Below are positions 1 to 64,000 of a stretch of 64,000 bases of DNA, piece after piece. The DNA is from an uncultured Candidatus Rokubacteria bacterium (GTDB lineage Bacteria > Methylomirabilota > Methylomirabilia > Rokubacteriales > CSP1-6), in NCBI GenBank assembly GCA_963789955.1, contig CAWBMV010000022.1, forward strand, positions 352,001 to 416,000, written 5' to 3'. How positions within the stretch are numbered: the first letter of the stretch is position 1; each line of letters starts with the position of its first letter. Made by a program: the position numbers and the translations under genes. Under the pieces are notes generated by a model, which saw only the letters and a program-made list of their open reading frames with translations, made no database searches and was not told the DNA's origin.

Positions 1-105
1 GAAGCGCTCTTCGAGATGAGCCGCACGGATGCCGGTATGCTCAAGTCCTTCGAGGTGCGATTCAATGTCGACGCCGACGGATTCTGGCGCGTGCGGTCGT
101 TCTGA
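1..105 (+). CDS. 3' end of upstream protein (partial), ends ...FEVRFNVDADGFWRVRSF
   Basis: Open frame 1 from the window edge to TGA at 103-105, GC-rich third positions, 10 bp before the next gene. Confidence 0.7.
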   Translation, partial: EALFEMSRTDAGMLKSFEVRFNVDADGFWRVRSF

Positions 106-115
106 GATCTCGCTG

Positions 116-696
116 ATGCGCTCCGTTCTGATCGCGCTGATGTTCCTGATCTCGCTCCTGATGCCTCGATGGACCGAGGCGGCCGGGCCCTGGCAGGCGC
201 AGGTGGTCAGCGCCGATTCAAAGCAGCCACTCGAGGGCGTGGTGGTGCTGGCCTGGTGGACGCGACACGTTCGCAGCCTCGGAGGTCCGAGCGAGGAGTA
301 CCGCGATTCGCAGGAAGTCCTGACCGACAAGGACGGCCGCTTCACGATCGAGTCGCGCTGGTTCTTCAGCCTCAATCCGCTGGTGTTCTTCCGCGGGCCG
401 TTCATCGCGATGTTCAAGTCGGGGTACGGGGATTACGGATGGCCCGGCTACACGGGATCGGAGACGTGGCCCAACGAGAAGCGCAAGGCGCTTCAGACAG
501 AAGCTCAGCTGCTGCAGCTCGATGGGATCGTGCTGGAGATGCCGGTCTTGCCCAACACCGAACAGAGAGCGAAGTACCTCGACGCATCTCGAGGCCCGTA
601 TTTCGGGCGTTCCTCACGACAGACGCCCGCTGATGCAAGAGGCGATCGATGGAAGAACGGAAGGCGCTGGAATCCCGTGGCCGGATTCAGCGGTAG
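116..696 (+). CDS. Secreted protein with a carboxypeptidase-regulatory-like (prealbumin-fold) N-terminal domain; frameshifted near the 3' end
   Basis: Signal peptide MRSVLIALMFLISLL..TEA; motif QVVSADSKQPLEGVVV...TDKDGRFTI; correcting indels near 590 and 651 gives ...MQEAIDEERKALESRGRIQR-stop (694-696). Confidence 0.65.
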
Positions 697-705
697 GGAG
701 GTCTC

Positions 706-3089
706 GTGATCCAACCGGAGAAACTCGTCGCGACCGTGTGTGCAGCCGGAGTGCTGGGCGCTGTTCGGGACGGCGGACGTTGCGCTGTCGTACGCGCCCG
801 CCACCCACGCCGAGATCGGCAGGATCGCCGTCGTCCGCTCGGATCTGGACGCGATCTTGAAGGCTCAGTATCGCGTCGACCGCGGTGCGACGTTCGTCGT
901 CAACGGAGAGACTGTTCAGACCTGGATCGCGATCGGCGCGACGCGCGAGGATTTCCCGGCGACCCGGTCTCTCAATCACTTTCACAGTCCGCTGAAGCCA
1001 TGGGCGAGCGCCGGCGGACTTCTCGGCCAGTCGTCCGTCTACTGGCAGCAGAACCCGGATCAAGGCCTCGGCGGCACATGGTCATGGCCTGTCGCTCGTC
1101 AGCGATTGTTCGAGTTTCTGACCCTGCCGACGCCGGCGGCGCGGGAAGGAGCGCTTGCGGACACCGCTCGGGCTCTCGGGCAGGTCATGCACATGGTTCA
1201 GGATGCGGCGTCACCGGCCCACACGCGCGAGGATCCGCACCTGCTCCACGACGGATACGAAGCTCGTATCGAGGAGCTCCGAGCGAGTCGCGATGCGACG
1301 CTCCGGTCCCGCTTCCAGGCGTTCCTGGATGCTTCATCGACGTTGCCGTCGACCTCGATCTTCACGCCGACGGGGGATCCGCGGGCGCCGGTTCCGGTCG
1401 CGAGGCTCGTCGACAGCGACCGGTACGCGGGCACCGTGCCATCGTATTCGGTCGGGGCCGACGCTGGCCTGGCCGAGTACACCAGCGGTGGCTACGTGAG
1501 CGACGACACGATCTTCCTGGGGTTCGCGCTTCCGCGCCGCGAGAGCCTGGGCCCGGCGGTCTTCGATCCGCCGGCCGACACTCCGGGTGCGCGGCGCTAT
1601 TTCCCGAAGACGACCGATGGCGACACGGTCAGTCACTTCGTCGCCGAGGGAGCGTTGTACGAACGTCTCCTGTTTCGCGGGCAGCTGGTCGGCGGGTTCA
1701 TGCTCGACGACAAGGTCTACGAGGACTACGCGGCTCGATTGATCCCTCGCGCGGTGGGCTATTCGGCCGGCCTCCTGAACTACTTCTTCCGAAGCAGCTT
1801 CGACTTCACCGTAGACGTGATCGGCAACGATGCGAGCGCGCGGCTCCTGACGATCAGCATCCCGCCCGAGCTCACCGCGGAGACGATGGACGGGACCTTC
1901 ACCCTGTACGCCGAGGACAAGAACGGTCTGCGGAGCGCCGTCGCCGGAGCGTCGATCACGACCACGCTATTCCGGGGAGCGTCTACCCAGGCGATCTTCA
2001 CGCCCGTCTCCGGCGTGCGTGCATACGTGCTCGTGTTTCGAGGCACGCTGGGCGCCGAGTCCGACGCGGTGACCGGCAAGGTCAAGCCGATGGGCCCGTT
2101 CGTGGCCGCGTTGCAAACGACGGCCGAGTTCACCGGCGAAGCGACGCGCGCGACCGTGACGGAGGTCGACAACGCGTCGACGCTCATCGTCATGGAGACG
2201 CTGTCGAAGGACGCGCGGCAGCAGCGCGCCAAGGGATCGTTCTTTTCGTCCACGAACGATCCCGGGCAGCATCTCAAGCGCGTATCGCTGGAGTTCGATC
2301 CCAGAATCGTCGGCGCGGCGCCGGTCCGACTGCTTCTGGACGACATCGATGTCGGCGTCGCATGGAGCCGAGAGGGCACGCCCCTCGAGAATCCCAGCCG
2401 ATGGGAGGTCCGAATCGACCTGCCGGTGTTCTTCGGCGGCGGGGGGATCCTCGTGCCGAACGTCCCGCGGTTCTTGGCCGTCGAGACCCTGGAGGGGACC
2501 ACGATCAGGACCCCGCTCGTCTGGTGGCGCAGCGTGTCCTCGGTCAACGAGGCCCGAGGAGGCCGGCGAATCCGTGACCGGGTGTCCGCTGGAGCTCCAG
2601 TGCGAACAGGTGGTCAGCAACAGTACCGTGCTGCACGGACTCGTCTTCTTCGGCGACGGGAACGGCGAGGGGCGTGACACCACCTCCTCCGGCCAGCGCC
2701 AGCCCATGACCGCGCCGCACACGGCGGTCGGCTTCATCCCGACGGGCGTGGTCGCGGGGTACAGCGTGGGAACCGACGAGCAGACCGGAAGCCTCAACTG
2801 CTTTGCCGGGTGTGTGCCCGCCGCTTCGTGCACGGCCAGCACCGTCAGGGTCTTCGCCGAGTCGCGAGCGGAGGGGCGTGTGTGGATAAAGGACGAATTT
2901 TCGATCAGCTCCAGTACTCTGAGTGGCGTGCATACGGTCGCGAACGCCTGTGCCCGGCCGGCCGCGGGTCAGCCCGTCGCCCCTGATCTGCCGGAGCTGA
3001 GATTCCGGCGTGACTACTTACCGGCGGAGCAGAGCCGATTTCAGGAGTTCGGGGTGACACCGCCCGAGCACGAGATCACGCTCCGATGA
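706..3089 (+). CDS. Large secreted protein: N-terminal Zn-dependent phospholipase C / S1-P1 nuclease-like domain plus beta-rich, Cys-containing C-terminal region; two frameshifts
   Basis: GGAGG RBS, GTG 706, signal peptide, mature start YAPATH; ED...NHFH, HMVQDAASPAH and HDGYE motifs; ORFs 706, 740..2677 and 2349..3089 join at about 757 and 2560. Confidence 0.7.
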
Positions 3090-3658
3090 ACGCTGCGTCT
3101 ACATGGACGGCGCGGGGCCGACTGCACCAGGCGCTGCTGGTCTGCGTCGTTCTGGTCGGTGCGGCCGGCTGCCTCTATCCCGGCGCCGACGTTCCCTACG
3201 TCCAGACTCCGACCGACGTCGTCACCGAGATGCTGCGGCTCGCCACCGTCGGCCCGAACGACGTCGTCTACGACCTGGGCTCGGGCGACGGGCGCCTGGT
3301 GATCGCGGCCGCGCGTGATTTCGGCGCGCGCGGTGTCGGCATCGAGATCGATCCCTCGTTGATTGCGCTGAGCACGGACGCGGCGCGGCGGGCTGGCGTC
3401 GGCGACCGCGTGACGTTTCGCGCGGACGATCTCTTCGAGACCGATCTCTCGGACGCCACCGTCGTGACGCTCTATCTCTCGCGCTCGATCAATCAGCGAT
3501 TGCGCCCCAAGCTCCTGCGCGAGCTGCGGCCGGGCGCGCGCATCGTCTCGCACAATTTCGACATGGGCGACGACTGGATGCCGAGCCAGACCAAGCAAGT
3601 CTCGTCGCGCGATCGTCTGGTGACGGTGTTTCTCTGGGTGATTCCGCCGAAATCGTAA
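3086..3658 (+). CDS. Class I SAM-dependent methyltransferase with a lipoprotein-like signal
   Basis: VYDLGSGDGR motif I, GIEID, DVPYVQTP; hydrophobic N-terminus ending AAGC; ATGA overlap with the previous gene. Confidence 0.85.
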   Translation: MNAASTWTARGRLHQALLVCVVLVGAAGCLYPGADVPYVQTPTDVVTEMLRLATVGPNDVVYDLGSGDGRLVIAAARDFGARGVGIEIDPSLIALSTDAARRAGVGDRVTFRADDLFETDLSDATVVTLYLSRSINQRLRPKLLRELRPGARIVSHNFDMGDDWMPSQTKQVSSRDRLVTVFLWVIPPKS

Positions 3659-3882
3659 TCGCTCGCGCCTGAAACGAGCGTCGTGTTGTTGCGAGCGCGT
3701 GACGTTGGTGTTCCACGCAGCGGAACTTTCTGTCTCACTCGTGAGAACGCGCGTTCAGGTATTTCACTCATTGACTTCGAGCGACCGCATCGAGGATTCT
3801 CCTGGCGCTAAATCGAGAGATCCACTGGTTCCGTCCTGCAGAACGGTCCGCGCGTGACGCGGACAGACGCAAGGAGGTTCTC

Positions 3883-4931
3883 ATGCGGTTCTCGCCACAG
3901 GCTCTTCGAGCGATCGAGCGGCGCAAGTTCTTGAAGCTCATGGGAGGCGCGGCGAGCGGCGTCATGGCGCTCGGCAGCGGCGGCTCGTTCGTGCGCGCGC
4001 GCCGCGCGGAAGCGCAGGTGGCCCTCACGCCCTTCGTCGACGCGCTGCCGATTCCCGACGGCATCAGGCCCAGCGGCACGTTCGACGGCGATCCGCTCTT
4101 TCAGGTGACGATGCAGGTGTTCAGGCAGAAGCTCCATCGCGACCTGCCGCCGACGACGCTCTGGGGCTACAACGCCCAGTACCCCGGCCCCACCTTCGAG
4201 GCGCGCCGAGGCCGGCCCATCGCCGTGCGCTGGATGAACAATCTGCCGAACCGCCACATGTTCCCGATCGACAACACCTTGCACGGCGACGAGGCGGGAC
4301 AGCCGGCGGTGCGGACGGTCGTGCACCTGCACGGACACAAGGTGTTGCCGGAGAGCGACGGCTATCCGGAGGCGTGGTTCACGAACGGCTTCGGGCAGAC
4401 CGGGCCGTTCTTCGAGCAGCGGATCTACCGGTATCCGAACGACCAGGCGGCGACGCAGCTCTGGTACCACGACCACGCGCTCGGCGCCACGCGGATCAAC
4501 AACTACGCCGGGCTCTCAGGCGTCTACCTGTTGCGTGACCAGGTCGAGGGCAATCTAAATCTGCCCGACGGGGCGTTCGAGATTCCCCTGATCATCCAGG
4601 ATCGGTTCTTCAACGCCGATGGCTCGCTGCTGTATCCGGTCGAGGACGACGGTGGTGACCCGGATCCGCGCGTGCCGCCCGTCTGGATCCCCGAGTTCTT
4701 CGGCGATACCGTGCTGGTCAACGGCTGATGTTCAAGGTCGGCAAGCGCCACAGCGGCCGCGACGACAGCGAGATTCCCCGATCGCGGGCGCAGGTGCCGC
4801 TGCTCGATCCGCGGGCCTCGGTGAAGCCCCGCGATCTGGTGCTGAGCGAGCTCGACTCGGCCGATCCGTTCGAGAACCCGATCATCGCGCTCATCAACGC
4901 GCCGTGGTCCGATCCGGTGACCGAGACGCCG
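3883..4931 (+). pseudogene. Tat-exported CotA/bilirubin oxidase-like multicopper oxidase, internally deleted and truncated
   Basis: RRKFLK Tat motif, VHLHG and WYHDH copper motifs, stop after FFGDTVLVNG; 4728-4931 encodes a CotA-like domain 2/3 linker ending WSDPVTETP; C-terminal copper motifs absent. Confidence 0.8.
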
Positions 4932-6227
4932 AGCCTGGTCGTGCTCCTGCTGGCGACCGGCGCCGAGCTGCTCGCGCGAACCCAGGCGATGAGCGGTGCG
5001 GCGCTCGCCGCGAGCGTCGCCGCCGTCCCGAGCGTCGTGACGCAGACCCACCTGGGCCAGATCCTCGCAGCGCGGCTGGTGGCGGTCGTAGTCGCCCTGC
5101 TGCTGGCGTTCGAGGCGGGCCGCGCGTTTCGCGCCTTCGTCCTTCTCGTCGCGCTGGCCATCGCGCTGTCGATGAGCCTCACCGGACACGCGGCCGACTG
5201 GGGCGACGTGACGCTCAGCGTCGGCGTCGACTGGGTTCACGCCGTGGCGGCGTCCGCGTGGACGGGCGGTCTCATCGCGCTGGCGTTCGCGGCCGGGCGC
5301 CGCGGGGCTGGGTGGTCACGTGAGTCGCTCGCCACCGTCGCGCCGCGCTTCTCGCGGCTGGCCGGGCTCTGCCTGCTCGCGATCGTCGTGACCGGAGGCT
5401 ACAACGCGTGGGCCCAGCTGGGCGGCCTCTCGCGGCTGTGGAGCACCGCGTACGGTCGGGTCCTGATCGTGAAGCTTCTGATCGTCGCGGTGCTGGTGTG
5501 GCTGGGGGCCGTCAACCGCTACGCGCACTTGCCACGGCTCGCGCCGGCGCAGGCCGTCCGCGGCGTCGGCGCGCGGGCGTTCCAGCATGTCACGCCTCGC
5601 CCTCTTCGGTCCCAGCCGAGGCACGCCGTCAGTGCCGGCGGAGTCGCAGCTTGTCGCGTACGTCACGATCGAAGCGCTCGTCGGCCTCGCCGTGTTCGCG
5701 TGCACGGCCGTCCTGGGCGAAGTCACGCCGGGGCGCCACGTCCAGTTCGAGCGCAGGCCGACGACGCACGTCGCACCGGTCGCGCGACCCGGTGGGGGCG
5801 GACCGCGGTCGGGCACCGTGACGCCGCCGCGCGGGGACGCCGCACACGGACGAGCGGTCTTCGGCAGGCTCGAGTGCGCGACGTGTCACGCGATCCCCGA
5901 CACGCAGTTCTCGGCGCCGATCCGACCGGGGCCTGACCTGGCCGGGATCGGCGGACGCCACCCGGGCGAGATCGTCGAGTCGATCATGAACCCGAACGCG
6001 CAGATGCTCGACGGGCCGGGCTACACCAATGAGCAGGGGCTGTCGACGATGCCGGACTATCGAGACCAGCTGACGGTAGGGGAGCTGATCGACCTGGTCG
6101 AATACCTGAGAGGCTTCGAAGCGCCCGCAGCACCCGCGCCGCCTGCGACGCCCGGACGCCGATGCCGGCGCCCCGCCGCGCCGCCCCGGCGCCGGCCACG
6201 CCCGAGCAACCGACGCCCACGCGGTGA
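4932..6227 (+). CDS. CopD-family membrane protein fused to a C-terminal cytochrome c; lacks its own N-terminus; frameshifted
   Basis: SLTGHAA, DWVHAVAASAWTGGL, STAYGRVLIVK (CopD-like); CATCH heme motif, GPDL and distal Met (TMP); frameshifts near 5585 and 6160. Confidence 0.75.
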
Positions 6228-6246
6228 GCCGAGCTACGCGCGAGCG

Positions 6247-7377
6247 TCAGGCGTAGACGCGCTCGATCCGGCTCCCGACGCGACAGACGATCTCCCACGG
6301 GATCGAGCCGATCGTGTTCGCCATCTCGCGCGCGTCGATCGTGTCGCCGTCCTGGCTCCCGATGAAGACCACCTCGTCGCCGGGTGAGGCGTCGAGCCCG
6401 GTCACGTCGATCATGATCATGTCCATGCAGACCGAGCCGATGATCGGTGCCCGCCGGCCCCGGATCAGGACCGAGCCGCGGCCGGCCAGCCGCAGATCGA
6501 GCCCGTCGGCGTAGCCCGCGGGCACGATCGCGATCGTCGTCGGCTTCTTCGCGGTGAAGCGCGCCCCGTAGCCGGTGACCTCGCCGGCGCGCATGCCCTT
6601 GACCGCGGTGATGCGGCTCGCCAGGGTCATCACGGGCGCCAGCGGGATCGTGGACGTCAGCGGCGGCGGCACGATGCCGTAGAGCAAGAGGCCCGGCCGC
6701 ACGCGATCGAACCACACGCGCGGGTCGCGCACCACCGCGGCACTGTTGGCGGCGTGCCGGAAGCGCGGCCGCGCGCCCAGCGCCTGGAGATCGGCGAGGA
6801 CCCGATCGAAGCGCTGGCGCTGCTCGTCGAAGAGCGACGATGCGGGGTCGTCCGCGGTCGCGAAGTGGGTGAAGACGGCGTCGAGATCGAGATTCTCGCT
6901 GCGGAGCAGATCGGGGAGGGTGCGGCGCAGGTTGTCGAAGCGAAACCCGAGCCGGTTCATGCCCGTGTCGATCTTCAGGTGATAGCGTACGCGCTGCTTG
7001 TACCGCGCGGCCGCGGCCTGCACGGCGCGCGCCGCCCCCGGCGACGAGATCGTCGGCGTCAGCCGGCAGTCGAACAGGCCGTCGAGGTCACTGACGCTGA
7101 GCGCGCCGAAGATGAGGATGTCGGCGCGCACGCCGGCCGCCCTCAGGGTGGCGCCTTCCTCTATATCCGCGCAGGCCAGCAGGTCGGCGCCGGCATCCTC
7201 GAGCGCCCGCCCAACCTGTGCCGCGCCGTGACCGTACGCGTTCGCCTTGACGACGCTGATGACACCCGGCGGCGAGGCCGGCCGCTCGCGCTTCAGATGC
7301 TCGCCGATCGCCCGATAGTTCGCCTTGAGCACCTCGAGATCGACGCGCGCGACCGTCGGCCGAACCCGCTCACCCAT
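6247..7377 (-). CDS. alr: Alanine racemase
   Basis: VVKANAYGHG PLP lysine, HLKIDTGMNRLG, GYADG, VCMD. Confidence 0.97.
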   Translation of the reverse strand: MGERVRPTVARVDLEVLKANYRAIGEHLKRERPASPPGVISVVKANAYGHGAAQVGRALEDAGADLLACADIEEGATLRAAGVRADILIFGALSVSDLDGLFDCRLTPTISSPGAARAVQAAAARYKQRVRYHLKIDTGMNRLGFRFDNLRRTLPDLLRSENLDLDAVFTHFATADDPASSLFDEQRQRFDRVLADLQALGARPRFRHAANSAAVVRDPRVWFDRVRPGLLLYGIVPPPLTSTIPLAPVMTLASRITAVKGMRAGEVTGYGARFTAKKPTTIAIVPAGYADGLDLRLAGRGSVLIRGRRAPIIGSVCMDMIMIDVTGLDASPGDEVVFIGSQDGDTIDAREMANTIGSIPWEIVCRVGSRIERVYA

Positions 7378-7488
7378 GCGATGCCGCCCCTGGCTCCGTA
7401 TTCGTCATCTCGTCCATGTTACTGCGAGGGCGGCGCCCGCCCGTCCAGGTCTGTGGGGGCCCGGAGCTTGCTCCGGCGTGTCGATAGG

Positions 7489-8682
7489 CTAGGTCGATCC
7501 GTCAGCCGCCAGCGCGTCGATCTGCGCCGGCGTGTACCCCAGCTCTTTCAGAATCTCCTGGCGATGCTGGCCGAGCAGGGGAGCCGCCGAGATCTTCGTC
7601 GGCGAAGCGGAGAGCTTGATCGGATTGCCGGCGGTGATGTAGCTCCCGCGCACCGGGTGCGAGACCTCGACGATCATGTCGCGCGCGTGCAGGTGAGGAT
7701 CGGCCATCACCTCGCCGGTGTCGAGGCACGCGCCGCACGGGATGCCGGCGCCGGCCAGGGTCTTCATGACGTCGTGCTTGGGGCGCTTGGACGTCCAGTC
7801 CTCGACCAGCGCGTCGACCTCGCTCTTGTGCTGCCAGCGGGCCGCGGCCGTCTCGTACCGGGCATCGCCGATGAGGTCGGTCCGGCCGATCGTCTTCAGG
7901 AGCGTATGCCAGAACTGCTGCGGCACGAACAGAAACACGTAGTCGTTCTGGCCGCCGGGGTGGCAGCGATACGTCGTGCCCGGCGCGCTGACGCCCAGCT
8001 GGTTGCCGGTACGCTGACCGGGTTTCCCGGTGCGCTGATGGTCGCGCAGGCTGACGCGGATCAGATTGACCACGGCGTCCTGCATCGAGACCTCGACCCG
8101 TTGCCCTTCGCCCGTGGTGTGCCGCTGCATCAGCGCCGCGAGAATGCCGACGACGCAGTGCATGCCGGTGCCGGAATCGCCGATCGACGGCCACACGTAG
8201 GTCGGCGGATTGTCGGCAAAGCCGGTGACGCTCATCGCGCCGCCCATCGCCTGCGCGATCGGCTCGTAGCTCTTGTAGTCGGCGTACGGCCCGTACGAGC
8301 CGAAGCCCTTGATGCTCGCGTAGACCAGCCGCGGGTTGAGCTGCTTGACCGCCTCGTATCCGAAGCCCAGGCGCTCGAGCACACCCGGACCGAAATTCTC
8401 GAGCAGCACGTCACCGGTCTTCAGGAGGGCGCGGAACACGTCCTTCGCGCCGGCATTCTTCAGATTGAGCGGGAGGCTGCGCTTGTTGGCGTTGAAAGAC
8501 AGATAGAAGAGGCTGTCCGCGTCGGGCCGATCCGCGTGCATCTGCCGGGCCGGGTCGCCCTTGCCGGGCTCCTCCACCTTGATCACGTCCGCGCCGAACC
8601 ACGCCAGCAACTGCCCGCACGAGGGGCCCGCCTGATTGTTCGTGATGTCGATGACTCGAATGCCTGCCAGCGCTCCGCTCAT
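7489..8682 (-). CDS. Class III CoA-transferase, formyl-CoA transferase-like
   Basis: QAGPSC, GADVIKVE, NKRS, ENFGPG, GDSGTGMH. Confidence 0.9.
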   Translation of the reverse strand: MSGALAGIRVIDITNNQAGPSCGQLLAWFGADVIKVEEPGKGDPARQMHADRPDADSLFYLSFNANKRSLPLNLKNAGAKDVFRALLKTGDVLLENFGPGVLERLGFGYEAVKQLNPRLVYASIKGFGSYGPYADYKSYEPIAQAMGGAMSVTGFADNPPTYVWPSIGDSGTGMHCVVGILAALMQRHTTGEGQRVEVSMQDAVVNLIRVSLRDHQRTGKPGQRTGNQLGVSAPGTTYRCHPGGQNDYVFLFVPQQFWHTLLKTIGRTDLIGDARYETAAARWQHKSEVDALVEDWTSKRPKHDVMKTLAGAGIPCGACLDTGEVMADPHLHARDMIVEVSHPVRGSYITAGNPIKLSASPTKISAAPLLGQHRQEILKELGYTPAQIDALAADGST

Positions 8683-9671
8683 AGGGCAAACACCTTTTTG
8701 AGAAATGTTTTCACGTCCTCGGGCGACTTCTTGCGCCCTTCGCTGTCGCCGCCGACCATGACGCCCCGTTCCTGGCAGCCGCGCTCGTAGCTCGCCGCCG
8801 AGCGCGTGATGTCCTCGCCGCTCGCTCGGACCGTGACGGCGAACCGGTCCAGGTCGAACAGCATGTTGCAGTTGCGGCCGGTGACGACGTTCTTGGCGCG
8901 AACTGGCGGCCGGATCGAGTCGAAGTCGTGATAGGCGTTCCCGTAAACGACGGTCGTGACGTCGACGCCCTTCGATTTGAACCACTGTCCGTACTCGCGG
9001 CACGGCGCGGCCGGCGTGCAGTCGTCGCGCCCACCGAGCAGCATCAGGATCGGACCGCGCGTCAGGCGCTCGGTCACCTGCCAGCCGTTGCACGCCGGGT
9101 AGAGCGGCACGTGCGCCGCGAACTTCGTCTGGTCCTCGATGACGGCGGCTCGATACGACTCGAACTCGGTCCAGAGCGCGACCTGGCCGCCCTTCGAGAA
9201 GCCGATGACCCCGATGCGCTGGCGATCGATCTTCGGGTGCGTCGCGAGCAGCTTGAGGGCCGTAAACGCGTCGGCCACGTTGGCGGCGGTCGAGAGCTGC
9301 GTCTGATCGGTCGCCGTGTCACGGATGTTTCGCGGCGTGAAGCTATCGACGATGAAGGCGGCCACCCCGATGTCGTTGAGATGGTCGGCCCACCAGGACT
9401 CGCGGTCTGCGACACCGGCGCTACCATGCGCGATCACCATGGCCGGAACCGGGCCGGTCGCCTTCTTGGGTACCTGCAGGGTGCCGAAGATCACGGTCTT
9501 CTGCGTCGCCTGGCGCTTCGCCAGCTGGAAGAAGCCCGTCGGCGTCAGGCTCTCGAAGTAGATCTTGCCGGTGCGCCCGTCGGCGAGATCCTGGACCGGA
9601 GGGTCCGCCGCCGTCGCTGTCCCGGCGACGAGCAGGATCAGCAGGCTCAACCGTATGGTGATGGCCCTCAC
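8679..9671 (-). CDS. Secreted dienelactone hydrolase-family alpha/beta hydrolase (Ser nucleophile)
   Basis: Signal peptide, AHGSAG, GFSKGG, AYHDFD; 4-bp overlaps with both neighbours. Confidence 0.85.
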   Translation of the reverse strand: MRAITIRLSLLILLVAGTATAADPPVQDLADGRTGKIYFESLTPTGFFQLAKRQATQKTVIFGTLQVPKKATGPVPAMVIAHGSAGVADRESWWADHLNDIGVAAFIVDSFTPRNIRDTATDQTQLSTAANVADAFTALKLLATHPKIDRQRIGVIGFSKGGQVALWTEFESYRAAVIEDQTKFAAHVPLYPACNGWQVTERLTRGPILMLLGGRDDCTPAAPCREYGQWFKSKGVDVTTVVYGNAYHDFDSIRPPVRAKNVVTGRNCNMLFDLDRFAVTVRASGEDITRSAASYERGCQERGVMVGGDSEGRKKSPEDVKTFLKKVFAL

Positions 9672-10558
9672 GCCACGGCCGGCGGCGGGGCCACGACGTC
9701 TTCGTAGCGATGGCGCTTGGTGATCAGCCCCGAATGCTGGAACACGTCGAGCGCGACCTCGAAGGCCGGACGCGTGATCTCGACGTGGGGCGACCAGCAG
9801 CCGAGCTTCTGATAGTAGGCGATAGTCGAGGTGAGGACCGCGCGGTCGATCTCCGGGAAGAAGGCCGACTCGGCCTCGGCGACCTTGGTGGCGGGTGTCA
9901 TGATGAGCCAGGCGCGCGACTTCCGGTACGCGCGCATGAACCGGCGGGCCATATCGGTGCCGAGCCATTCGCGCGTGGCCGCCAGGCTCGAGAACGCGCA
10001 CGGGCCGATCGCCTCGCCGACCGAGGCGACGACGTGGCCGGCGCCGTCGTGCTCGAGCTGCTGCGGGGCCGGACCCTGCTGGTGGATGTAGTCGCCCTGA
10101 CCCTTGCGGAACGCGCCGTCCATCTGGGCGCTCGGCACGTCGACCGCGTTGATCGCCTTGTAGTCGAGGCCGCGCTTGTGGCACGCGTACTTGAACATCG
10201 CGAGCGGCTGGCCGCCGTGGTCGACCAGCACCTGCTTGCCCTTGAGCTTGTCCCAGCTGAACTCGGGATCGGCGGCGCGGCCGGTCAGGAAGAAGCCGTC
10301 CTTCTCGTTGATCTGGGCGAAGTGGACCGCCGGCGGCGTCTGACCCTTTTCGAGCGGCCCGAAGCCCTGCGACGGGGCCGACTGGCAGACGTGCACGGTC
10401 CCGGCCACGACCCCGTCGATGGCCGACTTGCCGACCGGCGCATTGGAGTGCTTGGGCTGCAGGCCTTCTTCCTTCAAGAACCCGCCGGCGATCGTGGCGA
10501 TCAGCGGCGAGTAGAACGCCGAGAAGCGCGTGAACTGGATGTGGATCTCTTCGCTCAA
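9668..10558 (-). CDS. NMT1/THI5-like ABC substrate-binding protein
   Basis: SAFYSPLI..GGFLKEEGL N-terminus; family-like overall pattern. Confidence 0.75.
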   Translation of the reverse strand: MSEEIHIQFTRFSAFYSPLIATIAGGFLKEEGLQPKHSNAPVGKSAIDGVVAGTVHVCQSAPSQGFGPLEKGQTPPAVHFAQINEKDGFFLTGRAADPEFSWDKLKGKQVLVDHGGQPLAMFKYACHKRGLDYKAINAVDVPSAQMDGAFRKGQGDYIHQQGPAPQQLEHDGAGHVVASVGEAIGPCAFSSLAATREWLGTDMARRFMRAYRKSRAWLIMTPATKVAEAESAFFPEIDRAVLTSTIAYYQKLGCWSPHVEITRPAFEVALDVFQHSGLITKRHRYEDVVAPPPAVA

Positions 10559-10588
10559 CGAACCCTCCTCAGGGGCGGCTGGTGAGAC

Positions 10589-10653
10589 ACAATCGCGCTC
10601 CGCGGCGGCGGAGTCAAGCGGGCTTGACCCGCGCTTCGTCCGCCCCGTAGAAT
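10589..10653. promoter_or_regulatory. Back-to-back divergent sigma70-like promoters
   Basis: Plus strand TTGACC-N18-TAGAAT (10624-10653); minus strand TTGACT-N17-GATTGT; palindrome TCAAGC-gg-GCTTGA (10614-10627) spans both -35 boxes. Confidence 0.6.
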
Positions 10654-10668
10654 TCCGCTACTCGACTC

Positions 10669-11877
10669 GTGAAGCCCGAAGATCTGCCGCTGGCCGGCGT
10701 CACCATCCTGGATCTGACCCGCGTCCTGGCCGGACCCTACTGCACGCGCTTGCTCTGCGATCTGGGCGCCCGCGTCATCAAGATCGAGCGCCAGGGCGAG
10801 GGCGACGACATGCGGCGCAACTATCTGCAGCTCGAGCCCGGCCGGGCCGATCAGAGCAGCTACTTCACCCGGGTGAACGCCGGCAAGGAGAGCGTCAGCG
10901 TCGACCTCGCGCGGCCCGAGGGCCAGGCGATCGTGCAGGACCTGGCGACGAAGGCCGACGTGGTCGTGGAGAACTTCATGCCCGGGGTCGTGGCGCGCTT
11001 GCGGTGCGACTACGCGACGCTGCGCGCCCTGAAGCCCGACCTCATCTATTGCTCGATCTCGGGCTTCGGGCAGACCGGCCCGTGGCGCGCGCGCCCGGCC
11101 TTCGCCCACATCATCAACGCGGTCTCGGGCCTGATGCATCTCGAGCAGGGCGACGAGCCCGCGCCGCGCACGTCGAATCTCCAGGCGGCCGACGTCCTGG
11201 CCGGCACGCACGCCGCGGTCGCCATCCTGGGCGCGATCACGCGCAAGGCGCGCACCGGCCAGGGCGCGCACCTCGACGTCTCGATGCTCGAGGCCCTCGT
11301 CGCGGCCGACAGCGTGACGTACGCCGCCGTCCTCAACGGCGGCCAGGAGTTCGGCAACCCGCGGCCGGGCATGATCGTGGCGCCGATCGGCGATCGCTAT
11401 CTCGCGATGCAGTTCACCGGGTCGGGCGAGCTCTGGCCGCGTTTGCTCTCGGTGATGGGCCGCCCCGAGCTCGGGCGCGACCCGCGCTTCGACACCGCCG
11501 AGAAGCGGCGCACGAACTGGCGCGAGCTGCGCCCGATCGTCGAGTCGTGGCTCGGCACCTTCGCCTCGGTCGAGGACGCGCGCAAGACCTTGTCGGAGGC
11601 GCGCATCCCGTGCGCGCCCGTCCTGAGGCCGGCCGAGGTGATCGCCGAGCCGCACATGGCCGAGCGGAAGTTCTTCCCCGAATTGCCGCATCCCGGCCGC
11701 GGCACGGTGCGGGTGACGGCCAGCCCGTACCACATCGACGGCGAGCCGGTGCATCCGCGGGGCCCGGCCGCCTATCGCGTCGGCGAGCACACTCGCGCGG
11801 TGCTCGGCGATCTCCTCGGCTACCCGCCCGCGCGCATCGCCGAGCTCGCGCGCAACGGCGTCATCGACGCTCCCTGA
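10669..11877 (+). CDS. CaiB/BaiF class III CoA-transferase
   Basis: LDLTRVLAGPYC, GARVIKIE, ENFMPG, SISGFGQTGP. Confidence 0.92.
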   Translation: MKPEDLPLAGVTILDLTRVLAGPYCTRLLCDLGARVIKIERQGEGDDMRRNYLQLEPGRADQSSYFTRVNAGKESVSVDLARPEGQAIVQDLATKADVVVENFMPGVVARLRCDYATLRALKPDLIYCSISGFGQTGPWRARPAFAHIINAVSGLMHLEQGDEPAPRTSNLQAADVLAGTHAAVAILGAITRKARTGQGAHLDVSMLEALVAADSVTYAAVLNGGQEFGNPRPGMIVAPIGDRYLAMQFTGSGELWPRLLSVMGRPELGRDPRFDTAEKRRTNWRELRPIVESWLGTFASVEDARKTLSEARIPCAPVLRPAEVIAEPHMAERKFFPELPHPGRGTVRVTASPYHIDGEPVHPRGPAAYRVGEHTRAVLGDLLGYPPARIAELARNGVIDAP

Positions 11878-12030
11878 GGCGACTCGCTGGCTCGACTCGT
11901 GCCCGTGGTACGCCAGCCCAAGTAGAGCGCGCCGAGTAGACGGCGGCGTGTATCGCTGGTACCACTGAAAATATGCGAGTGAACGCGAGCTCGCCGGGAG
12001 GCGGCGCGCTCGCGGTGAAGGAGAGACGCG

Positions 12031-12183
12031 ATGATTCGCAAGCTCAGCTCCGGAGGATATCGACTCTATTCGCGCAAGCGGAATCCGAAGACGGGCAAAC
12101 GCCGCAACCTGGGTACGTTCCGGACGCGACGCGCGGCGGAAGCGCACGAGCGCGCGGTCCAGTACTTCAAATCCCGCGGCTGA
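12031..12183 (+). CDS. 50-aa basic protein, AP2/integrase arm-binding-like (absent from ORF track)
   Basis: AAGGAG RBS; MIRKLSSGGYRLYSRKRNPKTGKRRNLGTFRTRRAAEAHERAVQYFKSRG-stop. Confidence 0.8.
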   Translation: MIRKLSSGGYRLYSRKRNPKTGKRRNLGTFRTRRAAEAHERAVQYFKSRG

Positions 12184-12240
12184 GCCTGGCGGCCGGCGCC
12201 CTGCACGCGCCCCACTCGCGCTCGACATACGATCGGGGCG

Positions 12241-13122
12241 ATGAGGCTTCGTGAGCTCGCGACTGCGCTCGCGCTGTGCGTCGCCGTGGCGGGCTGCGCC
12301 TCGACGCTCTCCGGACCGTCGATGGCGACCAGCACACCCAACGGCACCTCGGAGCAGATCCCGATCGAGCTCGTGAAACCCGACGGCGCGGGACCGTTTC
12401 CGGCCGTCGTGATCATGCACGACTGCAGCGGCCTCGGTTCGCGCTCGAGCGGCGCTCCCGGTCGCTGGGCGAAGGAGCTGGTGGGACGGGGCTACGTGGT
12501 GCTCATGCCCGACAGCTTCTCCACGCGTGGCCATCCCGACGGCGTGTGCACCGACTCGTCACGGAGCCGGGACGACGTGAGCCCCGGGCGTCGCGCGCGC
12601 GACGCCTACGCGGCGCTCGCCTATCTGAGGGCCCTGTCCTACGTCGACGGGGCGCACGTCGGGCTCATGGGCGGGTCGCACGGGGGATCCACGACCTTGA
12701 CGTCGATGATCGCCCCGGACAGCGACGCGGATCTCCTCGCGCGGGAGAAGCGTGCGGGCTTTGCCGCCGCGGTCGCGCTGTATCCGGGGTGCGTGGCGTC
12801 GCGCCGAACCTGGACCAACACCGGTGTGTACCGGCCGGTCGCGCCGCTGCTGATCTTGATCGGCGACAAGGATGACTGGACGCCGTCGGAGCCGTGCCGG
12901 AAGTTGACCGACGCCGCGCAGCAGGCGGGCTACCCGGTGACGATCAAGATCTACCCGGGCGCGTACCACTCGTTCGACAGCTACAGCCCCGTGCGCTACG
13001 TGGCCGCCCGCGTCAACCTCAATGCGCCGGGTGGCCGCGGTGCGACGACGGGCGGCGACCCCGCGGCCTGGGCCGACAGCATCCGCGAAGTCGTCGCCTT
13101 CTTCGGCCGCTATCTGCGGTAG
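12241..13122 (+). CDS. Dienelactone hydrolase-family lipoprotein
   Basis: Lipobox VAGC, HDCSG, GGSHGG, DDWTP, AYHSFD. Confidence 0.85.
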   Translation: MRLRELATALALCVAVAGCASTLSGPSMATSTPNGTSEQIPIELVKPDGAGPFPAVVIMHDCSGLGSRSSGAPGRWAKELVGRGYVVLMPDSFSTRGHPDGVCTDSSRSRDDVSPGRRARDAYAALAYLRALSYVDGAHVGLMGGSHGGSTTLTSMIAPDSDADLLAREKRAGFAAAVALYPGCVASRRTWTNTGVYRPVAPLLILIGDKDDWTPSEPCRKLTDAAQQAGYPVTIKIYPGAYHSFDSYSPVRYVAARVNLNAPGGRGATTGGDPAAWADSIREVVAFFGRYLR

Positions 13123-13160
13123 CGCGTCACCGCCGGCGCGTCCGCGCTCGCCGTCGCACG

Positions 13161-14489
13161 TCAGCGCGCCATCCGACGCATGATCGGCGAGGTGCTGCCG
13201 GCGTTCGGCTCGGCGGACACCGTCACGGCCTCTCGCAGTCTTGCCGCCGCGGTCTCGGCCTCGGTGGTCGAGCGCGCGTGAACGATCGCGATCGGTCGAT
13301 CGCGGTCGACTGAGTCTCCCACGCCGCGCACGTCGGCCAGCCCCACCGCCGGATCGATCGTGTCCTCGACGTGCCGGCGGCCGCCGCCGAGCTCGACCAC
13401 GATCAACCCGAGCGATCGAGCGTCCACTCGCTCCACGAACCCGGCGGCGTCCGGCGTCACGGCCACTTCGACCGGCGCCCGCGAGAGATGGCGCTCAGGG
13501 CGCTCGACGAGATCGCGCGGGCCGCCGAGTGCTGCGATCATGCGCGCGAAGCGCTCGGCCGCCGCGCCCGAGCTCAGGGCTTTGTCCACCGCAGCCGAGG
13601 CGGTGGCGAGATCGCGAGCCAACCCGCCCAGCACCAGGAGCTCGCTCGCCAGGGTGGTCGTCACGGTATAGAGCCGATCGTCGCGTCGTCGTCCCGTGAG
13701 CACGCCGATCGCCTCGTGCACCTCGAGGGCGTTGCCGACGTCATGACCGAGCACCTGGCTCATGTCGGTCAGCAGCGCCGAGGTGCGCAGGCCCGCGCCC
13801 TCGGCCACCGCGAGCAGGCTCTCGGTGAGGTCGATCGCCGCCTCGATCGAGGTCGCGAATGCGCCCGAGCCGACCTTGACGTCGATGACCAGCGCGTCGA
13901 GCCCGGCCGCCAGCTTCTTCGAGAGGATCGACGCGGTGATCAGCGGAATGGAGTCGACGGTGGCGGTCACGTCGCGAATCGCGTAGAGCCGCCGGTCGGC
14001 CGGAGCGAGATCGGCCGTCTGGCCGACGATCGCGCAGCCGGCTTCGCGCACGGCGGCGCGGAAGCGGGTGAGGTCGGGCGCGACGTCGTAGCCGGGGACG
14101 CTGCTCAGCTTGTCGAGCGTGCCGCCCGTGTGACCGAGGCCGCGACCCGAGACCATCGGGACCACCCCGCCGCACGCCGCCACGACCGGCGCCAGGATCA
14201 GGCTCACCTTGTCGCCGACGCCGCCGGTGGAGTGCTTGTCGAGAATCGGACCATTCCTGTCCGACCACGCGAGGACCGAGCCCGAGCGCGTCATCGCCCG
14301 CGTCAGCGATGCGCACTCCGCGCGCGTCATACCGCGGAAGTAGACGGCCATCGCGAAGGCGGCGATCTGGGCGTCACTGACCGAGCCGTCGACGATGCCG
14401 GCGACCAGGGTGGAGATCGCCTCGTCGCTGAGGGGTGCGCCGTCTCGCTTGCGGCGGATCAGCTCCGCCGCAATCCCACGAGCCGTCAC
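13161..14489 (-). CDS. deoA: Thymidine / pyrimidine-nucleoside phosphorylase
   Basis: IRRKRDG, DKHSTGGVGDK, SGRGLGHTGGTLDKL, ASILSKKLA. Confidence 0.93.
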   Translation of the reverse strand: MTARGIAAELIRRKRDGAPLSDEAISTLVAGIVDGSVSDAQIAAFAMAVYFRGMTRAECASLTRAMTRSGSVLAWSDRNGPILDKHSTGGVGDKVSLILAPVVAACGGVVPMVSGRGLGHTGGTLDKLSSVPGYDVAPDLTRFRAAVREAGCAIVGQTADLAPADRRLYAIRDVTATVDSIPLITASILSKKLAAGLDALVIDVKVGSGAFATSIEAAIDLTESLLAVAEGAGLRTSALLTDMSQVLGHDVGNALEVHEAIGVLTGRRRDDRLYTVTTTLASELLVLGGLARDLATASAAVDKALSSGAAAERFARMIAALGGPRDLVERPERHLSRAPVEVAVTPDAAGFVERVDARSLGLIVVELGGGRRHVEDTIDPAVGLADVRGVGDSVDRDRPIAIVHARSTTEAETAAARLREAVTVSAEPNAGSTSPIMRRMAR

Positions 14490-15553
14490 AGACCCTCGAA
14501 CACGTCGGACCACTCCTCCAGCATCTCCGGGTAGCCGTGCCGGACGGTGAGGCCGACGTGGTCGAATCCGGCCCGGCCGAGCTCGCGGATCCGCTCGCGC
14601 AGCTCGGCCTTGCGCGCGGTGAAGGTGGTCGCGCGAATCAGCTCGGCCGTGCAGATCGCCTGCTCCTCGGGGCGCAGGAACATCAGGTGCCCGCGATGAT
14701 TGCTCAGGTACCGCGCGTCTTCGGGCTCGTAGCCGAGGTAGATCTTGCGGTACTGCTCGAGCAGCGGCGCGAGGCTCGGCGGCAGCGGCCGTCCCAGATC
14801 GCCGAACTGATCGCGCTCGACCAGGTTGTGGAGCGCGATCGTCGCGGTCGGCCCGGCGTGCGCCTTGGCCCGCGGGCTGTCGCTCGCCTCACCGTCGGCG
14901 AGCACACACCCGGCGATCGCAGCGGTCGCGACGAGCCGGGCCGGGTCGCGGCCGGCGTCGCGCCAGGCGGTCTGCATGTCGCCGATGGCCGAGGCGGCAT
15001 GGTTCACGTTGGAGGTCGCGTGGATGAATCCAGCCCCGAGCTTGGCCGTGAGCCGTCGCGCGCGCGGCCCCATCGCCGAGACGTGAACGGGAATCGGATC
15101 CTCGATGTTGATGGCCCCGATCTCGGGATTCAGAAAGCGGATCTTGCGGCGCTTGTCCTCGAAGGTCCACTCGAGCGTCTGGCCCGCGAGCAGGCCGGAC
15201 ACGACGCGCACGTACTCTTCCATGTCGGCGAGCTTGACCGGCCGGAGCCCGAGGGTCCGCCGGGCGGTGAAGCCGGTCGAGATGCCGAAATCGATCCGGC
15301 CGGGCGCGAGCGCGTTGAGCGTGGCCAGCCCGCTGGCGGCGACGGGCGCGATGCGGTTCGACGGGATCAGCACGCCGGTGCCGAGACGGATCTTCGTCGT
15401 CTGCATGGCCGCGGCCGCCATCGAGGCGAAGAGCTCCGAGTTGAGGAGCTGCGTGTCGTAGAACCAGGCGCGGCGAAAGCCGAGCGCCTCGGCGCGCTTC
15501 ACGACCTTCCACGAGTCGGCGGCGGGCGCCAGGAAGATGTCGAATTCCATCAC
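14486..15553 (-). CDS. LLM-class flavin-dependent oxidoreductase
   Basis: AEALGFRRAWFYD, IRLGTGV, APGRIDFGISTG; stop overlaps the deoA GTG. Confidence 0.9.
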   Translation of the reverse strand: MMEFDIFLAPAADSWKVVKRAEALGFRRAWFYDTQLLNSELFASMAAAAMQTTKIRLGTGVLIPSNRIAPVAASGLATLNALAPGRIDFGISTGFTARRTLGLRPVKLADMEEYVRVVSGLLAGQTLEWTFEDKRRKIRFLNPEIGAINIEDPIPVHVSAMGPRARRLTAKLGAGFIHATSNVNHAASAIGDMQTAWRDAGRDPARLVATAAIAGCVLADGEASDSPRAKAHAGPTATIALHNLVERDQFGDLGRPLPPSLAPLLEQYRKIYLGYEPEDARYLSNHRGHLMFLRPEEQAICTAELIRATTFTARKAELRERIRELGRAGFDHVGLTVRHGYPEMLEEWSDVFEGL

Positions 15554-15580
15554 GGCTCTCCAGGGATCATTCGCACGGTC

Positions 15581-15994
15581 TCACGTCGGACGGTTCAAGG
15601 TATTGGGTCCAAAGGCCATCGGCAACAGCTCGCCCAGGGTCGCGGTGAGCCGGACACCGTCGGGCCCACACAGGTGAACGCGCGTCGTCGCGCTCGCGAA
15701 CTCGGCGAGCTGCTGGCGGCAGCGCCCGCACGGCGGACACGGCTCCATGCCCTCGGTCACGATGACGACCTCGACAACCTGGCGCTCGCCCGCGGCGACC
15801 ATGGCGCCGATGGCGGTGGCCTCGGCACACTGCGTGACCGGATACGACGCGTTCTCGACGTTGCAGCCTGCGTAGAGCTGCCCGCTGCTGGTGCGAATGC
15901 AGGCGCCGATCCGAAAGCGCGAGTACGGCGCATGGGCGTTGGCGAGCGCCTGGCGCGCGAGGTCGAGCATGGGTTCGAGGGGCTCGGAGCTCAT
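15581..15994 (-). CDS. cdd: Cytidine deaminase (homotetrameric Cys type)
   Basis: APYSRF, GCNVENASY, CAE, PCGRCRQ. Confidence 0.95.
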   Translation of the reverse strand: MSSEPLEPMLDLARQALANAHAPYSRFRIGACIRTSSGQLYAGCNVENASYPVTQCAEATAIGAMVAAGERQVVEVVIVTEGMEPCPPCGRCRQQLAEFASATTRVHLCGPDGVRLTATLGELLPMAFGPNTLNRPT

Positions 15995-16965
15995 CGTTCC
16001 TTCACGTAGGGCACCCCGATCGCGCGCGGCGCCACGGCGCGTCCGACGAAGCCGGCCAGCAGCAGGACCGTCAGGACGTAGGGGATGGCCTGGATGAGCT
16101 GCACCGGCACGACGCCCACCAACGGCAACGGCGTACCTTGCAAACGCGCCTGCACGACGTCGGCGAAGGCGAAGAGCAGACAGGCGCCGAGCGTCGGCAC
16201 GGGGCGCCACTGTCCGAAGATCAGCGCGGCCAGCGCGAGGTAGCCCTTGCCGGCCGACATGTCGCGGATGAACGACGCGTTGTGCGCGATCGAGAGATAC
16301 GCGCCCGACAGTCCGCAGAGCACGCCGCTCGCCGCCAGCGCCCGATAGCGTACGCCGGACACCGAGATGCCGGCGGTGTCGACCGCGCCTGGACTCTCGC
16401 CGACGGCGCGCAGGCGCAGGCCGAAGCGGGTCCGGTAGACGATCCAGGCGACGGCGGGGACGGCCACGGCGGCAATGTACACGAGGAGGTTGTGGCCGCT
16501 CAGGACTTCGCGATAGATCAGGCCGAGGCCCGGAATCGCCCCGAGCGCCGCGACGCCCGGAAGCTCGATCGGCGCGAAGCGCGCGCCGGGACCGAGCAGG
16601 GGAGTCTGCCCGCCTTCATGGAACCACGCGTAGCCGAGCACGACGGTCAGTCCGGAGATCGTGATGTTGAGCGCCATGCCGGAGACGACCTGGTTGCCGT
16701 GGTGCGTGATGCAGGCGAATCCGTGCACGAGCCCCACGAGCACCGCCGCGGCGATTCCGGCGGCCAGCCCCGCCCACGCCGAGCCGGTGACCGCCGCCGT
16801 CGCGGCCGCCGCGAACGCCGAGGCGAGCATCTTGCCCTCGAGCCCGATGTCGACGATGCCCGAGCGCTCGGCGAAGAGCCCCCCGAGCGCCGCCAGCACC
16901 AGCGGCACGGCGCCGCGCGCCGTCGCCGCCGCGAGCAGCGCGATCAGCAGCACGCTGTCGCTCAC
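15991..16965 (-). CDS. Nucleoside ABC transporter permease
   Basis: ERSGIVDIGLEG, TRFGLRLRAVGE, GKGYLALAALIFG. Confidence 0.92.
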   Translation of the reverse strand: MSDSVLLIALLAAATARGAVPLVLAALGGLFAERSGIVDIGLEGKMLASAFAAAATAAVTGSAWAGLAAGIAAAVLVGLVHGFACITHHGNQVVSGMALNITISGLTVVLGYAWFHEGGQTPLLGPGARFAPIELPGVAALGAIPGLGLIYREVLSGHNLLVYIAAVAVPAVAWIVYRTRFGLRLRAVGESPGAVDTAGISVSGVRYRALAASGVLCGLSGAYLSIAHNASFIRDMSAGKGYLALAALIFGQWRPVPTLGACLLFAFADVVQARLQGTPLPLVGVVPVQLIQAIPYVLTVLLLAGFVGRAVAPRAIGVPYVKER

Positions 16966-18095
16966 GCGCTGGTCGTCATGGCCGGGCGCTCGCGCGCGCC
17001 GGCCGGCGCAGGAGTGTGTCGAGCGGGGTGCGCAGCGCGTGCTCGAGGGCGCCGCAGACGAGGATGATCAGCCCCTGGATGACCACCACCATGTCGCGCG
17101 TGAGCTTCGGCATGTCGAACGAGAGCTCCGAGCCGCCCTGATAGAGCGCGCCGAACAGGACCGCGGCGATCACGATGCCGACGGGATGGTTGCGGCCCAT
17201 CAGGGCCACCGCGATCCCGACGTAGCCGGCGCCGCCGGGGAAGTTCAGGAGCAGCCGATGCTGTACGCCCATGACCTCGTTCAGGCTCATGAGGCCGGCC
17301 AGCGCGCCCGAGATCGACATGGCCACGATCACCGTGCGCGCGGGCTGGATGCCTCCGTAGATCGCGGCCGTCTCGTTGTGGCCCAGCGCGCGCAGCTCGT
17401 AACCCCAGCGCGTATGCCAGAGGTAGAGCCAGACGAGACCGCCGACCGCCAGCGCCAGGAGCAGCGAGAGATTGACCGGCGAGCGGCCGATCTCCCAGCC
17501 GATCGATCGAGCCAGGTCGTGGAGCTGCGGCATCCACGCGCTCGGGGCGAACTCGCGCGTCTCGGGCGATTGCTGGCCGGGCTTGATCAGGACGTTGACG
17601 AGGAGGTGCGTCATCACCGCCGAGGCGATGAAATTGAACATGATCGTGGTGATCACGACGTGGCTGCCGCGCTTGGCCTGCAGCCACGCGGGCACGAACG
17701 CCCACGCGGCGCCGCCGGCCGCCGCCACGACGACGGCGGCGAGAATGACCAGTATGGTCGGCCAGCCGCCGGCGCCGAGGCACAGCAGCGCCACGCCGAG
17801 GCCGCCGATGTAGGCCTGGCCCTCGGCTCCGATGTTGAAGAGGCCGCCGTGGAACGCGACGGCGACGGCGAGGCCGGTGAAGATGAAGTTGGTCGCGTAG
17901 TAGAGGGTGTAGCCGATCGCCTCGGCGTTCCCGAACGCGCCGCTCACCAGCAGGCGCAGCGCTCGCGTCGGACTCTCGCCGATCAGGAGCACCACCACCG
18001 CGGACAGGACCAGCGCGAGCGCGAGGTTGATGGCCGGCAGCAGCACCGGAACGACCCAGCCGAGCCGCGCGCGTTCCGAGAGTCGCCGCTGTCAT
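16962..18095 (-). CDS. Nucleoside ABC transporter permease (frameshifts near both ends)
   Basis: GLFNIGAEGQ, HVVITTIMFNFIA, GIAVALMGRNHP. Confidence 0.88.
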   Translation of the reverse strand: MTAATLGTRAARLGRSGAAAGHQPRARAGPVRGGGAPDRRESDASAAPAGERRVRERRGDRLHPLLRDQLHLHRPRRRRRVPRRPLQHRSRGPGLHRRPRRGAAVPRRRRLADHTGHSRRRRRGGGRRRRVGVRARVAAGQARQPRRDHHDHVQFHRLGGDDAPPRQRPDQARPAIARDARVRPERVDAAAPRPGSIDRLGDRPLAGQSLAAPGAGGRRSRLALPLAYALGLRAARAGPQRDGRDLRRHPARAHGDRGHVDLGRAGRPHEPERGHGRTASAAPELPRRRRLRRDRGGPDGPQPSRRHRDRRGPVRRALSGRLGALVRHAEAHARHGGGHPGADHPRLRRPRARAAHPARHTPAPAGARERPAMTTSA

Positions 18096-18157
18096 CCCGG
18101 GATTATCGCGCACGCCCCGCGCCGAAGTCGACGCCGATGGCCGCGCGCCGCTCGCGA

Positions 18158-19357
18158 CTAATCGTCGAACCCGCGGATTCGGCGGAGCTCGGGGAACAGA
18201 ACGATCCAGAGAACCGCGACGGCGATCGTGCCGATGCCGCCCAGGAGCACCGCGGGCACCGTCCCGACGAGGGCCGCGACGAGGCCGGACTCGAACGCGC
18301 CCAGCTGGTTGGACGTGCCGGTGAAGAGCGAATGCACCGCGCTCACCCGGCCGAGCATCGTGATGGGCGTCCGGATCTGGACGAGCGACGAGCGAATGAC
18401 GACGCTCACGACGTCGGCGGCGCCCAGGACGCCGAGCGCCAGGAAGGAGAGCGCGAAGTTGGACGAGATGCCGAACGCCACCGTCGCCGCACCGAACACG
18501 AAGACGGCGCGAAACAAGGTTCGCCCGATGCGCCACTGAAGCGGACGGTACGCGAGGAAGAGCGAGGTCAGGAGCGCGCCCACCGCCGGCGCCGAGCGGA
18601 GCAGACCGAGTCCGCCAGGGCCCGCGCCGAGAATGTCCCGGGCATAGATCGGCAGCAGGGCCGTGGCACCGCCGCCGAGCAGCACGGCGAACATGTCGAG
18701 CGACATCGTGCCGAGCAACACGCGCTGACCGCGGATGAACACGATCCCCGAGAGCACGCTCTCGAGCACGACCGGCTCCGAGGTCCGTGCCGTCTGCCCG
18801 GTCCGGATGAGCGCGGTGCAGACGCCCGAGGCGACGAACAGTGCACCGGCCGTCAGATAGGTCGTGCCGGGGCCGATCACATAGAGAAAGCCGCCGAGCG
18901 CCGGCCCGACGATCCGTGCCGTCTGCGTCGCCGACACGAGCCAGGCCATCGCGCGCGCGACGAGCGGCTTGCCGACGACGTCGGACACGAGCGCCGTCGT
19001 GGTGGGGTTCTCGAACGCCCGCGCGGCGCCGACGAGCGCCACCGTCGCGAAGATGCTCGTGCTGGAGAGCCACCCGTGGACGCTGCCGGCCACGAGCACG
19101 GCGGCGGCCCCGGCCTCGACGAGCTGACAGATCGAGGCGATCAGGCGGCGATCGTAGCGGTCGGCGACCTGTCCGACGATCAACGTCAGCACCACGATCG
19201 GCGCGAACTGGGCGAGGCCGACCAGCCCGAGGTCCAGCGCGCTGCCGGTCAGCGCGTAGAGCTGCCAGCCGACGGCGACGCCCAGCATGTTGAACGCGAG
19301 GTTCGAGAGAATGCGCGAGCACCAGAGCAGGGTGAAGGCGGGGCGGGCGAGCAGCAC
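18158..19357 (-). CDS. MFS transporter (MFS_3/EntS-like)
   Basis: Multiple hydrophobic helices, GQVADRYDRR, LDMFAVLLGG. Confidence 0.9.
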   Translation of the reverse strand: MLLARPAFTLLWCSRILSNLAFNMLGVAVGWQLYALTGSALDLGLVGLAQFAPIVVLTLIVGQVADRYDRRLIASICQLVEAGAAAVLVAGSVHGWLSSTSIFATVALVGAARAFENPTTTALVSDVVGKPLVARAMAWLVSATQTARIVGPALGGFLYVIGPGTTYLTAGALFVASGVCTALIRTGQTARTSEPVVLESVLSGIVFIRGQRVLLGTMSLDMFAVLLGGGATALLPIYARDILGAGPGGLGLLRSAPAVGALLTSLFLAYRPLQWRIGRTLFRAVFVFGAATVAFGISSNFALSFLALGVLGAADVVSVVIRSSLVQIRTPITMLGRVSAVHSLFTGTSNQLGAFESGLVAALVGTVPAVLLGGIGTIAVAVLWIVLFPELRRIRGFDD

Positions 19358-19440
19358 CGCGGAATCGTAGCAGAACGGCGCCGGCGTACGCGGCACGACG
19401 CCGGGCTCGCGTGATACTGTCTGGCCGACGGAGGGCGCCG

Positions 19441-20653
19441 ATGAGACAGGGCTTTCGAGTGATCGACTCGGACACTCACGTGAATCCGTCCCTCGACGTG
19501 CTGCTGCGCTACGCGGACAAGGACCTCCAGCAGCGGATCGACGATCTTCAGCCGTATCGGCGGACGGTCAAGACGGTTCCCGGCCGGGGCGACGCCGAGG
19601 ATGTCGGCAGCGCCACGATCCTGTCGGTCAAGCCGGTCCGCTTGCAGCGCGTGGCCGGGGAAAAAGCCAAGCCGGCCGCCGGCGCGGACGGCGATCGCGG
19701 ATTCCTCTCGGGGCGCACGCAGATGGTCACGCGCCAGCCGATCACCGCCGCGCGTCGCCGAAGACAACGGGCGCGGCCGCCTGCGCGACATGGATCTCGA
19801 GGGCCGCGACATCGACTTCATCATCCCCGGGCCGTGGGCCTATGGCGCTCCGGCGCTGGCGCCGCACCTCGCGCAGGGGCTCTATCGCGCCTACCACCGC
19901 TACATGGCCGACTACTGCTCGGCGGACTCGCGCCGTCTCAAGAGCATGGTCCTGGCGCTCGCCAGCGATCCGAGCTGGAGCGCGCAGACGATCAAGGAGC
20001 ACGCCCGCGAGGATTGGGTGGCCGCGGTATGGCCGCTGCTCCCCGAGGGCATGCCGATCGACGATCCGGACCTGGAGCCGATCTGGGCCGCCGCCGACGA
20101 AGCCGATCTGCCGATCATGTACCACGCGTTTACGATCGAGACGCCGTACTTCCCGGGCTATCGCGACATCTGGGACAACCCCGCGATGGGGCGCTGCGCC
20201 GGCCAGACCTGGGGCGGCCAGCGGTTTCTCTCGTTCATGCTGATGGGCGGCATGCTCGATCGCTATCCGCGCCTGCGGATCGGCGCCCTCGAGAGCGGCC
20301 ACGGCTGGCTGCCGCACTGGCTCGTGCGGCTGTCGCGGCAGATCGACTACGTGCGCGGCTCCGTCTCTCCCGCGCTCAAGCACACGCCGCTCGAATACGC
20401 GCAGATGGGGCGTGTCTTCCTGAGCATCGACCTATCGGAAGGAGTGGCGCTGACGAAGGCCGCGATCGACCTGCTCGGCGATCACGTGCTGATGTTCGCC
20501 TCGGACTATCCGCACCCGGAGACGATCTTTCCCGACCACGCGGATTCGGTCATCGGGTGGCGGCAGGTGCTCGGCGAGGAAGCGACGCGCAAGCTCATGT
20601 GGGAGAACGCGAGCCGCTTCTTCCGTCTGACGTCGACGCCGTGGGCTACTTAG
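19441..20653 (+). CDS. Amidohydrolase_2-family protein (frameshift near 19750)
   Basis: VIDSDTHV, ALESG, FASDYPH. Confidence 0.88.
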
Positions 20654-21761
20654 CGGCCGACGATGTCCACGGGATCGTTCGCTTCTTCAGCTCGGTCTCG
20701 TCGAGCTCGAGTCCGAGGCCCGGCGCGTCGGAGAGCGCGAACTTGCCCTTGACCGGCCGCACGGGCGTGCGGAACACGACGTCCTGCACCTGATAGGGTC
20801 CGTTGTACTCGGCCGGATGGTGCGAGTGCGTCAGCGACGCCACGAAGTGCAGGTTGGCGGTGTGGCCGATCGACGGCTGTGTCTGGTGCGGCACGAAGTC
20901 GACGCCGTAGGCGCGGGCCAGCGCGGCCATGTCGGCCAGGCCCGTGAAGCCGCCCGTCTTCACGATGTCGGGCTGGACGATGTCCACGCCCGCCTCGATC
21001 AGCCGCTTGATGCCTTGCAGGGTGTACTCCTGCTCGCCGGCCGAGACGGCGATGTCGAGCGCCGCGGCGACCTTGGCGAAGCTCTCGACGTGATAGTGCT
21101 GCACCGGCTCCTCGAACCACACGTAGCCGAGCTCTTCCAGCGCGCGGCCGACCCGGATCGCACCCTGCACGGAATAGCCGTTGTTCGCGTCGAACGCGAG
21201 CGGGAACCCGTCGCCGACCAGGGTCCGCACGGCCCGCGCCTTCGCGATATCGCCGGCGAGATCGACGTCGCGCGCCGTCTTGTCGGCGTCGAACCGGATC
21301 TTCACCTGCGCGGGTCCGAGCTCGAGCCACGTCTCGACCACGCGGCACACCTCGTCCACGGTGCGCTGGCCGTTGCCGCCGATCGAGGCATAGAAGGGCA
21401 GCTCGCGCCGCCACGCTCCGCCGAGCAGCTTCCACACGGGCTGACCGAGGACCTTGCCCCGCAGATCCCCGAGCGCGATGTCGATCGCGGCGAGCGCGCC
21501 GGCGTAGGCGCCTTCCGGGCCGACCTTGATGTGCTCGTGGAAGAGGCGGTCCTGGATCACGCGCGGCTCCAGGGGATCGGCGCCGAGCAGCATCGGCGTG
21601 AACGCGCTCGCGATGATCTCGAGCGACGCGTTGCCGTGCACCATCGGGCTCGCCTCGCCGAGGCCGAACACGCCGGTGTCGGTCCAGACGCGCACCCAGG
21701 CGCTGCGGTTTCGGCCGGCGCCCCACTCGACGTGAAATGGCTCGACGCGCGCGATCTTCAC
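20646..21761 (-). CDS. Mandelate racemase / muconate lactonizing enzyme family
   Basis: DANNGY, WFEEP, AGEQE, QPDIVKTGG. Confidence 0.92.
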   Translation of the reverse strand: MKIARVEPFHVEWGAGRNRSAWVRVWTDTGVFGLGEASPMVHGNASLEIIASAFTPMLLGADPLEPRVIQDRLFHEHIKVGPEGAYAGALAAIDIALGDLRGKVLGQPVWKLLGGAWRRELPFYASIGGNGQRTVDEVCRVVETWLELGPAQVKIRFDADKTARDVDLAGDIAKARAVRTLVGDGFPLAFDANNGYSVQGAIRVGRALEELGYVWFEEPVQHYHVESFAKVAAALDIAVSAGEQEYTLQGIKRLIEAGVDIVQPDIVKTGGFTGLADMAALARAYGVDFVPHQTQPSIGHTANLHFVASLTHSHHPAEYNGPYQVQDVVFRTPVRPVKGKFALSDAPGLGLELDETELKKRTIPWTSSAAK

Positions 21762-21838
21762 TGGATCCTCCTGAGCTCCCGCGGGCAGCGCTCTGCGCCG
21801 CCGGGGCCGACAGCATAGCGCCGAGTCCTTGGATCTCG

Positions 21839-22513
21839 CTAGCCGGCCTTCCGGAACGTGAGGTTGATCCGATGACGGCCGGTGAGCGGGTGCTCACCGT
21901 CGGTCAGCGGCGCGACACCGTGGAAGGCGAGGCGAGCCGGGCCGCCCCACACGACGACGTCACCGCTCTCCAGTCGGACCCGGCGCGCGCGATCCTGACG
22001 GCGCGCGCCGCCGAACAGAAACACCGCGGGAAGCCCGAGTGAGACCGAGACGATCGGCGCGCTGAAGTCGCGCTCGTTCCGATCCTGGTGCAGCGAGAGC
22101 CGCGTGCCGGGCTCGTAGCGGTTGACCAGGCATGCGTCGGGCTCGAAGCTCGGGAATCCGGCCGCCGCCGCCGCGCTCGTGGCGACGTCGCGAAAGACCG
22201 TGGGCAACGGGGGCCAGGGGCGTCGTGTCGATGGATCGGTCGTCGTGTAGCGATAGCCGCTGCGGTCGGTCACCCAGCCCAGGCGACCACAGTTGGTCAT
22301 TTCGATCGACATCGTGTAGCCGCCCGGCGTGACCATGTGACGAAACGGCGCCGCGGCGACGAGACTCGCGACGGTTTCGACCAGCGCGGGTGCCTGCGGC
22401 TCGACGAATCGCCTGAGGATCGTGGCGCCCTCGGCGAGCGCTTCCGCTCCCGCGCCGGCCTGCGACTCGGCGCCGAACAGATCTGGAGTGGCCGCGGAGC
22501 GGCGCCGGCTCAT
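21839..22513 (-). CDS. alkB: DNA oxidative demethylase AlkB
   Basis: MVTPGGYTMS, GWVTDRSGYRY, LSLHQDRNE, HGV, RINLTFRKA. Confidence 0.95.
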   Translation of the reverse strand: MSRRRSAATPDLFGAESQAGAGAEALAEGATILRRFVEPQAPALVETVASLVAAAPFRHMVTPGGYTMSIEMTNCGRLGWVTDRSGYRYTTTDPSTRRPWPPLPTVFRDVATSAAAAAGFPSFEPDACLVNRYEPGTRLSLHQDRNERDFSAPIVSVSLGLPAVFLFGGARRQDRARRVRLESGDVVVWGGPARLAFHGVAPLTDGEHPLTGRHRINLTFRKAG

Positions 22514-23239
22514 CGCGCGTCGTGAAAGATGACGCCGAGCGTGTGGCGGCTGGCCCGAGCGAAGCCGGCTCACGCCGTGACGCATGGTGACCCGGTAGCT
22601 GCCGCGTGAGCCCCGAACCGGCCGATGACGCACGGGAAAGATGACGCAGTCACCCTGCTCGAGCGGGACGACCTCGGCGCGGGACTGCATGCGCGGCCGC
22701 TGCTCGGTCAGCACGAACTCGCCGCCCGTGAAATCTCGCCCCGGCACGGCGAGGAGCACGGTGGCCTGGATCGGAAACAGGTGCTCGCCGTACACGTCCT
22801 GGTGCAAGCAGTTGTAGTCGCCCTCGCCGTAGCGCAGGACGAGCGGCGTCGGCTTGGTCTGCCCGGCGCGGTGACAGCGATCGAGAAACTCCGCGAGCGT
22901 GCTCGGGTAACGCACGCCGATCCCCATCGCCTCGTTCCAGGGGTTCGCGATGTCGGCCAGCGCCGGGTACAGGGCGGCGCGGAGCTCGCTGACGACCGGC
23001 GGAAGCGGATAGGCGAAGTACTTGTACTCGCCCCGCCCGAATCCGTGCTGGGCCATCACGATGCGGGAGCGGAACGCGTCCTCATCGTCGTAGCCCTTGG
23101 CCAGCGCGTCGCAGGTCTCGGGCGCGACGAGGCCGTTCACGACCGCACAGCCGTGAAGGTCGAGCGCGGCAGCGATCGCGCGCCAGTCGAGCGCCGCGAT
23201 GCGCTCGGTCATGGTCGTCGACGTGTCGGTCTTGCTCAC
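22510..23239 (-). CDS. 2OG-Fe(II) oxygenase (DUF2086-like, AlkB-associated); frameshift near 22548
   Basis: GFGRGEYKYF, YNCLHQD, GGEFVLTEQRPRMQSR, RHGVS; corrected end RHTLGVIFHDAR-stop. Confidence 0.88.
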
Positions 23240-23379
23240 AGGCGCCTCCACGGCTATGATCCCACTCTTCAACTGGTTATACGCGCCGCGGCGGCGAAAG
23301 GGTGGGGAGCGCGACGTGATAAGTTCAGGGCTGAACGCGGGCAGGGTGTCGACACCCCGTTCCCCAAGGGAGATGAGCC

Positions 23380-24246
23380 ATGGCGAAGAGGCGAGTCGTG
23401 ATCACCGGCGCGGCCGGCTACGTCGGCCAGCGCATGTTCAAGGAGCTTTCCGAGCGCTGGGACCTGGTGCCGATCGACGTCATCGCCGCGACCAGGAGCG
23501 GCGAGAAGGTGCCCGGCCTCGTGGTCACCGATCTGACCAATCCGGACCGTAACCAGTATCGCCAGCACTTCCGCGGCGCCGACGCGGTGATTCACCTGGG
23601 CTACGTGCGCGCGCCCGGGATGGACGCCACGACGTGGCAGGAGAACAACGACGCGAAATTCTGGGCCGAGCACCAGAACGTCGCGCTCGCCTACAACGTC
23701 TACCGCGTGGCCCTCGAGGAGGGCGTGCGCCGCGTGGTGGTCGCCAGCTCCAACCACGCCGCGGACTACTACGAGCGCCTGGTGTGGGACGGGCGGGTCG
23801 ACATGGTCACGCCCGAGATGCCGCCGCGCTCCGACAACTGGTACGGATGGGCCAAGGCGGCCTATGAGCTGCTCGGCTTCGTGTTCGCCACCGGCAAGGT
23901 CGACGGCAAGAAGCTCGAGGTCGTGCAGTGGCGCATCGGCGGCCCGCGCGACGACGATATCGAGCACGTGAAGCCCGGGGACATCAAGGTGATGCACCGG
24001 GCGCTCGGCGCCTACCTCTCGCGGCGGGATCAGGTGCAGCAGGCGATTCGCATGGTCGAGACGCCGGACATCAGGGACGAGCACGGCGTGCCGTTCCTGA
24101 TCGTGTACGGGATCAGCGGCAACACGCATCGGTTCTGGAGCCTGGCCAGCGCCAAGACGAAGATCGGCTACGAGCCTCAGGACGACAGCCAGGTGAATTT
24201 CGCCGACGCCATCGCCGCGATCGCGCGCAAAGCCCCGAAGGCGTGA
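23380..24246 (+). CDS. NAD-dependent epimerase/dehydratase (uronate dehydrogenase-like SDR)
   Basis: ITGAAGYVG, ASSNHA, YGWAK. Confidence 0.85.
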   Translation: MAKRRVVITGAAGYVGQRMFKELSERWDLVPIDVIAATRSGEKVPGLVVTDLTNPDRNQYRQHFRGADAVIHLGYVRAPGMDATTWQENNDAKFWAEHQNVALAYNVYRVALEEGVRRVVVASSNHAADYYERLVWDGRVDMVTPEMPPRSDNWYGWAKAAYELLGFVFATGKVDGKKLEVVQWRIGGPRDDDIEHVKPGDIKVMHRALGAYLSRRDQVQQAIRMVETPDIRDEHGVPFLIVYGISGNTHRFWSLASAKTKIGYEPQDDSQVNFADAIAAIARKAPKA

Positions 24247-24268
24247 CGCACCGGCGGGGCCGAATCGC

Positions 24269-25266
24269 GTGAGGCGACGGCCGGCGCGAGTTCATCGGCT
24301 TCGCGATCCTGGGCGCGCTGGCCGCGCCGTCGTGCGGCCGGGGCGCAGACGCGCAAGGTATCGCGGATCGGTGTGCTCTCGCCGTTCACTCCAATCCGAC
24401 GGTCCCGCGCCGTCGTTTCACGTGTTCCGCGACACCTTGCGTGAGCTCGGCCACGTCGAGGGCGCCAACGTCTCGTTCGAGTACCGCTGGGCCGGCGGCA
24501 AGTACGACCGCCTGCCGGCGCTCGCGACCGAGCTCGCACAGAGCAAGGTCGACCTCATCCTCTCGGCGTGGAGCACGCCGAGTGCCCTGGCGGCCAAGCA
24601 CGCCACGACGAGCATTCCCATCGTCTTCGTCGGGGTCGGCGACGCGGTCGGGGTCGAGCTGGTCGCGAGCCTCGCGCGGCCCGGCGGCAACGTCACGGGC
24701 TCCACGTTTCTGTCCGAGGAGACCGTCGGCAAGCTGCTCCAGCTCCTGAAGGAGGTCGTTCCGCGCGCGTCGCGCGTCGCGATCGTGTCCAACCCGGCGA
24801 ATCCCGTCTACGTGTCGCTGCTGAAGGACGTCGAGGCGATGGGACGCCAGCTGAACATCTACGTCGTGCGCCTCGGGATCCAGGGGCCCGGGGACGTCGA
24901 CGCGATGTTCGACTCCGCCAGGCGGGAGCGACTCGACGGCCTGGTCGTCATGCGCGATTTCGTCTTGATCACGTATCGAGAGCGCCTCGTCGAGCTGGCC
25001 GCGAAAGCTCGGATGCCGGTCATGTACGGCATGCGGGAATTCGTCGACGCCGGCGGTCTCATGTCGTTCGAGCCGAGTCTCTGACCGAGCTCTACCGGCG
25101 CGCCGCCGGCCTCGTGCACAAGATCCTCGCGGGGGCCAAGCCGGCGGACCTGCCGGTCGAGCAGTCGAGCCGGTTCGAGCTGGTCGTCAACCTCAAGACG
25201 GCCAGGACGCTCGGCCTGACGATCCCCGCGCCCGTGCTGTTGCGCGCCGACCAGGTGATCGAGTGA
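24269..25266 (+). CDS. ABC substrate-binding protein (ABC_sub_bind type), frameshifted
   Basis: [40 protein letters not shown]. Confidence 0.88.
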
Positions 25267-25326
25267 AACGGGGGATCTTGCTATCCTAGGGGCGCCGATC
25301 CGACGGGCCCGTGAAAGGATGACGCG

Positions 25327-26154
25327 ATGAAGCTCACCTCGGCGCAGCTCGAGCAGTTCGACCGCGACGGCTACCTGTTCTTCCCGAGCATCTTCTCGCC
25401 CGAGGAGATCAGGACCCTGACCGACGAGGTGCCCAGGCTCTACGCGCAGCACCGGCCCGAGAACGTCCGCGAGAAGGGCAGCGACGCCGTGCGCACGAAC
25501 TTCGCCGCGCACATGTACAGCGCGCCCTTCGCGAGGCTCGCGCGCCACCCGCGGATGGTCGAGCCGGTCGTCCAGGTCTTCGGCGAGCCGGTCTACATGC
25601 ACCAGTTCAAGATCAACGGCAAGATGGCCTTCGACGGCGACGTGTGGCAATGGCACCAGGACTTCGGGACCTGGTTCAACGACGACCAGATGCCCGAAGC
25701 GCGCGCCATGAACGTCGCGATCTTTCTCGACGCGGTGAACGAGTTCAACGGGCCGCTGATGTTCATCCCGGGCAGCCACAAGCTGGGGGTGCTCGATGCC
25801 GGGCACGACACCACGACGACGAGCTATCCCCTGTGGACCATCGACAAGGCGACGATCACCAAGCTGATCAAGCGCGGCGGTCTGGTGGCGCCCAAGGGGC
25901 CGGAAGGCTCGATGATCATGTTCCACTCGTGCCTCGTCCACGCCTCGACGTCGAACCTCTCGCCGTGGAACCGGGTGAGCGTCTACCTGAGCCTCTGCGC
26001 GGTCTCCAACCACATCCGGAGATTCAAGCGGCCGGAGTACATCGCCCACCGCGACTTCACGCCGATCGAGTGCCTGCCGGACGACTGTCTGCGGCGCCCG
26101 TACGACGTGGCGCTGCCGTGGAAAGACGGCACGCCGGAGGCGGCGCTCAGGTAG
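25327..26154 (+). CDS. PhyH-family 2OG-Fe(II) dioxygenase (proline/ectoine hydroxylase-like)
   Basis: HQFKIN.K, WQWHQD, NGPLMFIPGSH, VHAS..N. Confidence 0.9.
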   Translation: MKLTSAQLEQFDRDGYLFFPSIFSPEEIRTLTDEVPRLYAQHRPENVREKGSDAVRTNFAAHMYSAPFARLARHPRMVEPVVQVFGEPVYMHQFKINGKMAFDGDVWQWHQDFGTWFNDDQMPEARAMNVAIFLDAVNEFNGPLMFIPGSHKLGVLDAGHDTTTTSYPLWTIDKATITKLIKRGGLVAPKGPEGSMIMFHSCLVHASTSNLSPWNRVSVYLSLCAVSNHIRRFKRPEYIAHRDFTPIECLPDDCLRRPYDVALPWKDGTPEAALR

Positions 26155-27220
26155 TCCGTCGCGGTTTCAGCTTCAGCAAGCGCGCCGCGTTGAGCCCGAG
26201 AATCTTCGCGCGGTCGCCGTCCTTCAAGAACGTACAGCCGTCGACGAATCCCCGCGGGTCGTACCAGCCCATGTCGTAGGGATAGTCCGTGCCGACGACG
26301 AGATGGTCGGCGCCCCAGAGGTTCACCAGGTGGCGCAGCTGCTCGCGGTCGAAGACGATCGTGTCGAAGTAGAGCTTGGCGAGCGACTGGCGCGGCTTTT
26401 TCTTGAGCACCGTGCGCGGATCGACCCGCGCGCCCCACGCGTGATCCATGCGCGCCGGATAGTGCGAGACGTAGCCGCCGCCGTGCGCCGCGACGATCTT
26501 CAGCTTGGGGTAGCGCTCGAGGATCCCGTCGAACACCAGGTGCGCGATGGCCACGGTCGAGTCGAGCGGGTTGCCGATGATGTTGATGAAGTAGTGGTCC
26601 GACAGCCGCTCGCCGCCGGTGAACCCGTTCGGGTGCATGAAGACCATCGCGTCGAGCTCCTGCGCCTTCGCCCAGAAGGCGTCGCGGCCCCGCGAGATCT
26701 CCTGGCCGTTGACGTTCGTGCCGATCTCGACCCCGCGGAAGCCGAGCCGCTTCACGCAGTAGTCGAGCTCCTCGGCCGCGAGGTCCGGCGCCTGGAGCGG
26801 GACGTCGGCCAGCGCGACGAAGCGATCGGGGTGCTTCTGGACGATGGCCGCGAGGTTCTCGTTGATGGCCCGCGCGGTTTTGCGGCCGTGCTCGGGATCG
26901 AGCGAGTACATGAACTGGAACGGCGAGCACGAGATCGCCTGCACGTCGACACCCATCTTGTCCATGTCACGCAGGCGCTGCTCGACGGACGTGAGGCAGG
27001 TCAGCACGTTCTGCGCCTGCTTCTGGTTGGTCGCGCGCGACAGCTCGTTGGTGAACCGCATCGCCGGCTCGCTGTCGCGCCGGAACACGTCCTTCACCAT
27101 GTCGTCGGCGGGCGGGTAGTGGACGTGGCAGTGAACGTCGACGCAGAGGTGCCGGCGGCGACCCTTGATGGCGCGGGACGCGCCACCGCGTGCTACGGGA
27201 CCGGGACATGTGAAGAGCAC
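26147..27220 (-). CDS. Amidohydrolase_2-family protein (ACMSD/decarboxylase-like)
   Basis: DVHCH, FMHP, AHGGG, GTDYPYDMG. Confidence 0.9.
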   Translation of the reverse strand: MLFTCPGPVARGGASRAIKGRRRHLCVDVHCHVHYPPADDMVKDVFRRDSEPAMRFTNELSRATNQKQAQNVLTCLTSVEQRLRDMDKMGVDVQAISCSPFQFMYSLDPEHGRKTARAINENLAAIVQKHPDRFVALADVPLQAPDLAAEELDYCVKRLGFRGVEIGTNVNGQEISRGRDAFWAKAQELDAMVFMHPNGFTGGERLSDHYFINIIGNPLDSTVAIAHLVFDGILERYPKLKIVAAHGGGYVSHYPARMDHAWGARVDPRTVLKKKPRQSLAKLYFDTIVFDREQLRHLVNLWGADHLVVGTDYPYDMGWYDPRGFVDGCTFLKDGDRAKILGLNAARLLKLKPRRTT

Positions 27221-27231
27221 GTGCAGTCTCC

Positions 27232-28788
27232 TTATGTAGTGGTGGCCGCCACGCCCGCCATCATCAGGCCGAGCGTCCGCTCGGTGGCGTCGGCGCGCGC
27301 CACGTCGCCCACGACGCGCCCGTCGTGCATCACGAGAATGCGGTCGGCCAGCGCGAGGATCTCGTCGAGCTCGACCGAGACCAGCAACAGCGCCTTGCCG
27401 GCGTCGCGCAGCGCGACCAGCCGGCGGTGGATGAACTCGATCGCGCCGATGTCGACCCCGCGGGTCGGCTGGCCGATCAGCAGCAGCTCGGGGTGCCGAT
27501 CGAGCTCGCGGGCCAGCACGATCTTCTGCTGGTTGCCGCCGGAGAACGCCGACGTGGGGAGCACACCGTTGGCCGGCCGGATGTCGTAGTCGGCCGCCTG
27601 GCGGTCGAAGCTCGCGGCCACGGCCGAACGGTGGAGTCGAATCGGCCCGTTGTAGGTCGACTCGTCGTGGTAGCCGAGGATCGCGCTTTCTCGCGCGACG
27701 AACGGGATGACCAGGCCCATGCGGTGGCGATCCTCGGGCACGTGGGCCAGGCCGAGCCGTCGCAGCCGCCGCGGCGAGCGCGACCTCGGGTCGGCCAGCG
27801 GCGTCGCCTTCAAGCGGATCTGTCCCGACTTCACCGGCCGGATGCCGGCGAGCGCCTCGAGCAATTCCGACTGCCCGTTGCCGGCGACGCCGGCGATGCC
27901 GACGATCTCGCCCCGGCGCACCGTGAAGCTCACGCCCTTGACGCGCTCGACGCCGAGGCCGTCTTCCACCACGAGGTCCGTCACTTCGAGCACGGGCTCA
28001 CCCGGACGCGCGGGTGTCTTGTCGATTCGCAAGGTTACCTTGCGCCCGACCATCAGCTCGGCGAGCTGGTCCGCGGTCGTCTCGGCGGTGGGCACGGTCG
28101 CCACCACCTCGCCTTGACGCATCACGGTGACGACGTCGGTGGCTTCGCGGATTTCCCGGAGCTTGTGCGTGATGAGGACGACCGTCTTGCCCTCGTCTCG
28201 GAGCGACGCGAGGATGCGGAAGAGATGGTCGGCCTCCTGCGGTGTCAGGACGGCGGTCGGCTCGTCGAGGATGAGAACGTCCGCGCCGCGGTAGAGCGCC
28301 TTCAAGATCTCGACGCGCTGGCGGTGTCCCACGCCGAGATCCGCGATGTGCGCGTCCGGGTCGACCTCGAGGTGATAGTCGCGGCCCAGGCGCGCGAGCT
28401 CGGCGCGCGCTCGGCTCATCCCGGCGCCGAGCCGGAAGCCGCCCTCCACGCCGAGCACCACGTTCTCGAGCACCGTGAACGGCTCCACCAGCATGAAGTG
28501 CTGGTGGACCATGCCGATGCCGGCGGCCAGGGCGTCCTGGGGACTGCGAATGACCGCCGGCCGTCCGCGCACCAGGATCTCGCCGCGGTCCGGCTGGTAG
28601 TAGCCGTAGAGAATGCCCATCAGGGTCGACTTGCCGGCACCGTTCTCGCCGACGATGCCGTGAATCGATCCCGCCCGCACGACGAGCGAAATGTCGCGGT
28701 TGGCGTGCACCGCGCCGAACCACTTATCGATGCCCCGCAGCTCGATCGCCGGAGAATCCGCGTTAGGCGCTACGTCTCGCTCCGCTAT
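27232..28788 (-). CDS. Nucleoside/sugar ABC transporter ATP-binding protein (two ABC domains); start uncertain
   Basis: GENGAGKST, LILDEPTAVL, SGGNQQK, QPTRGVDIGA; frame open to ATA at 28788. Confidence 0.92.
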   Translation of the reverse strand: MAERDVAPNADSPAIELRGIDKWFGAVHANRDISLVVRAGSIHGIVGENGAGKSTLMGILYGYYQPDRGEILVRGRPAVIRSPQDALAAGIGMVHQHFMLVEPFTVLENVVLGVEGGFRLGAGMSRARAELARLGRDYHLEVDPDAHIADLGVGHRQRVEILKALYRGADVLILDEPTAVLTPQEADHLFRILASLRDEGKTVVLITHKLREIREATDVVTVMRQGEVVATVPTAETTADQLAELMVGRKVTLRIDKTPARPGEPVLEVTDLVVEDGLGVERVKGVSFTVRRGEIVGIAGVAGNGQSELLEALAGIRPVKSGQIRLKATPLADPRSRSPRRLRRLGLAHVPEDRHRMGLVIPFVARESAILGYHDESTYNGPIRLHRSAVAASFDRQAADYDIRPANGVLPTSAFSGGNQQKIVLARELDRHPELLLIGQPTRGVDIGAIEFIHRRLVALRDAGKALLLVSVELDEILALADRILVMHDGRVVGDVARADATERTLGLMMAGVAATTT

Positions 28789-28800
28789 ACGTCACTCCGA

Positions 28801-28898
28801 GCGGCGGCTTTGCCGCCGCAATCGATCCTGGGGGAGGCAGGGCGCAAGGGGCCTCAGGCCCGCTACGCCGTCGGAAGGGGGGCAAGGCCCCCCTCCGA
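28801..28898. repeat. REP-like double-hairpin intergenic element
   Basis: GCGGCGGC-ttt-GCCGCCGC (28801-28819) and TCGGAAGGGGGGC-aa-GGCCCCCCTCCGA (28871-28898). Confidence 0.55.
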
Positions 28899-28899
28899 G

Positions 28900-29892
28900 C
28901 TACTTCGCCATATAGTCGGTGACCTTGATCTTGCCGGCGATGATGTCGGCACGCGCCTGCTGCAGGCGCCTCTCCATGTCCGCGGTCATGAGCAATCGGT
29001 TGTACTGGTCGACGGAGTAGCCGACGCCGCCCTCGGCCACGCCCAGTGAGCGGACACCCGGCTGCCAGAGGCCTTCTCTCACTCTCTTGAACGTCTCGTA
29101 CACCGCGAGATCGACGCGCTTGATCATCGAGGTCAGGATCGTGCCGGGATGGATGTGGTCCTGGTTCGAATCGACCCCGATCGCCAGTCGCCCCTTGTCC
29201 TTGGCGGCCTGGAGCACGCCCAGCCCGGTGGCGCCCGCCGCGGCGAAGACGACGTCGGCGCCCCGATCGAACTGGCTCCGCGCGAGCTCGCCCCCGCGCG
29301 TCGGGTCGTTCCAGGCGGCCGGCGTCGTGCCGGTCATGTTCTGGAAGACTTCGATCTTCGGGTTGACGTACTTCGCGCCTTCTTCGTAGCCGAGCGCGAA
29401 GCGGCGGATCAGCGGGATGTCCATGCCGCCGACGAAGCCGACCTTGCCCGTCTTCGACGCCATCGCCGCGGCCATGCCGACCAGGAACGATCCCTCGTGC
29501 TCCTTGAAGACGATCGACGACACGTTGGGCAGGTCGACGACAGCGTCCACGATCGCGAACTTCAGATTCGGGAACTCCTTGGCGACCTTCTCCATGCCGC
29601 TCGCCTGGGAGAAGCCGATGCCCACGATGATCGTGGAGCCCCGGCGCGCCATGTTCCGGAGCGCTTGCTCGCGCTGGGCCTCGGCCGTCACCTCGAACTC
29701 GCGATACGCGATCCCGGTTTCTTTCTTGAAGCGCTCCGCGCCGTTGTACGCCGCCTCGTTGAACGACTTGTCGAACTTGCCGCCCATGTCGAACACCACG
29801 GCGGGCGCGAACTCCTGGGCCGTGACGGGGCCGGTCAGGGTCATCGCGATGAGGACGGCCACAGCGGCGCTCAGCGATTTCGCACGTGTCAT
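28900..29892 (-). CDS. BMP-family nucleoside ABC substrate-binding protein
   Basis: GGKFDKSFN, FKEHEGSFLVG, AAAGATGLG, IGVDSNQ. Confidence 0.93.
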   Translation of the reverse strand: MTRAKSLSAAVAVLIAMTLTGPVTAQEFAPAVVFDMGGKFDKSFNEAAYNGAERFKKETGIAYREFEVTAEAQREQALRNMARRGSTIIVGIGFSQASGMEKVAKEFPNLKFAIVDAVVDLPNVSSIVFKEHEGSFLVGMAAAMASKTGKVGFVGGMDIPLIRRFALGYEEGAKYVNPKIEVFQNMTGTTPAAWNDPTRGGELARSQFDRGADVVFAAAGATGLGVLQAAKDKGRLAIGVDSNQDHIHPGTILTSMIKRVDLAVYETFKRVREGLWQPGVRSLGVAEGGVGYSVDQYNRLLMTADMERRLQQARADIIAGKIKVTDYMAK

Positions 29893-30105
29893 GTTCGCGC
29901 TCCTGATTGTCGGCGCACCCCGACCGGCGGGACCGGATCCCGCGACGGTCTTCGGCGCGCCATAAGCGTCCGGGCCCCTTGGCGCTCGATTCGATCGCGC
30001 CCGGGCGCGCCCCGATGATATACGATCTCGCGCCGGGTGCCGGCACCGCCCGCGCGTCGGGCTCGACTCGCGCTCACCTCACGCGCTGCGCTATTCTCGT
30101 GCGGC

Positions 30106-30606
30106 ATGGCGACCGCGCCGAGCATCTACATGGCCAGTCCGCTGGGCTTCTCGGAGGCCGGGCGGCACTTCTACAACTCCGTGCTCGTCCCGTTCGTGAA
30201 GCGCCTGGGCTACGAGGTTCTCGATCCCTGGGCGCTGGGCGATCGGGCCAGGATCGAGGCCGTGCAGCGACTGCCGTACGGTACCGAGAAGCGCGAGGCG
30301 TGGCGAACGTTGAACCGTGAGATCGGGGCCACCAACCGGGCGGCGATCGACCGAGCCCATGGCGTCATCGCGGTGCTCGACGGGGTCGACGTCGACAGCG
30401 GGACCGCGGCCGAGATCGGCTACGCGTTCGCGCGCGGCAAGCTGATCGTCGGCTATCGCGGCGACTTCCGGCTGAGCGCGGACAACGAGGGCTCGACGGT
30501 CAACCTGCAGGTCGAGTTCTTCATCCGCGAGAGCGGCGGTGCTATCGTGAGTCGTTACGAAGATCTCGAAGCGCATCTGCGCCCTTTGCGCGCGACCCCG
30601 CGCTGA
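30106..30606 (+). CDS. Nucleoside 2-deoxyribosyltransferase / nucleotide N-hydrolase family
   Basis: IYMASP, DSGTAAEIGYAFARGK, VNL. Confidence 0.88.
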   Translation: MATAPSIYMASPLGFSEAGRHFYNSVLVPFVKRLGYEVLDPWALGDRARIEAVQRLPYGTEKREAWRTLNREIGATNRAAIDRAHGVIAVLDGVDVDSGTAAEIGYAFARGKLIVGYRGDFRLSADNEGSTVNLQVEFFIRESGGAIVSRYEDLEAHLRPLRATPR

Positions 30607-30619
30607 CAGGAGGCATGGC

Positions 30620-31517
30620 ATGATCGCCGCGATCCGCAGTCACTCCCAGCGCGTGGGGCTGGTCGCGCTCATTCTGATCGTGGCGCTGGGATGTGCCACC
30701 CAACAGCCTCCCGTGTCGGCTCCGGTGGCGGCTCAGGCTCCCGCGCCACCCGCCAGCGATCTCCTCAACGCCGTCCTGTGGATGCAGCGGTCGGTCGAGT
30801 ACAAGGCCAGCGCGCTGACGGCCTTCGCGCTCGCTCGGATCCGGCTCGACCAGGCGCTGGCCGACCAAGGACTGGACGGCGGCGCCCAAGGAGCAGACCG
30901 GCGCCTATCAGGCGCTTCCGCCGGCCATCGTCCTGGACGTCGACGAGTCGATCCTCGACAACTCGGGCTATCAGGCGTGGATGACCCTGAAGGGCACCAC
31001 GTTCGATTCGAAGACGTGGAACGCGTACGTCAACACCGTGACCTCGCAGGCGATCCCGGGCGCCGTCGAATTCGCCCGCTACGCCGACTCGAAGGGGGTC
31101 AAGGTGTTCTACGTGTCCAACCGCACGGCCGACGAGGAGCCGGCGACGCGCAAGAACCTCGAGAAATTCGGGTTCCCGATGGGCGGCAATGTCGACACCA
31201 TGCTCATGACGCGCAAGCAGCCCGACTGGGGCTCCGCCAAGGGGACGCGCCGCGCGTTCATCGCCAAGAGCTATCGCATCCTGATCAACGTCGGGGACAA
31301 CTTCGGCGACTTCGTCGATGACTACCGCGGCGGCGAGGCCGAGCGCCTGAAGGTCATGGAGGACAACAAGGCGCGCTGGGGACGCGAGTGGATCATGATC
31401 GCGAATCCGAGCTACGGCTCGTTCGAGTCGGCGCCGTACCGGCACGACTTCAAGCTGTCCGATGCCGAGAAGCGCACCTTGAAGCGGGGCGTCCTCGACG
31501 CCTGGCCTGGTCCATGA
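30620..31517 (+). CDS. Class C acid phosphatase / 5'-nucleotidase lipoprotein e(P4) family; frameshift near 30870
   Basis: Lipobox ALGC, LDVDESILDNS, YVSNR, GDNFGDF, NPSYG. Confidence 0.9.
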
Positions 31518-32734
31518 GGGAGACTCCCACCGCGATGACGAACGCCAGCCCCACCGCATTGCTGCTCAACGTCGGCCATGCCCTCGATCATCTCTTCCTG
31601 CTCATCTTCGCCACCGCCGTCGCGGCCATCGCGGCGGAGTGGGGAATGATCTGGCAGGACCTGATGCCCTATACGGTCGGCGCGTTCGTCCTGTTCGGTC
31701 TCGGCTCGCTGCCGGCGGGGCGCCTGGGAGATCTGTGGGGCCGGCGCGCGATGATGATCGTGTTCTTTCTCGGTATGGGTCTCTCGGCTCTGGCCATCGC
31801 GACCGTGCCCGGCGTCAAATCGCTGGCCGTCGCGCTGACCGTGATGGGCGCGTTCTCGTCGATCTACCATCCGGTCGGCATTCCCATGCTCGTCCAGAGC
31901 GTGAAGAATCCGGGCTTCACGATCGGCCTCAACGGGCTCGCCGGCAATCTCGGTATCGCCGTGGCCGCCGTACTCACGGGCTTTCTGGTGAAGTACGCCG
32001 GCTGGCGCACCGCGTTCGCCGTTCCGGGGGTCATCGCGCTCGTGTGCGGTGTGCTCTTCGTGCTGGTCGTGCCGCGCGAAGACGTGCCGCCGGCCAAGCG
32101 GCCCCAGAGGATGGTCGACCTGCCGCGCTCGGTGCTGGCGCGTGTGTTGACCGTGATGACCTTGGCCGCGATCTCGGGCAGCCTGATCTTCAACTTCACG
32201 ACGAACGGCAACGGCCAGCTCCTGGCCGAGCGTCTGCACGGCGTGGTCGACGATCCCGCCACGCTCGGCGCGCTGCTCGCCGTCGTCTACACGGTGGCCT
32301 CGTTCGCGCAGCTCATCGTCGGCAAGCTGATCGACCGGGTGCCGCTCAAGTGGGTGTACGTGCCGGTGGCGGCCGGCCAGATTCCGCTGTTCCTCTTCGC
32401 CTCGCAGGTGACCGGCTGGCCGCACTACGTCGCGATGCTCTTCTTCATGGTCTTCGTCTTCGGCGCGATCCCGTTCATCGACGCGATGATCGTGCAGTAC
32501 GTCGACGACCGCATGCGCTCGCGCGTGGCCGGCATCCGGCTGGCCGTCGGGTTCGGCGTCAGCTCGCTGGCCGTCTATCTCCTCGGCCCGACCGTGAAGG
32601 CGGCCGGCTTCACGACCTTGCTGATGGTCCTGGCGATCCTCGCGGCCTGCACCACGCTCTTCGCGTCACTGCTTCCGACCTACGCGCCGAAGCCGACGGT
32701 CGTCGCGGCTCCAACCCCCGAACCAGCAACCTGA
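31514..32734 (+). CDS. MFS transporter
   Basis: GRLGDLWGRR, SIYHPVG, multiple hydrophobic helices. Confidence 0.88.
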   Translation: MRETPTAMTNASPTALLLNVGHALDHLFLLIFATAVAAIAAEWGMIWQDLMPYTVGAFVLFGLGSLPAGRLGDLWGRRAMMIVFFLGMGLSALAIATVPGVKSLAVALTVMGAFSSIYHPVGIPMLVQSVKNPGFTIGLNGLAGNLGIAVAAVLTGFLVKYAGWRTAFAVPGVIALVCGVLFVLVVPREDVPPAKRPQRMVDLPRSVLARVLTVMTLAAISGSLIFNFTTNGNGQLLAERLHGVVDDPATLGALLAVVYTVASFAQLIVGKLIDRVPLKWVYVPVAAGQIPLFLFASQVTGWPHYVAMLFFMVFVFGAIPFIDAMIVQYVDDRMRSRVAGIRLAVGFGVSSLAVYLLGPTVKAAGFTTLLMVLAILAACTTLFASLLPTYAPKPTVVAAPTPEPAT

Positions 32735-32770
32735 GACGAGCCGGCTCACCCGAGCTGCGAGGGCCGCTCC

Positions 32771-33283
32771 ATGAACAAAGTCTGGGCGAAGATCAAGCAC
32801 GAGTTCTTCGAAGTCCTTCCACCGACGATTTTCTTCTTCATCTCGTTCCATATCGTGGTCCTGGATCGGGCGTTGATGGCGAAGGAGTTCGGCGTGCACC
32901 TCTCGTCCGTGGCGGGCGCGACCATCGGGGCGTTGCTCGTCGCGAAGGTGGTGCTTGGTCGCCGACATGCTCCCCGCGATCAATAAATTTCCCGAAAAAC
33001 CGCTCATCTACAACGTGCTGTGGAAGACCGTGATCTACGTCAGCGCCTCGCTGCTGGCCCACTACCTCGAGCATCTCATCCCGCTGTGGTGGCGTCTGGG
33101 CTTTCACGGCCGCCAACGAGCACCTCTGGAGCGAGCTGGTGTGGGCGCATTTCTGGGCGGTCCAGCTCTGGCTCGTGGTGTTGATCTTCATCTACTGTGT
33201 CGATGCGCGAGCTGGTGCGTGTGATCGGGCGCGATCGAGTGCTGAGAATCTTCTTCGGCACTCGCGCCTCGCGAGGAGCCTAG
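32771..33283 (+). CDS. Hypothetical membrane protein, several frameshifts
   Basis: Three ORF pieces join into one protein: KHEFFEVLPPTIFFF...KPLIYNVLWKT...FWAVQLWL...RIFFG. Confidence 0.7.
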
Positions 33284-34446
33284 TTACTCGCGCGCGTAGC
33301 GACGGACGAAGGCTTCGTCGACCGTGATCCCGAGCCCGGGGCGGTCCGGGATCGCCACGTACCCGTCGACCACCGGAAACTTCTCCGCGACCAGCTCGTG
33401 CAGGAGCGGATTGGCGCCCAGCGAGTATTCGAGGATGAACCCGGTCGTCTGACTCGCCGCGAGGGCGACGCCCGCCGCGAAGGCCGGCGCGCCGGACCAG
33501 AGGTGCGGCGCCAGCCGGAGGTTGTACGCGGCGGCGATGGCGCCGATGCGCACGCCCTCGGTGAGACCGCCGGCGATGGCGAGATCGGGCTGCAGGACGT
33601 CGGCCCCGCGCAGCTCGGCGATCTCGCGAAAATCGTGCCGGGTGAATTCGCTCTCACCCGTCGAGATCGGGACGCGGATGAGCGGCTCACCTCGGCGAGA
33701 CCCGTCTTGTCGTCGGCGGTCACCGGCTCCTCGAGCCAGTAGAGATCGCAGTCCTCCACCATGCGGCAGAACGCTTTGGCTTCCGCCACGGTCCAGGTGC
33801 CGTGAGCGTCGGCCATCAGCTTCACGTCGGGCCCGAGCGCCCGACGCGCCGCGCGCACGCGTGCCGCCGAGGCGCGCGGCTCACCGTCCATGACGCCGAC
33901 GCGCATCTTGACCGCGCGGAAGCCGCCCTTGTCCACGTAGCCCTGGAGCTGCTCGCCGATGTGCGCCTCGTCGGCCCAGCCGCCGGACGCATACGCCGGC
34001 ATGCGCTCCGCGCGGCGCCCGCCGAGCAGGCGCCAGACCGGCGCGTCGAGTGATTTGCCGAGCAGATCCCAGAGCGCCAGATCGACGCCGGCGATCGCCG
34101 AGATCGAGAGGCCGCGCCGGCCGAGCTGCGGCAGGACGTGACCGCGGTCGAGCGCGTAGCCCTCGCGCGGGGTGTTGTACATCACGTCCCAGAGGCGGCT
34201 CACGTCGCGCGGATCCTGCCCGACGAGCAGGGGAGCGTAGTCGCGGTTGATGATCGCCGCCAGCCCGTGCGCCGACGACGAGCTCCCGACACCGGCCTTC
34301 GCCTCGCCCCAGCCGACGAGCCCGTCCGCCTCGACCTTGACGATGACGGAGTCGAACGACGCCACGCGGCCGAAGTCGCTGACGTGCTGTCGCTCGTACG
34401 GGATCGGCACGTGCACCCACGTCGCCTGAACGCTGTTGATCTTCAT
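33284..34446 (-). CDS. Mandelate racemase / muconate lactonizing enzyme family; frameshift near 33690
   Basis: KMRVG, DAHGT, WLEEP, LQPDLAIAGG, EYSLGANP. Confidence 0.9.
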
Positions 34447-34563
34447 GGCCCGGCAGCGTAGAGCCTCGCTTCCACCCGCGCAAGGGCCTCGAGCGCGAGA
34501 CTGGCGGCCAGCGCGCGATTCGGCTAAATTCGTGGAGCGACGCACGTTTCCCAGGAGGGAACA

Positions 34564-35439
34564 ATGTCCACGTCCGAGCTCGAATTCGAAACGAAGAGCC
34601 TGATGCCGCCGACGGAGTTCTCGCGGCGCGGCTTTCTGACCACGAGCCTGATCGCCGGGTTCACCCTGGCGACCGGACCCGTCAATGCCCAGAGCGTGAT
34701 CACTACCGACACGGCCGGCCTCACCGCGGGCGAGGTGAAGGTGCCGGTTCCCGACGGCCAGCTGCCCGCGTACCGGGCGATGCCGGCGACGGGCGGGACG
34801 TTCCCGACGGTGCTGGTCGTGCAGGAGATCTTCGGGGTCCACGAGCACATCAAGGACGTGTGCCGGCGCTTCGCGAAGCTGGGGTACTACGCCGTGGCGC
34901 CCGAGCTCTTTGCGCGGGCGACCGACACCTCCAAGCTCACCACGATCGACGAGGGGCGCGCCGCGGCCGCGAAGGTCTCGGACAAGCAGGTCATGAGCGA
35001 TCTCGATGCGACGACCGCGTTCGCGAAGACGGAAAAGGGCGACGTCAATCGCCTGGGCATCACGGGATTCTGCTATGGCGGCCGCGTGGTCTGGCTCTAC
35101 TCCGCGCACAGCCCGGTGCTGAAGGCCGGCGTCGCCTGGTACGGGCGCATCACGGGCCCGACCAACGAGATGCAGCCCAAGAATCCGCTCGATCTGGTCG
35201 ACAGCCTGAAAGCCCCGGTGCTGGGTCTCTACGGCGGGGCGGATCAGGGCATCCCGAATGCCGACGTCGAGAAGATGCAGGCGGCGCTCAAGGCCGCCAG
35301 GAAGTCGTCGGAGATCGTGCTCTACGACGGGGCGCCGCACGGATTCCACGCCGACTATCGTCCGAGCTATCGCGAGACGCCGGCGAAGGACGGCTGGCAG
35401 CGTTTGCGCGCGTGGTTCCAGCAGAACGGAGCCGCCTGA
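34564..35439 (+). CDS. Tat-exported dienelactone hydrolase (YghX-like)
   Basis: [33 protein letters not shown]. Confidence 0.92.
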
Positions 35440-36455
35440 TGCGCTTCGGGCTCTTCGGAAGCGCGCAGGCCAAGCGAGGCGGCCCCGACGTCGATAGCGG
35501 CGCCGGGTTCCGGGAGTTCGTCGAGAACAATGTGAAGGCCGAGGCGCTCGGCTACGTCAGCTCGTTCGTGGTCGAGCATCACTTCACCGGCTTCGGGCAG
35601 ATCTCCGCGACCCTGAATCTCTTGACGTGGGTCGGCGCGCGCACCAGGACATTGCGGCTCGGTACCGCCGTGATCACCTTGCCCTGGCACAACCCCGTGC
35701 TGCTGGCCGAGCAGATCGCCACCATGGATTTGCTCTCCGGCGGCCGGATCGACTTCGGGATCGGCCAGGGGTACCGGCACAACGAGTTCGCGGGCTTCTG
35801 CATCCCGATGGAAGAGGCGGACCAGCGGTTCGACGAGTGCCTCGAGGTCATGCTCAAGGCGTGGACCTCGGATCGGCCCTGGTCTCATCGCGGCAAGTAC
35901 TTCCAGTTCGACAACGTCGTCGTCGAGCCGCCGACGGCGCAGAAGCCGCATCCGCCGCTGTGGATGGGCGCCGGGCGGCCGCAATCGATCAAGAAGGTGG
36001 CCGAGCTCGGCTACAACCTCCTGCTCGATCAGTTCGCGTCGATCGAGCAGATCGGCGAGCGCATCGCGCTCTTCAAGGCGGAAGTCGAAGCGCGCGGCCG
36101 GCGGTTCGATCCGACGCAGGTCGCGGTCACCCGATCGGTCAACGTCGTGAAGACCGCGGCCGAGCGCCAGAAAGCGCTCGAGACCCGCATGGCGGCGCGC
36201 GAGCGCGTCCACAATCTCGCGCAACGCCCCGACGGGCAGAACAACTCGACGATCATGACCTACGCGCACACGCTCGAGGCCGCCGAGGCAGGAGCGCTCT
36301 ACGGCACGCCGGACGAGATCGCCGTGAAGCTGCAGAGGCTGCGCGACCTCGGGGCCGAGTACGTGCTGCTCAACAGCACGGGCGGGTTCGAGACCTTGCG
36401 CCGCTTCGCCGAGGAGGTGCGGCCCGCGTTCGCCGGCGAGCCCTCGCTCCGCTAG
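35439..36455 (+). CDS. LLM-class flavin-dependent oxidoreductase
   Basis: EHHF, LRLGTAV, LLAEQIATMDLLSGGR. Confidence 0.92.
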   Translation: MRFGLFGSAQAKRGGPDVDSGAGFREFVENNVKAEALGYVSSFVVEHHFTGFGQISATLNLLTWVGARTRTLRLGTAVITLPWHNPVLLAEQIATMDLLSGGRIDFGIGQGYRHNEFAGFCIPMEEADQRFDECLEVMLKAWTSDRPWSHRGKYFQFDNVVVEPPTAQKPHPPLWMGAGRPQSIKKVAELGYNLLLDQFASIEQIGERIALFKAEVEARGRRFDPTQVAVTRSVNVVKTAAERQKALETRMAARERVHNLAQRPDGQNNSTIMTYAHTLEAAEAGALYGTPDEIAVKLQRLRDLGAEYVLLNSTGGFETLRRFAEEVRPAFAGEPSLR

Positions 36456-36478
36456 GAATCGGCGAGGACGGTGTGGCC

Positions 36479-37303
36479 ATGGACCGCAGTGACGCGCGCG
36501 CGACGAACGCCTACTGGGGGCGCGACGGTATCGAGCGCACGATCCTCGATGCGCTCGCCGCCGCCGGCAAGAACACCGATACGCTGACCGTCGACGATCT
36601 CGCGCCGGCGGATCAGTTTCACAGCGGCGGCAAGGGCGCGACCGAGCGGCTGGCCCGCATGGCCCAGCTCAAGCCGGGTATGCGAGTCCTCGACGTCGGC
36701 GGCGGGCTGGGCGGGCCCGCGCGGACCCTGGCGACCCAGTACGGCTGTCGGGTCACCGTGGTGGATCTCACGGAATCGTACGTGAGGGCGGCAACGACCT
36801 TGACCGCACGCCTGGGACTCGCCGATCGGGTGACCCATCGCGTCGGCGACGCGCTGGCGCTCGACGTGGACGGTCAGTTCGATGTGGTGTGGACCCAGAA
36901 CAGCGGCATGAACATCCCCGACAAGGAGCGGCTCTACGCCGGCTTCGCGCGGGTGCTCCGTCCGGGCGGATTGCTCGCGCTGCAGGAGCCGATGGCCGGC
37001 CCCGTTCAGCCGGTCCTGTACCCGGTGATGTGGGCCCGCGACGCCGGGGCGAGCTTTCTTCGCGCGCCTGCCGAGATGCGCAAGCTGATCGAGGCGGCAG
37101 GGTTCCAGGTCCGCGCGTGGGACGACGTCACCGCCGAGGCTGTCGGACCGAGCACCGGAGCGGCCAGCCCCGCGCACAGCATCCAGCGGATCGTCATGGG
37201 TGACGCGGTCGACGCGATCGCGCGGTCGGGTCAGAAGAACCGTGAGGAGGGCCGGATCGTCATGATCCAGGCCGTCCTGGAGCGGCGCGCGACTCCCGCT
37301 TAG
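36479..37303 (+). CDS. SAM-dependent methyltransferase
   Basis: DQFHSGG, VLDVGGGLGGPAR, MNIPDK. Confidence 0.88.
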   Translation: MDRSDARATNAYWGRDGIERTILDALAAAGKNTDTLTVDDLAPADQFHSGGKGATERLARMAQLKPGMRVLDVGGGLGGPARTLATQYGCRVTVVDLTESYVRAATTLTARLGLADRVTHRVGDALALDVDGQFDVVWTQNSGMNIPDKERLYAGFARVLRPGGLLALQEPMAGPVQPVLYPVMWARDAGASFLRAPAEMRKLIEAAGFQVRAWDDVTAEAVGPSTGAASPAHSIQRIVMGDAVDAIARSGQKNREEGRIVMIQAVLERRATPA

Positions 37304-39209
37304 GCTCCACCACCTCGAACATCAGGTAGAAGTCGTCGAGCAGAGCGAAGAGCTCGGCGACCTTGTCGGCGTTGCCCTCCACCCGCACCAGACCACGCTC
37401 GACCGCGTCGGCGAACGCGACGTCCCGTAGGACCAGCCGATTCAGCGCCGCCCGCTCGAGCGTTACGGTCGCGTCGGCGCTGTCGCTCCGCCGGTCGGCC
37501 AGATAGGTGAGCGCGGAGTGCTCGAGGTTGGCGACGTAGCTCCGGTCGAGATCGGAGAAGACCCAGTTGACGACGATATGCCGGCCTTCCGCCTTCTCGC
37601 CGTTGATCCGCACGCCGAGGTAGTCGAAGAAGAGGTCCAGGCTCATCGCGCGGACGACGTCGGGGCTCACGGGCGCGCGCGCGACCGCGGCGGGCACGCC
37701 TTGCCGCAGCTCCAGGGCGCCCAGCAGGTAGGCGTTCCGCCACGTCGCCGACTCCGCCGCGTAGCCCATCTGCTCGAGCGCGTCGGCGCCGAGCTGCCGC
37801 GCCTCGGTGTTCGCGGGATCGGCGAAGACGACGTGGCTCATCGCCTCCGCGACGAAGCGGTACTCGCCCCCGGCGAAGTCCTCGCGCGCGCGCCGGATCG
37901 CGGCGTCGGCGCCGCCCATGTACTCGACGTATTTGCGCCCGCGCTCGACCGGCGGGAGCGGATTCAGATTGGCGGGATTCGCGTCGTACCAGCCGATGTA
38001 GCGCTGGTAGACGGACTTCGCATTGTGGCTCAAGGTGCCGTAGTAGCCGCGGACGTGCCACGTCGAGCCGAGACTCCTGGGCAGGGCCAGACGTTCGGCG
38101 ATCTCGGCCGCCTTGTAGCCGTGGTTCATGAGCCGCGCGGTCTGATCGTGCAGGTATTTGTAGAGATCGCGCTGCCGGCCGAGGAAGTCGCGTACGCGCG
38201 CGTTGCCCCACACCGGCCAGTGATGCTGGGCGAACACCACGTCCGCGTCTGGCCCGAATCGATCGAGCGCCTCGTTCAGGTATTTGGCCCACGCATTGGC
38301 GTCGCGCGCCTGGGCGCCGCGAATGGGATAGATGTTATGCAGATTATGGGTGGCGTTCTCGGCGAGGTTCAGCGCCCGCAGCCCGGGATGAAACATGTGC
38401 ATCTCGGCCGGCGCCTCGGTCTCGGGCGTGAGCTGGAATACGATCTCGATCCCGTCGATCCGATGTGTCTCGACCGGGTCCTTGATGATGCGGGTCGGCG
38501 CAATGAGCGTCACGGTGCCGCGCGAAGTCGCCTTGCCCAGACCCGTGTCCACCTGGCCGCGCGGCCCCTTGGGCAACGTCGACCCGAACTGAAACTGGGC
38601 GCGCCGCACCATGGCGGTCCCCGCGAGCACGGTCTCGGAGACCACTTCCTGCATGAACCGGTCGGGCGCCCAGACCTCGACCCGGCCGGCGCTCACGTCA
38701 CGCTCGTCGACGACGCCCCGCACGCCGCCGTAGTGGTCCGTGTGGCTGTGCGAGTAGATGACCGCCACGATCGGGCGCCGTCCGCGATGCTGCGTGTAGA
38801 GCTCGAGTCCCGCGCGGGCGACTTCGGTCGAGATGAGCGGGTCGACGACGATCAGGCCGCGGTCGCCCTCGATCAACGTCATGTTCGAGATGTCGAATCC
38901 GCGGATCTGATAGATCCGGTCCGTCACCTGGAACAGGCCGTGGTTGAGATTGAGCCGGGCCAGCCGCCAGAGGCTCGGATTGACCGTGGGCGGCGCGTGC
39001 TCGTCGGCGAGGAAGCTGTAGTCGCGGAGCGTCCACACGACCCGCCCCTGATCGTTCTTGATCTCGACCTCGGGCAGGGTGGCGACAAAGCCCTGCCGAG
39101 CGTCGTCGAAATCCTGCGTGTCGGCGAACGGCAGCGCGTCGAGCACGGCTCGATTCAGCGCGGCGGTGATCGGTGAGGCGTCCTTCGGACCCGGGACCGG
39201 GGCGGCCAT
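37260..39209 (-). CDS. Alkyl sulfatase (SdsA1/YjcS-like; MBL, dimerisation and SCP2 domains)
   Basis: NPSLWR, YSHSHTDHYGG, QHHWP, RGYYG, WRNAYL. Confidence 0.92.
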   Translation of the reverse strand: MAAPVPGPKDASPITAALNRAVLDALPFADTQDFDDARQGFVATLPEVEIKNDQGRVVWTLRDYSFLADEHAPPTVNPSLWRLARLNLNHGLFQVTDRIYQIRGFDISNMTLIEGDRGLIVVDPLISTEVARAGLELYTQHRGRRPIVAVIYSHSHTDHYGGVRGVVDERDVSAGRVEVWAPDRFMQEVVSETVLAGTAMVRRAQFQFGSTLPKGPRGQVDTGLGKATSRGTVTLIAPTRIIKDPVETHRIDGIEIVFQLTPETEAPAEMHMFHPGLRALNLAENATHNLHNIYPIRGAQARDANAWAKYLNEALDRFGPDADVVFAQHHWPVWGNARVRDFLGRQRDLYKYLHDQTARLMNHGYKAAEIAERLALPRSLGSTWHVRGYYGTLSHNAKSVYQRYIGWYDANPANLNPLPPVERGRKYVEYMGGADAAIRRAREDFAGGEYRFVAEAMSHVVFADPANTEARQLGADALEQMGYAAESATWRNAYLLGALELRQGVPAAVARAPVSPDVVRAMSLDLFFDYLGVRINGEKAEGRHIVVNWVFSDLDRSYVANLEHSALTYLADRRSDSADATVTLERAALNRLVLRDVAFADAVERGLVRVEGNADKVAELFALLDDFYLMFEVVEPKRESRAAPGRPGS

Positions 39210-39336
39210 CGACGTGGTGCGCGCCGCAGGTCGTCGCGGGGCTGGGGCCCCGCCGGCCGAGGTGCGCGTATCCGATATGGTATCGCAGCGCACGACGACA
39301 CGTCGATCTGGCAGAATCTAGCCGGGGAGGACCGGC

Positions 39337-39702
39337 ATGCCCGACGCCGAGACCAAGGCCACGCTCGACGCTATCCATCGGTTCAACGAGGCGTTCAATC
39401 GCCACGACGTGGACGGCGTGATGGCCATGATGACGGCCGACTGCGTGTTCGAGAACACCCAGCCGCCGCCGGACGGCGAGCGGTTCGTGGGCGCCGTCGC
39501 GGTGCGGGCGTTCTGGAAGCGCTTCTTCGAATCGACGCCGGGCGCCCGCTTCGAGACCGAAGAAATCGTCGCGACCGGCGACCGCGCCCTGGTGCGCTGG
39601 GTGTTTCACTGGGACAACCTTGGCGGTCACGTGCGCGGCGTCGATGTCATGCGCGTGCGCGGCGGCAAGGTGGCCGAGAAGCTCGCCTACGTGAAGGGCT
39701 GA
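39337..39702 (+). CDS. SnoaL-like / NTF2-family protein
   Basis: FNEAFNRHDVD, RGVDVMRVRGGKVAEKLAYVKG. Confidence 0.85.
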   Translation: MPDAETKATLDAIHRFNEAFNRHDVDGVMAMMTADCVFENTQPPPDGERFVGAVAVRAFWKRFFESTPGARFETEEIVATGDRALVRWVFHWDNLGGHVRGVDVMRVRGGKVAEKLAYVKG

Positions 39703-39746
39703 GGGCGGCCTGACGAGCGTGCTCTAATACGTCTACAGGAGAGGCT

Positions 39747-40205
39747 ATGACTTACAAGAAGCCGAGCGACGCCGAGGTGAAAGCGAAGCTGACGCCGGCG
39801 CAGTACGAGGTCACGCAGTGCAGCGCGACCGAGCCGCCGTTCCGCAACGAGTTCTGGAACCACCACGAGCCGGGAATCTACGTCGACGTCGTGTCCGGCG
39901 AGGCCTTGTTCGCGTCGACCGACAAGTTCGACTCGGGCACGGGCTGGCCGAGCTTCGTGCGCCCGATCGAGGACGCGAACGTGACGGAGCACACCGACGA
40001 CTCGCACGGGATGCGCCGGGTCGAGGTGCGCTCGGCGGCGGGCGACTCGCACCTGGGCCATCTGTTCGACGACGGACCGGGGCCGACCGGACTCCGCTAC
40101 TGCATCAACTCGGCTTCCCTCCGGTTCATTCCGGTGGCGAAGCTCGAACAGGAAGGCTACGGCAAGTACAAAGCGCTCTTCGAGAAGGTGAAACCCGCTC
40201 GATAA
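39747..40205 (+). CDS. msrB: Methionine-R-sulfoxide reductase (zinc-free type)
   Basis: [30 protein letters not shown]; both CxxC zinc motifs absent. Confidence 0.96.
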
Positions 40206-40254
40206 GCCTGCCGCGGCGGCGGTGGGGCCAGGCGCCCCACCGCCGCGTCATCGA

Positions 40255-41871
40255 CTACTTCGCCAGGAACGCCTTCGCCTCGCGCAGCTCGGGCCGATCG
40301 GTGTCCGCGTTGCCGCACAGGTTCACGACGCTCGTGTAGAACGTCCGAGCCTTGGCCGCCTCACCCGAACGCTCGGCCGCCCGTCCCGCCCCATAGAGGC
40401 TGCGGAAGCGATTCGGCTCCGCCACCAAGGTCAGCTCGAACTCCTTGAGCGCCTCGGCGGGCTTGTTCATCTCGAGCAGGACGTCGCCGAGCAGCTCGCG
40501 GGCCGGAACGACCGCCGCGGGCGTGACGGGATGCTTGTCCATCGAGCTCTCGAGCTCTGCGGCCGACCTCAAGAGCGTGAGCGCCTCGTTGGGATTGCCC
40601 TTCGCGCGCGCGACGAACGCGGCCGCCGCGCGACGCTGCACTTCGACCTGATCGGCCCAGTACCCGTTCTTGGCCTGCGTCAGCGCGTCGCGCAGCGCCG
40701 CGAGCCGCTCGACGTCCTTCTCGGCCGCCGCCACGTTGCCGGTGCGTGCCGAACCCAGCGAGTGCGTGTACGCGATGATCGCCTCGGCCCAGGGATAGCG
40801 CGCCCACGGGAACGTCATGGCCGGCATCGTGATCGCCGACGCGTCGGTCCAGCTCCGGCGCTCGAGCGCATAGCGCGCCGGCACGGCCACCAGCGCGTAG
40901 GCCGAGGCGAGGCTCTCGGGCTCGGCCTTTCGGTATTCGGCGACTTCCTCGACCACGCGTCGGGCCGCGCCGTCGCGCCCGGTCTGCAGGTAGCCGTAGA
41001 CGAGATAGTCCTGGGCATGCAGCGTCTGATCCCAGGCGTAGCCGCCGCCCTGCTTGGTCACGTAGGCCTTGCCGGCGTCGGCCGAAGCGAGATTGGAATC
41101 GATCGACTCCTGCCAGAAGCCGACCCGGGTGAAGATGTGGGACGGCATGTGGAGCGCGTGCGGGACCGCGGGCGCGATCTTCGAATAGCTGCGTGCCGCG
41201 GTCAGCGAGCGGGTCGCGAGCGGGGCTGAGTCGTAGCTGTGAATGATGTAGTGCGCCACGCCCGGATGATTCGGCTGCTCGGCGAAGACCTTCTCGAGAA
41301 TCGCGGCGGCCTTCAGCTGATTCGCGTAGGTCTTGTCGGTCGGCAGCGCGGTCGCGTCCAGCGCCAGCGCGTAGAAGACGGACGCTTCACGATCTGACGG
41401 ATAGCGCGCGGCGAGCTGCTCCATCGCTTTCTCGTACGCGACGGCGCGCGTCCGGTGGTCGAGCTTGTCGGAGTCGCGGTAGAACGTGGCGAGCGCCGCG
41501 ACGTAGTCCTTCTCGCGCGGCGTGGCTGTCAAGGTCGCGGCTTTGTCCAGCGCGGCCCGGCCCTTGGTCAGCATCGCCTCGCTCGGCGGCTGCCAGAGCG
41601 GGTAGTAGACGCTCATGGCCATGCCCCAGTAGCCCATCGCGCAGGCCGGATCCGTCGTGGTGACGCTCGTGAACGTCTTCAGCGCCTCCTCGTACCAGAA
41701 CGAGTGGAGCAAGGCGACGCCGCGCTCGAAGACGGGCTGCGCCGGCGCGGCGCACGACGTGGGGAAGTGAACCTGCCCTAGCGCCCCGGCGGTGTCGTCG
41801 TGGGCGAGAGCCCCGCCCGCCCACAGCCCGGTCAAGAGGGTCGCGACGGATAGAGTGACGGCTCCCTTCAT
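40255..41871 (-). CDS. Secreted TPR-rich hypothetical protein
   Basis: Signal peptide, VHFPTSC, LLHSFWY, HPGVAHYIIHSYD, HALHMPSHIF, helical repeats. Confidence 0.75.
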   Translation of the reverse strand: MKGAVTLSVATLLTGLWAGGALAHDDTAGALGQVHFPTSCAAPAQPVFERGVALLHSFWYEEALKTFTSVTTTDPACAMGYWGMAMSVYYPLWQPPSEAMLTKGRAALDKAATLTATPREKDYVAALATFYRDSDKLDHRTRAVAYEKAMEQLAARYPSDREASVFYALALDATALPTDKTYANQLKAAAILEKVFAEQPNHPGVAHYIIHSYDSAPLATRSLTAARSYSKIAPAVPHALHMPSHIFTRVGFWQESIDSNLASADAGKAYVTKQGGGYAWDQTLHAQDYLVYGYLQTGRDGAARRVVEEVAEYRKAEPESLASAYALVAVPARYALERRSWTDASAITMPAMTFPWARYPWAEAIIAYTHSLGSARTGNVAAAEKDVERLAALRDALTQAKNGYWADQVEVQRRAAAAFVARAKGNPNEALTLLRSAAELESSMDKHPVTPAAVVPARELLGDVLLEMNKPAEALKEFELTLVAEPNRFRSLYGAGRAAERSGEAAKARTFYTSVVNLCGNADTDRPELREAKAFLAK

Positions 41872-41929
41872 GAGTGCCTCCCTTCGAAGTCGAAGCGTGA
41901 TTGCCAGACCATCACGCCGACTGAGGCTT

Positions 41930-41945
41930 CGCAAGGATCCTGCCA
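41930..41945 (-). promoter_or_regulatory. Putative sigma54 promoter for the TPR gene
   Basis: TGGCAGGATCCTTGC (GG-N10-GC) about 60 bp upstream of the ATG. Confidence 0.5.
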
Positions 41946-42049
41946 CGGGCGAGCCTAACGATTGCTGGGGTTTACACCGTCCCGAAGACGGCCGCGATCG
42001 GGCGGGATGCCCGCTGCCTGGGCGAAAGCCCCGACCGCGCCGTGAGAGT

Positions 42050-42523
42050 CTAGCGCTCGGCGCCGAGCCTCGTCGCGCCGCTGTTCGGCTTCAGGTGGGT
42101 CAGGCTCCCGAGCTCGTTGAGCGCGGTCAGCATCTCGACCGGGATCGGCTGTGAGCTCAGCGAGCCGTCTTCGTTGATGCGCGCGTAGACGCGCGTGGCC
42201 TTGCCCTCGCTGACCGGGGCGCCGGTGACGGCGTTCTTGGCCTTGCAGTTCCAGTGGAGCGTGCGGTTGCCGACCTCGGCCAGGGTGATCGTGTTCACGA
42301 TCCGGTCGCCATAGGCGGCCGGGCCGATGAACCGGAAGTGGATCTCCCCCATCACGAACGTCGTGCGATCGTTCTTGATCATCTGCTCGATCGGGTAGCC
42401 GATCACACGGAACAGCTCGTGCTCGGTGTCGTTGAACCAGGCGACGATACGCGGGTAGTACACCAGCCCAAAGGGGTCCGACTCGCCCCAGTTGACCGTT
42501 ATTTCCTTCCAGTACATCGCCAT
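42050..42523 (-). CDS. Acyl-CoA thioesterase (4HBT hotdog fold)
   Basis: WGESDPFGLVYYPR. Confidence 0.85.
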   Translation of the reverse strand: MAMYWKEITVNWGESDPFGLVYYPRIVAWFNDTEHELFRVIGYPIEQMIKNDRTTFVMGEIHFRFIGPAAYGDRIVNTITLAEVGNRTLHWNCKAKNAVTGAPVSEGKATRVYARINEDGSLSSQPIPVEMLTALNELGSLTHLKPNSGATRLGAER

Positions 42524-42582
42524 TGGCTTTCCTCCTGTTCCGGGCCGTCTCGCCGGTATACGGGATTGGCTTGTCGCCGTCA

Positions 42583-42827
42583 AGTTGCGTCGGCCGGGCG
42601 GGCGGGCCGGGTGCGGGTGGGGTCGAGACGACCACGCGGCACGCGTGCGCTGGCCCGCGGCGGCTGGGCTCCATCTGGGCGCGCGTCGTCCGATGCGCAC
42701 GTTGGAGGGAACGGGTCGCTTCGACCCCACCCGCACCCGGCCCGCCCGCCCGGCCCACTCGTGTTGACCGTGACGACCGGAACCGTAGCCGTGTGCCGAC
42801 TCGGTCGCGGAGTTGGCCAACGCAACT
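42583..42827. repeat. Nested inverted-repeat element (MITE-like)
   Basis: Perfect 35-bp IR 42592-42626 / 42721-42755; outer 12/13 IR 42583-42595 / 42815-42827. Confidence 0.7.
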
Positions 42828-42904
42828 GACTCGAGGATTGCTCGGTCAGCGGAGTGAGGACAACTTGGTCTGGTCTTTGGAGCTCAGACTGTTTGGCTGG
42901 TCGG

Positions 42905-43540
42905 TCACTTGGGTTGTTGCAGGAGCCAGGTGGTGAGGGCGTTGAAGGAGGGGAAGCTGTGGTCGGGGGTGGGGCAGTGGCCGAAGCCGTAGGCGGCGTG
43001 GAGGAAGGGGACGTTGCAGTCGCGGGCCGCGGTCTGGTCGCCGGGGGTGTCGCCGACGAAGACGGGGTGACCGAGCTGGTTGCGATCGATCAGCACACGG
43101 AGGTTTTGCGGCTTGGACAGGCCGGTGTTGCCCCAGCACTCGAAGTCGCGAAAGCAGCCGCCGAGGCGGGACCACTGAAAGAACGTCTCGATGTAGCCGC
43201 TCTGACAATTGCTGACGATGTAGAGCGGATAGCGGGCGGCCAGCCGTCGGATGCCCGCATCGACGTCGCCGAACAGCTGACCGCCGAGCTCGGCGATGGC
43301 CTGGTTGTCCTCGGTCTGCGTCTCGGCGGCGAGCGTCGCGATGTGCGCCTCGTCGAGTCCGGCGAAGACCGCGCGGATACACTCGTCGTGCGGCCTCCCG
43401 GTGACGCCCCGGACGTCGTGCTCGGTGATGGTTCGGAATGGGATGCGGTGGCGCGCGAGCACGCGATTCCAGGCCACGGCGCAGCTCACGCTCGTGTCCC
43501 AGAGCGTGCCGTCGAGGTCGAACACGACCGCGTCGATCAT
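42905..43540 (-). CDS. HAD-family hydrolase (phosphoglycolate phosphatase-like)
   Basis: FDLDGTLWD, IVSNC, FVGDTPGD. Confidence 0.9.
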   Translation of the reverse strand: MIDAVVFDLDGTLWDTSVSCAVAWNRVLARHRIPFRTITEHDVRGVTGRPHDECIRAVFAGLDEAHIATLAAETQTEDNQAIAELGGQLFGDVDAGIRRLAARYPLYIVSNCQSGYIETFFQWSRLGGCFRDFECWGNTGLSKPQNLRVLIDRNQLGHPVFVGDTPGDQTAARDCNVPFLHAAYGFGHCPTPDHSFPSFNALTTWLLQQPK

Positions 43541-43632
43541 CGGCTTGCCGGCTTGACGAGCGTCATTTGCGCGGCATAGTGTGCCTGCATGTGATGTCGA
43601 CGGCGGCAAACAAAATTCAGGAGGATTCGACG

Positions 43633-44091
43633 ATGCGCATTCTACTCACTGTGATGCTGGCATTGCTCATGACCGTGACGGTGGCGCCCGCCCAGCAAGG
43701 TCAGCACATGACCATGACGAACGATGCGCTGAAATGGGTCGAGCCGCCGACTTTCCCGGGCGCGAAGCTGGCGATCGTGCAGGGCGATCCTGGCAAGGAA
43801 GGACCGTTCGTCTATCGGGTGAAGATGCCGGCCAACTACAAGATCGCGCCCCACTACCACAAGGCCACCGAGAACGTGACCGTGCTCTCCGGGGTCTTCT
43901 TCATCGGCATCGGCGAAAAATTCGATCAGGGCTCGGGCAAGGAGCTGCCGGTCGGCGGCTTCTTCTCCGTTCCGCCGACGCATCGGCACTTCGCGTGGGC
44001 CGGCGGTGAGGAGACGCTCATTCAGGTGCACGGCGTCGGGCCGACCGACATCACCTTCGTCAATCCCGCGGACGATCCGCGCAAGAAGTAG
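43633..44091 (+). CDS. Secreted cupin-domain protein
   Basis: Signal peptide, PHYH...ENVTVLSG, HFAW. Confidence 0.85.
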   Translation: MRILLTVMLALLMTVTVAPAQQGQHMTMTNDALKWVEPPTFPGAKLAIVQGDPGKEGPFVYRVKMPANYKIAPHYHKATENVTVLSGVFFIGIGEKFDQGSGKELPVGGFFSVPPTHRHFAWAGGEETLIQVHGVGPTDITFVNPADDPRKK

Positions 44092-44101
44092 GACACCTCT
44101 C

Positions 44102-44137
44102 CAGGCCGGCCGCGCCCCATCGCGGCCGGCCTGTTTT
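44102..44137 (+). terminator. Rho-independent terminator
   Basis: Perfect 13-bp stem CAGGCCGGCCGCG / CGCGGCCGGCCTG, 6-nt loop, then TTTT. Confidence 0.8.
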
Positions 44138-44178
44138 CGGAAGGACTCCCTTTTCGGAATGCCTGCCGCTGCGTCGCG

Positions 44179-44193
44179 TGGCACGGCCCTTGC
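44179..44193 (+). promoter_or_regulatory. Sigma54 promoter
   Basis: TGGCAC-GGCCC-TTGC matches the -24/-12 consensus. Confidence 0.65.
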
Positions 44194-44277
44194 CACCATT
44201 AGTTCCTCGATCGAGAAGTCGAGCCTATACGAGGCCCGGCACGTTCAAAGTGACACCGTTGGTGACAAGGAGGGCTC

Positions 44278-44793
44278 ATGCAGCCCAGTCCGTTCAGCCG
44301 TCCTCCGCAGCCGACAACCGCGCCGATGTATGTGAGAAGCCCCACCGCTGTCGTCGAGCCGTCACGAGTCGGCCCGACCGGCGAAGCGCGGAAAGCGCTG
44401 GAACGCCGGCGCCGCATCGGTGGCCAGTGGTTCTACTGGATCGCCGGGCTCTCGCTCGTCAATGCCGCCATCGGCTTCACCGGCGGAGACTGGCGCTTCA
44501 TTCTCGGGCTCGGCGTGACCCAGATCGTTCAGGAGCTCGCGAAGTCCGGGGGCAATGGAACAACGGCCGGTCTGGTCGGCCTGGCCGTGATCGCGATCTT
44601 TGCGATCCTCGGGCAGCGCGCCGTCCTGGGGCAAGGCTGGGCCTTCGTGCTCGGCATGACACTCTATGCGCTCGACGGCGGCATCTTCGTGCTGATTCAA
44701 GACTGGGCGAGCGCCGGCTTCCATGCCTTCGCGCTCATCATGATCACGCGAGGCTACCTGGCCTCGCGGCAGCTGACGGCGCCCGGAGCGTGA
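44278..44793 (+). CDS. Hypothetical membrane protein
   Basis: AAGGAGG RBS, WFYWIAGLSLVN, several TM segments. Confidence 0.75.
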   Translation: MQPSPFSRPPQPTTAPMYVRSPTAVVEPSRVGPTGEARKALERRRRIGGQWFYWIAGLSLVNAAIGFTGGDWRFILGLGVTQIVQELAKSGGNGTTAGLVGLAVIAIFAILGQRAVLGQGWAFVLGMTLYALDGGIFVLIQDWASAGFHAFALIMITRGYLASRQLTAPGA

Positions 44794-44806
44794 CCGCGCC
44801 TTCGGC

Positions 44807-45288
44807 TTAGTTTCGCGAGGCGGGTGGACGGCAGCCGCGAATGCGGTGTCGTTCCTGTTCGCTCAGCGGATAGTCCTGAATCGGTCGGCGCGTCGGTGAG
44901 TCCGCGTCCCGCAGCGCTTCTTCGATGACGCCGCGGGTTCTCACGTCCGGCGCCGCGGCCAGCGCCTGACGTAAGCCCCGCTTGCCCTCTTCTCCCAGAT
45001 CAACCAGAACGTTCGCCGCCGACAGCTGCGTGACATGGTCCCGATCGGTGAGGAGCCGGGTGAGCACCGGAATGTCCTGCTCAGTCACGCAGCTTCTGAG
45101 CGCGATGAGCGTGTACATGTTCATGCCTCGCGTCATGTGCGCGAAGCCGGTGTTGCGATCGATCACGCGCTTCAGCTCGTCGTAGCGCGAGCGCTCCGCC
45201 GCCCCGCGGCGCATGGCAGCGCCGTCGCCAGCAGGAGCACCACGCAGACGCGCGCACACGACTCGGCTCGCCGCCGGGCGTGGCCCAC
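44807..45288 (-). CDS. Secreted HEAT-repeat-like protein (frameshift in the signal region)
   Basis: IPVLTRLLTDRD...AANVLVDLG helical repeat; hydrophobic N-terminus in an adjacent frame. Confidence 0.55.
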
Positions 45289-45318
45289 GCGCACCGTGAC
45301 GCGGCGGCGGCGCCGGTC

Positions 45319-46982
45319 CTAGTGGCCGCCCGCGCCGGGGCGGACCCAGCCGCCGTGAACCGGATGATGCGAGCAGATGAACTCGAGGAAGGCCGGCCGG
45401 CCCTTGGCGTTCTCGTCGAGCGCGCGCTTGATCGCCGGCATCACTTCGGCCGGCTTCGTCACGTCCTCGCTGTAGAAGCCGACGGACTTCGCCATGTTGG
45501 CCATGCACGCCGAGGCGTGATCCGACACCTTCCACGTGTACGGATCGTGGCCGCCGCCCCAGAAGCCCGGCCCGTAGCCGGAGTAGCCGCCGTTGTTGAT
45601 GTGGAGCGCGGTGATGCCGATCTTGTAGCGCGCCACCGCCTCGAAGTTGCCCATCATGTAGCAGACGCCGGCGTCGCCGGTGACGAGGACGCTCTGCCGG
45701 TCGGGAAACGCGAGCTTGGCGCCGACGGCGCCCGCCAGGCTGAAGCCGAGCGTCGACACGTTGCCCCAGCCCAGGTGTCCGCGCGGAATCTGCGCCTCGT
45801 ACACCGTGCTGGTCTGGTCGCGCGTGTTGCCCGGAGTCGGCGGTGACGAACGAGTTCTTCGGGTCGAGCGCCTTCATCAGGTCGCCGAGCACGCGGTACG
45901 GATTGATCGGCGTCTCGTTCGACTCCATCCACGGCCGGAACTTCGCAAGGAACGCCTCTTTGCCCTTGCGGATCTCCTCGACGAGCCCGGGGTTCTTCTT
46001 CGGCCCGCGCGCCGAGAGCTCGGCGATGAGCGCCTGCAAGGTGAGCTTCGCGTCGCCGACCACGGCGTGCCGTGTCTCGTAGCTCCGGTTGATGTCGAGG
46101 ATGTCGACCGTGCACTGGATGATCGTCTTCTGTTCCGGGTTCGGCACGGCGTGGCTGAACCGGTTGGGGAACAGGCTCGAGCCGATCGAGAAGAGCAGGT
46201 CACACTTGGTGAGGTAGTGATCGGCCAGCGAGCCGCGGACTCCCACCGACAGCGGATGGTTCTCGGGGAACGTGCCCTTGCCCTTCAAGGTCGTCAGCAC
46301 CGGAATCTGCGCGAGCTCGGCGAACTTGCAGGAGCTCGCTCGTCGCATCGGCGTAGTAGACGCCCTCGCCCACGTAGAGCAGCGGATCCTTCGCGGCCAG
46401 CAGGGCTTTCACCGCGGACTTCACGTCGTCCGGATCGGGACCGGACCGCCAGCCCTTCACGGGCGAGTAGGGATGCTCGTCGGTGTCGTACTCGCCGAGA
46501 TCACGCGGGATGATCAGCAGCACGGGCCCGGGCCGGCCCGACCGGAGGTGCGTGAACGCGCGGCGCACGTAGTCGGGGATGAGCTCGGCGCGATCCACTT
46601 TGCCGACCCACTTGGTGACCGACTTGAGCGCCTCGGCCATGTCGTAGTGGGTGTGGCGGCTGGCGCCCTGGCCGACGCCTTCGGTGATGACCAGGAGCGG
46701 CGACGAATCCTCCCACGCCTGCCCGATGGCGCCATAGGCCATCTGGATCCCGGCGGCGTTCAGATTGGCCATGATGGTGCACACGCCGATCTGCTTGCCG
46801 CACGTCACGCGCGAGTAGGCATCGGCGACCGCGACGGCGAACCGCTCCTCGCCCATCATGAGGATGGGCACGCCTTCTTCGCCGAGCGCGTTGTTGACGT
46901 GGTTGGTCGGGTAGCAGCTCACCCACGGAATGCCTTCGGCCTTGAGCGCGCGCGCGAAACCGTTCGCCGCTTTGACTTTCAT
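45319..46982 (-). CDS. Thiamine pyrophosphate-dependent enzyme (acetolactate synthase-like); two frameshifts
   Basis: SGRPGPV, TGDAG...NNGG TPP motif; pieces join near 46330 and 45830. Confidence 0.88.
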
Positions 46983-47159
46983 CGAGGTCTCCTGGTGCTG
47001 TTCGCGCTGCAGGCCGTCGCGGGGCTGGGGCCCCGCCGGCCGAGGCGCGTTTCTAGATAGTCGATTCGGTGCCCTGTCGTACCGCGCCGACGCGTGCCGT
47101 GTCAAGGATCTCCCCGGCGCCGGCCGGCGATGGTACCGTGCACCCGAACAGGAGGCGTC

Positions 47160-47561
47160 ATGGCGACCGTGAAACTGATCGAATACGCAGAGGCGAGCGC
47201 CGAAGTGCGCGCGGTGTACGACGACATCATGGCCACGCGGAAGGTCGACCGCGTCAACAACTTCTGGAAGGCGCTGGCGAGCCATCCGCCGACCTTGCGC
47301 CGCACGTGGGAGACGCTCAAGTCGGTGATGGCGCCGGGCGCGCTCGACCCGCTGACCAAGGAGATGCTCTACCTCGCGGTGAGCGCGACGAACGGCTGCA
47401 ACTACTGCATCGCCTCTCACACGGCGTCGGCCCGGGGACGCGGCATGACCGAGGCGATGCTGGGGGAGCTGATGGCCGTCGTCGGCATGGCCAACGAGAC
47501 GAACAGCCTGGCCGACGGCTATCAGATCGAGGTCGACGAGATGTTCCGGTCCCCGGCGTAG
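47160..47561 (+). CDS. Carboxymuconolactone decarboxylase / AhpD-family protein
   Basis: NNFWKALA, EMLYLAVSATNGCNYCIASH. Confidence 0.9.
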   Translation: MATVKLIEYAEASAEVRAVYDDIMATRKVDRVNNFWKALASHPPTLRRTWETLKSVMAPGALDPLTKEMLYLAVSATNGCNYCIASHTASARGRGMTEAMLGELMAVVGMANETNSLADGYQIEVDEMFRSPA

Positions 47562-47632
47562 CACCCCCGGCGCGCGTGGTAAGCTTTCCGGCACCCGAAA
47601 GCGAATTCCTCTCAGCGCGGAGAGAGACAGCC

Positions 47633-49188
47633 ATGAACGCTCGGCGTCCGCTCCCGACCCTGATCCTGATCGTGACCCTGGCTCTGCTGGTTGCCTACGT
47701 GCCGACCGCCGCGGAGGCGCAAGCGCCCGCGGGACAGATGACGTGGGCGGTGCACATCTCGCTCGCGCCGGTCTGGTTCGATCCGGCCGAACACACGGGG
47801 ATCATCTCGGTGATGATGGTCCTCACTGCCGTCCACGACGCGATGGTGAAGCCGATGCCGGGCAAGCCGTTCGCCCCGTCGCTCGCCGAATCCTGGACGA
47901 TCTCGACGGATGGTCTCGTCTACGAGTTCGTCGTGCGTAAGGGCGTCGTGTTCCACAACGGCGACGCGCTGACGGCCGAGGACGTGAAGTTCTCGTTCGA
48001 GCGGTACCGAGGCGCGGCGGCCAGTCTATTGAAGGCGAAGGTCGCGGCCGTCGAGGTGGTCGACCCATACCGGGTGCGCTTTCGCCTGAAAGAGCCGTGG
48101 CCGGACTTCATGACGTTCTACGGCTCGCCGGCCAGCGGCGCGGGCTGGATCGTTCCCAAGAAGTACGTCGAGAAGGTCGGCGACGAAGGCTTCAGGAAGG
48201 CGCCCATCGGCGCCGGCCCGTACAAGCTCACGTCGTTCAATCCCGGCGATCGAGATCATCCTGGACGCGAACGAGCGCTACTGGCGCAAGACGCCCGCGG
48301 TCAAGCGGCTGGTGTGGAAGACCGTGACCGAGGATCTGACGCGCCTGGCGATGCTCAAGCGACGGCGAGGTCGACATCGCGTACTCGCTGCGCGGCCCGC
48401 TCGGCGAAGAGGTGAAGAAGACGCCGGGCCTCAAGCTCGTCGGCCTGGTCGGCAACGCGACCCAGTGGCTCAACTTCGGCGCGCACGCAGTGGGATCCGA
48501 AGTCGCCCTGGCACGACAAGCGAGTACGGCTGGCGGCCGCGCTCGCGTTCGACAAGGACGGCATCAATCAGGCCGAGACGCTCGGCTTCTCGCGGCCCAC
48601 CGGGAGCATCATCCCGTCGGCCTACGAGTACGCGCTGGCGATTCCGGCGTATCCGTACGATCCCGGCGCGGGCGAAGAAGCTCCTGGCCGAGGCCGGGCT
48701 ATCCGAACGGCTTCGACGCGGGCGAGTACGCGGCCGACAGTTCCTACGGGAGCGTCGCCGAGGCGATCGGCAACTAGCTCGGCGCGGTGGGCATCCGCAC
48801 GAAGCTGCGGCCGATGGAGCGCGCCGCGTTCCTCGGCAACTGGAAGGACAAGAAGATCACCTCGATCATGTACTCGGGCGCGGGCGGCCAGGGCAACGCC
48901 GCCACGCGGATCCAGAACTACTTCGTCAAGGACGGCCTCTACTCCTTCGGCGGCTACCCCGACATGGACGATCTCTTCGTCCAGCAGGCCCGTGAGCTCG
49001 ACCCCAAGCGCCGCGAGGCACTCTTGCACCAGATCCAGCGCCTGGCCCACGAGCGGGTCATGTCCGCGCCGCTGTGGGAGCTGGGCTTCCTGAACGGCGT
49101 GGGCCCGCGCGTCGAGGAGTCGGGGCTCGGACTCATCGCGCTCCATCCGTACTCGGCGCCGTACGAGGACCTCAAGCTCAAGAAGTGA
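47633..49188 (+). CDS. Peptide/nickel-type (family 5) ABC substrate-binding protein; several frameshifts and an in-frame TAG
   Basis: PSLAESW, FHNGDALTAEDVKFSFERY, PIGAGPY, YSAPYEDLKLK. Confidence 0.85.
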
Positions 49189-49208
49189 CCCGAGACCCCG
49201 GAGGCATC

Positions 49209-50153
49209 ATGGACGCGGCGCTCGAGACGAGACCTCTGCATCCACTCCTGGGCGTCGAGATCGTCGGCGTCGACGTCAACCGTCTCGACGACAGCACCTT
49301 CGCGCGCATCGTCGCCGCCTTCGAGGAGCACTCGGTGCTCCTCTTTCGCGGGCAGACGCTCGACGACGAAGCGCAGATCGGCTTCAGTGGCCGGTTCGGA
49401 CCGCTCGAGACGACGATCCGCACCGTGGTCTCGCACGCGAGATACCGTCCGGAGATCTCCAATCTCGCGAACGTCGACGCGAACGACCGGCTGATCCCGC
49501 GCGGCGACCGGCGCAACCTCTTCAACGCGGGCAATCAGATGTGGCACACCGACAGCTCGTTCAAGCGGGTGCCGGCGCACGCCTCGCTACTCTCCGGGCG
49601 CGAGGTGCCGCCCGAGGGAGGCGAGACCGAGTTCGCCAGCATGCGGGTGGCGTACGAGCGCTTGCCCGAGGCGATGCGCCGATCGCTCGAGGGCAAGGTG
49701 GCGATCCATAGCTTCGAGTACTCGCGCGGCCTGGTCGGCGAAGGGCTCCTGCCGCCCGAGGACGCGGCCCAGGTTCCGCCGGTGCCGCAGGCGCTGGTGC
49801 GCGCCAATCCGGTGAACGGACGGAAGGCGTTCTTCGTGGCCTCGCACGCCTGCGAGATCGTGGGCATGCCGACCGACGAGGCCCGCGCGCTGATCCGCGA
49901 TCTGCTCGAGCGCGCGACGGCGCCGGATCGTGTCTACACGCATCGCTGGCGGCCCGGCGATCTGGTGATGTGGGACAATCGATGTGTCTTGCATCGCGGC
50001 CGGCCCTGGAACGAGAACCGCTATCGTCGCGTGATGCATCGCACGACGGTGGCGGGCGAGGGGCCGACGGCCGGCGAGGTCGCGGGGATCCGTGTGGCCC
50101 CGGCCCGCGAGAGCGACGTCGCCTGGTGCCGCGCTCAGCTCGAGGCCAACTAG
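49209..50153 (+). CDS. TauD/TfdA-family 2OG dioxygenase
   Basis: WHTDSSF, GGETEFA, MWDNRCVLHRG. Confidence 0.93.
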   Translation: MDAALETRPLHPLLGVEIVGVDVNRLDDSTFARIVAAFEEHSVLLFRGQTLDDEAQIGFSGRFGPLETTIRTVVSHARYRPEISNLANVDANDRLIPRGDRRNLFNAGNQMWHTDSSFKRVPAHASLLSGREVPPEGGETEFASMRVAYERLPEAMRRSLEGKVAIHSFEYSRGLVGEGLLPPEDAAQVPPVPQALVRANPVNGRKAFFVASHACEIVGMPTDEARALIRDLLERATAPDRVYTHRWRPGDLVMWDNRCVLHRGRPWNENRYRRVMHRTTVAGEGPTAGEVAGIRVAPARESDVAWCRAQLEAN

Positions 50154-50165
50154 GAGGATCTCCGC

Positions 50166-50598
50166 ATGCATCGACGGATCGATCTGAGAGCGCTCGCCCT
50201 CGGACTCTGCGCGGTCGTGATGTCGGCGGCGCCGATCGCCGCGCAGACGTCGACCGCCACGACGGACAAGTCGGCCAGCACGACGGACAAGATGACGAGC
50301 TATTCGGTCGAGAAGAAAAAAGAGGCCGTCGCCTTCGGCAAGAAGATGATGAGCGACTTCGACAAGAGCATGAAGATCGCTCGAGTCACAGGTCTCGCGT
50401 GACACGAGCGCGGCCAAGGCCGACGCGCAACGTCAGCTGAAGGATCTGAAAGCCCAGCGCGCGGAGACGGGCAAGAAGCTCGACGAGCTCGGCCGCGCGT
50501 CGGCTCAGTCCTGGGAGAGCACGAAGCACGGCTTTGCGAACGCGTACAAGGACCTGCAGCAGTCCTACGACAAGACCGTCGCCGGACTCAAGAAGTGA
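50166..50598 (+). CDS. Secreted coiled-coil hypothetical protein (frameshift near 50378)
   Basis: AGGAGG RBS, signal peptide; corrected C-terminus ...KLDELGRASAQSWESTKHGFANAYKDLQ...KK-stop. Confidence 0.7.
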
Positions 50599-50609
50599 CG
50601 GGGGGCCCG

Positions 50610-50819
50610 ATGCGGGACAAGTGGCTACACGCGGTGGTGTCCCTGGGACTGGGTGTGGCGTTGCTCGCCGGCTGCGAGCAGAAGGGTTCCGCGGAGAAGG
50701 CCGGTCAGAAGATCGACAAGGCGGTCGAAGACACCGGCAAGGAGCTCAAGAAAGCCGGCGAGAAGGTCGGCGAGAGCCTCGAGGACGCGGGGAAGAAGGT
50801 CAAGGACGCGTCGAAGTAG
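50610..50819 (+). CDS. Small lipoprotein (LEA/stress-like helical repeats)
   Basis: Lipobox LAGC, AEKAGQKID, KAGEKV. Confidence 0.75.
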   Translation: MRDKWLHAVVSLGLGVALLAGCEQKGSAEKAGQKIDKAVEDTGKELKKAGEKVGESLEDAGKKVKDASK

Positions 50820-50822
50820 CGC

Positions 50823-51609
50823 CTACGAGCTCTCGATCGGCCGGCCGTGGCGGGCGATGAACTCGGGAAACGCCGCCTCGGCCTTGGCGCCTCTGACCAC
50901 GTTGGTCGTGTAGTCCCGCTCGTTCGCCCACTGCTCTTCGAGGTCGCAGCCCAGGTCGCGGAGCAGCAGCGCCTTCACGCCCATCACCGCCTCGCGCTTG
51001 TTCTTGGCGATCATCTTCGCGAGCCAGAGGGTCTTCGTCGCGCAGCTCGGCGCAGGGCACGAGATGATTGAGGAGGCCGATCCGGTGAGCCTCCTCCGCC
51101 TCGACCGTCCGGGCCGAGAACAGGAGCTCCTTGGCGATGGGCCAGCCGACCTGGTTCGGTAACGTCCAGGTGCTGTTGATTCGCCCGTAGGCGGCCGCCA
51201 GGAACCGGAAGCTCGAGTGCTCGCACCCGACCCGCATGTCGAGGGACGACGCCAGCACCGCGGCCCCGCCGTAGGCCAGGCCGTTCATCATCCCGATCGT
51301 GGGCTTGGGACAGGCGCCGATCTCGTAGCTGCCCCGGGCGCGCACGGCGGTACGCGCATCGAGCTCGGCCTGCGAATACCGCCGGTCGTCCTCGCGCTGC
51401 TCGTGGATGTCGCCGCCGGCCGAGAACGCGCGCTTGCCGGCGCCCGTGATGACGAGGCAGCCGACCTCGTCGTCGTCGGTCATTCGCGCGACCGCCTCGC
51501 GCAGCTCGGCGCTCAGCTGCGCGTTCATCGCGTTGAGCTGCTCCGGGCGATTCAGGGTGAGAATCGCCACCCCTTCGGTCTTCTCGACGAGGACGACCTG
51601 GTCCGCCAT
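50823..51609 (-). CDS. Enoyl-CoA hydratase/isomerase family (frameshift near 51035)
   Basis: TLNRPEQLNA, AFSAGGDI, NGLAYGG. Confidence 0.9.
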
Positions 51610-51683
51610 TGCGCGCCTCCCCGCGTCGCCCGGAGGCGACGCGGGAGGTAGCATACACCGCCGCGGAGGGTCGTCGCGCGCGA

Positions 51684-52304
51684 TCAGCGCTGGGCGGCGG
51701 TGGTTTCCGCGGCTTTTTTCTGGAGCCGCTCCCGCAGCGAGCTGTAGGACTCCGCGCGAATCACGCGGTCGAACTGGCTCCGGTAGCTCGCGATGAAGCT
51801 CACTCCCTGGACCACCACGTCGTAGATGCGCCACCGTCCATCGATCACGTGCAGACGGTAGTCGAGCGGCATCTCGGTCCCGTGTCGAGACCCCACCTTC
51901 GAGCGCACGGTCGCGGAGCCGTCGCCATCGATCGACTCGCCCAGGAAGGTGATCTGCTGACCGCCGGCGGCCTCGACCTGCGTCAGGTAGGCGCGCTCCA
52001 GCAGATCCCGGAAAAGCGTGACGAACTCCGCCTGCTCATCGGACTGGAGCGTCTGCCAGTGCCGGGAGAGCGCGCGGCGGGAGATCTCGTCGAAGTCGAA
52101 CATCTCTCGAACGATCTCGCGGATGGCCACAAATCGATCGGCCGAGATGGCGGCCCCGTCGGATCGGCCGGTTTGCATGATGTTCATGAAGCGCGCGACC
52201 GCCGCTTCGACGGCGTCACGCGGTCCAACGGTCTGTGCGGCTGGCACGGTCTCGGCTACGAGCAAGCTTGCTACGGTCAGCGCGATTGCGATCCAGGTCG
52301 TCAT
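51684..52304 (-). CDS. MlaC/Ttg2D-family periplasmic binding protein
   Basis: FDFDEISRRAL..HW, WRIYDVVVQGVSFIASYRSQF. Confidence 0.88.
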   Translation of the reverse strand: MTTWIAIALTVASLLVAETVPAAQTVGPRDAVEAAVARFMNIMQTGRSDGAAISADRFVAIREIVREMFDFDEISRRALSRHWQTLQSDEQAEFVTLFRDLLERAYLTQVEAAGGQQITFLGESIDGDGSATVRSKVGSRHGTEMPLDYRLHVIDGRWRIYDVVVQGVSFIASYRSQFDRVIRAESYSSLRERLQKKAAETTAAQR

Positions 52305-52422
52305 CGTCGTCCCCCTGAACCACCCTACGTGGCGCCGGTCCGACGACGCTATCCGGAGAACCCGCCAGGCGACGCAGGGGAAACCATGGATCCCAGCGCG
52401 GGTGGTAGCACGCGCTCGACGA

Positions 52423-53101
52423 ATGCGAGTTCTCTTGATCGAGGACGACCGGGAGGCCGCTCGACTGCTGGCCAAGGGCTTGCGCGAGGAAGGCTGGGTC
52501 GTCGACATCGCCCATTCCGGCGAGTCGGGCGACGAGATGGCCAGCGTGAACAGCTACGACGCCGTCATCCTCGACTGGCTCCTGCCGGATCGCGACGGGA
52601 TTGCGGTGTGCCGCGGCCTGCGTAAGGCCGGCCTCCACGTCCCGATCTTGCTCTTGACTGCGCGCGACGCAGTCGAGGATCGCGTCCTGGGCTTGAACGC
52701 GGGGGCCGACGACTACCTCACGAAGCCGTTCGCGTTCGCCGAGCTGCTCGCCCGGCTCCACGCGCTGCTCCGCCGGTCCGACCTCACGCGGCCGGTCCTG
52801 CTCACCGTCGCTGATCTCACGCTCGACCCGGGCAGCCACGTGGTCACCCGCGGGGGCGTCCCGCTCAGCCTCACGCCGAGGGAGTACGCGATTCTGGAGA
52901 CCCTCATGCGCCGCGCCGGCGAAGTCGTCAGCCGCGTTCACCTCGGAGAGAGCGTGTGGGAAAACGACCTCGATTCGTTCGACGAATCTGGTCGAGGTTC
53001 ACATCAGTCACCTCAGGCGGAAGGTGGATCGTGCCGGTGCGCTGCCGCTCATTCACACGGTCCGCGGCTACGGCTACCGCCTGGGACCACCGGCTCAGTG
53101 A
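52423..53101 (+). CDS. OmpR-family response regulator (CusR/CzcR/QseB-like); frameshift near 52985
   Basis: MRVLLIEDD, LDWLLP, GADDYLTKPF; corrected end NLVEVHISHLRRKVD...TVRGYGY. Confidence 0.92.
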
Positions 53102-54513
53102 TGGCGCTGAGCTTCAAGGCGCGCCTCACCCTCTGGCACCTGCTTGCGGTCATGGTCATTCTGGCCGGGACGGGGCTCGCCGCGAACTGGGCGCTGTCGC
53201 GGGTGGTGCTCGATCGGATGGTCGACGACGCGGTCCTTGCGCTGGCCGAGGCGGAAGCGACGGCGCTGACGACGAACCCCCAGGCTCCCGTGCGCGTGCA
53301 CGAGACGCCACCCGGGACGGCGGCACCCTCGTTCGCCCGGCTCGACAAGTTCGTCCAGATCGTGGCCCTGGACGGTCAGGTGGCCGCGCGAGGGATGACC
53401 CTCGGGACCGCGCGACTCCCCGCGCCGCCGGCGCTGCTGCGTCGACTTCGCGACGGGGAAACCGTCTTCGAGACGGTCAATGACTTCGGTGAAGAGCCGG
53501 TACGCATGGTGTCGCTGCCGGTCGACGTGGCCGGGACCCGCTACGCGGTCCAGGTGGCCATGTCGCTCGACGACGCCTACGCGGTGCTCGGATCGGTGCG
53601 GCGGCTGTTCGTCGTCATGGCGGCCGGGATCCTGCTCGGTGTGGGGTTGACGGGAATCATCCTGACGCGACGAGCCCTTCGTCCGATCGACCGCATCGTG
53701 GCCCGGGCCCGCGAGATCGGTGAGTCCAGCTTCGGCGAACGGCTGCCGAGCCCGGGCCAGCAGGACGAGATCGGCCGGCTGGTCGACACCCTCAACGACA
53801 TGCTCGCGCGGATCGAGGGCAGCTTCGAGGTCCAGCGCCGCTTCACGGCCGACGCGGCGCACGAGCTCCAGTCGCCGCTCTCGCGCCTGCGGACGGAGCT
53901 CGAGGTCACCTTGCGCCGTCGCCGCGACACGGGCGAGTACGAAGAGACCCTTCGCTCGTGTCTCGAGAAGGTCGAGCGGCTCGCGATCCTCACAAAGGAG
54001 CTCCTGACCCTCGCCCGTCTGGACGCGGAGCAGGGTCGCCCGGCGCCCGCTCACGTCGTGCGGCTCGGCCCCGTGCTCGAAGGCGCGGTCAGGCGGCTCG
54101 CGGCCGAAGCTGAAAAGCGCGGCGTCACCGTCGCGCTTCATCCTTCGCAGGCGCTGTCACTGTCGGTCCGCTGCGGAGAAGGGCTCGCGGATCTCGTGTT
54201 CACGAACGTGCTGGACAACGCCGTCAAGTTCTCGCCGCCCGGCGGCCGGGTGGTGGTCGATGCCGCGGCCGAAGGCTCCGAGGTGGTCGTCGCGGTCTCC
54301 GACGCGGGGCCGGGGATCCCGGCCGAGGAGATCGCTCGGGTGTTCGAGCGCTTCTACCGCGGGCGCAACGCGAGGGCCAACGAGCCGACGGGCTTCGGCC
54401 TAGGGCTGGCAATCTCCGAGGCCGTGGTCAAGCAGCACGGTGGCCAGATGTCGGTCGAGAGCGCGCCGGGCTGCGGCGCGACGGTTCGCGTGCGATTCCC
54501 GGTGGGCACGTAG
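53101..54513 (+). CDS. Sensor histidine kinase (CusS-like)
   Basis: Two TM segments, HAMP, AAHELQSPL, NVLDNAVKF, DAGPGI, GFGLGLAI. Confidence 0.93.
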   Translation: MALSFKARLTLWHLLAVMVILAGTGLAANWALSRVVLDRMVDDAVLALAEAEATALTTNPQAPVRVHETPPGTAAPSFARLDKFVQIVALDGQVAARGMTLGTARLPAPPALLRRLRDGETVFETVNDFGEEPVRMVSLPVDVAGTRYAVQVAMSLDDAYAVLGSVRRLFVVMAAGILLGVGLTGIILTRRALRPIDRIVARAREIGESSFGERLPSPGQQDEIGRLVDTLNDMLARIEGSFEVQRRFTADAAHELQSPLSRLRTELEVTLRRRRDTGEYEETLRSCLEKVERLAILTKELLTLARLDAEQGRPAPAHVVRLGPVLEGAVRRLAAEAEKRGVTVALHPSQALSLSVRCGEGLADLVFTNVLDNAVKFSPPGGRVVVDAAAEGSEVVVAVSDAGPGIPAEEIARVFERFYRGRNARANEPTGFGLGLAISEAVVKQHGGQMSVESAPGCGATVRVRFPVGT

Positions 54514-54520
54514 CCCGCCG

Positions 54521-57647
<3,127 letters not shown>

Positions 57648-57660
57648 GGCCCGAGCTCGC

Positions 57661-58887
57661 TCAGCGGTCTTTCAGGAGGACGCCACCGTCGACGACGACT
57701 CGCTCACCGGCCGCGACGCCCGACACGACCGGCATGACGTCGCCGACCCGTGGGCCGAGCACGACTTCGCGCCGCTCGAAACGTCCGGGCGCGCGCTCGA
57801 GGAAGACGATGGGGTGACCGTACTCCTGGACGATGGCGGCGACGGGGAGCACGGGCGTCGGCTTCGAGTCACCGGCGTGGCGGATGGTCGCGAACATCTC
57901 CGGCCGGAAGCGGCCGCCCGGATTCGCCAGCTCGACGTAGACCTTCACCGTTCGCGTCTGGGGATCGAGCACGTCGGCGATGCGCGCCACCCGCCCCTCG
58001 AACGCTTCGCCGGGGTAGGCGACCATCGTGATCGTCACGCGCTCACCAACGCGGATGAGCCGGATCGCCGATTCGGGAACGTCCGAGGCCAGCCACACCC
58101 GGCTCAGGTCCGCGATGGTCATCAGCGGCGTCCCGGTGTCGTTCCGGTACTCGCCCGGCGCGACGTTGACCTCGAGCACCTTGCCGCTGATTGGCGCTCG
58201 CACCTGGATGACCTGTCGTGAGTTACTCGAGAGCTTGAGGTCGAGGAGCTCGAGCTTGCGCTTGGCCTGATGGCGCGCGGCCTGCGCCGTCTCGAGCGCG
58301 GCTTGCGCCTGCGCCCGATCGTTCTGCGCGCTCAGCATGTCCTTCTGGGCGACGGCATGGTGCTCGAAGAGCTCGGTTGTCCGTGCGAGATCGCCGTCGG
58401 CCTTGCTCAACGCGGCCTGCGCCTGGCGCTCGGCGGCTTCGGCCTGGATCGCGGCCGCGATCGCTGCATCCGCATCCGGGCTGTCGACGTCCAGCACCCG
58501 CTGCCCCTGCTCCACGGCATCGCCCACCTTCGCCAGAACGGCGACGACGCGCCCCGCGACCGGGAGCAGGAGACGAGAAGTCCGGTTGGGGTCGATGCCG
58601 ATACGTCCAGGTGCTGTGACCTCGTCGACGGCGATGTCCCGGATCCGCACCGGCTCGATCTTCAGCTGCGCGGCCTGGGGGGAGTCGGGCGGCACGGTCA
58701 CCTCGGCTCTGGGCGTCGAGGACGCCGTCGGGAACGAGACGGGGGCCGGCGAGGCGGCCGGCCCGTCGGCTGCGCGCTCGCACCCAGCGAGCCCGAGCCC
58801 GCACAAGAAGGCCGCGACCGGCAATCCGAAGCGCCGGGCAGTATCTCGCAGGGGGCTGACATTGTTTCCGGATCCGTGGACGCGCAT
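57661..58887 (-). CDS. RND periplasmic adaptor (CusB/CzcB-like lipoprotein)
   Basis: LAGC lipobox, VRAPISG, IADLSRVW, DPQTRTVKV, FRPEMFA. Confidence 0.92.
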   Translation of the reverse strand: MRVHGSGNNVSPLRDTARRFGLPVAAFLCGLGLAGCERAADGPAASPAPVSFPTASSTPRAEVTVPPDSPQAAQLKIEPVRIRDIAVDEVTAPGRIGIDPNRTSRLLLPVAGRVVAVLAKVGDAVEQGQRVLDVDSPDADAAIAAAIQAEAAERQAQAALSKADGDLARTTELFEHHAVAQKDMLSAQNDRAQAQAALETAQAARHQAKRKLELLDLKLSSNSRQVIQVRAPISGKVLEVNVAPGEYRNDTGTPLMTIADLSRVWLASDVPESAIRLIRVGERVTITMVAYPGEAFEGRVARIADVLDPQTRTVKVYVELANPGGRFRPEMFATIRHAGDSKPTPVLPVAAIVQEYGHPIVFLERAPGRFERREVVLGPRVGDVMPVVSGVAAGERVVVDGGVLLKDR

Positions 58888-58904
58888 TCCGCCTCGCTCC
58901 GCGG

Positions 58905-58938
58905 ACTGTACCCAGCGGCTGGTTAAGACTTCCTGAAG
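58905..58938 (-). promoter_or_regulatory. OmpR-type direct-repeat box plus -10 upstream of the RND operon
   Basis: CTTCAG-N5-CTTAAC, then 11 nt, then TACAGT. Confidence 0.5.
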
Positions 58939-59000
58939 GCCGGCGTGGCGCGGCGGAAGGCGAGGAGGCGGTGTAGCATACAGCGCTCGGAGGGGCCAAC

Positions 59001-59880
59001 GTGCTGACCCGCATCGACCACGTCATGATCGCCGTCCCGGACCTCGAGCGCGGAATCGACGCGTTCACGCGCATCGGATTCGACATCTACCCGGGCGGCG
59101 CCCACACGGGTCGCGCGACCCACAATGCGATCGCCTTTCACCAGGACGACTATCTCGAGCTCCTGAGCTTGCGCGATCCCAACGCCTCGATCGCGGCCGG
59201 GAGCTCCGACGCGCGCCTCGCGGAGTTCCTCGCCCGCGGCGGGCGGATTCCGCTACGTCGCCGTGCAGAGCGACGATCTGGCGGCCGACGTCGCGGCGAT
59301 GCGGCGGCGCGGCGTCGACGTGAGCGATCCGGCCGCCGGCGCCCGGCGATCGCCGAGCGGGCAAGAGCTCGCGTGGCGGGCGGCGGGCCTCGGCGCCGGC
59401 AATCCATTGCCGATCTTCTTCGTGCAGCACCTCACGCCGCTCGCCGACCGCAGACGCCAGGTGGCGCGCGCCGGCGATCATCCCAACGGCGTGCTCCGCC
59501 TGGATCGCGTCTACATCGCGGTGACCGACGTCGGCGCCGCCTCGCAGACGTACGCGCGCGTGCTCGGCATGCCCGTGCCGAAGATCCAGCGCGGCGCGGT
59601 GATCAAGGCCGACATGGCGGTCTTCGATCTCGGACCGACGGGCCTGACCGTGGCGCAGCCCGCCGAGCCCGGCCCCGCCGCCGAGGCGCTGGCGCGGCGC
59701 GGTCCCGGCCCCTTCCAGGTGCTCTACCGCACGCGCAGCATGGATGCCGCGGCGCGCTGGATCGAAGGTCACGGTCTGCCGCCGCCGGCGCGCGGCGTTC
59801 GCAACACCGGCGAGCAGGCGATGCTGGTGGGGCCGGAGCAGGCGTGCGGAGCCTACATCGGGTTCGTGGGGCCGGCCTAG
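59001..59880 (+). CDS. VOC / glyoxalase-like (Glyoxalase_3) protein; frameshift near 59245
   Basis: IDHVMIAVPDLE, GGAH...THNA, YLELL. Confidence 0.85.
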
Positions 59881-59898
59881 TCCGTCCGCGAGGGGGTA

Positions 59899-60498
59899 TC
59901 AGGGCAGGAGATCGGCGACGCGGATCGACGTGCGCGGAGCGAGGAGCGGCGCCGACGATCGCGGCAGGGCGAAGCGCCGTCACGGTGCGATAGTGCCCAC
60001 CCGTGGAGCGCGCCGGCAAACGCCTCGGGGTCACGGTGGACCTCGACGAACGTCCGTGGACGACGTCGATGAGCCAGTAGTCGCGGCTGCTCGCGCGCGA
60101 GCATACAGCCTCATCTTGTACTCGCGGTCGATCGCGATACGAGCTCGCGGAGATCTCGACGATCAGGACGCCACCTCGGCAGGGTGGGCGCCCAGCGTAC
60201 GCGCCGGCCTCGTACGGCACCACGCTGATGTCTGGCTCGGGCTCCGAGTCGTCGTCGAGCGCGATCGGAAGCTGTGAATCGATTTGCCATTCATCGCCGA
60301 GCGCGCGGCGGAGCGCCGCTATCACGCGACGAATCGCCGCGGCGTGCCGGCTTCCCTGGGGCTCTCGCACGACGAGCTGACCGTCGAGCAGCTCGAGTCG
60401 CTCATCGGTGCCGGAACACGCCCAGCTCGATCAGGCGTTCGTATTCGACGCGCGTCCAGCGGCGAACTCGGGGGAGCTGGGTGACCGAAGGCTGCCAT
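59899..60498 (-). CDS. Uma2-family endonuclease; multiple frameshifts
   Basis: RRWTRVEYERLIELG, DSEPEPDISVV, LIVEIS, YWL, DLLP-stop. Confidence 0.8.
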
Positions 60499-60614
60499 CG
60501 ATCCTCGAATCGTAGCGAGCGCGGGTCGGCGGCGTCAACGTGCGGAATCGGTCACACCTGTCGCTCCGCGCGGGCAGGCGTAGAATTCAGCGCACCTGGC
60601 TAAGGAGGATCGGA

Positions 60615-61700
60615 ATGGACTACGGACTGTTCACGATGCCGTCGCATCCGCCCGAGCGCAATCTGTACGACGGGCACCGGTGGGATCTGCAGCAGCTGCG
60701 CTGGGCGGACGAGCTCGGGTTCAGCGAGGCGTGGATCGGCGAGCACCACACGGCGCCGTGGGAGCCGCATCCGGCGCCCGATCTTCTGGTGGCCCAGGCG
60801 CTCATGGAAACGACGCGCATGCGCATCGGGCCCGGCGGGTTCCTGATGCCCTACCATCATCCGGCCGAGCTCGCTCATCGCGTGGCGATGCTCGATCACC
60901 TGGCGCAGGGGCGACTCAACTTCGGCGTCGCGGCGAGCGGCTTGCCGAGCGATTGGGCCATGTTCAACGTCGACGGCATGTCGGGCCAGCACCGGGAGAT
61001 GACGCGCGAGGCGCTCGACATCATCCTGCGTCTCTGGAGCGACGAGCCGGAGTTCGATCACAAGGGCAAGTTCTGGCACGTCACGAAGACCGGGACGATG
61101 CTCGACACGTTGCGTCCGCACATCAAGCCGTTCCAGAAGCCGTACCCGCCGATCGGCGTGGCCGGCGTCAGCAAGGGATCCGACACGTTGAAGCTCGCCG
61201 GCGAGCGCGGGTTCTGGCCGATGAGTCTGAACCTCAACCCGACCTACGTCGGCAGCCACTGGGAGGCCGTGGAGCAGGGCGCCGCGCGGACGGGCCGCAC
61301 GCCGAAGCGGTCGGAGTGGCGGCTCGTGCGCGAGATCTTCATCGCCGATACCGACGCCGAGGCGATGCGGCTGTCGGCCGGCGGCATGATGGGCCGGATG
61401 ATGAAGGAATACTTCCTGCCGCTGCTCGCGTCGTTCCAGTTCACGGAGTTCTTGAAGCACAAGCCGGACGTGCCGGACTCCGACGTGACGCCCGAGTACT
61501 GCGCGCGCCACAACTGGCTGGTGGGCTCGCCGGCCACGGTGTCGGCCAGACTCCACGAGATCTACGAAGAGGTCGGCGGCTTCGGGACGATTCTGTTGTT
61601 CTGCTTCGACTACTCGGAGAACCCGCAGGCGTGGCGGCACTCGATGGAGCTCCTGGCCAAGGAGGTCATGCCCCGCTTCAAGAGCCTGGTGCCGAAGTAG
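60615..61700 (+). CDS. LLM-class flavin-dependent monooxygenase
   Basis: AAGGAGG RBS, AWIGEHHT, PYHHPAELA, DHLAQGR. Confidence 0.92.
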   Translation: MDYGLFTMPSHPPERNLYDGHRWDLQQLRWADELGFSEAWIGEHHTAPWEPHPAPDLLVAQALMETTRMRIGPGGFLMPYHHPAELAHRVAMLDHLAQGRLNFGVAASGLPSDWAMFNVDGMSGQHREMTREALDIILRLWSDEPEFDHKGKFWHVTKTGTMLDTLRPHIKPFQKPYPPIGVAGVSKGSDTLKLAGERGFWPMSLNLNPTYVGSHWEAVEQGAARTGRTPKRSEWRLVREIFIADTDAEAMRLSAGGMMGRMMKEYFLPLLASFQFTEFLKHKPDVPDSDVTPEYCARHNWLVGSPATVSARLHEIYEEVGGFGTILLFCFDYSENPQAWRHSMELLAKEVMPRFKSLVPK

Positions 61701-64000
61701 GTCCTGGCGTCGACGTGACCTCGCGGACGCGCTCGGGCGAGTAGCCGAGCAGCGCGCCGAGCACCGCTTCGTTGTCGGACCCGGGACGGCGCGACCAGTC
61801 GGTCAGCCGTCCCGGCGTTCTCGTCAGCACGGGCACGATTCCCTGGGTGACGATCTCGCCCCCGGCGCCATCGCTGCGCCGCACGAGGTCGCCGCGGCTC
61901 CACAGGTGCGGCTCGCGGACGAGGTCGGTGATCGAGTTGACCACGCTCGCGGCGAGCCCGGCCTCGCGCAGGACACGCACCCCTTCGTCGGCGGCGAGCG
62001 CGCCGATCAGCTTGGCGAACTCCTCCTTCACGCGCGCGGGATCGTCGGCGCGCAGGCGCCCCAGCCGTCCGAGCGCGCCGGCGAAGCCTCCCCAGTCGGC
62101 GGCGGACGCGGCCACGAAGCGGCCGTCGACGGCCTCGGCGGTGAGACTCGACGGATAGAGGGGCGAGTCGCCGGCGGCGCGCTCGCGCCGGATACCCAGC
62201 GCGCTGCGCACCGCGAGGAGATCGCCCGTGAGGCGCAGGGCGCACTCGAACATCGCGGTGTCCACGATCTGTCCCTGGCCGTCGACATCGCGGCGCAGGA
62301 GTGCCGCGACCATGCCGAGCACGTTGAAGAGCGCGGTCGAGTAGTCGCCGGCCGTGACGCCGTCGCGACACGGCGGGCGGTCGGGGAAGCCGTTGAGATA
62401 GGTCATGCCGCCGAAGGCGAGGCCGACCGGGTTGAACGCGGCGCGGGCCGCGTACGGTCCGCTCTGCCCGAATCCCGACGATCGCAGGATGACGAGTCGG
62501 GGATTGACGGCGTGGAGCTCCGCGGGCCCGAGGTTCCAGCGCTCGAGCGTGCCCGGGCGGAAGTTCTCCACGATGAGGTCGCTCACGCGCACCAGCTCCA
62601 GGAACACCTCGCGACCGCGCGGCGACCGCACGTCGAGCGTGATGCTGCGCTTGTTCCGGTTCGTCACCGGGAACCCGACGCCGCGACTGCCCGGGCCGTC
62701 GATCGACGCCGTCCCGGTGGCCGGCAGCTCGACCATGACGACCTCGGCGCCGAAATCGCCGAGCAGCGCCGCCGCCGCGGGACCCGCGAGCCACTGCGAC
62801 AGGTCGAGCACCCGCACGCCGGTCAGCGCTCCCGCGCCGGGCGCGCTCGGCGATGTCACCTCCGGCCTCGGTCGCGCGGCGATGCGTTCGACGTTCGCGC
62901 GGACGATCGCCGTGTGCTCGCCGAGGCGCGGGGCGCTCGCGGAGTCGCGCGCGCTCGTCCGCGAGAACCGCGGCGTCGGCGCGGGGGCGAGGAAGTCGCG
63001 GCCCGAGGACGACTTGAGAGGCAGCGTGGACCGGCGCGCCTGCACGTGAGCATCGCCGATGATCTCGTCGACCGAGCGGACGGCGGTGCCCGCGACTCCC
63101 GCCTTCGTGAAGCGCGCCTCCACATCGGCCAGATCGTGCTTGACGACCCACGCCCGCACCAGCTCGTCGGCGGCGGCGCGATTGGCGAGGCGCGCCGCGC
63201 TGGTCGAGAACCGCGGGTCCTTGACGGCCTGGGGCGCTCCGATCGCGTCACACAGACGGGCGAACGGCTGATCGCCGGCGCCGGAGAGCGCGATGAAGCC
63301 GCCGTCCCGCGTGGGGTAGACATTGGCCGGAACAACCGTCGCGGACTCGGTGCCCATGCGTGAGGCCACGGCGCCCGTCGTGTGATGACGGATGACGACG
63401 TCCTCCTGCAGGCGCAGCGCGGTCTGGTAGAGGCCGATGTCGACGACCTGCCCGTGGCCGCTTCGTCTGGCGTGATAGACGGCCATCAGGAGCGCGCCGG
63501 CGCCCAGGATCGCCGACCACGCCTCGGCCAGCGGCACCGTCACCGGAATCGGTGGCCGATCGGGGAATCCCGTCGCGAACTGCATGCCCGAGAAGGCTTG
63601 CGCGATCCGATCGTCGCCGCGCTCGCCGGCCAGCGGTCCGGTCTGCCCGAACGGCGAGATGCGCAGGCACGCGAGGCGAGCGGTTCTTCGCGAGCAGCGC
63701 GTCCGGCGAGAGCCCCGCCGACTCGAGTCGCCCGGGACCGAGATCCTCCACGATCGCGTCGGCGGACTCCAGCAGCTGCGCGAGCCAGGGCTCTCGCGTG
63801 ACGTCGCCCAGCTCCGCCACGATCGAATATTTGCCGCGGTTCTCCGACTGGAAGTAGAGCGAATCTTCACCGGCGATGCCCGGACCGCGACGCCGGAGCG
63901 GTGAGCCGTCGCGGGGCTCGATCTTGATGACCGTCGCGCCCAGATCGGCCAGCAGCCCGCCCGCCAGCTCGGCGGCGAAGCTCCGGGCCAGCTCGAGGAC
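61678..64000 (-). CDS. Two-domain (tandem) class III CoA-transferase; 5' partial; frameshift near 63680
   Basis: Two CaiB repeats: GATVIKIE...ISPFGQTGP and VLDLSQWLAGP...NRNKRS...ENFRPG...SSGFGQSGP. Confidence 0.88.
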   Translation of the reverse strand, partial: SSSWPGASPPSWRAGCWPIWARRSSRSSPATAHRSGVAVRASPVKIRSTSSRRTAANIRSWRSWATSRESPGSRSCWSPPTRSWRISVPGDSSRRGSRRTRCSRRTARLACLRISPFGQTGPLAGERGDDRIAQAFSGMQFATGFPDRPPIPVTVPLAEAWSAILGAGALLMAVYHARRSGHGQVVDIGLYQTALRLQEDVVIRHHTTGAVASRMGTESATVVPANVYPTRDGGFIALSGAGDQPFARLCDAIGAPQAVKDPRFSTSAARLANRAAADELVRAWVVKHDLADVEARFTKAGVAGTAVRSVDEIIGDAHVQARRSTLPLKSSSGRDFLAPAPTPRFSRTSARDSASAPRLGEHTAIVRANVERIAARPRPEVTSPSAPGAGALTGVRVLDLSQWLAGPAAAALLGDFGAEVVMVELPATGTASIDGPGSRGVGFPVTNRNKRSITLDVRSPRGREVFLELVRVSDLIVENFRPGTLERWNLGPAELHAVNPRLVILRSSGFGQSGPYAARAAFNPVGLAFGGMTYLNGFPDRPPCRDGVTAGDYSTALFNVLGMVAALLRRDVDGQGQIVDTAMFECALRLTGDLLAVRSALGIRRERAAGDSPLYPSSLTAEAVDGRFVAASAADWGGFAGALGRLGRLRADDPARVKEEFAKLIGALAADEGVRVLREAGLAASVVNSITDLVREPHLWSRGDLVRRSDGAGGEIVTQGIVPVLTRTPGRLTDWSRRPGSDNEAVLGALLGYSPERVREVTSTPGPTSAPGS

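Follow-up and report, generated by a model that had tools for sequence, protein, structure and literature searches.

Does the stretch from position 706 to 3089 of this DNA, in which a coding sequence is spread over three reading frames, hold a real gene, and if so, what might its product do? The window, by which we mean the whole 64,000-nucleotide stretch under analysis, belongs to the assembly of an uncultured Candidatus Rokubacteria bacterium (G000, 6.8 Mb in 38 contigs). A preliminary description had read the locus as an exported phosphodiesterase of the phospholipase C (PLC)/nuclease P1 type that becomes legible once two indels are repaired. We refer to it as gene C and to the two genes ahead of it as A and B (Table 1). 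Alignment by tblastn with the best relative, the intact 793-aa protein P0003 (97% identical), switches frame near 759 and near 2568, in agreement with the two indels, and the 2384 nt of 706-3089 exceed a 793-aa gene with its stop by two bases. The 740-2677 ORF accounts for mature residues 1 to about 590 and holds the entire head in a single frame, and a second ORF (2349-3089) supplies the final 173 residues; the helical block quoted earlier, YEDYAARLIPRAVGYSAGLLNYFFR, is found in the translated sequence as described. Because natural 793-aa relatives are intact, at identities of up to 97%, we conclude that gene C is real and not spurious. The expectation that its frameshifts would hide the family from annotation did not hold, as ORF 740-2677 covers the head and the intact relatives are likewise named 'hypothetical protein'.

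The frame breaks themselves could mean that the copy in the window is a true pseudogene cluster in this organism, a reading that concerns the copy and not the family. Relative to its relatives, the window's assembly carries eight +1 sites across the 5.2-kb three-gene cassette, or about 1.5 per kb against about 0.6 isolated +1 sites per kb elsewhere in G000, and two stretches downstream, of 1.2 and 4.3 kb, are without any insertion. However, all eight changes are +1, with zero deletions and zero nonsense codons, and the bias runs through the assembly: 99 isolated +1 gaps were counted against 21 isolated -1 gaps in 12 regions compared with two relatives (167.5 kb aligned), with up to 11 in 4.1 kb. 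A public soil contig that is 98% identical over 422-3700 has one base fewer at 583, 649, 759 and 2568, the four insertions inside its span, and contigs of two other runs confirm one-base differences at about 648, 759 and 2567. The insertion bias and the absence of nonsense codons therefore indicate long-read assembly error; the two frameshifts in gene C are almost surely of this kind, and a pseudogene is highly improbable. The rate of single-base insertions across G000 calls for caution with any frameshift-based finding from this assembly. Gene C is single-copy in G000, where a search with PF00882 found nothing. Contigs from RNA libraries cover much of the gene (one spans 1160-3657), contigs being no proof of transcription; a promoter scan of the locus found none, and its terminator-like sites lie within about 1.3 sd of shuffled sequence.

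Table 1. Features at the start of the window, in window coordinates.
Feature	Position	Strand	Basis or remark
Gene A, 3' end	1..105	+	secreted; NHL propeller, Ig and PKD-type repeats, 107-aa NTF2-like end
Gene B	119..696	+	small secreted protein, about 190 aa; breaks near 583 and 649
GGAGG, ribosome-binding-like site	697..701	+	sequence; 5' of GTG 706
Gene C, signal peptide	706..790	+	28 aa in intact relative; first frame break near 759; no propeptide
Gene C, PLC/P1-fold catalytic head	791..1792	+	mature 1-334; model, structure search, conservation
Head codons	H6 806; E53-D54 950; H63 977; H134 1190; D138 1202	+	
Head codons, continued	H144 1220; H150 1238; E157 1259	+	
Gene C, conserved Ig/FN3-like beta sandwich	1793..2098	+	mature 335-436; Z 7-9 to Ig-like domains; tail exchange at its end
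Gene C, variable tail	2099..3089	+	about 330 aa; second frame break near 2568
Six tail Cys codons	2583, 2601, 2799, 2811, 2829, 2949	+	
Class I SAM methyltransferase	3086..3658	+	hydrophobic leader; overlaps gene C stop (ATGA)

A search with the mature part of C found 432 proteins among 8,000 scored candidates. Every source-given name among the 120 matches listed is 'hypothetical protein', and several of these come from Rokubacteria or Methylomirabilota. The sources of the relatives are soil and sediment, most genomes carry one copy, and presence inside one genus is patchy (9 of 16 relatives). Family size came to 3,535 clusters at E ≤ 1e-3, 1,834 at 1e-10 (clusters at 50% identity) and 641 at 1e-30. 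Bit scores against PF00882 were 15.6, 16.9 and 18.8, under the cut-off of 26.8, although 21 of 50 family members match it at E ≤ 0.05 (best, 7.4e-4), and NCBIfam returned no family for five C proteins. Judged by sequence, then, the family is large, unnamed and scores beneath the Pfam cut-off. Literature searches covering mostly freely readable papers, and a term search of PMC12419801, turned up no description of the family or of its cassette.

An AlphaFold2 model of mature residues 1-436, built from a 110-sequence alignment, reached a pLDDT of 95.9 and consists of a helical domain up to residue 332 followed by a beta sandwich. When this model was searched against 48,161 chains, the top match was the Clostridium absonum alpha-toxin (1olp; Z 17.9, rmsd 3.1, 213 aligned), and high scores were also obtained for the PLCs of Bacillus cereus (1ah7; Z 17.8) and Listeria monocytogenes (8cqm; Z 16.2) and for the nucleases SmNuc1 (Z 13.5), 3w52 (Z 13.2) and S1 (Z 12.0). 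These six superfamily members align over 213-219 residues, and the next unrelated row has Z 9.0. All 10 Foldseek matches at E ≤ 0.001 are clostridial alpha-toxins (E 4.6e-6 for alpha-toxin), with whole-model TM-scores of about 0.3. A profile of the first 169 residues, made from 50 rows chosen by a pattern that includes the His-Asp-His loop, matches Listeria PLC at E 3.3e-4 and pairs D54, HFHxP and HxxxDxxxxxH with the PLC motifs; profile searches of the head matched PLCs and no nuclease. Single-sequence searches of the PDB with head and tail gave chance matches alone, and atlas matches for the head are unnamed clusters at 0.90-0.91, which serve as leads only. The PLC/P1-like fold proposed earlier is thus borne out by the model, the structure search and the alpha-toxin matches. 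We conclude that the gene C product belongs to the PLC/P1 superfamily, nearer its PLC branch, and consider it very probable that it has both this fold and an active metal site.

The residues that had been named for that site (Y1, H6, D54, H63, H134, D138, H144, H153 and E157) are all present at those mature positions, and the conservation anticipated for them was found at H6, D54, H63, H134, D138, H144 and E157. Across 110 rows H6, E53, D54, H63, H134, D138, H144, R146, D148, H150, D208 and E229 are invariant, and E157 is kept in 102 of 109 relatives. H153 did not survive as a ligand: it is His in only 50 of 120 relatives and in 6 of 11 near ones, and in 98 distant relatives His is outside the four commonest states there. 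We rejected it as a variable position, whereas H150, which stands 6 to 21 residues ahead of E157, is His in 109 of 109 relatives. The ligands of B. cereus PLC are given as Trp1, Asp55, His69, His118, Asp122, His128, His142 and Glu146 (PMC10420013); the His-x3-Glu pair of that enzyme is not conserved here, an invariant RxDxH loop with H150 is in its place, and from the alignment H150 would substitute for His142.

Of 255 relatives, 213 allowed position 1 to be placed, as Tyr in 160, Phe in 32 and Leu in 21; among these 213, residue -1 is Ala, Ser or Gly in 196 and a hydrophobic leader (median, 25 aa) precedes it in 211. A rule-based call from the leader statistics of the 255 relatives agrees with the cleavage directly before Tyr1 that had been predicted, and because the leader ends right before position 1 in the relatives, there is no propeptide. 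Maturation by signal removal alone is a likeness to S1 nuclease (PMC5201275).

C shares its fold with the PC-PLCs of B. cereus and Listeria (Pfam PF00882), along with equivalents of Asp55, His69, His118, Asp122, His128 and Glu146, the HFxxP motif and a free N-terminal aromatic residue. It differs from them in its RxDxH loop, a second His at position 6, a head about 90 residues larger, the Ig domain and tail, an identity of only 13-14% and the PF00882 scores given above; PC-PLC also has a propeptide and C does not. The choline pocket of PC-PLC is Glu4/Tyr56/Phe66, and positions 4 and 55, mapped to choline-pocket sites by sequence alone, are variable in the relatives of C. The clostridial alpha-toxins (1olp, 1ca1) are the best structural match and likewise consist of a helical PLC head and then a beta-sandwich domain, at 17% identity to C. 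The C-terminal domain of alpha-toxin is a C2/PLAT domain, whereas the second domain of C, folded jointly with the head, best matches Ig/FN3-like sandwiches (Z 7-9). In addition, C has an exchangeable third module and two partner genes, and nothing about its source, an uncultured bacterium of soil, points to an animal host.

The same fold would also suit a secreted nuclease or nucleotidase of the S1/P1 kind, kept on surfaces by its tail and by A, whose role is to harvest DNA or RNA outside the cell. SmNuc1 (8qjl), the plant bifunctional nuclease (3w52) and S1 (5fb9) match at Z 12.0-13.5, and C has their early His, with a P1-like spacing of His6, as well as a basic residue after the catalytic Asp. 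Arg59, which is invariant and comes after Asp54, and Phe64, which follows His63, are reminiscent of Asp65/Lys68 and Phe81 of S1 (PMC5201275), with Arg59 five residues after D54 where S1/P1 nucleases have Lys/Arg three after the Asp. However, the PLC scores lie 3-6 Z units above those of the nucleases, the profile searches match PLCs and no nuclease, and the HFxxP motif is as in PLCs. The nucleoside-site Asp is not invariant either (position 66 is N/D/S; the S1 Asp83 site is Asn in 68 and Asp in 21 of 98 distant relatives), and C is multi-domain. We therefore regard a nuclease as unlikely, and find it likelier, as a matter of inference, that the substrate of a PLC-type C is lipid or envelope.

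Beyond the head, the protein had been described as continuing into a Cys-containing C-terminal region with a targeting or adhesion tail. The Cys residues are found in the tail and not in the Ig domain or head: all six lie inside the last 170 residues, past the second frame break, and each is retained in 56-58 of 58 full tails of the window's tail family, consistent with three disulfides. Variability is evident, since 201 of 255 relatives extend to the Ig-domain end and the 191 with a tail of at least 60 aa sort by BLAST into 52 tail families, which indicates exchange. Pfam recognises NHL and PD40 propellers, TIG, FG-GAP and Ig repeats among the tails; besides P0003, 4 of 9 stored family proteins scanned have no Pfam match. 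In P0105 and P0228, identity is 92% as far as residue 490, yet the two are unrelated past the Ig-domain end; this switch could be an assembly chimera, but it lies where members of the family usually change tails. Heads that share only 39-41% identity with P0003 occur within the window's tail family, and heads at 50-59% bear other tails. On a FastTree tree of 115 heads, 22 tail changes were counted, where the minimum would be 7 and shuffling gave a mean of 39, using the 60 rows of the eight tail families with at least three rows and leaving 55 rows uncounted. Tails thus cluster on the head tree yet have been repeatedly exchanged. The window's tail family is stable across its 58 relatives, unlike fast-cycling toxin loci, and a profile of it matches no other tail family. 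With known tails as queries, no orphan tail cassette was found in any of the 47 loci that have 1 kb or more downstream, and the sole downstream match (L062) is that locus's own tail, frameshifted. This natural head-tail exchange hints at a modular enzyme scaffold.

Gene C is rarely alone. Gene order in 92 related loci is ABC in 45, ABBC in 13, BC in 13, C in 11, BBC in 4 and AC in 2, with four single variants, the short forms being mostly at contig ends. Where at least 2 kb lie upstream, A is present in 42 of 42 loci and B in 41 of 42; with 700 nt upstream, B is present in 69 of 72 and missing from L041, L063 and L076. A is retained without B in L041, L063 and G210. Among 151 genomes of the phylum, the A domain occurs in 61, C in 67 and both in 57, where 27 would be expected if they were independent, which kin are not. 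A lies within 4 kb upstream at 58 of 79 C loci (collapsed by hand from the match table, with four second-piece A rows excluded), and 7 of the other 21 start no more than 170 bases from a contig end. Three genomes flagged as unpublished (G117, G089 and G065) are part of these tallies; without them the counts are A 59, C 64 and both 55 of 148 genomes, and 57 of 76 loci. In a second phylum, that of a Desulfobulbaceae genome, 11 of 251 genomes have a head match at E ≤ 1e-21 and A is directly upstream in 10 of the 11; six weak head matches there, with neither A nor B within 1.5 kb, were kept outside the family. The cassette is present too in one Nitrospinota and one Flavobacteriales record.

Gene A, which starts about 2.2 kb ahead of the window, encodes 338 to 2,246 aa in the loci called, with frames reaching about 2,900 codons, and NHL, beta-helix, cadherin-like, Ig or PKD matches were found in 10 of 12 A proteins scanned. 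Its last 107 aa always form a domain in which a G, a W and the terminal F are invariant. A model of this domain (pLDDT 96) has an NTF2-like fold, and the top rows of its structure search are NTF2/cystatin-like (Z up to 10.2, 93-104 of 107 aligned), which places it in the NTF2-like superfamily; atlas matches for this tip fall under 0.9 and are leads only. B proteins show a carboxypeptidase-regulatory-like match, below cut-off, in 7 of 9 scanned, and NCBIfam gave nothing above cut-off for A or B. Of the three genes B diverges fastest (mean identity 37% vs 46% and 44%); it is duplicated in tandem in 17 of 92 loci, with copies 31-78% identical, and several loci have the arrangement B, truncated C, B, C. 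We rejected B as a strict lipoprotein, a lipobox-like Cys being found in 10 of 83 B leaders. A complex prediction of C (head and Ig domain) with B scored 0.13 (mark, 0.32), which is evidence neither way. Partial correlations of pairwise identity over 43 loci (A-B given C 0.00, A-C 0.69, B-C 0.61) carry no weight, because kin are not independent and because C is both the longest sequence and the least noisy. The presence of the same two partner genes almost always ahead of C suggests an undescribed cell-surface system for membrane attack or harvest, and the products of A, B and C probably act as one system.

Several loci depart from the usual layout. On a Flavobacteriales-binned contig (L041) an A-C pair without B sits amid frames that look Rep-, ParA- and MobA-like by eye, which suggests plasmid carriage or misbinning. 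Loci L115, L154, L156 and L098 show either local tandem duplication, in the order B-C'(truncated)-B-C, or a C fragment that separates A from B; in L154 there is almost no difference between the B copies or between the 5' parts of C. At G050:C29, G027:C104, G037:C116, G038:C11 and L085, A is separated from B by an additional, short A-type gene of 137-312 codons that has an NTF2-like domain of its own. Downstream of C at L120:11090-13408, a B-like domain is fused to a long HEAT-repeat array, and at L076:1-1230 C stands without A or B and with an apparent HTH and HipA-type gene on the opposite strand (by eye). The window's own assembly holds a distant orphan B with a leader (G000:C36:9048-9788, which is L157:4048-4788; E 2.8e-9), and the 10 kb around it gave no match to A or C. 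Other secreted PLC-like proteins, more distantly related, have the same HxRxDxH loop in frames of 400-2,900 codons (L148-L153); they are sister families with neither A nor B nearby.

We propose that C would be a Sec-exported three-zinc phosphodiesterase, with zinc binding predicted from the ligand set. Signal cleavage would free the amine of Tyr1 and so complete the metal site, as the fold and the S1/PLC precedent suggest; the other ligands would be H6, D54, H63, H134, D138, H144, E157 and probably H150. Having no propeptide, the enzyme would be armed on export. The Ig domain would hold the exchangeable tail, which would decide the target surface. A would be an extended surface protein or stalk, and its constant NTF2-like tip would most likely be the docking site of the enzyme; we pair that tip with the constant head because A and C vary only in their outlying modules. 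A PLC-type enzyme that crosses the periplasm without a propeptide would have to be restrained or helped, a role that suits B as a periplasmic guard or chaperone; its absence from three loci argues against an absolute need. Upstream periplasmic immunity genes of secreted lipase effectors are known (PMC6560169). The likeliest job of C would be to remove lipid head groups, or to cleave other phosphodiesters of the envelope, on debris or on neighbouring cells within contact range, and its purpose may be attack, phosphorus harvest or both. Against this model stand the low whole-model TM-scores, the loss of His-x3-Glu, the nuclease-like His6 and invariant Arg59, and the loci without B, which a strict immunity gene would not allow. 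For the model as a whole, a surface-deployed PLC-type enzyme with exchangeable tail, stalk A and guard or chaperone B, we put the chances at about even.

Known conflict systems offer partial parallels. Tox-HET-C is also a PLC/S1-P1-fold domain deployed in conflict, with HxD and HxxxDxxxH motifs (PMC3482391) where the C family has HFH and HxxxDxxxxxH; Pfam scans of the family gave no Het-C match. Like polymorphic toxins, C has a recombining C-terminus, and as in those systems and in T6SS Tle/Tli pairs there is a small secreted gene upstream that is sometimes duplicated (PMC6560169). NTF2 folds serve in polymorphic toxin systems as immunity domains. B resembles an immunity gene in being adjacent, secreted, fast-diverging and duplicated, yet it is missing in 3 of the 72 loci with 700 nt upstream. 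The layout is inverted relative to polymorphic toxins, as the enzyme of C is constant and N-terminal and the variable part is non-catalytic; C also has a Sec signal, and no orphan cassettes were found in the 47 loci. More speculatively, the cassette may be an undescribed surface system of uncultured bacteria, made up of 'stalk, guard and warhead'. On this reading it would be a polymorphic toxin with its layout inverted: the PLC-fold enzyme, constant and without a propeptide, would be re-aimed through tail swapping, borne on the NTF2-like tip of a variable adhesin and restrained by a periplasmic partner, for contact-range attack on the membranes of other microbes. We advance this only tentatively.

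Other cells need not be the target. If C acted instead on its own envelope, or on a phosphodiester anchor in the NTF2-like pocket of A, and so matured or shed A as an adhesin, the cassette would be a system for surface display and release. A is the most constant partner (42 of 42 loci) and is retained where B is missing; it has adhesin-type repeats, in 338 to about 2,900 codons, before its constant C-terminal domain; and there is one copy in most genomes. This reading, which we think has a small chance, somewhat above that of a nuclease, leaves unexplained the dozens of unrelated binding-type tails on C and the tandem B and B-C' duplications. Quite improbable is a harmless exoenzyme that scavenges phosphorus from small phosphodiesters, with B a mere folding helper and nothing attacked. 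Soil and sediment sources, the constant head, the 0 of 47 result for orphan cassettes and a dispensable B would all suit it, but the patchiness within one genus, the shuffling of tails and the amplification of a partner gene are more typical of conflict genes.

The PLC-type surface enzyme favoured here would give a function to a large dark family, with C present in 67 of the 151 genomes sampled from an abundant, uncultured phylum of soil bacteria, as well as in lineages outside it. It would add to the PLC/P1 superfamily a branch with an altered third-zinc loop and without a propeptide, and the three-gene cassette offers a direct test of neighbour interaction or of organic phosphorus mining by such bacteria.

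Downstream of C, the methyltransferase at 3086-3658 has a leader that ends AAGC, lipobox-like by eye; it follows C in close relatives only and is probably outside the cassette. At 3883-5000, a frame resembling multicopper oxidases, with a leader of twin-Arg type as judged by eye, ends at 4728 and continues into a CopD-like membrane frame, as if large pieces had been deleted or misassembled.
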